Positions 1 through 64,000 of a stretch of DNA of 64,000 bases are shown in pieces. The number at the start of each line of letters is the position of its first letter. The first letter of the stretch is position 1. A program made the translations under genes and the position numbers. This stretch comes from Phoronis australis (lineage: Eukaryota > Animalia > Phoronida), in NCBI GenBank assembly GCA_002633005.1, contig NMRA01000344.1, positions 99,008 through 163,007 on the forward strand, in the 5' to 3' direction. Under the pieces are notes generated by a model, which saw only the letters and a program-made list of their open reading frames with translations, was not told the DNA's origin and did no database searches.

Positions 1-2145
1 AGTATGTACAAAAAGGGTACGTACTCTACAACTTGTGGTCACAGCCAACTTCTACCATCAAAAATTCGTTAGGTAGCTGTTTATTAGTAAGTTCTTGATC
101 AAATTGAAGAAGTATCATATACTAAAGTAAAAAACTTATTACCGTGCTGATCAAGTTGTTCTAGATTATGATACATTGCATGTCTTAGCACAGTATACTG
201 AGAATTTCTTCTCTTGCAATATGATTCTTACACAAAGAAAATGACAGGTAATTACTTTTTTCAAAAACTTTATTCGTGCTATTTGCCTAGTTTTCAACAC
301 ATTCACCAGTTGGTCAAAATAGTTAAAGCAATGTTAGGCCTAGTGTTCAACTTGCAAACAGTAAAAATGGTACTGGTTGGGGGTACGTACACTACGCACA
401 GTCAATCAACTTCAAATTTTGACTAAGTTACAAGTGTATGCGATGATCTTGAGTTTTTTGCTGCCTCTACTTGTTGTTTTGTTGCAAGTTGTCTTGAGAG
501 ATAGATAACCTACCTATGCAACATCAGTTGTCACATGACATGTCTTTTAGGATGTTACTAGCCAAGAACTGTGCGGCATTTTATTTCCCACAAATTTGAT
601 AGTGTCCATTGTTTTTTTGTTTTGTCATACTGGGTGCATTTTGGAAATATCTGTATAGTTCATGAGAACAGCAGTATGCAAAAATACTTGTTGGCAATAC
701 TTTATAGCACAGAGGTTGGAGGTACGTACACTACACAGAGGTACGTACACTACATTTCAATGACTTGTCAGATTTATAAAAAGTACTCAGAATCTACTGA
801 GAGTAAAAGCTCACTTACCAAATCTATTCAAAGAGAACAAACAAATAGTACAGCATAAATGTGTATATCTGTCTGTCATTCTTTGAAAACAGGCACGTGT
901 TAAAATATAGGGGTATGTACACTACACAAATGTAACATTTCACTCAAAACAAATGCATTTGTAATTAACACCCTTTTAACCTAGCATTTTAATGGAGGAA
1001 ACTGTGTGTGACAAATGTTGCATACTTACCATTTAATATTTTTGTTTCATGGTATTTGTTCACATCGGGGTACGTACACTACATTTCCATGACATGTCAG
1101 GTTTGTAACTAAATACTAAGAATCTACTGAGAGTTAGTTGATTTACTAAATCAATTCAAAGAGAAAAAATAAAAAAACACAGCATTCATGCGCATATTTG
1201 CCATACTGAAAAAGGCACAAATTAAAATATGGGGATACGTACACTACACAAATGCTAATAGTTCTCTCAAAACAAATGTATTTGCAATAAATACCCTTTT
1301 AACCTAACATTTTAAGAAGAGAAACTGTCTATGACCAATGTTGCTCACTTACCAAGTGATATAATTTTCATGGCATTTTTAATCATGGGGGTACATACAC
1401 TACAAAAGGAGGTACGTACACTACATCACTGTTTCTGCATCACATGGTAACATAATATTGTATGGACATTTATTTTTCTTTTGTGATAATAAGCACCATG
1501 TTGTTATTTAAAAGGCAATAATTTCATTTGTAATGACCAGTTGTGTCATTGGATTTCACATGGGGGTACGTACACTACATTTTGTTAGCCTTTTTGGCCC
1601 ATTTTCACCATAGCAGAACCCAGTCAATATCCAAACTTTCGGTTTGTTTAGATATTGAATAATTTGCCGTAATGCCTAGGCTAACATATTCTACAGTAGT
1701 TCTTTTTATTACAGAGTGTGAACTTTAGTTTTTAACCCTTTTTACAGTAGCTGAGGGTTAGAAACGCTAAATTCACAAATTTCGTAACGAGTGCCTGTTT
1801 TATGATGAACCCTACCATTTCCCAATGATTAAGCACAACTTCGTCTAAGTGACTCTGAAAGTGACTCAATTTATTCCCAGTCATATCAAAGCAATTGCTT
1901 ACTTAATAAAATAGATTTCTTTTCTACTGTTGACAGTTGAAAATTGTAATTTTTAAAATGGTCACTCGTAACGCTAAAAATGCATGAAATTCATAGACAA
2001 AAAGATGCATAAATTTCTCAAACATTGTCCGATTTTGATGATTTTTTTTAATTTGCACAACTAAATAACTCTTTGCCATTTGGTAAGTAACCAAAAAAAA
2101 TTATTTTAGACTGCAACACAGTCAAATCTTGAATATGGACCTTGA
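1..2145. mobile_element. End of a probable non-autonomous DNA transposon with dispersed GGTACGTACACTACA motifs
   Basis: About 10 motif copies in 15-1580 and an internal ~330-bp duplication. Boundaries uncertain. Confidence 0.45.
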
Positions 2146-2159
2146 TTGTGATTTAGCAA

Positions 2160-2424
2160 TTAGGGGGGAGAGGGCACAGGTATAACCAGAATTTCGGCAC
2201 ATGCGCGCTCCAAGCCTAAAATTTAGGGATGCGGGAGTCTCGAATTTTAGGGTTTGCTGACCTGATTACAAAGAAAAAACGGTAAACGGGGTTTGTTCAA
2301 GGTCTATGCATTGTTTATTCGCCCCCGAGCCCCCGTGGATGAGCACCCGGACTGCCAAATGGTATCTGGTAGAATTTTAGGGGGGCCATGGCCCCCTTGC
2401 CCACCCTCTCTCAATCCGCCACTG
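2160..2424 (+). mobile_element. hAT-like MITE family A, 5' truncated
   Basis: Homologous to 45919-46095 and, reversed, to 25812-26086; ends ATCCGCCACTG. Confidence 0.7.
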
Positions 2425-2560
2425 CCACCAGACTGCACACCGATGGTGAAATACGGCTTTTCCGATGAATACGGCTTCTACCGTGATATACAGATTGGCT
2501 CTACTTTCCCGTATATCACACTTGAATACGTCACATATACAATGGCTATATTTTCATTTG

Positions 2561-2739
2561 GGTTAAATATAGATTATTACATGGCGAAGTCGTTATCCCC
2601 CGTTATCTAGAGCCCGAGTGGATTTTGGAGAATTATCGCCCGAGGGCCGTTAGCCCTGAGGGTGATAATTCTACAAAATCCACGAGGGCTCTAGATAAGG
2701 GGGATAACGACTGAGAACATGTAATAATCTATTTATACC
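2561..2739. repeat. Long fold-back hairpin at the end of a non-autonomous element, possibly spanning the gap to ~3490
   Basis: ~85-bp imperfect arms around cccgagggcCGTTAgccctgaggg; ttataccaca (2733) is inverted at tgtggtataa (3481). Confidence 0.75.
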
Positions 2740-2880
2740 ACATACTAAACGAGAAACATTGCAATGAATCGATCTACCTTTCTCGACTCGCCTCGGCTTT
2801 GTAACTACTTTCTATGTCAGAGGCCCGGGGTCGGAGGTCGTGACCTTTTAAGAAAAGCCGAGCTATTTTTGTCAAATAAT

Positions 2881-3225
2881 NNNNNNNNNNNNNNNNNNNN
2901 NNNNNNNNNNNNNNNNNNNNNNNNNNNNNNNNNNNNNNNNNNNNNNNNNNNNNNNNNNNNNNNNNNNNNNNNNNNNNNNNNNNNNNNNNNNNNNNNNNNN
3001 NNNNNNNNNNNNNNNNNNNNNNNNNNNNNNNNNNNNNNNNNNNNNNNNNNNNNNNNNNNNNNNNNNNNNNNNNNNNNNNNNNNNNNNNNNNNNNNNNNNN
3101 NNNNNNNNNNNNNNNNNNNNNNNNNNNNNNNNNNNNNNNNNNNNNNNNNNNNNNNNNNNNNNNNNNNNNNNNNNNNNNNNNNNNNNNNNNNNNNNNNNNN
3201 NNNNNNNNNNNNNNNNNNNNNNNNN
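2881..3225. other. Assembly gap
   Basis: Run of N. Confidence 1.
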
Positions 3226-3329
3226 NTATTTTTCGGAGCGTATAAGTACAGTACAATGCAGTTTGTTGAACGTGCGATTATTGCGCGTGCTCATTTAAGT
3301 ATTCTATTTTCACACTTACTGACGTCAGT

Positions 3330-3402
3330 CGCTGCGTGGTGTAGTGGTTAAAGTCGGCGACCAGCAATATTAGGGTCCCGGGTTCGACCCCGTCCTCGGT
3401 TT
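3330..3402 (+). mobile_element. tRNA-derived SINE-like head / tRNA pseudogene
   Basis: A box TGGTGTAGTGG (3337) and B box GGTTCGACCC (3381); stems do not fold into a valid tRNA. Confidence 0.6.
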
Positions 3403-3634
3403 CCCGCCAAATCGTTATCTCACTAGTGAGATAACTTTATGGGTTATTACACGGTTGTATCTGCCATTTGACGCTTTTATTGTGGTATAAACATGTTTAT
3501 CCCAGCTGTGTACTGACTACTGATGATATCGAGTGTTGTTTTTGCTATTTAAGTTTCTATTGACCATCTGGCCAAGAAGTGGCAGTTCTTTGTTCCAGAC
3601 ATGACTTAATTAGCCCCGCTTTTCTTTGACTTAC

Positions 3635-3804
3635 TCTTGATGGCATGCAGTCACACTTTCATCCAGGGTGTCAACACCACAGTCGCCAAAATGGCCGCCG
3701 ACGGCGTTCAGTTGGAAGTTCTCGGGGCACGCAACTGACGCTGGACCATAGATCTGTTGACAGGCACGTTTGACAGTGTTGCACTCTCCATTATAGCAGT
3801 GGGA
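3635..3804 (-). CDS. ADAM exon 13, cysteine-rich domain
   Basis: SHCYNGECNTVKRACQQIYGPASVACPENFQLNAVGGHFGDCG; acceptor tttccAG, donor GTAAGT. Confidence 0.9.
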
Positions 3805-6800
3805 CTGGAAAAACACCGGCACTAAAGTTGAACATGCACAAACCAAATTTATCCAACGGTGCGTAAGCAAGATATCTACCAATGTTGTCATCAAGATGTC
3901 TACTGATGTTGGTGCTGCCAATGATGCTGCTACAATTGCTGCTGTATGTGTTGGTGCTGCTTCAGCTTAAACTGCAAAACAACGACTTACATTTTCTCCT
4001 TGAAACGAGCACCTTGTTCCGTTCGGCCTGTGAAGATCAGCAGGACAGAATTCTGTTTCTCCTGTACAGTATTCGGGAGTGTCGCAGAATCCTTTTGACG
4101 CTCGACAAACTGATCCAGCTGTTATCTAAAAGAGATGATTATTCAAAGTACGACTAACCATTGACAAGGATGGGGATATAAGGGGCAAAATTATTACTAT
4201 CGGACACTCAATTCAAGAAAATAAACTTAATCTAATGATGCTACATATCTGATACTACTTTGTGAATCAAAAGTCGCTTCAACAGCTTCATTTGGTCTGT
4301 TTCATGCAATTTCAAGAATCGGATGTCAACACAACTTCTTTCAAATTAAGAAAACATTTTAATCGACTTTCTGAAGAGAGCCGTTATAAGGAACCGAACC
4401 AACCATCTTCGAAATTGCAGAGTCAAGTGTTGTCACTTTGGTAAAAGCTTCAAGAAGTGTATCCCATAAAACAACGGATAACGCCCCGCTGTACAGACAC
4501 GGGTGCATCTGGGATTTACTACATGTTTGTCGTGTGAGGAACACATTATATAGTTCTGGGAGATGTTCATTAACCCATGTCAAAATGCTTCGAAACGTTT
4601 GCTTCTGAAAGCAAGACATAAAACTTAGTGGTGTAAAACAAGGTTGTGACGCTAAACAATATTATTAGAATGTGTCATTTGTAACAGAGTACAAAGTAAT
4701 TCAATGACAAAAAAACGGTAGTTTTGTCGACCTCCGCAATGGGTTTTGTCAGCGTGGCGGAGAGCTCAACAATTCTGTTGATGACCAAAAGCATTGTTCC
4801 CGAGTGTCCAAGTTGGCGATACCGGCGAGGGATGATGATGGCATCATTGTGACGTTTGAAGTCGTGTGCTATCACCAAACGAAGAATCTTTAAAACTAAA
4901 CGCTCCCTCAATTGATGTAAAAATCATGTTCAAAGGTTATATGAATTAGCCACTGTTATTAAATAACGACTACTTTGTATTTGTTGAGCGCCATACGTTA
5001 AATAGAGGACTGACCTTGTTTAGCTTTTTAAAACCATGAACGTCAGGGCCCGGACTAAACAGTTCGTAAACGAAATCAAACTCGTGTTTTTAGCATTTTC
5101 CGGTCTACTTATTGAGTGAATTCCACATAAGTGTCAATTAGTCTGTGCTCGAGTGCATCGCTGTAAATGCTTACGAATTTCTAGTCCAGATTCGCACTTG
5201 TTGATCTCTAGATTCAAGCTGCAGACTCGAGCAAATGGTTGAGATTTTGAAGAAAAACTCGAAACTTCGATTTCAGATTCAAACCGTTAAATTTAATGCT
5301 GGTGTGCAAACTACATGTCGGTCAGTGCAATTATCCTCATTAGCCAGTACATGCATGTACTCGAGCATAAAACATAGATATTGTATTTGAGTTTCCACAA
5401 ACGTAGAATAGAAAATACCAAAGTAATTTGGAGTTCGACTTCGGTTAAAATTATTAGACAGCGTGACCTCATTTATCATTGCTTTAAATTTCATTTCCCA
5501 CAACAAGACAACACGGAATGATTTGCTTTCCGAAGCCGGCCCTTTTTTGGAATATTGGATGAATACCTTTAAAACTAACTGAACAGCTATACTCTAGATT
5601 ACTGAAACAATCACGTTAACATTTCACCGCTGCATTTCTTCTCGACAGTTGCTGTTGGTTTTTGAGAATGGAGCTATTCGGAGAATTCTCATCGCGGTGT
5701 CGCTGTTGTACTACTGGCGATTGAATTGCGGGCGTCGCTGTCGGCATGTAAACAGCTGGCGAGTTTCCAGTTAGTCAAAGTGATGTCACCGGAATGAGGG
5801 CAAAACCCGCCATATTGTTCTTGTTTTGTCCCGAGTCTTTGCTACACACGCGAAATCTTACTGGAGTATTTATGCCGAAGTTTACGCTTAAAACGTTAAC
5901 ACGATTTAAGGGATGGTAGACGGATCGTGGAATAAATGTGAATGGACGAAGAAACTTCTTATGTTGTGCGAAGCTGTGAACGGACTGAAATTGGAACCCG
6001 ACCCTGTCTAGGCCTGAATGCCGCGGGCATACAGGGGCGATAGTAGCCTGTATCGCCATAGAAAGTTTCTCATTTTAAAATACAGCAAATAAAATCAATT
6101 GAAACATGCATATGTGCACATGGAGCTATAATTAACACATACCCTGACTCTGGATACAATTTAGTCTACAAATAACTTGAACATATCCATCAAAACCTCA
6201 CGGTTCGCTTGAGTTTCTCTCACCGGGCGCTATTTTGAGGACGTTACGTCAAATCACGCCTGTTGACGACCAAAAAGTCCAAGGGACACATATCTTACAA
6301 ATTTCACTTGATATTTTCTCATGCTATTGTGCAGGTGTCACGCGCCAGGTCACGCACTTCGCTCAGTCTCACCTGACTCAGTGGTTATCGCAAGCGCGGA
6401 CAAAGTTAACAGTAATCAAAAAGTGGAGTTGGAATTCTTCGCCAAAGTCACCTGAATTCCCGTAGCTATGCTTCATCGAAGATATGCTTAGAAGCAGAAA
6501 GGATCACTGAAGAAAGTACGCGCCTTTTAGGTGATAATTTTAGGTGTAGACTGTATTTTTGATGAGATGAAAACTTAATCAGTGAGCCGATTTCGCCTAC
6601 CGCCCGTTTAAACTACACGGGACGAAATTAGTACAGAACGCGATGGAACGTATTGTAGTGCGAATCTGAATTTCATTTGCCATGCTTGTTTGACATTTTT
6701 CACACTAAAAGATTAAAAACTAGAAGTAGCCAACAGAATACACTCTGCTACCGTATCGGGCAAATGGCAAAACGACAAGCTTTTGCCCCACTTCCGGTGA

Positions 6801-9800
6801 CGTCACAGTTAAGTCTCACATAATCTCGCGTTATTGTTATAAACTCGCAAAAGGACTAGGGTTATCAAAATACGTCGTCTCGCTAAGCCTCATTATTGCT
6901 ATTGTCCCTGGTGCAAGTCTTCGACAGGTAGTCACAAATTCCTAAAAGAACTAAGGTTGCCACACGAATGGAAAATTGCGGTCAAAAGGGTCAACCAAAT
7001 GACAAGAAGTGTGTGGATGCCGGAGCCTTACTGTGTACTCTATGCATTCCCATTGAGAGACCATATAACGGTACTTGTTAAGATTTTAGCAACCAGTTTC
7101 TATCGACATCGTTCGGTGATGTTATCCCCACCAGCTACCCCCACTCAATAACGGGTTTATTCAGTGGAACAAAGTGTCTTTTCACGGAAACTCACCCGGG
7201 ACCCGGATGGTAGGCTACCAGCACATATTCACGTTGTAGGTGGGAGTGCGCCCAATGTAAGAGGTGTATGGTGCGTGACGCTCAGAAGTCAAGGGTGACT
7301 TTTTCACAGCAGTTTCTCTTCAAAACTATGCTGTGTCCGATAAAATTCTCTAGATGAGTGAGTTTCCTTATTTTATAGCGCACCCCACCCCCAGAACTAC
7401 CAGATTAGTTACCGAATTTACATGAATGAGCTATTCAGCAAATGTCGTAACATTGCATTGGAATAAAAATTGAACCTAGAATGAATTTTATTTGTTGAGA
7501 TCAGAAACACATTTAAGGTGGCATGAAAAATACACATTATTAAATCACTTTTAGCCTGTTTCACATATTTTAATTCAGATCTTAAATTAGACTTGGGTAC
7601 AAAGATTATTAGTTGATGCATATAAACATGAAGATGAAACGTCAAGACTATGTTCTGCCTTACAAAAGTAGTTTTGTCTTGTGTTTTCTTTTATAATTTG
7701 CTAATATTTCCCTGATTATTCTGTTACAGGTGAGAGAAAACGACTGAAACCAGACGCCTGACTGTCTATTTAACCTTTGGACAACGTAAAAAGCAATCCT
7801 TCAGCAATAACCTAAGACAATTGAACCTAATTCAGAAAGTCAGCCCTTGATATGCCTGATTATGGACTCCGTTACATTGGGAAAATTACAATTGTTTTTA
7901 ATCATGTTGTTTCTTTGTATGTGTGTGGTTGTTCAGTTTGCCATTTCGTTTTTAAATACACTGATACTTTTTTTTCAAACCTTGTGCATAGCAAATTCTT
8001 ATCCAGCTAGCTACAATTGAAAACTTACTTTTCTTTCATGTGGAACTCTTGTTGACAAGTTAACACCAAATTTAAAATTGTTCAAAGGCCTTCTTAAGAA
8101 AGCTCTAAAAATAATTACAAACACAGATCAAATGCAAACAAACGGAATACTTCATTTTGATCGCTGCGCATTTCTATAGGTCAACAGGAAAATGACAATT
8201 CGCAAGCGTAATCAGTAATAATTTCACCTTTATAAAGAATCAGCACGGCTGCATTGTATGGGGGTTTAAAACTGAAGAAATATTGTGGTTTCCATAATTA
8301 GTGACAAATTTGCCTGTTGATGAAAAATTTATTCGATCATCAAAGTGTAACATCAACGGACTTTCTATTGACAATAAGACAATCGATGCAGTCACTGAAT
8401 GTCATTTCCCCCAATAATGTGTACCAAATTGAAACGTTTTACCGTTAGTATAATGCCTTTCTTCTGAAAGGAAAGGTTAATGTTACTCCATGAGAAAGGA
8501 CAGGTATTTACACCAGATTCTTTTGGTTTTCATTTCACTGGGATCTAGTTTCAGTGACCTATAGACAGATTCCATAACGGAAACAGCCGAATCCTGGGGA
8601 GCGCCATATTGAGGTCACGCCATTACAGGCATGGCAGACTAAACACTGAAGTCAGTACAGTCTGTCTGTAAATTAAGCCTTCTGAGCTGGTGTGTCTGCT
8701 TGTGTTTTGTATTTGGTAGCAGATCAGCTGTTTTGAAATCATTGATAGGGGATGAAACTATAGCCAGTACAAATCGCACAATACTGCAAAGTATATGGTT
8801 AAAATTGCACTAAATCATGGGTACACCAAGTACGTATCTAAAGCATTTAGGGGTAGGTGCAGTGACAAATACCTAATTGTAGAAAAATCTGGATTTCTGG
8901 AATACCTTTTACCTAAAGACGCAGTTGTGGCAAGTAGAGGTTTTACTATTGATGACCAACTGTTTTCAAGACGAGTTAAGTTAAACACACCAGCTTTCAC
9001 CAAAGGTAAGTCACACCCGTAGTTAAAAAGATCTGACAAAAACACCACGTGTTTCCACAGTTAGAATCCATGTGGAGCGAGCAAAACGAAGACTTAGTTT
9101 TCAAAATTTTGAGTACCGTTTTCAAAATTTTGAGTACCGGTATTCCAGTGTCAAGCACAAAATCAGCGCATAACTACTTGATTGTGTGTGCTGGCCGGGA
9201 TTGTGAACCTATGTGCTGATCTGATCAGAAATCAAAAGTTGGAAGACATGGACTAACTTACAGAGTTTTTATGTTGCCCATTCCAAGTGATAGCATGCAC
9301 TGTTTCCTTTGGGGAAAGTTGGTATACAATTTGAGAAATTGCAATTTATACCAAAGGTGTACTGAGGCAAAGCATGCATGTGTCATAATATATGATTCAA
9401 ATATGGCTGGCTTGGAAAAACATTCAAAGTACTTCAAGCAATGAAGACGGTAAAGGCTTTGCAAAAGTAAATCCTCTTAGCCTCAACTTCGTCCACGAGG
9501 CGTTCAAGAAATTTCTGAAAGTAAAATGTACGCAATCGTGCAACACTTTGCTCAACAAAGCTTTCACTGTATGGCACACCTATGTCATAATAAAGTCATT
9601 GTCACGAACTTTAAAATTAGCGCACGTGAATAAACTTCGTGCTTCTGTTTTGGCCTAAAACAAATGTGATCAAAGTCATTGTCAGTTGTGTACAAAACAA
9701 GTTTTGCTTTCTTAAGTCCAGTACAAAACATGGTTGTTGATACTATTTTTTAAATGGACTGCTTGATATGGGTATCACCAGGAAAGTAATGTTGTGCAAC

Positions 9801-12800
9801 TGAACTAAGTGACTCACGAAAATAATCTTAAGAACTTAGGGAAATCATAAGAAATTCATCACAATGTTGCCATAATAGGAAATGGTTATTTGGCTCTGGG
9901 ATGTTTCTGTGAACACTGTTTCATCCTGTTTAGAACATGTGTGGGATGGATTCCAGCACATCTTTGATTCCAGGGAACAGTTCAGCCTCAATGAAGAAAG
10001 TAAACAAGTATATGAACAAACCTGGAACAGATCCATTTGAAATAATTAAAACATAAGTTAGAACAATAAACAAACATCAAATTTATGTCACATCACATAT
10101 TTAATAACACACAGACCTTGTATAATCCAATAACACGACTTTGAATAGCTCACTAGCATGCTGAACAGCTGCGCTGTTTTTGTTTTTGGCATTCTTGTAA
10201 TGGCTGACTTGGGTATGCGAAGCCTGTGGCTATAGTACGAAGTTACAAGATCTCTATCTGTAAAAAGGTCCAGTTTCGGCACGTGGCTTTTCTTCGTGCA
10301 ACCTCGTTCAGCCACACATGACTCATTGCCTATAAAAGGGCATCCTCACCAATGAGGTTGGCTTGTGTAGCAGTTTGATATAGTTCCTTTTCAAACACAA
10401 ACAATCCACTGGCACATTGTCTTAAGGTAACTTAGTACTGCGATTCACATTTCTCCAAGGCCACTGACTTGTACAGCTTGTCTATTTTGCGGCTTGGAGT
10501 GGCCTTAAAATGTCACTGAACCTGGAACAAATATTAAAATGTGAATTATTAAGTACTCCATGTTGGGTCAAAAATGCTACCCCTGTTTTGCAAAAATACC
10601 ATATGGTGACTGCTCTACAATTTCACACAAAATTAAATAATTACTATTTCAAGAAAGCAAGGGTGTATATAATAAGTATTGTATAAAACTGCCTCTTTAT
10701 TTTTCATTCATAGCCATAAGAATTCTTTAAACGTATCACTTGTCTCCAAAGTATGCAAGTTATTTGAGACAACTTTAAAGTTTTAAAAAACCTTTGTTAC
10801 CCATTTTCAAGTCTTAGATACTTTCAGCAATTTCAAACTCCAATTACAGATTCATGGCATACTTCTGGTCTAAGGCTGAGGGAACAGTTTTTCAGACATT
10901 TTTATTTTTTTCTAATTGAAGATATGAAGACTTGGGTCATTTAAAAAATGATGGATAATCTTTCTGTTGTTTAAAAGTAATTACAAATCGTAAGGCACCA
11001 TCAAAAATGCAATTTTCACAAAAAATAGTAGTTATTTGACTTTATAAACGACTTGCTACATTTCAAGGCATGAGTTAAGACTATTCAGTCATTGAGAATT
11101 CAGAAAATGTAATATATTTTTATGGGTTTACAATTGATAGCAAAACAGTTTCATGAAATAAACTCAAAGGAACTTCATGAAGGTTAAGAATTACCTCACC
11201 ATGCTCTTTTACCCAGACACTAAATTACCTGTTATTTCCACACATTCAGTTGCACCAAATTTTACACCCCAACCCTCTATGCCAACCCCTCGCTAAGGAC
11301 CTGAATAAGTAAATTAACAAAACGACTTACATACCTTTCTTTAAAAATAGATGTCCCTTTTCAAAGACTTTGTTCGATGTCTCCGATATAGAAAGTAGGC
11401 TTTGACAACAGATCTGAACTGGATGGGAAGATCTTGCTTGTTAGCTGCAGTCAACTGTTTAAAACCAATTTTTGTCCATTCAAGGACGGTGGAGAAGCGA
11501 TGAATATCTCCTCTGCGCGGTACAAGCCCTCAAACCTAAAAACCGAAGGTCACGTGAAAACAGACATGATAGATTTCCATTTCAACGTGTAATAGATTTC
11601 CGGAAGACAGGATAGGGAGTAAACAAATAGTCTAATGCCAATGAATATTTGTCACGTACTCTTTGCCATTGGGCTTGGATTGTGACCTTAACCCACTAAC
11701 CAATATCGAGTTGACAGCATAAACATTCAGCATTGATTGATATAACTGTCACTGATAAACCTGTTAAAAATCATTCCAGACATTAATAATACTGCCTTGA
11801 CATACGAAAAGATCCCGAGTGTAACGTCAAGTCTCGTAACAGACATCAAAACAAACAAAGATTAACCCAACTGGCCACCGCCGCGAAGTCGACACCGGCG
11901 AGTAGCCTACCTCAGTCAACAAGCATCAGTAAAATAAACATGGAATAATCGTTAAAGTAATCACAAACCTTACCTTTGTATAAGGTCGTGCTTACTTCCT
12001 CTCATAGAAGCCCTTTTTACGCAATCTCAGATTCAGTTGGCACGGCTGCAAGCCATTTCTCTCGAAAACGAGGCTGCTTAATCTATCCACGCGCGCCCTC
12101 TAGTTAATGTAAATTTTCCGAATAGCCCATTCCATCTGCAAATGGCTTCCCTGACGGATTGCCTGATTATTCAAGGTGAAGACTATAAACAACTCTTAAG
12201 AAACGCAGCCTGGTCTGAAGAAGTCCGAAGGGAAGTTCAAAGTCCGAACTCATGGGCGGCCCTAGGATTTTGAGTTAGGGCGGCACGCTGAAGTACTAGC
12301 CAGGATTTTGCCCGTCAGACATTCACACCCCCGAAGTGACAAATGGAATCTGGGAGAATTTTAGGGGGACATGGCCTCTTTGGCTTCCCTCTATATCCGT
12401 CTCTGGAACCTGATATATCTGCGGGATAATTCTTGTAGAAAGTTGATGCAGGAGGGTTTTAAACTAAATCAAAGACGTCTGGCAAGACTGTGGTTCCGGG
12501 GTCTTAAAGTAGCGGCAGTGCATTTATCGTCACCAATGAATTTCGTTATTTTTGTTTGGAAACGATACTTTTTGTCCACACTACGATTTTCCGCCAATGT
12601 ACATGTAAGAGCAAATTATGGCATGACGCTGTTTTACATGCAAGGATAACTTCGATGCGTCTCTGCATTGGCGACCAAAGTGTGTTTTCTGGCAATGGTC
12701 TTACAACCCTGTAGCATCAGGATCACGTAGACAAAGCCAAATGGTTCGTGCAGGTTTTATGGTTAGATAGATTGCCTTTTCGTTAATGGTTGGAGTAGGT

Positions 12801-13669
12801 GGCCCATGCACAGTCTGTAGGAACAAATTTCCACTCGCTCCGTGCAAGCCTTAAAAAAAGAAAAACATCCGAACCAGCGTGTCTGCGGACATGCAATGAC
12901 TGGTCATCACAGAGAGTGCACTAGTGGAGCATCCAACTCGTGATGTCGACAGAACTTGTGTGTGAAGTGTTCCTGGCCCTTAAGGTGAATTTCAGTGCAC
13001 AATGTCAGTTAGTTAATACCAGAAAATTTTATACGGGGATTTTACATGAAAAAGTTCGTACCACGGGTGTTTTAGGTCCCAAGCAAAGTAAGTTAGGTTG
13101 AAATAAAGTGCCTTTCAGCGTAATGCTTAAGTCTTACAGAGCAGGTGTCGAGATCGCAACACGGCCCAGTAGCACAATGGGCATTCTCCACCAATTTGCA
13201 TGTCTCAGCCTGGCAGCATTTGTTGGTACAGAACATCACCAGACCACAGTCACACTGTTCGCTATCTTCGACTAACCCATTGCCACACCTCGGACCATAC
13301 ATAATACTGTCTGGAACGTTCAGTAAGCAGATGTCTTTACCCAAACGAGCGGTGTCCAGTAAGGCCTGCACAGAACAGTCAGACCACGAAAAGGAAGTAT
13401 CCCTGTAGGAATTAAATGGAACTACGAGCGATCGTCTTGCACAGACCTTTGCTTTTAACGTAAGTTACGTTATTATATCACCTAGATTTGGAACTCAGTA
13501 GAATGTATTGGGTGGACACAGTGAGTGTATGTAATAATTAATAATAAATACTTAATTTATTAGAATATTGCAATTAAACACATAACTTGTCCATATACAT
13601 ACACATATACATACAATCATACATGCATACATACGTACATACATACATACATACATGCATTCCTCTACG

Positions 13670-13749
<80 letters not shown>

Positions 13750-16700
13750 AATACGTATTACACACGTTTACATTTAAGAACTCTCTGGAACACATTTTGA
13801 CCAATCAAAGTCATAACTCTAGTAGCCGCAATGCCAATTGACATTATTTAACACCAGGGGCCTGTTCCAAGAAACTGACTTAAGTTCAATTTTTACTTAA
13901 GTTTAAAATTTGTCTTAACTTCCAAACTTTGAAACTTCCACGTTAGGCAAGTAAGTCAAAATTAAGATAAAACTTATGTCAAACACTTAAAACAAACTTA
14001 AGATATCTTTCTTGAATTGGTTTTGAGACAAATTTAACTTTTATTTTAAAATTTACAAAAAATTAAGATTTGTCTTAGCTAAGTCATTTTTGTTGGAACG
14101 GGTCCCAGTTCTCTATAGTTTGGGATAGTGAATATGCATGCCAGGTTACGTGAAAAAGACAGGGAGCGAATACTTCCTTTATTTCTTGTAAAAACCGTCA
14201 AGGTCGAACTCTCCAAAACGTTCAAGCAAAGCGAGCGTAAAATATGTGAAGATTAAGGGCTTCAGTCTGGGTGCCTTCAAACTGAGGTTACTTGGATTTT
14301 ATGTGACAACAGTGCCCTATACTAGGTAATAACATAAACATGCCAAGCATTAGGTGTATGAATGATATAATGAGTTATTTTTGACAACGACGGGCCATAA
14401 AAAACCTGACATCGCTTATTCAACATGATGTGCAAGCATTGAATTAATTCATAAATGAGGCCAAAGCGGCTGCCAATAACGACGTTAGCCAAAGATTTGT
14501 GAACAGCGCACACGAGCAGTCGTAAAAAGCTACGCTTTGGTTGCGGATTAGTTTAGCATTCGACAATTAAAGAACTTAGATGGCCACGAAATATGTCCAC
14601 TTTTGTCCTTACGCGTAGTAAATCTCCCAATCCATCAGACATTTATCTTGAGAGCAATTGCAGGCAGGGGTATCGTCTTCAAATCCCAACTTTTGTCCAA
14701 TCTCATGGGCCACAATTTTGGCAGTCAGTTCTAAATTCTCTGCAATGTCCTGAAATTGTCGGAAGTTTTCGGTACACGAGTAGAGAATCTGGGAAAGTAA
14801 AGACGATTAAAGAGAAAGGGAAAAACAACGTATTTAATAAATATGTGCCACTTAGAAATTCGCAGATCAAAGAAAACATTTTGCAGACATTCTTCCTCGC
14901 TCTCTGGTGCCCAATTTAAGGGTGTTCGTTTATCGTAACTACCACGTTGTATATCTGTTCTCATGCACGTGCACACGAACAGTTACTTCAATGAAAATGT
15001 GGATCAAAAATGTACTTGTTTTTGATGTTCAGAGAATGTCGACACATTTAAACTTGCATTTCACCCCTGTTTAGTTGACAAAAAAGCGAAATTCGAATTT
15101 TGTCGTGTGCTCACATGATATTGTTCTCATAACATTTGCCACTGTAATTGCATTCCATTTCTTTTAACAAATAAGGTTTCGGTCAATGGGTGCAAGCGCC
15201 GTTTTCGAATGGGCAAATTTAGGACTGGTCAACCGCAAAAGTTCTGCTTGAATCGCTGATGATTTTCATGTTCTTGTCGTTATGGGAAATAGAATTCTAT
15301 TACTGTGATTTTTAATAAAGGTCCAACTAAAGAGGCGGTTATGTGTTATATGATTCTAAGCACCTGGAATCCATGCTCTCTGTGAGTAAAAAATGTAGCT
15401 CATTTTCAACAAAGTAACTTTAAAATAAGATCGAAGGATATGATAAAAGAAAGTTCGTTAGACCATGCATGTTCTGTGACGAAAAACAAATATCTCACCG
15501 TGAGAGAGAAAGATATGTACGTTGTTCAGATTCAATGCTTTGAAACCCATAACCCTTGAGATTGAAGTGTAAGGTGCAGAACGTTTGCACTTAACACGAT
15601 CGCTCCCACCGAATGATTGAACACGCAAACACTTAACGCGGTGGCTCCCACCAAATGGCTGAATATGCAAACACTGACCATGGTTGCTCCCACCGAATAT
15701 CTGAATAGGCAAATACTTACGACGGTCGCTCACACCCAATGACTGAATACGCAAAACTAATCACGGTGTCTCCCACCGCATGACTGAAAATTCAAAGTTA
15801 CACTTACCACGGTGGCTTACACCTTATGACTAAATAGGATAACACTTACTTTGGTCACTTCCACGGAATGAGTAGGAACGCAAATCGTGCCGAAGTATGA
15901 ATTTAACTTGCTGGTTAAGAAGGTAAACATTTTTCGCCTGAAAACAGTATTAACCATGTTATATACTGAGTATCCTCTGATAATCGATGATGGCCTCTGA
16001 ATGCCCTACGCTGAAAACGGATTGTTTTAAAACCTCCTCGACCCACGACCCCTCGGCCCACAGCCCACGACCCCCTGACCAATGACCCACAACCTCCTCG
16101 ACCCAGTTTACACAAGCCCGACTCGATCTGAATCGCAGGACCAGTGAGTTAGGCCATGAGCTCGGCTGGCTTTTCCCTGTTTTTTTGCATTTAAGCGAGT
16201 CAATTAGGCAAGCTTGAAAGCAAAGAAACAGAAAAAGCAACGTGACCAAATCAGAACAAAGACCTACAAACGTTACAAATGTCGTTCAAGGTCGTTCTGC
16301 TCTCCAATGAATGTCAGATTCTACGTCTTTTGCGGTGAGTGCGATGAACCGACAAATTGTAATTTCAACAGTAAATACAGTTTGAAAAAACAAACTGTGA
16401 AATGGAGTATATTGTAAACGACCAAATAATAAAAATGTGAAATTATATACATTCACGTTAACGTGCACTTTCCCTAAGTTTAGTCGTAGAACTATTTCCG
16501 TGACAACGATAGCGCCCTGACAATGCGCTATTTCACATTCACGTTCTCACGGCGCTTTCTGTTATTAGTCACCAGACTTGAGTCACATCAGACTCGCGGT
16601 AAAGTCACTCAGCGACGTAATAAGATTATGAAATATGTAAAAATCGCAAAAAACTCGTTTACCACAGGTGGTGGGTCGAGGAATGTGGGGGTCGAGGGGG

Positions 16701-19700
16701 TTTTAGAACAACCCACTGAAAACTCTACAGCGCGTTGCAGTAGGGTCATCTACATGTACCGTTCGTGATAAAAATTCTTTCAACATTGAAGCATAACATC
16801 CGGAAGTCATGTCTAGCAAGAAACAACTTGAGAGGTACTGGTAAGTGACTTTCTAGAAAGTCATGGTTAAAAAAGATGAGAGATCAAGCAGTTTTCAGTT
16901 CAATTATAGTAGGCTTTGTGATTTCAAATGGGTGGTTTTTCCTCAACCAATCGATAGTACATAATACTTGCAAATTTAGCGAACTTATTATTTATTAATG
17001 CACACAATACGAGATCTCCTTTTACTTCAACGTCAGTGTTAAGCTACCACTCCAGTAACACTTAATACAAAGTTTCCTCCTGTACCACCTTTTGGACTTT
17101 CCAGAACGTGAACAGTATATGGGCTAAAACTAAAACATATTATAGCCGTGCGGAGAATACAAAACAGACTGGAAATTTGCGAAATATTACGTTAATAGTA
17201 CAGTAGTGTCGCTCTTGAAAAACGGTCTGATCTGCTTTGTCTGATAAGCCCTAAGTGCTTTCAGTGATTCGAGTTCGTTGTCTGTCATATTAATGCGATC
17301 GCCCGCCGACCATATCTCCACCCCCGTCAAGGCGATAAAGACTCTCAGGTTGCTGAAGGCCTGCATACACAAACACTCAAGTTAGAATTTAAAAGTCTCT
17401 TGCAATTTCATCCCCAAATGCGGAATAAAATTGTAAGGACCATTCTGATTTAGCGATATCGGTATTTCGTGGATGTGTCAATTTGCAACCGTACATGAAG
17501 TGTCCTCGAAGTGGAACGAGGCGGAAGTGCGGCGTAGACTTTTGGTGCCCATGCCATATTTTTCAAATTTTAGCTCTGGAAACAGTAAATGGTGGGGATC
17601 GGCCTTTCTGCTGTTGAGAGGTTTTGAGAAATCCCAGAGTTTGGCAAGGAGTGCAGATGTCACCGGAAACCGATCAGAATTAGTGATTTATACTGATATT
17701 CATATTCGGAATGTTTGATTAAAATGTATTGATTAGTTCACTCCAGATTAGTTGAGCATAGCTAGAAAATGCAACGAAGTTATGATAAAGACAATTAAGC
17801 ATGGCTCCGCCAGAAGGAGGGTGCTCAAAAAATCTCCTCAGATGCGCAAAATATTACCAAACAGAGCAATTAGTGGCAATTCTTCCACTGTGGATGTGAA
17901 AGACGGAGCCTCAGATGAGAATGGTTTTCACAAAAATGGCAGTCACAGTACCATCTTGGGTCAGATTTCACACAAAAACCCAAAGTTTTCCAGCTATTGA
18001 CGAGATAAAAATTGTAGGTAAATTTCATGTCGATGCGACCTGAAGCACAGGCATGAAATTCGAACAAACGTTGCGATGAGTGAGTCAATAAGACAACAGT
18101 CAGCGGATCAGTAAACCTCGAATATCTTGGGAACAGCTAGTCAGACCCAGAAGAAGATTTCAAAATGGACACAACGCCTGACAGACCAAATTTCATCCAG
18201 TTTCGTCAAGAGATGCCTCTGCCCGGTTGCATGAAACAGTCCCAAATAGGGACTAAACTAAGTTCCCCAAATCTAGTGTGTATTTGTGTACTTGTGAAAA
18301 CTCTAATTGTCCTTTCTTCTGCTGTTTTAGTTTCATTAGTTAGTCAATTTTTGGCTTTGATGAAAAATCGAGAGGGAACTCAACATTGAATTCGCAATGT
18401 TGTGTAAACTATTTAGGGATATTTTCATGTAATATTCCTAACTTAAGGACTTTGTCCGCATTTATTTTCATTGAATTTAGGGCTCAATTTTTAGTTATAT
18501 TACTAGAAATTGTCATAAGGAGGTCATAAAAAAGACGAAGTGATAGAAAAATATTACATGTTTGAGTAAACAAAGACACAGATAGACTACAGATTTAGGG
18601 AACTTAGATTACTCCCTATTTGGGACTGTTTCATGCAACCAAGCACAGAGATATGACACAAAAACTTAATCAATTAGCGGGAAGTTATCGGAAAATCTTG
18701 ACTATATCGAAACTGATAGATTGTAGCGAAGAACAGATGTCACGGGAATTTTGGCGCTTGATGTTGACGATATATATCTACCTTAGACAGTTCAGAGAAA
18801 TCCTCCGAGTGATCGCAGGACTATAGCTTCGAGAAACTTAAAATGGCCGCCACAACCCATCGTGAGTCTGATGTCAAACAAAAACCAATAGGCTTCGAGC
18901 AATTTACAAAGCACGTATTGCGTATAGATATCATGCTGATCGGATAAGTAATGCAACCTGAAGCGTGCGTACGAAAAGCTTGATCACAAAGTAAAATACA
19001 TGAAGAAATTTCCGTTCTCCAAGTGCTAAAAGGGTCATACGGGGCGCAACGTGGGTCATGTCCGCTTAAAACTTAGCAGCCGATGTCTTCTTTGTCAAAT
19101 TTCATGACTAGTCATTACAGAACTTGTCAGATACCAAAGCAAGCGCTTAGAAAATGAAAGTCGCCACTAGAGGATTCCACAGTTGTAGAATTTGTCTCCT
19201 CAAAATTCCCGACAGTTGTACTCTCTTAAATAAACAGAAACACGTGGATAACAAGAACCTTACAAGAGGTCGAAATAAGAGAAACGGCCTTGAGTTCAAA
19301 AAAGAAGACAAAACTGTCACTTGGAAACGCCACAGTGCTCGTAGTCGACCAAAAACTAGTCTGCTGTGCTCTTCTCAGAAGGAGCACGTCTGCCAAACTT
19401 CGTAATACTTGGCGCACGCCAAGAACACTCAAACAAAGTTTCTGACGAAAAATGCGTTACACACATTCATAAAACAAGAAGGCCAAGATGTTTTTAAATA
19501 GATACTTGTACTTGAAAAAATTCATGAAGATCTACCTCGTGACAATCGAGGATACAGAGAAAAAACGCAAAAACTAAATTTGCCAAAAAAGAGCAAGAGA
19601 TTTAGGAGACACAGAAAATATAGAAGCTAACGCAAAAATTGAAATTTTCCCGTACGGAACAATAGCAGTCGTCGTCCGATCGTGAATTCGACCGTGTGGT

Positions 19701-22700
19701 TCCATTCGTAATAGGAACATGCTGTGCAGTTTAACAAACATCCACCAGTACTTTCGAAGTAGAGCAGCGGGCGCAGTAAGTCAGTTACCGAACCCAAACG
19801 CACGCTAACCAGACGCCGGACGAACGCCGGACGGACGCAGGAAAGAAGAGATAATCAACCCACATGAATATTGGTGGCTGCATGAGAATGGCCCGTCCGT
19901 CACATCACAATGCCAAACTTCTCATATCCTGTTCCATGTTTCCATTTGTTTTGTTCATCCTTCCGGCCTGAAAACCTGTTCTTCCCTTCAACATTCATTG
20001 CTTCCCATTGCGTTAACAAGCGGATAAACATTTTCAACAATTTAAAATAAATAAACATCGCATCATTCAGATGTATGTTTTGTCGCCACATTCATGCTTT
20101 TTGGGATACTTAATACATATTTGTGACTTTGACTTGAAGTTTGGACTCTATTTTGCAAACAGCGGAGGTTACATGATACTACAAGGATCACGGCTCTGTG
20201 GAGCGACATATACGTGTTTTTACTCACGCCGCCAACAAGGTTAGATATCTCCAGCAGTCTTTGAGTTACGTCATGGCGGTTGCTACCCATGTTTTTATAC
20301 TGGAAATAACGATAAAATATTATTCATTTTTCTCCTAATTGGTATTTAAAGCCACATTTTCTTTTACATCCACCAGTTTAGAACGCATGGCAAGTTTCGA
20401 AAGTCAAAAGTTACCAATAAAGTGTAATCGCTATTTGAGTTAGCGCTATTTTAAAGTATTTTTCAATAGTGGTCGAGGTTTCCGCGGAAATCTCCTTACA
20501 TACGGCAGTAGTCGAGGGACTACCCATAATGCGTGAGTCAGCCGTTACTCCTGAGGGGATGCATCACCAATAAATCAAACTAAAAATCACTTGCTATTCA
20601 GTTAAGTTTGAAAACATTTGAAGACGTGTTGACGGAACATGATTTGGGTTTTAGTTTCGATTGAACTAACTTGGGTCAAAATGCATTTTATGAATCCCTT
20701 AACTGAACTGAAGCGACAGACTATCTTGACACCACCACTATGATACGAGTGAAGCTCCCTCGGACAAAGAGACACCAGACTTGGTCAGTGAGCCACAAAA
20801 CAGTGTTTTAGCTCAGAGGCATGACGGAAATTTAAATATTATAAAGCCTCTTATGAATTGTACATGAATTCAACTGAATAGCTAAATGGTTGTTTGATAA
20901 TACGGAGCAAGTAATTTTATTGAAATGATTTGTAAGACAATTTTAAATTGTATGTTTAACTCACGGGCATGCCTATGACCTACAATCGCGTGGGTTGTTT
21001 TAGAGCTTGAAGACGTTGACCAGACGTAAAGTATTGGTATTTAGGTTCTACACTGAAAAAGACGATTATTAAAGAAGTTGCCTAGCTACAAATAGCAGTT
21101 CTTACCATTGTGTTGTCAGCTATAAGAAAGAGTTCCACATAGCGATTTTTTCCCTTCGGATTGGCGGGTTCTTTAACTGAACGTCGCAGCTAAAAAAGCG
21201 AGATTCTCTACGTAAAACAACAATTGGAATATTTCTGCACTTTTTTCGTTTTTCAGTATGCAACTTGCAGTTTGACATGCAGGTCAAGTGAAAGTGAAAG
21301 TGTGCAAAAAGTTTGCCGTGCATAGGCGCGTATTTAAGCCCAACCATTTATAATCAGATGTGCGCCTATATCCGAAATTAGGCGTATGCGCCTACTGGTG
21401 AACCATTAGAAGTAAATCATACTTAAGCGCGATGTCGGAATGTAGGCGCTCCTCATCTATTTTTGTAGATTTTCAGTAATTTGACATGAAGTGAAGAATG
21501 TCACAATGAGTAGGTTCAGGTGTACTGCAAGTACAGGAACAGGAATTTCGTTTGTAGCTTGATTTCAAAACACGCAGTTTGTTTTTTTTTGCAGAAGTGT
21601 GTCGTGAGACCGCAAGGACTCCAACATTCTGTTGTCTGGTGACGAATTGCCTTATGTCCACCTGTTGACTTCTGTGAAAGAGGAAAGACAGCGCATCCGA
21701 AGCCACGTCAGAGACATGTTTACGAATTATTTTTTGACATTTTCCGTAGAAGTTTAACTAAGTTCAGATCATCAGATCATTGTCTATATTTTTAGCCGAG
21801 TAGATTTTGGTTTGTGCTCAATAGAATGTGGTCACCCTTTGACATCGAACTATTCACATAGTTCCAGGCTATATTTTCTCCGCCATATGTTTTGCATGCT
21901 GTGTGAATTCATTTGCTTGGTAATACAGCACAGTGGAAGTTGGGCAACTTCGAGTACTTGTAATAAAGGTGGAATTTTATAAAATCTTGATCGTCAATTT
22001 ATCCTAATGCTACAGCCAAAACGAACCTAATAAACCAATACGTCAACTGCCTGTATTTCAACAAATAAGTGACAGCCAACTACGTTTGTTGTTTACAGCG
22101 TTGTTCAATTCCTCTAACATGGAGACGTCTGATATTATCCAACACTAAGCCCTAAATATGTTTCTCGGTGGCCAGTGTGTCTCATTGACGTCCCGATAAG
22201 TCTATGTGACACGCGTGTAGCCAAGGGCACTTGTACTAGATTACAATGTACACAGAACACATCCGTTAACGTAGCCGGGCTTACCCTGTCGTTAACCTCG
22301 CTATGGATATCATCGCGAAGTCCGCTGCCGATCGGAGTGCCGTCGTTCAAACTGTCAGGTGTTTTACCTCGCGCTGTTCTATAAACATAATGTTCCCCCT
22401 TTGACAAGTGTGATGGTTCTAGGAAGAAAGTATCGGCACTGTTGATCATCCCTCTGGAAAAGAAAGATGATATATCATAATACACTTGGATTTGGAGATT
22501 GTTCTAAAACCCCTTAACGCCCTCGACCCCCAAACTCCACGAACCCCGCGACCCACGGCAATAGTGAGGGAAGGGCGACACAAACGGGCGGATGTGGCAC
22601 AAAATCAATGACGACTCAGGGAAAGGAAGCGTCTAATTAATGGATGTTGAAAGGGAGGTGCGAAATCATTGACGACCGAGAAGTGGCAACACCGTCATCC

Positions 22701-25700
22701 GCTTTCGATTTCGTTAGGTGACTAGCGGACACAGATCACTGCCATGTTTTGAAAGGTCTATGAGCACATCTGATATTCCCATGTATTCTTGTGGTCGGAG
22801 AGTGGCTAATACGTATGTCATTTCAAAAGAATTTTATCAAAAAGTGGTTCCAAAATATTTCTGGCGCACCAATTAAACTAAGATGAAAAGTATTCCATCT
22901 CCAAAACCGCGGGAACTGTTAAAAATCATGTAAAATGCCATCTAATTGGAACTGTTTCGTCAATTCTATGAAGCTCATCTGCGTTGAAAGTAAAATTGCA
23001 AAATTCACCAAATACCAAGAAAAGTCATTCACGTCTGTGATATACAGCAATTGCTTACGAAATAAAGCTTTACTATATGGTATACTTAATGATCTAAACT
23101 GACCCTCATTATCATCAGGCGCGTTTAAAATGAAAATTAAAACGTGAATAATTCCTACATTAAACAAATACAGTTTTCATAGTACACGTTATGACCGAAA
23201 GAAAAGCTCGTAGTGATCAAGCTTTGAACACGTGCAGCGGTCCAAGTGAGTTGTATTCTTACGCTGTTCACTTTCCGTAACCTTTTCCATTGGCCAAGAG
23301 GCGGACAGACGTTCATTCCAATCTATGTCAGACAAATTGCCTTGGACATGAGCAATGATGTCAGAAGCAAGGTACAAGACTTAAGCAAAGTCTGTTCAAC
23401 CAGTAACACGAGCACTGCAGGCTACTTCCGTTGCTTCACTTGATAACACTGTCAAACTTAGGGTTTGAAGAACAGGCGCTATTCGTTTTTATAACAATCA
23501 ACCAAAGTGAACGAAACAAAACTTTTAAATTAATTAATCAAACCACTTTCAAAAAGGAAATATTATCCTTCGAGGTAATAAATGGTTAATGTAGACTAAC
23601 CTCAGACCTAGACATGTGCTCAATGCAACGCTTGAGTTGGGTTCATTGCGAACGCGGCCTTGGTAGTAGCAATTGTGAAGGCTCTGGAATAGAGGAAATC
23701 CGAGAAGAAAACAATAGACATTTGTTTTAAGCTAGGCATGACAGTTTTGTGAATGACAAATGGATCTTCGGGAATTGAAATTAACACATGCAGTGCAGTA
23801 TACAAGATACAATGATACAGAGCCCACTCATAGATTGCGGCAGACCATTGACAAGAAAAGACTCATTCTTACGAGTTGACCGATTCAAGCAGTGAAGTGT
23901 AATTGTTTGCCGAAATACTGTAATATTTGGCAACAGAATTGGGGCTCCAAGAAGCTCATTTCATTTGCGCAAATGACAGTTTTTTATTATTAATGTTTAT
24001 TACGAAAACTTCAGAATACAATGAATTACATAACCCAGAAAGCGCCAAGAGGCATTATATCTGGGTTAAAAATACAAAGAAGTCTATGCACAATTATTAT
24101 ACACGAATACATAAATTAAAAAACTGATGTTAAGATTACAATGATATATGATTACGAATGTAAACAAATCATTTTCATACACATGTATACAATTCTATCC
24201 ACTCACAAAAAAGATTTAATATTATAAAGAAATTGTGATACTATTTCAAATAAAACCTTATTTTCGTTTGGGTTGAGTTCTTGACATCCATATAGAAAAA
24301 ATTAATTTTGTTGTACAATTGCGGAATTTCAGAATATTTTTGTAAACATTGGGGTATTGTTCGAGTGTCTGGAAAAGCTGTACCCTCTGCTCCTTGCATA
24401 CGTCACAAGCAAAGAAAACATGAGGATATGTCTGGGTGTCTCCACGGGAACACAGAGGCGAAATATTCTTAAAATTATGTCTAAATTTCTCGTTGTATAG
24501 GAATAGACCGCATGTTGATCTGTATAAGGTTATTTCATGGTTGCAAGGAAGTTGGAATGATGTCAATGGGACTGGCAAGTCTTGATTAGTGGTCTGCATT
24601 TTAAAGTTATTTTGAGAGTGACGATTGAAGTGCTTTCTTTTATTTTGGATGGTAAGGAATTCCAGTTGTCAATACAAGTTAATATCGTTAACCTCCTGAA
24701 GGCTTGGCTGAGGGAAGATCGAATAGTGTGCATATTACTTTGCCACAGTCCTGGTCTTGTGTTTGGTCTTTTGTAAGAATCAAAGAGGATTTTGTTTGAA
24801 TATTTGTTTATGTTGGTTAAGACTTTGAATGTATACATGGACAGGTAGAGTTTACGACGGGTTGCTAGTTTGCTCCAGTTGAGACTATTTAGAGCCTTGA
24901 CTGTATTGGACCCTTTGTGTGTCCCAGTTATGGCTAAAGCTGCTTGGTGTTGTAGTCTTTCTAATTGAAGAAGTATGCCTGCGTTTGCCGATTGGGAGGT
25001 TATGTCATAGTAATCTAGATGTGGAAGTACAAAAGACTTGAACAGAGTTTCCAGCTGCATGGAGTTGATATGACGAGAGATAATTCTAATTGGATTAATT
25101 AATTTTTGTACTTTTTGAACGAGTTCGCGACAATGAGGAGTAAATGTAAGCTTATGGTCTAGTAGCAAGCCAAGATGTTTGTGCGTGAATTTATTGGGAA
25201 TAACTTCCCCATTAAGTGATAATTCCACCATTGGATTTGTTTTGAAATAATGAGTATTATTAGACTTAGAAAATATAATATCAACACTTTTTTCAGGTTT
25301 AAATTTCATCTTCCATTTGTAAGACCAGTCATAGAGTTTGTTCAGGTCAGTTTGCAATTGTAAGGAGTCGTGGGGATGCTCTTTTAAGAATGAGTAGAAA
25401 ATTGCAGTGTCATCAGCATATAAGAATGTTTTAGAGTTTATGTGTCTGGAAGATCATTGATGTACAGTAAAAAAGAGTAAGGGGCCTAGTACACTACCCT
25501 GTGGCGCAAATGACGATGCGAACACTTAATTTCTCCGTCGCAATTTGACTGCAACTGGAAATATCATGAATCCAGATGTGGTCTAGCATCTCCGTAAGAC
25601 GCGCTGCCGTTCACATTCGTACTTCAAAGTTGAATAATTGTTGGATGCCGTTAACGATAACAGAATCACTGCCATCGGTGAAACGTTAGGAAGGTGCATT

Positions 25701-28578
25701 CCTTTCACTTTATTCGTGTTTGTTCGCAACCACTCGCTTTATCCAGACGTATATTCATTTGATCGTGATAACGTCTGCCAAACGTCGTCCTCAACATAAG
25801 TATTGTCAATGCATGGCCTCCCCTTAAATTCTCCCAGATACCATTTGGCAGTTCGGGGTACGAATTACTGACTAAGCATATGCGCGCACCCAGGGGGCCT
25901 GGGGGGCCGAACGCACAATGCATAGGCCTTGATCAAACCCCGTTTACCGTATTTTTTAAGCAATAAGATCCACAAAACCAAAAATTCGAGATCCCTGCAT
26001 CCCTACATTTTATGGCTGGCTTGTGGCGAAATTCTGGTTGTTCCTGTGCCCTGGCCCCTCCTAATTCAAAATCCTGGATCCACCCTCGTAGATACTACCT
26101 TGTTTGTAACCTTGGTCAAGTTATGGCATCCGGTGTCAAACGGTGTCTTTCGACCAGGTCCCTTCTTAAAATGTCGGAGTCAGCTCTAAGCTCTTGATTC
26201 AACAGTCTTGTGACGGAGCAAAGGAAAAACTTTGGCAAAAGACCGCCGCACTGAATGCAACACGTACTATGACGTTCTCCCTCGAAGTAGCAACAAGGGA
26301 TTCCGGCATGAATTCCTTTCAAAACTCAGTTTCAGACTGCTACTGTCAATATGCGTGAGAATTGCTTTGATGTGACAAGAGCATTGAAGAAACTGAAACG
26401 GAATAAATGCAATTTGTGCAAGAGTAGTGAACACTTTTTCAAACCTTAGTGTCTGACCGTTCCACAACAGCTGTTCCATCAGGCAGATAATACTTTTCGA
26501 CAAAGTTCCGTGTAAGAAGTTTCCTACAACAAAAGACAAAGTAGTGAATCGGTTGCAGGGCTGGGACTCCGACATTTCACTGAAAACCACCTAGGATGTT
26601 TCTAAGCGATTAGCATCATATTTCTTAGGCTAGGAAAGTCTGAAGGATGACATGAAAATATTCAAATACTCGTAACTAAGCTGTTGTGGTATATTTTGCA
26701 CAGGCTTTCTTTTGTAGCTGGTAAAAGGGTGATTCCAGAAAATCTGATTATCCTGGTTATACCTCTTATCGTTATAAAATTTGTCTGCAAACTGATAGAT
26801 CGTTGGGAATGGATTCTTTGATTGTAAATATGTAACGTACGTGCCTAAAGCAATGAAGGATTGTTCTAATACCCCCTCGACCCCACAACCCACGGCCTCC
26901 TCTACCCATCACCCCCTCGCGCCACGACCCCCACTACCCACAATCCGCTTGACCCAGCAGATTGATTATCTTTGCGCTTTTTACGCATTTCATATTACGT
27001 CACTGAAGCCAGAACTTTCCCATGAAACATACCTACACGCGAATCTGCTGTGGCTCAAGTCTGGTGGTTAAAGAAGAAAATGGCGTGAGAACGTGATTTG
27101 AAATAGCGGATTGTGAGCGTGCTATCGTTGTCACGGAAATAGTTCCACGATCGGTTACCAATGGTCCCGTTGTACTGAACTTAGGGAGAGAGTACGCTAA
27201 GGTGAATTTACATAATTTCACATTTTATATTATTTGCGTCCTGTTGTATACTCGTTTACAATATACTCCATGTAAAGTTACGATACGTAGGCCTATTAGT
27301 TAACAGGGGCTAGTGGGTCGAGTGGTGTGGTGGTCGAGGGGGTCTTGGAACAATCCCAATGTGAACGCCTGATAAGTGTAACCAGTGGGTGAACTGATTA
27401 GCGACTTTAATTTTAAAAATGCTCGCATGTGACTTTCCAATTTCTAAGATGCCTAGACTTTTCCACCTCTTCAACAAATTACCAGGCAGCGAAGAGCTCT
27501 TGCTAGCAAGGTTGTTGGCGACGCCAGCCTCCACAGTTGAACCTACACACAGTTGAAATTACAGTAGGATGGATAGTTCTTTGATAAGCCAGCATTCGTC
27601 AGACTCACTGTCTACGACTGCCGGCCACAGACACGGACGGATGTTTCACGGCCTCATACTTGTTACTAACAGCTTACTTTTCATTCTTCACTACCGCGAG
27701 CCACCTCCTAAGCATTTCGGACTCTCGAGGAAGTCGAAAAAAGGATGTACCCGCTTTTCTCGCAGCTGCATAGTTCGGACAAGAGGGAACGATGTACCGC
27801 AACATAGCGGCATTCACTCTGCAAATGAACCACTGACGTCGCTGCGTCGTTTCTCACCTTCCTCACAGGTTAACGCGACACCTCTCGGCAAGGTAAGGTT
27901 GACCGTATGCGAGGCGATGTGGATATAGACCGATTAAGACAGTTATAAAGACTAATCAAATCGGGTGGCATTCTCCTTTTAACTCTATGAAGTAAGCGCA
28001 CAGTGGTGGCAAATGGCTACTAATATCTCGTAGTCATTTTGAGAGCATCCTATTTCACCGACTGACACTTCATACAGAAGAACTTACTGATTGAGCTGGA
28101 GATCGACTATAAGGTTTCGATGAAATGCTTTCAGCTCCACTGACAGGTAAAGTGGGTCACTCTGCAAATATAGTCATAATAAAACAATAGTATATTAAAC
28201 TTGTACGTATATAGCTAACAGTCTTGCATCGGATTTAGCACGAGTAGTAAGGTCCATAAACGGTGCAGCGATCAAAACGATCGATTGTCGAGAATCACTC
28301 TCAGGTTAAGTTAGCAAGTTAGCAGTCTGACAGGTTTACCTCAAATTATCCAAGCCAGCACCACTGCCCCTGTAATATTTATTACTTACCTTATTCACTG
28401 AGCTGAGAGACAACACGTCGATCTGTTTTCCGTCGTGGTAGATTTTTGGCACTGTGACGAAAAAATCGCGGGAAAGGCCCCGAGTAGGCAAATATATTAG
28501 TAGTAGCGCTGTAAATAGACAAAAGAGATGGTCAGTAAATTCCGTCGTTTTGTAATGTGAAACGCACATGTATTGCAT
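3635..28578 (-). CDS. ADAM-family disintegrin/metalloprotease, 13 coding exons, 3'-incomplete, degenerate zinc site
   Basis: Exons 28390-28578, 28088-28161, 26445-26523, 23601-23683, 22285-22453, 21106-21189, 20228-20299, 17191-17360, 15850-15937, 14613-14749, 13138-13402, 3991-4125, 3635-3804. All have GT-AG boundaries and matching phases (1715 nt, no stops). Domains in order: signal peptide, prodomain, RLRR furin site, reprolysin, disintegrin, Cys-rich. Confidence 0.92.
3991..4125 (-). CDS. ADAM exon 12, disintegrin loop
   Basis: ITAGSVCRASKGFCDTPEYCTGETEFCPADLHRPNGTRC; 135 nt, phase 0/0. Confidence 0.92.
8561..12187. mobile_element. Decayed ISL2EU/Harbinger-superfamily DNA transposon in ADAM intron 11
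   Basis: Plus strand 8820-9200: DDE fragment YVSKAFRGRCSDK...SGFLEYL...RGFTID...PAFTKGK...VRIHVERA. Minus strand: SAP-like first exon (~11975-12056) and YqaJ-like fragments (~9660-9750, ~10330). Outer boundaries approximate. Confidence 0.65.
12251..12405 (+). mobile_element. hAT-like MITE family A
   Basis: CATGGGCGG...CCGTCTCTG termini; flanks GAACT/GAACC. Confidence 0.65.
13138..13402 (-). CDS. ADAM exon 11, end of metalloprotease domain and start of disintegrin
   Basis: FSWSDCS...ICLLNVP...CGNGLVEDSEQCDCG...CATGPCCDLDTCS. Confidence 0.95.
13590..13750. repeat. Compound microsatellite (TACA)n(CA)n(TA)n
   Basis: Directly visible. Confidence 0.95.
13858..14105. mobile_element. Harbinger-type MITE
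   Basis: TIR GGGCCTGTTCCAAGAAACTGACTT with inverted copy at the right end; CAG 3-bp TSD on both sides. Confidence 0.75.
14613..14749 (-). CDS. ADAM exon 10, degenerate zinc-binding helix and Met-turn
   Basis: DIAENLELTAKIVAHEIGQKLGFEDDTPACNCSQDKCLMDWEIYY; acceptor tttCAG, donor GTAAGG. Confidence 0.92.
15588..15883. repeat. ~42-bp minisatellite, 7 units, overlapping the ADAM exon 9 donor
   Basis: Unit ~acacttaacgcggtggctcccaccgaatgactgaatacgcaa. Confidence 0.85.
15850..15937 (-). CDS. ADAM exon 9
   Basis: RKMFTFLTSKLNSYFGTICVPTHSVEVTK resembles reprolysin AYVGTICS; 88 nt fits phases 2/0. Confidence 0.85.
16019..16714. mobile_element. MULE-type MITE
   Basis: TIR GGATTGTTTTAAAACC...; 9-bp flanks GCTGAAAAC/ACTGAAAAC; relatives at 26858-27356 and ~22497. 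Confidence 0.75.
17191..17360 (-). CDS. ADAM exon 8, reprolysin domain
   Basis: AFSNLRVFIALTGVEIWSAGDRI...KSDTTVLLT. Confidence 0.92.
20228..20299 (-). CDS. ADAM exon 7
   Basis: YKNMGSNRHDVTQRLLEISNLVGG; 72 nt, GT-AG. Confidence 0.88.
21106..21189 (-). CDS. ADAM exon 6, start of metalloprotease domain
   Basis: LRRSVKEPANPKGKNRYVELFLIADNTM; YVEL...D motif. Confidence 0.92.
22285..22453 (-). CDS. ADAM exon 5, prodomain
   Basis: GMINSADTFFLEPSHLSKGEHYVYR...EVNDR. Confidence 0.9.
23601..23683 (-). CDS. ADAM exon 4, prodomain
   Basis: SLHNCYYQGRVRNEPNSSVALSTCLGL, a canonical ADAM prodomain motif. Confidence 0.93.
24000..25506 (-). mobile_element. 5'-truncated LINE (CR1/L2/Jockey-group) RT C-terminus with frameshifts
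   Basis: PQGSVLGPLLF, YINDLP, YADD (25409-20), LQTDLNKLYDWSYKWKMKF, HKHLGLLLD, C-terminal HxFxxC. Confidence 0.9.
25812..26086 (-). mobile_element. hAT-like MITE family A
   Basis: Reverse complement of the 2160-2424 / 45919-46095 family; ends AAAATCCTGGATCCACCC. Confidence 0.7.
26445..26523 (-). CDS. ADAM exon 3, prodomain
   Basis: KLLTRNFVEKYYLPDGTAVVERSDTK; 79 nt, phases 2/0. Confidence 0.88.
26858..27356. mobile_element. MULE-type MITE, same family as 16019-16714
   Basis: GGATTGTTCTAA...TTGGAACAATCC TIRs with CCTCGACC subrepeats. Confidence 0.7.
27785..27978 (-). mobile_element. Fragment of the Kolobok-like family at 57828-58456
   Basis: ~190-bp inverted match ending GGTGGCATTCTCCT next to TTAA. 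Confidence 0.75.
28088..28161 (-). CDS. ADAM exon 2, prodomain
   Basis: SDPLYLSVELKAFHRNLIVDLQLN; 74 nt, phases 0/2. Confidence 0.88.
28390..28578 (-). CDS. ADAM first coding exon with signal peptide
   Basis: Hydrophobic HLFCLFTALLLIYLPTRG, then FFVTVPKIY; donor GTAAGT. Start ATG is 28578 or 28569 (uncertain). Confidence 0.75.
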
Positions 28579-28941
28579 TACTGTCAAGTAATATATTATG
28601 TATAGGTTTATGCGTGAAAAGATCAATTTGTCCTGATTAGTTTTTGCCTATAAACCGTGAAACAGGCTGGCTATTTCCAACAGACTGACCATGATAAAAT
28701 TGATCGTGCGCTGTCTGGGCGAAACAGAGATCACCATTAGTTGACGTGAAGTATCCCAGGTGATGGATAATGGAAATTATATATCACCGTATGCAAGGTT
28801 TGAGGTATAATACTCTGTTTATAGTATGCTCCAATATCATGCTAAGACAGCCGACGTGAAGGATATGCCTGTATCACTAGCGTTTACACTACAACCGATG
28901 TGATGAATTACCCTCAATACATTTCAAAACATCACAATAGA

Positions 28942-31043
28942 TGTTTGCGTGCGCCCATATTTATATATGGCAGCATTACGCCGTCATTTCTGTACATTCG
29001 TCCGTCGGGTGCTCTATCTTCAAAACTCTTGGATGTATGTTCTTGCAATTTTGCACATGTGGTCCTTTTATAAATGGGACGACATGAGCGAATTTTCAAA
29101 AGGATCCGACTAACGGCGTGCCCCCTAGTGGCATTTTTACGTTTACCTCTGCATCTTTAAAGGTCCTCAACGGATTTTCATAAAATTTGCTAAAAGTTCC
29201 TATTAGTAAGATGACACTACCTAGTGGCCATTTTTTTTTGTTGTTTCGAGTCTGATTTTGGCGTCCGCCCCTCAACCAAACCACTTCAATGATGATTGTG
29301 CGAATTAGCATACATGTTCCTACTGTGAAGAGGGCGTCCGGATGACGAATGATTTTCCGGCGACTTAGACTTCCGTGGCGCCTCCTAGTGGTAGTTTTGT
29401 GCCCGTAGCTGTATCTACTACATTGCAGGATCATGGCAAGTATATTGATATGAAGCTGACAACGGACGAATCCGTTTCTCCCTTTTTCTTTGAAGCTCCT
29501 TGACGGATTTTTGTGAAATTTGCCAAATAGCTTTCAATTACAAATTCTGTTTTCTGATGGATTCGACGTATTTTGCGCGATCTAGTAGCTATTTCACTGT
29601 TCTTAGTCTGTTGTTGGCGTCCACCCCTCTATCAACCAAACCATGATTTTCAAAATTGGCGTTTATGTTTGTATTGTGTGGAATGGACGACTAATGCGGA
29701 TTTTTGGACTCAGGCTACTGTGGCGCTAACAAATAACGCTTTTTTCGTCTATGGCTGTATCTCTCAAACCCTCTGCAGAATCTCTGGTAAGTGTATTCAT
29801 ATGAAATTGACAGCGGACAACGGCGACATTTGGACGTATCTGACTGCCACTGTGCCCTACCTTGTGACATTTTTACTTTTTTCGTTGTTCTCTTTATCTT
29901 TCAAATTTAATAAAAGCGTTTCTATTACCGGTAAGGAGACGACGACGACTGCTGATTTTCGGACGAATTTGTTCCTTGAGAGATGGCAACAGATGACGGC
30001 AAGTTTCATACCAACCCAACAACAGCTGTGCTTTCAAGAGTCAATTTTATTTTTCTCTGTAATTTTACAGTTTCTAGATGCTTTTTCATGGGATTGGTTT
30101 GGCAAAAAATCCGTTATAAAAACAACAGCACCTTTCCTTTTCGTGACGTATTCGACGTATTGTACACCAACTAGTGACCATTATGTTTTTTGTCGTCTGA
30201 TTCTGTATCTGCCAGACTGTGCAGATGCCCGTTATGAAATTTTCCAGATGTGTTCTTGCTGACAAGAGGATAACTGACGTGGATTTTCAAACGGGTCCAA
30301 TTACTGCAGCGTTCCCTAGTGACATGCTTTCCCATCTACGCGTGTACCTCCTGAACCCCTTGAAAGATGTTTTTTTTGAAATTTGGAAAGCTTATTACTA
30401 CCGAGATTTTTCGTAGATAAGCCCATGGACGTGTATTAGGAAAATGAAAATGTTCAGGTGTTTTAGTAACACCAAATAAACGCCCAGGTGTTTATTCGGA
30501 AAAGGGATGGCGTGTAAACGGAAAGTCATAGTTTTGCTGACTTTTGACATTTTCACTTAAAGCTGTGTTTTTAAATTTCATGTTAATGGTAGTTCGCCAA
30601 TACCGTGTTGGTTTATTAGAATGATAAATGCCCCACAAAACTGAACTCGTGATGATAAATGACGCTGATTGGCTTTTAAGAGAAAATTTTCCAAATAAAC
30701 CCCACTATCTGGATACTTAACATCATCAGTTAGAACACCAAATAAACGCCCACAAGCGTTTCATCGGGTGGGCTTATTGGCGGTAAATCCCTTTATTAAC
30801 TTGAAAGTAGATGGACGGATTCGACTGCCACTGTGTTCCTAGTGACATTTATTACGTTTGCCTTTGTTTCGTGTCAGCTTTTGGATTTTCATGAAATTTG
30901 CCAAATAGTTTGAGGGAAGACACCTTCTCTATTTTGGATGGGTTCAATGTATTCTGTGCAATCTAATTGCCATTTTACGATACAAATATGCATCCCTCGA
31001 AGCACGCCGTGGGCGCATTTCAAAGCTCCGCGTTGCTATTGTT
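28942..31043 (-). mobile_element. Helitron/Helentron-like non-autonomous element with internal subrepeats
   Basis: Termini match 39705-41083 in reverse orientation (AACAATAGCAACGCGGAGCTTTGAAATGCGCCCACG); recurrent CCACTAG motifs. Confidence 0.6.
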
Positions 31044-31079
31044 CTCTATCAGAAAACAAATTTCAGCAGTATACAGAGT

Positions 31080-31740
31080 TTTTGTGAAAGCCATTGTATC
31101 CTAAAGTGCAGGCAGTCAGCTCCCATGTGATGGCCATCGTCAAAATACAGCTAGACACCACAGTATGTTCATAGCCGACCGACCTCGAAATTGCACACAA
31201 CCCGGTTAGTTCTCCTCGTCACCTTGCCGTGAAATTCGTACCAAAGTTTGGATCTAAAGTCCTGCGGGGTACATGAAAAACCTGGGAGTCAATCGACACT
31301 CACCTTGCCCGTTGCAGCTGTTTAAGTCAAAATATAACGGTAGAACGTCAATTTTTTCAACACCGGTAAATAATTTACTTTACTCAAGGAAAAGTATAGT
31401 TTTTAATGACACTAATTTTGTGTCAGATTTAATCTTGTCATGTTTTTTAACCACATCGGCCCAAAGCTGTATATTTAGTATGCAACTTTGCACCCAAGCT
31501 AACCTGAATTGATATGCATCCTGACGAATGTACTTGTACCAAACAGCACCAATGGTCTAATTAACATTTAAGGTTTTTAATTTTCATAAATGCCTTAACA
31601 AATTATTCACAGAAACTGAGTTGGGATCAACATTCTAAACCTTCGACATAACTATTTGCCAGCAAAAGCTGCCCAATATCTTCACTTAGTCATGTTGTGG
31701 CTACGATATTGTTCTTCGCCATGGCGTTTGCCTACTCCCT

Positions 31741-31772
<32 letters not shown>

Positions 31773-34700
31773 NNNNNNNNNNNNNNNNNNNNNNNNNNNN
31801 NNNNNNNNNNNNNNNNNNNNNNNNNNNNNNNNNNNNNNNNNNNNNNNNNNNNNNNNNNNNNNNNNNNNNNNNNNNNNNNNNNNNNNNNNNNNNNNNNNNN
31901 NNNNNNNNNNNNNNNNNNNNNNNNNNNNNNNNNNNNNNNNNNNNNNNNNNNNNNNNNNNNNNNNNNNNNNNNNNNNNNNNNNNNNNNNNNNNNNNNNNNN
32001 NNNNNNNNNNNNNNNNNNNNNNNNNNNNNNNNNNNNNNNNNNNNNNNNNNNNNNNNNNNNNNNNNNNNNNNNNNNNNNNNNNNNNNNNNNNNNNNNNNNN
32101 NNNNNNNNNNNNNNNNNNNNNNNNNNNNNNNNNNNNNNNNNNNNNNNNNNNNNNNNNNNNNNNNNNNNNNNNNNNNNNNNNNNNNNNNNNNNNNNNNNNN
32201 NNNNNNNNNNNNNNGCGTGTGTGTGTGTGCGTGTGTTAATGTACTTTGAATCCATTGGGATTACCTTCATACTGAGTCTCACATATCAAAACTGCAAGCA
32301 TGTTATTTTGGCGTTGATGAGAGTGAATGTACTTGAAGGAAAAGGTGGAAAATAAAAGAAAAGTAGTTAACTGAGGGAAATGTGAAATTTAGATCTATAT
32401 TTTTAATCGTCCCTTACTTGCGGTTCATTGACAATGCATAGGCTGCTTTTTCGGATTGGTATGCTCATAGCATTTAAGCGACGAATTTAACGATTCCGTC
32501 ACATTTTAGGCCTTTGTTGGGCCGTAACCCGTCTTTCCACCATCCAAGTGAGCATGTTAAGGGGGTCACTCAGTGTTGGGAAACAAAAATAAGAGACGGT
32601 CCAGAATGACCGTGTGCTTTCATATTATATAAATAAGCATTTTGTGAAATTCTTAATGATCGTATGACGAACTAAACAGTAATCGTATCAACAGAATTAC
32701 GAGTTATAAACGAACTGGAGGCTCGTTTCAGGCAGGTTTAAGCTTGAAGTTTGCCGGTAAGTCGCTGACTGAACCGCTTGTGTAAGTGATGTTACACCTG
32801 GAATTGGCTAGAGTTAAAGTAGCCAGCCAGCTAGCTGTATGAAGAGTGTCGTCAAAATACAGCTAGGTACCACTGTGTGTTTTCTTCCATAGACCCCTAA
32901 ATTGCATACAGCCAGGTAGCCAGCCAGGTAGCCAGCCAGCCAGCTGTATGAATACTGTTGTAAAATAAGCCAGGTATTACTTCGTGTACATGTATTTCTT
33001 CCGTAGACCCCGAAATTCCACACAGACATGGTAGTTTTGCTCGTCGCCATTTTTTCCAACACCTTTAAATAATTTAGTTTACTCAAAGAAGACACTGATT
33101 TTGTGTCAGATTTTATCTTACCACATTTTACCCACTCCATTGCAAAGTTGTATATTTAGTATACAGCTTTGTACCAAGGCTAGGTGCCACTTAGCCAGCC
33201 AGTTAGCTGTATGAAGACAATCGTCAAAATACAGCTAGTTCCCACTGCGTGTATTTCTTCCGTAGACCCCGAAATTGCACGCAGCCAGTGTAGTTCTGCT
33301 CGTCACCGCGCCGTGAAACTTGTATCAACATCTAAAGCTAAAGACCGGGCGGTGTGCATGCAAAATCTGGGAGTCAACCGACACTCACCTTGCCCGTTAC
33401 AGCCGTTTTTAAGTGAAAAACAATGCAATATACGTCATTTTCTTGCGTAACTCTCTGTCTTTTCTAACAATGATAAGTATTTCGTCGTTTCGAAAACAGT
33501 ACGCTCGTGTCACACGCACGCGCCATTTCCGAAATTTTTGCGACATCTCTCGGGAGATGATTTTAGCTTGGCAGCAACAAAATTTCTTCTGAAATTCGAT
33601 TTTTCGGTACCAAAATTCTAAAAACTTTTAATGAAGTGAAACCTGTTCTGATAATTTGTTGTGACGTGTACGCAACCTTGTGGAAGAACAAAAGTTGATT
33701 GAAGAATCGCCGAAAAAAGAAACTGGCCAATAGGTGACGAAAATTTTCATGGCGCCGAAAGCCGACACTAAAGATCGCTCCACAACTTTAGCAGCTGAAT
33801 AACGGTAGAACGCCATTTTTGCCAACACCGTTAAATAATTTAATTTACTCAAGGAAGGCTGTAGTTTTTAATGACACTAATTTTGTGTCAGATTTTATCT
33901 TACCACTTTTTTACCCGTATCGGTGCAAAGCTGTATATTTATATACAGCTTTGTACCAAGGCTAGGTGCCACTGTGTGTATTTCTTCCGTAGACCCCGAA
34001 ATTGCACACAGCCCGGGTAGTTTTGGTTGTCACCTCGCCATAAAATTTGTATCAACATGTAAACGTAAAGATCGGACGGGGTGCATGCAAAATCTGGGAA
34101 TCAACCGACCCTCAACTTGTCCGTTACAGCCGTTTAAGTGGAAAAAATGCAATAAACGTCATTATCGTGCGTAACTCTTCGCCTTTTCTAACAATGAAAA
34201 GTATGTCGTCGTTTTTAAAACAGTACGCTCGTGTCACGCGCACGCGCCATTTCCGAAATTTTTGCGACATCTCTCGGGTGATAGCTTAGCAGCAGCAAAA
34301 TTTCTTCTGGAATTCGTTTTTTCGGTATCAAAATTCTAAAAACTTATAATGAAGTGAAACCAGTTCGGATAATTTGTTGTGACATGTATGCAACCTCGTG
34401 AAAGAACAACAGCTCATTGAAGAATCGGCGAAAAAACAAACTGACCAATAGGCGAGGCAATATTTCTTGGCGCCGAAAGCAGTCGCTAAAGATCGCTCCA
34501 CAACTTTAGCAGGAGAATAACGATAGAACGCCAGTTTTTCCAATACCGTTGAATAATTTAGTTTACTCAAGGAAGACTGTAGTTTTGAATGACACTAATT
34601 TTGTGTCAGATTTTATCTTACCACTTTTTACCCACATCGGTGCAAAGTTGTATATTTATATACAGCTTCAGTGGCGGATTTAGAGGGGGACCAAGAGGGC

Positions 34701-36560
34701 CATGGCCCCCCAAAATTCTTCATTTGGCAGTTCGGGGTTGCGAATATCTGAGNCCCCCAACTCAAAATCCTGGATCCACCCCTGAGCTTTGTACCAAGGC
34801 TAGAATTAAAGTTGCGTTAAAACACCACTAATTTCACGGGTACATCAAATGATTTAGGGAGAGATTTGTCCGAGACTTGCAGTGAACGCGAGCTTTTGGA
34901 ACCCACAAAGTGATGTGAAAGGGAAAACTAGACATTGCATTTACTGTTTGGTTGGTTGTCCACTTTACTTTCCTCAAGGTCGTAAGACAACGTACCCAAG
35001 AATAGCATAAAAAATCGCCACTGTACTCGGAATTAGTACTGATGAATGTAGCTGTACCAAGGTTTAATTAAAATATAAAGTTGGAATGTATGTTTTTCAA
35101 GAAAACCTAACTGAATTCTTTACAGAAACTTTGTGGGATCGACATTCTAAAACCTTGAATACAACTTTTACCTGAAAAAGCTGAATGCCTCCACTGCGTC
35201 ATTTTGTGGCCAGTACGATATTGCTCTTCGCGATGGCGTTTGCCTACTGTGCATGTAAAAACGTGAATGTACTTTAAGTAGCAAATCCATTAGGTTTACC
35301 ATAGAAGCGAGTCTCGCGTATCGAAACTGCACGCACGTTACGTTGGCATTGATGTACTTTAAGAAAAAAATGCAAAACAAAAAAGTACTTTGTTCTGAGG
35401 TAAAATACTTGTGAAATTTTATTCCGTTTCCAGCGGTTCCTTGCCTTTTCAGATTGGTATATGTATCTCATTTAACCGGTTTGTTGCATCAGCGAATTTT
35501 ACGATTTCGTCATAATTTACATAGGTCGTGGGCCGTAACCCGCCTTTCCATCCTGTGACCATTAAAAGGGGTTCAATCACTATTGAATAACAAGAATAAT
35601 ATACGGTCTACAATGGCCGTGTGTGTTTATATTCGATAAATAAGGATTTTGTGAAGTTCTTAATGGTTGCCAGACGAGGTACAAAACAATCATATAACCA
35701 GAATTGTGAGTTCTAACGGACTGGCAGCTCCTTTCAGGCACGTTTAAGCTTCAAAGGTCGATTTAAAATATAAAGTTGTATATTTCAATGAGTTCCTAAC
35801 TAAATTCTTCACAGAAACTGTGTGGGATCGACATTCTAAAACCTAGAATATGACTATTTACCTGCAAAAGCTACCCAATACCTCCACTGCGTCATTCTGT
35901 GGCCACAGTATTGTTCTTTGCGACGGCGTTTGAGTACTCAAGTGTGTGCGCGTGAAATACGTGAATGTACTTTTAACCAGCAAATCCAATGAGAATCCTT
36001 TATTAGTGAGTCTCGCGTTTCAAAACTTCAAGCACGTTATGTTGGCATGGATGTACTTTAAGGAAATGGTGCAAAATAAAAGTGCTTTGTTCACTTATTG
36101 ATAAGGCATAGGTTCCCTTTTCAGATTGGTATGTTTCGCATTTAACCGCTTACTCAATCGGCGGATTTGATGATTTCGTCACATTTTACATAGGCCTTAG
36201 GCCGTAACCCGTCTTTCCATCATCAGTGTTGGATAAGAAGAATAAGATACGGTCCAAAATGGTCGTGTGTCTCAATCGTATAAACAAAATTGCGAATTAT
36301 AACGGATTGGAGACTCCTTTTGGCAGGTTTAAGCTTCAAGTTTGCCGCTAGTCGGTGACTGCACCGCTTAGATTGTTCACCTGAAATCACAAGGAGTTCA
36401 AGTTGCTTTAAACATAACACTAATTTCACGGGTATATAAAAGTATATAGAGAGGGTCGAGTTCGAGACTTGCAGTGAACGTCGGTGAGTTTTTCGAACCG
36501 ACTAAGTGATGTGAAAGGGAGAAAATAACGTTGTGTTTATTGTTTGTTTCATTGTTTACT
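31080..36560. repeat. Composite tandem block of two units (~725 bp and ~700 bp) with a (GT)n-flanked gap at 31773-32214
   Basis: Unit A at 33240-33960 and 33960-34800, partial at 31130 and 32830. Unit B at 31600, 35070 and 35760. Confidence 0.8.
34669..34784 (-). mobile_element. hAT-like MITE family A with perfect 5-bp TSD
   Basis: AGCTT[CAGTGGCGG...CCACCCCTG]AGCTT; the empty site TACAGCTTTGTACC is seen in the adjacent tandem unit (~33944). Confidence 0.85.
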
Positions 36561-39500
36561 TTACCTTTCTGTTGGTAAACAATTCATTTACTTGGTTTAT
36601 GTAGGCGGAAGTTGAACGCGAGTGAGTGTATACTGAAATCTCGCGAACGTCAGTAGGCCCTTCCGGCGTTTCACTCTTGCAAAAATGCCGCGTCCACTTC
36701 GCAGTGAAGTGTCTACGGCCATCTTGTCTTGAACCGGCTTTGACAGATGTGTCATCGTGAACACATTCCTGTGAGATCAAAAAGCATTTTTCGCCAAAGT
36801 TATTCCATCTCCATGGTGGGAGATTGTTCAAGGCTTGTAGCAAGATTGATTTATCGTTCACAGCAATGTTATTGGACATGGGAGAGCAGTCGTCATCAAG
36901 ACGGCTAGAATGCAAGTTTTCAATTTGGCCCAATAGAGGGTAAAACTTCCCTCCCCGGTATGGCGAGTGTACGGTAGGTGTCTTCCAATTAGATAACATA
37001 CACGCTACGAGATGCCTCAGTGAAGGCAAGCTGGTGTTTTGTATTTTGAGGCAAATTATGGAAAATATAAATTTTTGAGATTCTGAAAAAGTGTGCGTTC
37101 TTGATTTTTATCTCCATCAACCGTTTTCTACTAACATCTGAGTGATGGTCTTTTATTGAACAGAACTACAGTTGCTTGTTTCTTTGTCAAGTTTTCAGTT
37201 GATTGTCCACTTACTTTTGAATTGAAGTGGCAACACCACTGAAGTAACAGATGTCATTTGAAACAGCTTTAACTGGAAGACGTCTAAAGAAGGCAACAAA
37301 TGCAATTTTGTACAAACGTTATTTGTAGCATCATCAATGATCATGCCTGCAATGCGTTTTAGTCGTGTCCAAAAGGGGTCCCTACTGTCTTAGCATGACT
37401 TTTGTTGTATATTGTTAAAAATGGATGTCCACCTTATTGGTAGTCAGTAAAACAATTTGCTTACAACAGTGTATAAGTAAAACAACACGCCGTGAGTAAC
37501 TCTTGTCTATTAGATCACTGGGTCAGATAATAATAAATAACATTTTAACATTATCTACACAGATGTCCACATAAGCTTTACATTAGGTGCACCTTAATAT
37601 TTATTGATACGTTGTCAGAAAACTGTTAAAACTATGAAAAGGTGTTCTCAAAGATCACCATGGTTGAAAATCATAAATGACATTAAGAACATTTTGAATG
37701 TTTTTAAAATGGCGACTTAGCTGCCCAGCATTACATAAAAACCCCTGATAACGGAGTCCTATTAACTCAGAAGCCAGCCTCGTCGACACCTATTGGCAAA
37801 ATATTCTTAGATTATACAGAACATCAAAGCAATGAAACACTTAAATATGATATAGAATTAGCACAGTTGAAAAATGAAAACTAAGTACCATGTGAAATTT
37901 GTTGTTGCCTACTATTTAAAAGGACAACTTAAAAGTGGTAACCCTTGGCAAATCAGAAGATACACTACACATAGCAGAAAAATCTTGGAGCTCACTCACC
38001 AAACCTAATATTAAAAATTGGAAAGTATATTACAATAAAAATGAGAATGATACTGCCGAGACCAGATGAAATGACACAAAGCAGAAGCTCGTAAATTCTC
38101 TAAGCTTACTGGATTTTTAAGATGAAGACAGGTTTAAATCAGTTGTACCATATGAAATATAGAACCAGGTAAATTTAAAGCCTATCTTGAAAGGTAACAC
38201 TTGTAAATTTGAATACTGCAGTATATTAACAGCATCGCTCTGAGCCCACTAGTTCCATAAATTGTCAAATGTAACGAACCGTTACGCGTATTTGTTTGCT
38301 TTTGTCTACGTTACCGCGAGAATCCCTTTTTAATTCAAGCAGCTGCAAATATCACCGCTTGCTCGCAATGGTGTTCTATTCACAGACAGGCCTTCATTTA
38401 CGTGATTAAACTCAAGTTTTCTTATCTGCTACCTGGTTAGCCCAATACATCTAACATTATAACATTATTCTGTTGATGTTGGGCTTAAAGATGCAAACTC
38501 ACCAATTATCACTATGAATTTGGGTTCAAAACTGTGTTAGGAAAAAGCATTATAGAAAATGGCGAATGGACAAGAGTTAAATTATTAAGATTTCAAACAG
38601 CAAAGCTAAGATAGAACATTTCTAATACGAAAACATCAAACTCGTCAACTTTTCCTGTACTTCTCATCAAACAGAAGTATATATTGATGAATGCCACTCA
38701 TGGTGAAGCTTTTGACTAACCTATGCTAGAGAGAGAAGATTAGAAGTTTTGTTATTTTGAAGGTAAATTCACATACTACTTGTATTAATGCGATATCGTC
38801 AATTTAACAACGTCCCTGAGATAAACACAAGCTTGCCCAACAGAAAATGACTTTCAAACTCACCGGTTAAAATGTGTTAAAATATACAGTTATAAATACC
38901 CTTTAATACAGATGATTCCTACTTACAGTAAACACAACTGACAGCTCAATCAGCAAAACGACCTACTCCATCCAAGACTACTAAACACCAAACAAGTGGT
39001 CCCAAGCTGTTCTGCACTAAGATGGGAAGTGAGTTTCGGGTTTGCAAAGAGCTGGCAATTTTCTTCGAGACTATGCTCGGCCATTAAAACGACACGGCAC
39101 AGCAAGCAAACCTGCAGTTTGGTCAGCTCTATTGATGAGATCAATTTCATAATGCTAAGTGATCGAAATCAAGTTATTTGTGATTGAAGGTGTTTTTATA
39201 GACATTGATGGCCATGTGTAAGTGAAGTGCCTCTGTCAAACAGGTCGTCCTGAATAGAGTGGGCCCCTCGCACCATACTGTAGATACAACGTTCCACAGA
39301 AAATAGCATGGGGCACATTGATGAACATCATCTCAACAACTGAAAGGTGCAGCCTACAGGAATTAACAGTTCAGTATCAATTTGGAGTCGAGTTCGCCAC
39401 TAGCAAACTCATTCCAAATGTCAAGAAACAAAAACTTGGTTGGTTCTGGCAAGAGGAAGCTCCATTCAGAGCCCTGTAAACTATGGAATAAACAAAAAAC

Positions 39501-39704
39501 TAGGTGTGCACACTCTTTATACGAACTTGATGAAAGTGAACCAATTCACTCATAAGTCACACACCATGCCATTTGCAATCAGTTCAAACTGCCGTACAAC
39601 TCTTTATGCAGTTTATTATAGTGAACAGGGCTTCTAACAATCACTCTTAACTAGACAGGGTTCATCAACCTCTTCTGTGGCTACAAGCTGCAACAACCTT
39701 AATA

Positions 39705-41083
39705 AACAAGAGTAACGCAGAGCGTTGAAATGCACCCACGACGGTACCGCAAACAGTGTGCTTCTAGGGAGTGTATTTAGTACCTATAAATGGCCATTAG
39801 ATGGCACAGAATACATCGAACCCACTCAAAAATGGGAAGCTATCATCGTTTCTCAAAGCTATTTGCCAAATTTCATGAAAGTCCATCTAAAACCTGCAAA
39901 CTGTCACTGGGAACCACAGCCACAGGTGCAAAATTTGCACTAGGAGGCACCACAGTAGTCGGTGCCATTCAAAACTTATAGTCAGCTGTCCTCTTCCAAG
40001 TATGAACATAATACATAACAAATTTCACAATTATCCCAAAAGAGTGGTTTCACTAAAAACAGACTCAAATATAATAAAAACAACCACTAGGAGGTTTCAC
40101 TACGTCAAACCCACATTAAAACGGAAAGATGTCATAGCTAAACTGCAAAGATACCGAAAAAAACAGGAAAAGTTAGCACTAGGTGGAGCTACTGTACTTG
40201 GAGCTGACTGAAGATCATCGTAAGCAATCCTTTTCTCAGTAGGAATATATATGTCAATTTTTATAATGATCCTTGCAGTGGTTTGGCGAATAAACGGGGC
40301 ACATGGCTCAATACAGGATCGAAGGAAGTAAAAAATGGCCACTAGGTGGCGCAAAATATGTCAAATCCTTCCCAAAACAGAAACATGAAAATCCATACAG
40401 GAATTCCAAATAGGGGAAAATGGAAAAAAATTAAATTGCCACCAGAGGGCACAGCATTCACAGGATCCATCAGAAGGGTCACCGTGGTCTGTTGTCAACT
40501 TGATATAAACACTCTTGCTAAATTTAATAAAGATCCTACAATGGGTTTAGGAGATACAGCTATGGGCGCAAAAAAATAAAACTGTCACAAGGAGACGCCA
40601 CAGTAGTTGAACTCGTAATAAAATCATCGTCAACCATCCTTTTCACACTCAGATCATATATGCCAATTTTCACTATCATCCTTAGAGTGGTTTGGTTAAT
40701 AGAAGGGCAGATGCCAAAAAACAGATTCCAGAACAGTAAAAATGAACACAAGGTGGTGCAAACTACCTCAAATCCATCCAAAAACATGAGAATAGTGTCA
40801 CCTCACTAATACATGCCTATGGTCCAAATTTCCTGAAAATTCATTGGCGACCTTTGAAGATACAGAAGTAAACATAAAAAAACTAAAATTGCCAGTAAAG
40901 AGCACACCAGTAGTCGGATCCGTCCGAAATTCGAAGTCATCTGTCATCAGCTTGATAGGAACACATCTGCCATCTGCCAAATCTCATCAAGATCCTGTGA
41001 GGAATTTAAGAGATACAGTTGCGGACGCTAGATGCTCGGACAGAGATGGCAGCAATATGCACCCACATATGTGGGCGCATAAA
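39705..41083 (+). mobile_element. Helitron/Helentron-like non-autonomous element
   Basis: Starts AACAAGAG...AATGCACCCAC and ends in hairpin ATGCACCCACATATGTGGGCGCAT plus an A-run; ~240-bp internal subrepeats. Confidence 0.65.
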
Positions 41084-41177
41084 AACTCTAAACAGAACCA
41101 ACAAAGTTGTTTGCCAAACAAATATTTACAAGAGTTGTCAAAGATGTGTGACTCCACCCATTTTAGCATTGTCAAGG

Positions 41178-49131
<7,954 letters not shown>

Positions 49132-49262
49132 GTCGACTCTAGTGAACCTAAAACTCCATTTGGATCGACAGCTTACATTAAAACCGAACAAAGGGGTGTC
49201 ACTGCACCCAATAATATTCTAGTAAATAAAAAATGTTTATCGTCAGCCGACAGCCGCGAGAA

Positions 49263-49309
49263 TTTCGCGGGAAATATATCACGTGACGTCTTTGAAGCTA
49301 CATCATTGG
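49263..49309 (-). promoter_or_regulatory. CDK2 proximal promoter motif cluster
   Basis: Two-way E2F-like TTTCGCGGGAAA (49263-74), E-box TCACGTGA (49279-86) overlapping a CRE-like TGACGTC, CHR-like TTTGAA (49291-96) and CCAAT (49305-09). All lie 130-180 nt upstream of the ATG. Confidence 0.7.
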
Positions 49310-50395
49310 TTCGTTTTGGTGGTAAACTGCCTTGTGGAACAGCTGATTGTTTGTGTTGTCATGAGAGGTATTCTTCGAACTCGGAGGTACTCGGCTATAA
49401 AATTTTCGGCTTGGAACTTACCAGTATAAAATAAAAACATCCACCCATTTAGATTACGAATTTAAAAAGTGAATAAATAACTTGTAGGAATCTTCCATGA
49501 AATAGTCGCCTTTTATGTTCCAAGACCGGCGTATAGAGGAAATGTATGCCGAAGTGCTAGTCTACCGTTGAAATACGAGTATCTGCCACAGGCGGATCCA
49601 ACGCTAAATCGTCGTGAGAGACCGCCCGGAGTTGTTATACGTATGGTGCAACTCCGGACGGTCTGGGGTCAACAGAAAATCACGGTTCAACTGTGAGTCT
49701 ACACCAATGTGATAAGCGAGAGTAGTTTACTTGCTTCGTCAGCTGCAGGTATGCTTATCTCTTTTATGACACACAATGTGCGACTGGGCAAAGTGTTTTC
49801 AAAATAATGTAGATAAATCAGTGGAGCGTGAGACCCCTGAGGTCCCTGTCAAGTCCTCACGACAATTCATGTACGGGGGTTCGGGGTTTAAACTAACCCC
49901 CCCCCCCCTTTAATTGGGACAGGATCAAAAAACAAAAAATGAAAAAACGTCGCCAGCAAAAAAATAAAACGACGCTGCCAGCGTGGATAAACCCCGAGTA
50001 AACTACCTCGAAAAATTGAGGGGGTTAACCCTGGAAATAATTTCTTTGCATTGTGATTTACTATAATAACGAAAAGCAACGCGCATTTCGAGTTTTCAGT
50101 CGTGTCTCATCAGCTGGTCGCACGGAGTTCAGATTGTGCGCGCGCTTCCGTCGACACTTCGGAAGTAGCCAAGCACTTTAGATGGATTCACCACGGAAAA
50201 GGCAAACATCTATAGGTGATTTTTTTTAGGTAACTACATGGGCGGCGCATCAAAGAGGGTTGGGGGGTCCTAGCCCACTCCCCTCTCCCACTTTTTTCAG
50301 TGCTGTGCAGCCCGTGAAGTAGCGTCTTTACTCTAAGATATGTTTTGATGTGACTAGGGAAAATACTGTTGCACCGCAATCCTGATAATCAGGTG

Positions 50396-50576
50396 CATTG
50401 CGCGCACCCAGGGGGGGCTCGGGGCGCTCGAACGAGGAAAAAGTCCACTAAAAATCCGCAGACGCACAGTGTGCCCCGTTTTCTTTTTATCCTGCCCATA
50501 TTTTGTCGGGTCCACATCGACAGAAATTCGAGTCNCCCCCCCCCCCCCCCCCTATTGAAGGCTGGGTGCGCGCATG
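50396..50576. mobile_element. MITE family B with 5-bp TSD
   Basis: AGGTG[CATTGCGCGCACCCAG...CTGGGTGCGCGCATG]AGGTG; relative at 56992-57178. Confidence 0.8.
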
Positions 50577-50859
50577 AGGTGAATCGACGTGCAACGTGTT
50601 TACCTCATCTGTCATGCCTATTAGTATTACACTCCGTCCGTTTGTAACTTGAATTAATTTGACTGGTGTGTAATAAAGTTGTCTTGCTCAATAATTAATC
50701 ACACAGTGTACATGTAATGTGTTCATTTTAAAAAACGATCAACTCGTTTCCGACGAATTGTTTGGCCCTATAGTAAGGACCGTTGTGGCGGGCACTCTGG
50801 TTTGGTCGCAAGTCCGGTCCAAGATACACCCTAGGAAGTTAGTCCTATACAAGGAATTC

Positions 50860-51340
50860 GAATGAACCCGTGGGGGGTGCACTTACATTGACAATGTGAC
50901 CGCATTCGCGAACAGCGTTACAACTTCGGGTTTCAAGGGTTCAGACATTGGTACGTTTATGTGGAAATTTGCAAGAGATGCAAATTTGTCCTGGTATACA
51001 TTGTTTTTGACAAAAGCTCATGGTTTGAAGCAGTGCATGAGGAACGGGTCAAATATTTGCTCTTGTAACTTTTTCTTCTTTTTTTCCTTTTTTTGAATGG
51101 ACTTGGCAACCTCAAGGGGCTTAGTGCCAAGCTGCAAAACGAGATGCTTGCATTGTAGAGCCTTACAAGCTCATTGACACAGCAGTTGACGAAGTGCAAG
51201 CACTAACTGGGAACGAAAATCGAAGATGTCTGGGTTGAATGGTTCCAAGACGCGCAAACCATAGCTGAGATCCGATATCCAGATTCCTCCGCAGTCCAGG
51301 CAACAGAAGCACAGGGCTAATGCAGAAATATCCAGGTAAT
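50860..51340 (+). pseudogene. Frameshifted hAT transposase fragment (P52rIPK/ZMYM-like)
   Basis: Pieces read W...TKAHGL, NGLGNLKGLSAKLQ, YKLIDTAVDEVQAL, VWVEWFQDAQTIAE and RQQKHRANA. Confidence 0.5.
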
Positions 51341-52017
51341 AAATCATAATTCTACATGTTTTGTACATTAAATAATGTCTGTTTTCTGACATACACTTTC
51401 CTTTGATTTTTGTTTACAATGAAACGAAATGGAAATTATTTTCCCACATGTCAAATTTACCCAGTAAAGCACAAGGTCTACGAAAGCACAGAAACTTATT
51501 CTAGTTTGCATTCCACTTGGCTCTTTAACTGCTTCGTAACCAAATCTATGTCACCTAGAGCCTAGCTGAATTTGCTGTCAATGACTCGTTTCTTCCAGGG
51601 AGTACTACAGAAGAACAATGGGAATACCCTTCCTAGACAACCTCTCACAGAAGTTGACAACCAGGTCTTAGAAAGACAACATTCAGGTGGAACCTGTCAT
51701 TTCTTGTGCCATTAGTGGTTGCATCGCCAGATTCCTTGAAGGTGACTGACTCCCTTCTGGCTGGCATTTTGAGTAACACGTTGTGTCTTCTGTTAAATTA
51801 CCGATTGCCCTTTGTAATAGTAGAAACGTTAAACGTATCAATATCTTTTGCTCTCGTTTCAGCGATAACTCCAACACTGACGGTCCTTCTGGAATGCTCA
51901 AAGTCGAGAGGAACTGCCAAGTAACTTGCGTTCTACATTCAAGCACGCACACGGACTATCTTCTCATACAGTGTACGTCAGGGAGCTGATATTGATAGGA
52001 TGGGGACCCCCCCCCCC

Positions 52018-52977
52018 NTCGCCCCGATTGGCGCTACGCCCTTCAATGGAATTCCCGCTTTGCGCGAATCCTAAACCACCCGCCTTACTGAAAACATAGA
52101 TCCGCCACTGTCTGCTATGGTTGAATTAACAGATATGCAAAATGCAGTAGGCCTTCACTTTTCTCAAACCCAAGTCTGTTTCATTATGACGGGCGGATCC
52201 TCACTCCTTGGTTGGGGCACCGCCCCCCGCCACCGACGGAACAGTCGATGGTTAATAAGCCAATTGGACCTGTAATGACAATCAATATTACCAAATAATT
52301 TTCCCACTTGTGTGTTTTTCTCCATTTATTTGTAAAAATTCAAGTGAACAACCGGACGGTGCCATAGCCTGGCATGATTGAAAACATGGATGCCTTGCAT
52401 GAGTAATCGCGCCTCCATATAACCCGCCGCCGGGAAAAATTAAAATTGCACGACCCCTGGAAACTCATGATTTTCAACTTCATAAAATAGACGCNCCGAC
52501 CTCGCCCCGATTGGCGCTACGCCCTTCAATGGAATTCCCGCTTTGTGCGAATCCTAAACCACCCGCCTTACTGAAAACATAGATCCGCCACTGTCTGCTA
52601 TGGTTGAATTAACAGATATGCAAAATGCAGTAGGCCTTCACTTTTCTCAAACCCAAGTCTGTTTCATTATGACGGGCGGATCCTCACTCCTTGGCTGGGG
52701 CACCGCCCCCCGCCACCGACGGAACAGTCGATGGTTAATAAGCCAATTGGACCTGTAATGACAATCAATATTACCAAATAATTTTCCCACTTGTGTGTTT
52801 TTCTCCATTTATTTGTAAAAATTCAAGTGAACAACCGGACGGTTCCATAGCCTGGCATGATTGAAAACATGGATGCCTTGCATGCGTAATCGCGCCTCCA
52901 CATAACCCGCCGCCGAGAAAAAATTAAAATTGCATGGCCCCTGGAAACTTGTGATTTTCAACTTCATAAAATAGACA
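52018..52977. repeat. Near-perfect ~480-bp tandem duplication, likely an uncollapsed haplotype
   Basis: Both copies start at a single N (52018, 52495) and differ by a few SNPs. Confidence 0.85.
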
Positions 52978-55227
52978 CTCATATGAAAAAGAAATATTTT
53001 GAATGAGATTCTGTAAAAGTGACTTTATTTGAGAAGGCATTGTGCAGATAGACTGCTGAGGCAGATGAATCTGCATTCCATTTATTTTTTGGTCATGCTA
53101 AGTCACAGGTTTGGTGGTAGTTTTGAGGTTTAAACTACGAGTACGTTCATCCTACGAACCAGCACTGGCACCTAGATTCAAAATTCTTCAAAACTGCGGA
53201 TTCTCTGTAGCATCGGTGCTTTAAATTTACTCTTCTGGGACCAACTGTTGCGGCATCAGCTATCCCTCAACTAAAAAACTTGCAAAAAGATTCTATTGGA
53301 AGGCATCTATTTAAGGAATTTGTAGTAATTTTTCCTTGAGAATCTAATATCGGCTCGTCCCGACCATTCTAAGAGAAATGGTGGCTTGGCTGTGAATGTC
53401 GTAAGGGCCAGTGGAGGAGTTGGGCGGTGTTGAGATGTTAGTAAAGAAAAATTCGTAGCTTCTAAAAACTACATGCTTATTACTCTGATGCAGTGTACTA
53501 TGCCTACCATGTCTTGATGTGTAAAATATTTTATTGGGATTGAACTACATTAAAGCAGACTAAAAACCATTAAATACAGTAGATGGACACATGAAGTAAA
53601 TAAGATGCTGCCAGTGATTAATAATGTTCCTCGAAAATACAAATCCGAATAACAGAATGTACACTGCCATCATTTCCTATAGTCAATCATACAAGGATAC
53701 CACAATGCCTGAGTCGTTTTTTTCAGTCGTCCTGCGGACGTACATGTATGTGCCCTCACGGTTGCGGAGAGTCGCTATCACATAGAGTACAAATTAGCTT
53801 CATAGTACACACGCTACTGTTGAGAAAAATTAGTGATTGTTTATGGATTCCATGGAAATATTTAGGGAGCTTAAGTGGGGTTGACGCTCGTCCCCAAATT
53901 CTGCCCACTCCTCGCTTTTTACTCTACATCAGCAAATGTGAATTTAGGGGAGCCAGGATCCCCCCTCCCACTGACGAGAAAACACAGTCAGCTGGCATAC
54001 TGATTATGGGGCGAGTTTGCAGCAAAGGATTCGAGGAGACTCAAACAATCTCAGTTGGCGCCTGTGCGGTAACTATATATTTGACATACCTTAACATTTA
54101 AAATGAAGGACAGTCACCACAAACTGATTCTAGACCACTCAGGTATTAAAACTTGAGGTCAAGCCACCACCAACAGGACGTGTGCCTTAATTCTTTCAAA
54201 AATTTGAATTAGCCACCCCGCTCCCCATTTGACGAAGTGTGCAAAAAGGTCCGCCTCAGACAAACAAAAAGTCCGACACTATAGAAAACGAAATAGGCAG
54301 ATGCACAATTCATGGCTCTGAAAGTACCCCGTTTTTTGTTTACTTTTTTTTAGAGTCCTCTCCCGCATATTTTAGGCTGGGCGCACGCCTGGTCTTCAAC
54401 CATAGCTAGGAGTTACTTCTTAGTAAGAGTATCATTCGCAGATATTGCATGTAGTCTTCACTAACAATTACATCACCTTACAAAAACAACAAAAATGTGC
54501 TGAAACTGGCTTTAACAAGTTAGTTTTTTTTGTTTCAAAACTTTTAAAATAGTTGTGTGGAAGCTTTTTTGCTTACCATTTGAGGTGTAACAGTTTTATA
54601 TTGGTGAAGCTTTAAACACATGCCAAAAATGCATTGTTTTTAAATGCCGTGGTTACGCTTGAGGTGGCGCTGTGAGAGGTCATTTAATAGAAAGATTTGT
54701 GCCTTTTGATTCGATTTTTATTCTCTGAGAATTAGTGACCTTATTCTCTCCACGATATTGTGTTGTTTGCTAGCAATCAAGAAACACAAAGAAAATGTGA
54801 CCATCAGATTACTAGTACTAGAGTTTTACAGAGTGGACTCCACTCCGAAGATTTATAGCCAGATCATTAGGAATAGGGCAGAGAGGAAGGGGTGCCCCAA
54901 GAAGGTTACACCCCGTGTTATATTGGGAAAGCAGATGTATTGTTTCTGTAAATTTCAAGAGGTGTGACAGATGGTATGTAGCCTGGCAAGCTATACCAAT
55001 TTGCAACGGTCTTATTCGAAGAAAACCATTATTTTTAAAATCTGTCCTGTTTACGTGTATAAGACGATGGTCTTCTGGTGCTGACAATGCCTGGGTATGT
55101 ATCTTGTACATGTAGGATAGGACAGACAGATTTTGTGACCATTGACGTTTGTCATATTTATATAGTGGTGGCGCGTTGTCAATTACAGGATATACCCTGA
55201 AATATAATATAGGCCTATGTACTAGTA

Positions 55228-55302
55228 AGAGGCAGTGTGGCCTGGTTGATAACTGCCCGCTTTCTTTACTCGAGGTCGTGGGTTCAAGTCCCACCAGGTC
55301 AC
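55228..55302 (+). mobile_element. tRNA-derived SINE head
   Basis: A-box-like TGGCCTGGTTG and B box in T-arm GTGGGTTCAAGTCCCAC; no valid anticodon or acceptor stems. Confidence 0.6.
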
Positions 55303-55606
55303 ATTGTTTAACCCCTGAGCCAGGTTTCTAGCTCGGTTTTAACCATATATTAATAAAGCATAAAAATATTTCCAGGTGATCAGTGCAATGGGCCCACATG
55401 CGAGGCCTGTGCACGTCTGGTACAACGTGTGTCAGACCGCCTGCAATTATTTTTCATATGTACTAGTACCAGAATTGCGTGCCAGTAAAACGTTGGATCA
55501 AACTGAATGATTATAATAGAGATGGCTGAAATCTGACATTTGCTGAAATAGAGTGCATGTACTGGTACAGTAATTCTGTCCGAGCTTGACATATCCTGTT
55601 TGTCAC

Positions 55607-56717
55607 AGTGTGTATTTACTGTGTGATGGGGATATTTTCAGATAAATCGAATCTTTAATCGTTGAAATGGTTTCCGTATCTCAGTGTGGTTGTTTCTGTA
55701 TGTGTGATTTTTTGTTGTCCTCCTTCTGGATGCCAATCAGATTGAAGTGTATGTTTGTTATTGACAGAAAAAAATGTACATGTAGGTGTGCAACTCCCCA
55801 CCTCATGGTCGGATTCGTTGATTGGACAGGTGTAAAACTTCCTAAAGCCTTTTTATTTCTCTGGATACACCTATACACTTGTATTGCAGTCGTCGTGTTT
55901 TTTTTTACTACAGAATCTACGACACAACGGTTTGAGTTTTGAGACTATATAGATTCAAATGGAGCAAACTATTAATTACGTCCTCTGACACACCGCCACC
56001 TATACAGAGAAGTGGTCCAGTAGAATCATGATGAGCGACACACAGAATTCCGCGTGTGGGCATCAATGCGCATGATCAGGTCGGAAGTTTATCGATCACA
56101 TCGCAACCACTTGCACACGCTTTTATGCACTGTACTTGTTTGGGCTCAAGCCACTGGATCGGGGTTCCCTTGATTTTGTTTACTTCAATCACTACAGTTT
56201 TAACAAATTGTAACTATCCAAGTCGAAAATAGTCACCATACTACGTATAACAGTAAACTGAAAGGGGGGTTTCCCAGATTTCAATCAATGGGAATGACTG
56301 AATGTTATGACGTCGGTTTCATCACTTTAACCAATGAAAAGCAAGCACCCCCTACATGCGCTTTGTGAAAAAAAAAAAACATGTCGATGTAATTATCATT
56401 CCTTGGTATAATCTGAAGTAGATTCGGGAAACTGGATCCGTGTAATTGCAAACTTCGACCTCCGGCTTAAGACCGCCCAGCAGTGGTGTTCAACTAGGAA
56501 AGATCATCAAATTTAGCTGAGTGAGCCTTTAGGTCAGGAACTATTTATTGTGTAGACCTACCGGACGAACTAACGCTGACAATCTGATTGGCCAACCAGA
56601 AGGAGGACAACAAAAAATCACACATACAGAAACAACCACACTGAGATACGGAAACCATTTCAAAGATTAAAGATTCGATTTATTTCAAAGTATCACCATC
56701 GCACAGTAAACACAGCC
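55607..56717. mobile_element. Non-autonomous element with ~135-bp terminal inverted repeats
   Basis: 55610-55745 is the reverse complement of 56580-56715. Confidence 0.8.
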
Positions 56718-56991
56718 TAGACTGAAAACTTTGGGAAATCAGTGATTCACTGGCACGTCGGAGAGCGGACCCCTTGACCGATGATCGTCTTGTCGGTTTG
56801 TAAACAACTGAAAAATAGATTGTATATTATTATACCGACGAATAAGGTTAATGGCTGTATATTCCCACGAGGTATAAAGGAATCTTTCTCAAACTTTATA
56901 AATCAATGTCTACATTTCGGTGATTGTCTTTTTGATTGAGCCGGCAAAACCTCCCAGACCCCAGCAGCTCTTCGTGAAATTTCAGCCAAAA

Positions 56992-57178
56992 TATGCGCGC
57001 ACCTAGGGGGGCTCGAATGAAGTGAGCAAAAAGGTCCGCCAAAGAGAAACGAAAAGTCCGAGAAAACGAGACATAGCTCTGAACGTTTTTTTTTTAGTCA
57101 CCCTTATATTTTTGTTAGCAAAAGGTTCACATTGTCGAAAATTCGAGCCCCCTATATTCTAGGATGGGTGCGTGCATG
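56992..57178. mobile_element. MITE family B
   Basis: TATGCGCGCACCTAG...TGGGTGCGTGCATG; flanks CAAAA/CAAAG. Confidence 0.7.
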
Positions 57179-57827
57179 CAAAGCATTAGAAATTTTGTCT
57201 GTGCAATGCGTGGGTCACATGTTTACACTGCTTAATGTAATCAGTATTTTATAACCTTGTAAGTATTCAAAATTTCAAATTTTATTCTGAAAATTCCCCG
57301 GCTTGTTCAAGCCAGCATGTTTTTAATTACACTTTCCACCACCAATATGGCGGACCGCGTGGCACGCGCTGACTCGCTTGCGTATGGAACGCCCCTAGCG
57401 TCACCTTGTGACGGGTCTTTTCTGACACGTGACGAGTCATTTCTGACACGCTGACGCGTCAATGATGCTGTCGAACTCGTGTGGATGTTCTTAAAAGAAC
57501 CAATCAGTGTTAAGGTTTTACAGCATGTTGACTAAACCAATGAGATCGTCATGTTTTGAGGTGACTGACAAGAACAAAGGCTGTCAATCATATATCGACT
57601 TAGTATTCCAAGAGACAAAAACAGGAGTTATTGAACACGGAAGTGTCCCGGAAATGTGCATTCGGGATGGCTTCAAGGAATTTGTACGATCAGCAAGTAC
57701 TAATAACGAAGATGGGTACGGCGACGACAATTTCTTGTGATGGTGCATTCCAGGAATTCCTTTCACCAAACATGAGTACGACCAACAGCAAAGCGTAAGC
57801 GCGTGTCGGCGAGTGCAAAAGAGTTAA

Positions 57828-58456
57828 AGGCGAATGCCACCCGATTTAATTAGTCTTTTTTGCCGTCTTAATCGGTCTGTTTCCACATCGCCTCGCATAC
57901 GGTCGACCGTACCTTGCCAAGAGGTGTCGCGTTAACCTGTGAGGAAGGTGAGAAACGACGCTAGCGACGTCAACGGTTCATAAGCAGAGTGAATGCCGCG
58001 GTATATCGTTCCCGCTTGTCTAGGTTCTCCTGTCTGTATCTCACGGAAAATACTTCGAAATTATCTTCGAACACACCGCAAACTCCTGGCTGCTACGGAC
58101 AGATATTGGCCTGCCGATTTTTGTAGGCTACGGTGTGTCCAAATACCAATAAATCCCTAAGAGCGAAATGAAACAACACGTTTTTGTAAGAATTCGGTGT
58201 ATTTTTAAGGGTTTTACATCGAACTTTGATGATTTATTGGTGCTAAACGATGATTCCAAGCCATAAGCTGACACCAGTAACCCGTGTTGTGAACTGCTGA
58301 ACAGAATGCGTGTGAAACCGATGACGTAATTGTATAATTTCAACACCTCCGTCTGCCGTCAGGTGTCAGGTAACGCAAGCTCACGTGTCGTTATGGAGTA
58401 GAACTACTCGATCTAAATTGATACAAATTAGGTTGTTTTTTGGGTGGCATGCTCCT
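57828..58456. mobile_element. Kolobok-type non-autonomous transposon
   Basis: TTAA[AGGCGAATGCCACCC...GGGTGGCATGCTCCT]TTAA. Confidence 0.85.
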
Positions 58457-58466
58457 TTAAGCCAAC

Positions 58467-58645
58467 ATGGCGGTCAGAAGAAGCGCGACATTTATAATGG
58501 AACTTCGTGGTGCAAGCTTGTGTACTGGGATCGATGTCACGATGTCTGAATTTGTTGTCGATTGTAAACGTGACCTGGAGTGTTGGTGTAGACATATTTC
58601 AATGGAACAAGTGTTGCAAGAAACCGTCACTTTAGTGAAAGCGAA
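58467..58645 (+). CDS. Candidate first exon of an unidentified plus-strand gene
   Basis: Strong Kozak context gccaacATGGcg, open 59 codons, donor AA|GTAAGT. No domain confidently recognised. Confidence 0.3.
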
Positions 58646-59096
58646 GTAAGTTGCCTTTTTTGTTGGCCGGGTGTGCTCGATTTGTGTACTATCAGTGTAG
58701 GTTGTGCAAACGAATAGAGTCGTACCCCGTGTTGACAATTAACTATAGTCTACAGACTACTACGGGAAGTCGGGAAAGTACTTCTGATTTGGAAAATTAT
58801 GATGCACACCCATTTAGAGAGTGGACTCTATATCGCAGTACCGGCAAAGGGGCCCATCTGTAAGAAACTCCTTGAAAACTCACCTTTTGACAAACAATTT
58901 CCCAAAAACCGCCTTTTGTTTGGGTTAATTTCATCAGAAGGGAGGGGTGGTTCTCTACTCTAGTGAAAGTGTGCCACCAAGAGGTCAGAATTTGGCTACC
59001 AAAAAGGTATTTAACCTATTTGGAAACCAGAAATTCCCTTTTGTAATCAGTGACGCAAAAAAATCATAGAGGGACACATTTGTATACATATATACC

Positions 59097-59392
59097 TGTT
59101 GTAATATAAGGGGGTCACTGGCCAAGCAGACACACAGGTTTGGGCCTATTAACGCGGTGCAAGAGAAAAGTCCGGAGTATACTCACATTGCGTCCGGACA
59201 AAAGCAAACTCCAGAAGAGCCAGACGATCTTGTCACGTGGTCTTGAAGGGTGACGGTCACATGATAGAAGGGTGACCTCGGCTGGGCTCTTCTGGCGTTA
59301 GATGTCGCACCAGGCCAAGACCAACATTGTTAACAAAAGGACATCACAACATAGAGACGCCACAGCCGAGACTGACGTCCACATTTACTACA
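59097..59392 (-). repeat. 3' LTR (296 bp)
   Basis: On the minus strand it begins TGTAGT and ends ACAACA; near-identical to 63735-64000. Confidence 0.93.
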
Positions 59393-59406
59393 TTCCTCCC
59401 TTCCCT
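59393..59406 (-). other. Polypurine tract
   Basis: AGGGAAGGGAGGAA directly abuts the TG of the 3' LTR. Confidence 0.88.
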
Positions 59407-60278
59407 AAAGAAAAGGAGTGGAGCCCTTATAGCAAATGGCGAACGTCACTCCCAACACCTAAACATAAACCCTTGACCTAAGACAACAGTGACACGACTT
59501 TAAACCCTATAACTAACATGATGAGGAGTGACCTTGTGAAGTAAGAATTACTGTTTGAAATTTAATCTAACTATTCTCCCCCCCCCCCTACCAAAAAAAC
59601 AAATACTAATTAGACACACAGTCATTGCATATATCCACTTAGTAGTCGAACATGACTAAAAAAGAAAAAAAAGAAAATATGCTCCACTAATACCAGTACC
59701 AGGGAGCATAGAATTCCTGGACTATGCTATGACAACACTCTGATTGTTGGTGATGACCTGGCGAGAGAATATATACATTTTTTGAAAAAAACTAAAAAAA
59801 TGAACAACAAAAGCATACTGGCCATAAAATGAGTATTCATTACTTTAGTAGTGATGCACCGAGATATAAAACGATATAGTCTTTAATAACATACATAGAC
59901 TATATAGGAAACTTAACTTAATATACAAAAATAAACTATATAGTAACAACTAATACATAATACTATAGAAAGTATAGTCTTGAATATATAAATAGACTAT
60001 ATCTAGTATGAAAACTCATAACAAAAATATACTATATAGTTTTAACAAATAAGCACTTCTGTATAAAAATAATGGACCAGTACGCTACTTTAACTACTTA
60101 TACTACTTAATTAGGACATAACACTTCTACTAGGACCAAGGGTAAGGCACAAACCCAGAGACCGTAGTCAGCCTCAGAGTTTATAATAACGGGCAATTAC
60201 CCAAGTGACTAGGAGAAAACCCGGGGCATAAGTTATGACCCAGGCACACCAGGATGCTGAACCACCTCTAACAATTTG

Positions 60279-61499
60279 TTAGAGATGGTAAAGCCGCCTG
60301 GCATTCCTGGTGGAAACAGCCAGGATGTCACGCAGCGGACGACGAGAACGCTGCGCCACCTCCATAGCTACTTCCCCCAGGTATTGGGGTGCCATTGGGA
60401 CTTGCCCAATGGCGAGGTGCGGTGAATCAGATTCCAGGAGGAGTCGATTCAGCGGAACCTCTTGTAACCCCTTATTTTGGAACTTTAGAAACTGCCGCAC
60501 ATGACCGGCGAAGCCGAAGTGGCAGTTTCTAAAGAACCCCGTCCACCGGAGTACATCCTCGGGCGCACCTCCAAAACAATGGAGATGCAAACCCCAGTCT
60601 GCATCACAGTGGCGCTTCAGGAGACCAAAGACGAAGTCTTGTCCCTCCAAGAAGCGTGGATTGTCGGGGGAACCACGAAGGTGGATCACCACGACTTTGT
60701 TTTTGAAGCTGGGGGAGCTGGCCCGAACCTCCGCAAAGATTCGCACCATCTCCTCCAAAGCTTCTTTTTGGATGGCCAAGTCCTCCCGGGCCTCCAGACC
60801 GACCTCGCCTAGGCCAGCTACAAAGGGCTACTTTAGTAGCTGGGGGAGACGCTCCAGAACACCGGGGTTCGTTGATCCAACCCGTTTTGGGTGGATGCCC
60901 ACCACAGCCTTCCAGCCATGTGTGAAAGGGGAAGCCTCAACGTACTTCCAGTTTTCCACATCGCAGAAAACTGCAATCCCACCAACCAACCGCACAGGTT
61001 TTTGAGAAACCCGTGGCAGCTGGGTGCTGAGCATCTGATCGATCGTCAGCATCCTAGTCTCAGTGATATGACACTGAGCCCAGGATGCCGACAAGCGATC
61101 CAGATGGAAGTGGGCATCTATAGCCAAATCAGGAGATGGTCCTGATTTAGCTTTGGACGCGGACGGCGAAGTCCCAGATGAACGTCGACTCTTTAGGGGC
61201 CGGCCAGGTGGCTGGCGGGCTTTTGCCACACACGACATCCGAGGGTTAGGCGAACAAGCATCCCTCACCCTTTGTGGAAGTGTGACCTTCTGCCTCCGGT
61301 GGAGCAGACGGCCAGTCTGTTGGTGTAGGGTGTTACCAGAAGACGCCTCCTGAATATTAATAGTGTCCATAGGGGCATCTACAAACTCAGGAGGTGGATC
61401 CTGCAAAACGACAGGGTTGTGGGGCACCTTTGACCCCCCTGAAATGGGATCCGGAACCAGGGTGTGTACAAAATCTAATGACTCAGAATTACCAACAAG
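60279..61499 (-). pseudogene. TatD-family metal-dependent nuclease inside the LTR element; one in-frame TAG at 60828-60830
   Basis: IDAHFHLD, VGIHP, GLGEVGL, VVIHLR, HLHCFGG, LLLESDSPH and NARRLY: the full TatD motif series in one frame. Confidence 0.9.
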
Positions 61500-61941
61500 C
61501 TAGAAACAGCTTCACCACTCAACTCAGACTTATCTATCGAATCAACCGGAACCAAGACTGGGGTGTTAATCACATCAGCATCAGTAATGGGTAACTCAAT
61601 CGGACTAATCTGAGTGAGCACGGAACTTTGGGAGGCCGGACACTCCATATCACCAAGGGAATCCCGAGCACAAGGCATATCAGTAGACAAGTCAACCAAA
61701 TCATGAACTACATCACAAGATCTAGCCAAGACAGGTCGACCTCTCCCTCGACACTCATCGCGCACAGAAATACCTCGAGAAGAAGTGGACAAACTCCCTA
61801 CCTTAAAACAGTCTAACAGATTAGTCGATAGGCGTTTGATGTTTTTATTTAATGAACCTAATAGACCATCCGTGGGACCGAATTTCTTAGTGGGGCGGTC
61901 TGAGGATACCCTACTATTGGCATCACGAGATTGGACTGGAG

Positions 61942-63390
61942 TTAGACCTGATCGTCCAGCCTCAACTCGTTTAAATCATCGGACTTATCCCCAAAGGATG
62001 TACGACGAATTCTAGCCGACTGCGGGCTCCGGCACGCAGACTGGTAGTGACCAAACTTACCACACTTAAAACACATTACTGAAGGTCTTTGTGGGGAAGT
62101 TTGGGGGGACCTAGATAGTGGAGGGGATCTGGATGGTTTTGAATTAGAATCCAACAATTTTAGTACCCTCGACAAATCTGAGGTAATGCCCCTAAAATTC
62201 GAACTCATAGTCTGGGACATACTCTTAAGTTCTCGATGTATAAGGGCATCGTCTTCTTTAAGACCTCCTATTTCAGAGTTGACCTTAGCCATCTGAGATT
62301 CTAAAGCATGCAGCCTAGACTCAACCGCAGAGTTTGAAGCAGAGGATGCTATTGGACCGAATTTAAGCGCAGGTTTTTTGTGCTGCGAAAGCAGGTTGAC
62401 AGAAGCTGCGTCATTGCGCGATGGTGAGCCCTCGAACCAAACAGACCGACGGTTTTGATTTGCCATCAATCGCTGGGTCGTTGCGAACCATGCAGCTTTA
62501 GACTCTGCCTCAGCTATGGATACAGGGGATGAGTTCATCACCTGCGTACCTACAACCTTATCTCGTAACCCAAGGGAGAAACGGAATACAAGATCTACCT
62601 TTTCTTGCTCCGAAGGGTTCGGGAAGGCTTTTAAAAACAACCTGCTTAACCTACACGCCCAGTTCTCAATAGATTCCCCCGGCTTTTGCTCGGCGTATTG
62701 GAATTCAAGCCGTAGGACCTGGGTGCAGTCAGTCGAAGAAAAATGTTCCGACATGTGTGCAACCACGTCATCGAAACCAGAATCTGGGTTCGTTCTCATG
62801 AAGTTAAGGAAGAAATGCAAGGCCACATCGTCCAGACACATTCCTAACTCCCAGACGCACTTGTCTTCGGACCATAAGTTGTCCTTAGCCAAGCGCTGAA
62901 ATTTCCAAAAAAAGTCGTCCCATTAGCATTTTTCCCCTTGAAAAACTAATTTAGATGGGGCATTTGGCCTTAAACTATAGGGACGGGTGTGGGTAGACGG
63001 ACCAACCGTTCGGCTACCAGAACTCGGGCCAGGCACAGGCGAAGAAGAGTACTTCCTTCTTACTGTAACAGGGGACTTGCTCAACCTGTCACAGGCCTGG
63101 GCAATGCTACTTAAGTCCTGGGGCAAACGGGTACATACAGGACTACCCAGAGGAGAGGTATCTCGGGACTTAACATCACCATATTGGGTGAAATCAATGC
63201 CAGAAATAGCACTCCTCGTCAACCTCCATCCGGAATGGATGTGGTTAACATTTTCTGGGGTTATCGACTGAGTTTGCCGAAAAGCCAGAATGGATTGGGC
63301 AATATCTTCTGTCATGCCCGAGAGCTTGAATAACTCTTGGGAAAGACAAAAGTTTACCGGAACCCTGTCTTGGAAACACATCCTAAACAC
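61942..63390 (-). pseudogene. gag: gag: HhH-like N-terminus, capsid-like domain, CCHC zinc knuckle; one in-frame TAA at 62923-62925
   Basis: ORFs 62923-63390 and 61942-62892 share a frame: KLVFQGEKC*WDDFFWKFQRLAKDNLWSE. Also QKPGESIENWACRL and CFKCGKFGHYQSAC. Confidence 0.88.
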
Positions 63391-63718
63391 ACGGGGCTTT
63401 GTCTTAGGAAAACCACGTGGTCACGTGACCTATTCTAGAATTCCTAGAAAGGTTCAAAACTCTAACTAAAATACAAAATAATAAATACAAACTATACTAT
63501 ATACAATTACACCAATAATAAATACCTATTTACATGAACCTACAATTCCTACACTAAACTAACGCCAAACGCTTGAAATTCTCGTAAACCTGAACTCAGG
63601 CACTGCAAAAGCAGTGACGCACGTGGCTGTCAAAATGGGCACGAGAAAACAAGTTACGAAAACTTATTTCCCGCCACCACCGAAAGACACGCACGCCGCT
63701 CCAACACCGGGAAATAGG

Positions 63719-63732
63719 TGCCGACTACGCCA
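63719..63732 (-). other. Primer-binding site, tRNA-Ser
   Basis: TGGCGTAGTCGGCA lies 2 nt from the LTR and is complementary to the tRNA-Ser(AGA-type) 3' end ...UGCCGACUACGCCA. Confidence 0.9.
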
Positions 63733-63734
63733 AG

Positions 63735-64000
63735 TGTTGTAATACAAGGGAGTCACTGGCCAAGCAGAAACACAGGTTCGGGCCTATTAACGCGGTGCAA
63801 GAGAAAAGTCCGGAGTATACTCATAATGCGTCCGCAAAGGACGGGAGCGAACTCCAGAAGAGCCAGACGATCTTGTCACGTGGTCTTGAAGGGTGACGGT
63901 CACAGAGAAGGGTGACCTCGGCTGGGCTCTTCTGGCGTTAGATGTCGCACCAGGCCAAGACCAACATTGTTAACAAAAGGACATCACAACATAGAGACGC
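63735..64000 (-). repeat. 5' LTR, truncated by window end
   Basis: Matches 59097-59360 with about 10 substitutions and 2 small indels. Confidence 0.93.

Follow-up and report, generated by a model that had tools for sequence, protein, structure and literature searches.

The nearest described counterparts of the element reported here are two LTR retrotransposons from bdelloid rotifers, Juno and Vesta, whose ORF3 is a DEDDy exonuclease (PMC5408684, main text). For the TatD nucleases, the available text of PMC10711561 names E91, E201, and D203 as the catalytic set of the E. coli enzyme. No paper describing a TatD within an LTR element was found among titles and the beginnings of abstracts; supplements and Repbase/Dfam may already list such families. 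The word TatD is absent from the available text of PMC6238403, PMC8556966, and PMC6338049 and from the main text of PMC5408684, as are the terms DNase, nuclease, and hydrolase from the available text of PMC13524379. The 64,000-nt stretch of DNA analyzed here (the window) contains on its minus strand an LTR element with a primer-binding site (PBS), a polypurine tract (PPT), gag, and a full group II TatD, without pol. On balance, it appears to be a dead copy of a pol-deleted Gypsy derivative that is likely multicopy and mobilized in trans, and whose unbroken members would make a particle-bound Gag-TatD by −1 frameshifting.

The paired LTRs, PBS, PPT, and gag reported in an initial annotation of this DNA are borne out by the LTR alignment, the PBS and PPT positions, and gag homology (Table 1). 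The two LTRs are identical in 251 of 269 alignment columns, with 8 transitions, 2 transversions, and 8 gap columns, and the left edge of the 3' LTR agrees with reads of an empty site. The first 12 bases of the PBS, which we take to be of the tRNA-Ser type, occur once in the window, compared to 0.06 occurrences expected by chance. A PBS pattern search of the related loci gave no PBS on the 5' side of gag. Three Rfam matches on the element all lie below the gathering score and are taken as chance. The single TAG interruption noted previously holds for TatD but not for the element, in which a TGA in gag (62925-62923) and a second break, a change of the gag-to-TatD reading frame near 61499 in the window copy, had been missed.

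Table 1. Features of the TatD-bearing LTR element, in the order of its minus strand
Feature	Position in window	Strand	Remarks
5' LTR	63735..64000	-	clipped by window end; ~32 further bases expected
PBS	63719..63732	-	TGGCGTAGTCGGCA; PBS-like, 2 bases inside 5' LTR
gag	61942..63381	-	helix-hairpin-helix, PNMA-like capsid, CCHC knuckle
Slippery heptamer TTTAAAC	61969..61975	-	in gag frame; sole one in element; 57 nt past knuckle
Predicted hairpin	61927..61968	-	directly behind slippery site; -14.4 kcal/mol
ORF2 first piece	61475..61975	-	-1 relative to gag frame; pol-like, basic spacer, then acidic linker from ~61730
ORF2 second piece	61131..61499	-	linker, in TatD frame; frame changes near 61499 in window copy
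Group II TatD nuclease domain	60279..61130	-	HxH, GEVG, IHLR, HCF, ESD motifs; TAG at 60830-60828
3' untranslated region	59407..60278	-	AT-rich
PPT	59393..59406	-	adjoins 3' LTR
3' LTR	59097..59392	-	296 bp, complete; TG...CA ends on minus strand

The TatD domain is complete, with all six metal-ligand motifs and one TAG within 60282-61130, as had been claimed; motif inspection, Pfam, and the predicted fold agree on this. The proposed Pfam check returns TatD_DNase at 90 bits (cutoff of 27; 1.7e-25) as the only match, with no DEDDy (DnaQ-like) exonuclease domain. The structure model has a pLDDT of 91.7 and a TM score of about 0.76 to YcfH, and its top Foldseek matches are TatD structures. Sequence and model together display the group II features of a TIM-barrel fold, the HxH motif, and the E, H, H, and E-x-D ligands, with E109, E233, and D235 corresponding to E. 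coli E91, E201, and D203.

If an LTR element had captured the host's TATDN2 mRNA in a one-off template switch, this would fit the lack of introns in this TatD, the HxH group II motif common to TATDN2, and the scores of the clade profile, for which TATDN2-type proteins are the top nonelement rows (128 to 175 bits, compared to 113 for YcfH, 59 for TATDN3, and 52 for TATDN1). Such an origin is nevertheless extremely improbable. The window TatD shows 23 to 29% identity to three TATDN2-type proteins, the host's own TATDN2 not being among them, compared to 39% identity to an element ORF3. In a quick tree containing three TATDN2-type rows and neither TATDN1 nor TATDN3 sequences, a comparison with host proteins that the annotation had called for, it lies inside the element clade (SH-aLRT of 98) and outside the separate TATDN2 clade (99); relatives linked to pol exist as well. 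A recent retrocopy of host TATDN2 is ruled out by the low identity and the lack of nesting in the TATDN2 clade. As judged from sequence comparison, recent capture of host TATDN2 is refuted. The low identity and the pol-linked relatives likewise contradict the case of a single copy nearly identical to a host TATDN, so that TatD stands as the cargo of a family. The further claim that this family captured the nuclease does not hold: the capture is old, common to elements of many animals, and not the family's own.

The relatives are gag-pol-ORF3(TatD) Gypsy elements (L002, L003, L005, L013, L028 to L030, and others) in which ORF3 forms an ORF of its own; the order protease, RT, RNase H, then integrase is present in, for example, the relatives L007 and L017. 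The best 150 matches at 50% clustering are each at 5e-61 or better, and no related locus was found in viral contigs. The window element fits this clade by its TatD placement, by the TTTAAAC at the end of gag, and by the gag build of helix-hairpin-helix, capsid, and CCHC knuckle that it has in common with the TatD-bearing relatives. Its gag is homologous to that of L003 (tblastn, 1e-27); in Pfam it matches HHH_3, PNMA, and zf-CCHC weakly, each below the cutoff, and the L003 gag clears all three cutoffs. The absence of pol is confirmed by tblastn: three pol proteins from relatives, used as queries, gave no match anywhere in the window. The relatives do carry it: pol precedes TatD in 12 of the 13 related loci whose sequence upstream of TatD reaches 1.88 kb or more, and gag without pol was found in none of 30 related loci. 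This layout supports the earlier view of a pol-deletion derivative of an autonomous TatD-bearing Gypsy. The description of TatD as occupying pol's place is right for a pol-less copy but not for the clade, where TatD ends a separate ORF3 downstream of pol.

The slippery site and TatD are separated by 857 nt in the window, compared to 6.6 and 7.0 kb in relatives, because about 6 kb comprising pol and two ORF3 modules has been lost. Neither the profile of the N-terminal helical module nor that of the zinc-finger/helical module matches in the window, and the start region of ORF3 is deleted. L005 likewise has no second (zinc-finger/helical) module. Pfam gives no match for the two non-TatD modules; when a module-plus-TatD model was submitted to fold searches, the matches were to the TatD barrel throughout and silent on the module. 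Since neither ORF2 piece could be placed firmly on the relatives by tblastn (best E values of 0.014 and 0.001), the deletion junction is bracketed and not mapped, with candidates near 61721 or near 61499. The second piece shows a weak match to the ORF3 linker of L005 (E value of 0.001).

The TTTAAAC heptamer, absent from the initial annotation, opens the second ORF in the −1 frame at the end of gag. It recurs 18 to 51 nt past the knuckle in all four relatives with a gag-pol junction, and its background frequency is 0.12 per kb. The hairpin behind it is not significant alone, with 6.7% of shuffles folding equally well. In the proposed mechanism, an internal deletion would have stripped pol and the two ORF3 modules from a gag-pol-ORF3(TatD) Gypsy ancestor, and the derivative would be mobilized in trans by a relative's Pol. 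A −1 slip at TTTAAAC would yield Gag-TatD in place of Gag-Pol, and the fusion is predicted to enter the particle where Pol would. There, TatD might conceivably be a metal-dependent 3'-5' exonuclease acting on RNA, single-stranded ends, or three-stranded reverse transcription intermediates, perhaps in the small amount, similar to a Gag:Pol ratio, that frameshifting would provide. The roles suggested in the initial annotation, namely, cDNA processing, repair of abasic sites, and attack on competing nucleic acid, are likewise putative. The Gag-TatD reading is drawn from the conserved heptamer, the proximity of TatD to it, the kept catalytic residues, and the synonymous excess given below. Human TATDN2 without its N-terminal region loses R-loop binding (available text of PMC10711561), which weighs against this reading because the derivative has lost two ORF3 modules. 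Alternatively, TatD could function outside particles as a free protein made by internal initiation or from a spliced message, for example, in R-loop clearing at the element or in antisilencing, as the autonomous ORF3 may. The separate ORF3 of the relatives, methionines in the linker, and the degradation of R-loop RNA by human TATDN2 (available text of PMC10711561) agree with such a role; it is improbable given the deleted ORF3 start and the read mappings, whose listed joints include no canonical splice within the element.

Of the public reads, all four DNA runs come from a single sample, which has only 24 to 26% of the words and is perhaps from another population or species; the RNA runs were chosen by species label. 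Among the assembled forms, the pol-less one has the greatest depth: contigs of depth 485 (61335-61841) and 644 (61812-62076), compared to 28 to 68 for minor contigs, share 30 letters where 31 would be needed to join them, although contig depth does not equal copy number. LTR-edge reads enter mixed flanks (agreement of 0.52 to 0.54), and every mapped read that covers the TatD stop codon departs from the window copy there (19/19, 11/11, and 8/8). These three observations would fit a pol-less family that is probably multicopy. The deepest contig has a frame-preserving length difference near 61499, and the commonest form would presumably carry a single ORF2; only 3/10, 2/21, and 0/5 of the RNA reads scored at this place have the difference, which counts against the Gag-TatD reading. 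Family copies are transcribed in the sense direction, with run X7 being sense only over 60994-62300; in X5 and X6, the antisense reads are the more numerous over TatD, which also counts against that reading. No helper element was seen in the runs, where a single minor contig diverges at 61721.

Within TatD, 10 of 16 differences are synonymous, compared to an expected fraction of 0.29 (P = 0.006), with no such excess in the other two frames; the test comprised 54 differences, from the best 40 of 752 and the best 40 of 160 rows. One linker piece shows 11 of 22 synonymous differences (P = 0.027, not significant once corrected for five regions); there is no signal in the second linker piece (2 of 6). 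The excess in TatD was possibly inherited from autonomous ancestors, before the deletion, or may be due to helper RNA having served in template switching. This excess also argues against a plain internal deletion in which the family is spread by cis signals, perhaps with Gag, and TatD is merely carried along near the 3' end in an accidental fusion frame, as do the intact catalytic motifs, the absence of the TatD stop from every read covering that codon, and the retained slippery site. That explanation is tentative at most, yet several observations agree with it. A deletion falls in frame by chance one time in three, which also counts against Gag-TatD, and both lost ORF3 modules are conserved in the clade. 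In X4, X5, and X7, another deletion form has the PBS fused to mid-TatD, and the end branch of the window TatD in the quick tree is long (1.36). The main text of PMC5408684 adds a pol-deleted family retaining ORF3, TelKA2n, and bdelloid ORF3s without significant departure from neutrality within the genome.

A more far-reaching form of the Gag-TatD reading would be a satellite-like retrotransposon that rewired the gag-pol frameshift of the clade to load a nuclease, not Pol, into shared particles, with Gag-TatD selected because it gives the derivative an edge over its helper, for instance, if the fusion processes the derivative's intermediates or breaks down the RNA of rivals; this is rather unlikely, if conceivable. 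With pol dropped and TatD kept, the derivative offers a natural test of whether the cargo benefits the element, a question left open by the bdelloid work. Genes of the clade are filed publicly as host or even bacterial TatD; since the clade is large and misfiled, the numbers of TatD genes counted in invertebrates and in symbiont metagenome-assembled genomes are affected.

A TIM-barrel nuclease joins the short list of enzymatic ORF3 cargoes in LTR retrotransposons. As in Juno and Vesta, a Gypsy-type gag-pol is combined with a non-env ORF3 for a 3'-5' exonuclease whose catalytic residues are intact and whose role is putative (PMC5408684, main text). In contrast to these, the enzyme is a TIM-barrel TatD and not a DEDDy exonuclease, and the window element is pol deleted, with the nuclease behind the gag frameshift site. 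The bdelloid TelKA2n of the same text is also nonautonomous, missing most of pol while keeping ORF3, but its ORF3 is env-like and its gag lacks the C terminus, whereas the window gag is full length with knuckle and slippery site. The TR-GAG elements of plants likewise keep LTRs and gag, have lost pol, and are helped to transpose in trans (available text of PMC8704663); gag is their sole ORF and the example is Copia derived, unlike the window element with its second, enzyme-ending ORF. TATDN2, TATDN3, and YcfH share the HxH motif, the metal-ligand residues, and the fold with the window TatD (available text of PMC10085689 and PMC10711561), which differs from them in its separate clade, its low identity to TATDN2-type proteins, and its residence in a mobile element.

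The element occupies the minus strand from 59097 to beyond the window end, where the paired LTRs, primer-binding site (PBS), polypurine tract, and gag of the initial annotation were all located. When the LTRs are aligned, 251 columns out of 269 are identical, 10 carry substitutions, and 8 are gaps; the PBS presumably fits tRNA-Ser. The TTTAAAC heptamer occurs once within the element, and the -1 frame is open from exactly its position. This second frame, ORF2, runs for 166 codons from the slippery site, shifts frame near 61499, and continues with a piece of 123 codons leading into TatD. The single TAG noted earlier is the sole interruption of the TatD domain; gag additionally contains a TGA at 62925-62923, ahead of its capsid-like part, and ORF2 the frame change. 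Because of these three breaks, the window copy is dead as a coding unit.

Features of the pol-less TatD element
Feature	Position	Strand	Remark
3' LTR	59097-59392	-	LTR pair alignment
5' LTR	begins 63735, continues past window end	-	LTR pair alignment
PBS	two bases inside 5' LTR	-	
Polypurine tract	adjoining 3' LTR	-	
gag	63381-61942	-	
Slippery heptamer T-TTA-AAC	61975-61969	-	gag end, gag frame
TatD domain	61130-60282	-	one TAG inside

The description of a complete TatD domain with metal-ligand motifs holds: the read-through translation scores 90 bits against Pfam TatD_DNase, the predicted fold has a pLDDT of 91.7 with TatD structures as best matches, and the HxH motif and the glutamate, glutamate, aspartate set are present. 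The HxH motif defines group II TatD (PMC10085689), and both E. coli TatD and human TATDN2 use the acidic set for catalysis (PMC10711561). The two papers describe group II TatD and related enzymes as 3'-5' exonucleases and AP endonucleases, with TATDN2 degrading the RNA strand of R-loops and barely acting on plain RNA:DNA duplexes (PMC10085689, PMC10711561). Four near-identical TatD-like gene models from one snail genome (P0007 and P0027-P0029) lack several catalytic motifs, which suggests a putative pseudo-nuclease branch of the clade described below.

A four-sequence alignment served to collect related loci: metagenome contigs gave 27, and one bacterial metagenome-assembled genome (MAG) a further 3. 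A profile search gave a large family of 613 clusters at E values up to 1e-30 (best 150 of 613 listed), with host and bacterial TatD possibly among the 613; clade members that bear a name belong to scallops, a mussel, and snails. Pol lies upstream of TatD in 12 of the 13 loci holding at least 1.88 kb of upstream DNA (the exception is L020), which supports the proposal of a pol-deletion derivative of an autonomous TatD-bearing Gypsy element. The remaining 17 of the 30 loci are too short upstream to judge pol, and gag without pol was seen in none of the 30. The reading that TatD replaces pol was dropped, since the relatives are built as gag-pol-ORF3(TatD) and pol was thus deleted. Their Pfam domains comprise HHH_3, PNMA or Retrotrans_gag, and zf-CCHC in gag; protease along with RT, RNase H, and integrase, often with a PHD finger, in pol; and TatD at the end of a long ORF3. 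Gag in the window shares this build, and its match to the gag of the relative L003 stands at 1e-27. TTTAAAC, with a background frequency of 0.12 per kb, lies 18-51 nt past the knuckle in all four relatives having a gag-pol junction, compared with 57 nt in the window, and is in the gag frame in three of them, the locus L017 being degenerate.

The slippery site lies 857 nt from TatD in the window versus 6.6-7.0 kb in L017 and L003, and profiles of two other conserved ORF3 modules match most relatives but nothing in the window. The shortened distance and absent modules indicate loss of protease through integrase and of the front of ORF3. Along ORF2, the charge changes from basic to acidic around 61730, about where a minor contig diverges (61721); this region and the variable site near 61499 are candidate deletion junctions. 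A second deletion form joins PBS sequence, preceded by non-LTR sequence, straight to mid-TatD at a short shared stretch (60974), and is found in one X4 contig, 6 X5 reads, and 12 X7 reads (X3-X7 are public sequencing runs).

Several relatives show further peculiarities. In L007, L009, L013, L014, L017, and L028-L030, gag starts with a helix-hairpin-helix motif, and the end of pol is a PHD finger in the position that a chromodomain has in chromoviruses. Of the two ORF3 modules without a Pfam match (L003:6346-8166 and equivalents), one is helical and N-terminal, and the other, a C2H2-like finger joined to a helical bundle, folds confidently (pLDDT about 87-98, residues 101-230 of the protein P0005). 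In the MAG loci L028-L030, integrase/PHD ends of Gypsy type occur together with an ORF3 whose annotation reads "TatD family hydrolase"; these contigs are probably animal host DNA inside a symbiont bin. The mussel gene model P0205, named "tatD," fuses gag-like, protease, and ORF3 sequence of the clade. In L007 and L013, whose ends are identical or near-identical, and also in L001 and L009, gag follows TatD by 0.6-2.8 kb, reflecting either LTRs collapsed by the assembly or a tandem arrangement. L020 has an ORF3-like frame of 811 codons behind 2 kb of AT-rich DNA without a pol match; it may be a further non-autonomous form or a gene that was domesticated.

In total, 53 TatD domains, TATDN1 and TATDN3 not among them, went into a quick maximum-likelihood tree. 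There the window TatD belongs to a clade of 31 rows (SH-aLRT 98) that also contains each of the 10 pol-linked loci included. Three TATDN2-type rows, one so named and two assigned through the tree, form a clade of their own (support 99), and 17 bacterial-type rows likewise fall outside. Recent capture of TatD from the host is highly improbable and is excluded, as the window TatD is 39% identical to an element ORF3 versus 23-29% to TATDN2-type rows. TATDN2 is the likeliest candidate for a distant source, on a tree without TATDN1 and TATDN3.

X4 reads cover 30 of 30 bins of the element, and X4 contigs of 514 nt (depth 485, 61335-61841) and 265 nt (depth 644, 61812-62076) stand beside minor variants at depths of 28-68; in X3, depths are 85-208 versus 6-13. 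Of the words in the element, 24-26% occur in four DNA runs from one sample, possibly another population or species. At the LTR edge, 17 and 16 RNA reads pass into mixed flanks, with an agreement of 0.52 and 0.54, and other reads show an empty site at 59097. We infer at least 10 pol-less copies, outnumbering longer forms, contig depth not being a copy number. Reads over the TatD stop codon all differ from the window copy (19/19, 11/11, and 8/8), and the reads, being mostly 90-99% alike to it, derive from other copies. Near 61499, a length difference in the deepest contig puts both ORF2 pieces in one frame, but it was scored in only 3/10, 2/21, and 0/5 RNA reads, at a site with several variants. 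Library strand was calibrated by a spliced exon on the plus strand that ends at 58646: over 60994-62300, X7 contains sense reads only, whereas in X5 and X6 many reads over TatD are antisense as well. This transcribed exon (58460-58646; contig depth 236-490) ends at a GTAAGT donor and has no Pfam match; the element lies antisense just downstream, and a contig as well as reads show the empty site. Elsewhere, the window holds a MITE-like 122-nt inverted repeat pair (55611-56714), a direct repeat of 483-nt period (52019-52976), and a 296-codon ORF resembling, by eye, the terminal part of a LINE reverse transcriptase (24563-25453).

Between the window copy and the commonest form, 54 coding differences were counted from the best-supported rows (40 of 752 and 40 of 160), leaving out rows at breaks and outside ORFs; the gag stop is absent among the rows listed. 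Within these rows, synonymous differences number 10 of 16 in TatD (expected fraction, 0.29; p=0.006), 5 of 6 in gag (p=0.008), 11 of 22 in the -1 frame of the diverged stretch 61501-61680 (p=0.027), 2 of 6 in the second linker piece, and 1 of 4 in 61681-61975, with no significant synonymous excess in other frames. This pattern shows constraint on TatD in the lineage, and both selection after the deletion and divergence inherited from autonomous ancestors fit. That TatD is a passenger is the main rival explanation and a real, if lesser, possibility. A weak Rfam SNORD31 match in the most diverged stretch (61518-61588, minus strand; E 0.024; 25 bits versus a gathering score of 40) is probably chance.

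The element is a pol-less derivative of the gag-pol-TatD Gypsy clade; all its cis signals remain, as do gag, the heptamer for frameshifting, and the core of the nuclease. By standard Gag-Pol biology, unbroken members would make Gag and, through slippage into the -1 frame, a Gag-TatD fusion as a minority product co-assembling into particles; a helper element, of which none was seen in these data, would supply RT, RNase H, integrase, and protease. Translation of free TatD from an internal start, bypassing such a fusion, is rather unlikely. As its likeliest activity, TatD would trim RNA or single-stranded ends, and three-stranded intermediates, in the 3'-5' direction inside the particle. Trans-mobilization with Gag-TatD in particles and such trimming is, as a whole, favored with modest confidence.

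Among the papers listed on TatD or TATDN2 with retroelements, a scope that excludes supplements, Repbase, and Dfam, none describes such an element, and TatD goes unmentioned in the main text of two surveys covering LTR elements of molluscs and annelids. The DEDDy-ORF3 elements Juno and Vesta (PMC5408684) are alike in working, and TelKA2n (PMC5408684) and TR-GAG elements (PMC8704663) share the non-autonomous state. The present element belongs to none of these, having a different nuclease fold and a second ORF that lies behind gag. New here is a pol-less form, probably amplified, whose TatD follows the frameshift heptamer.
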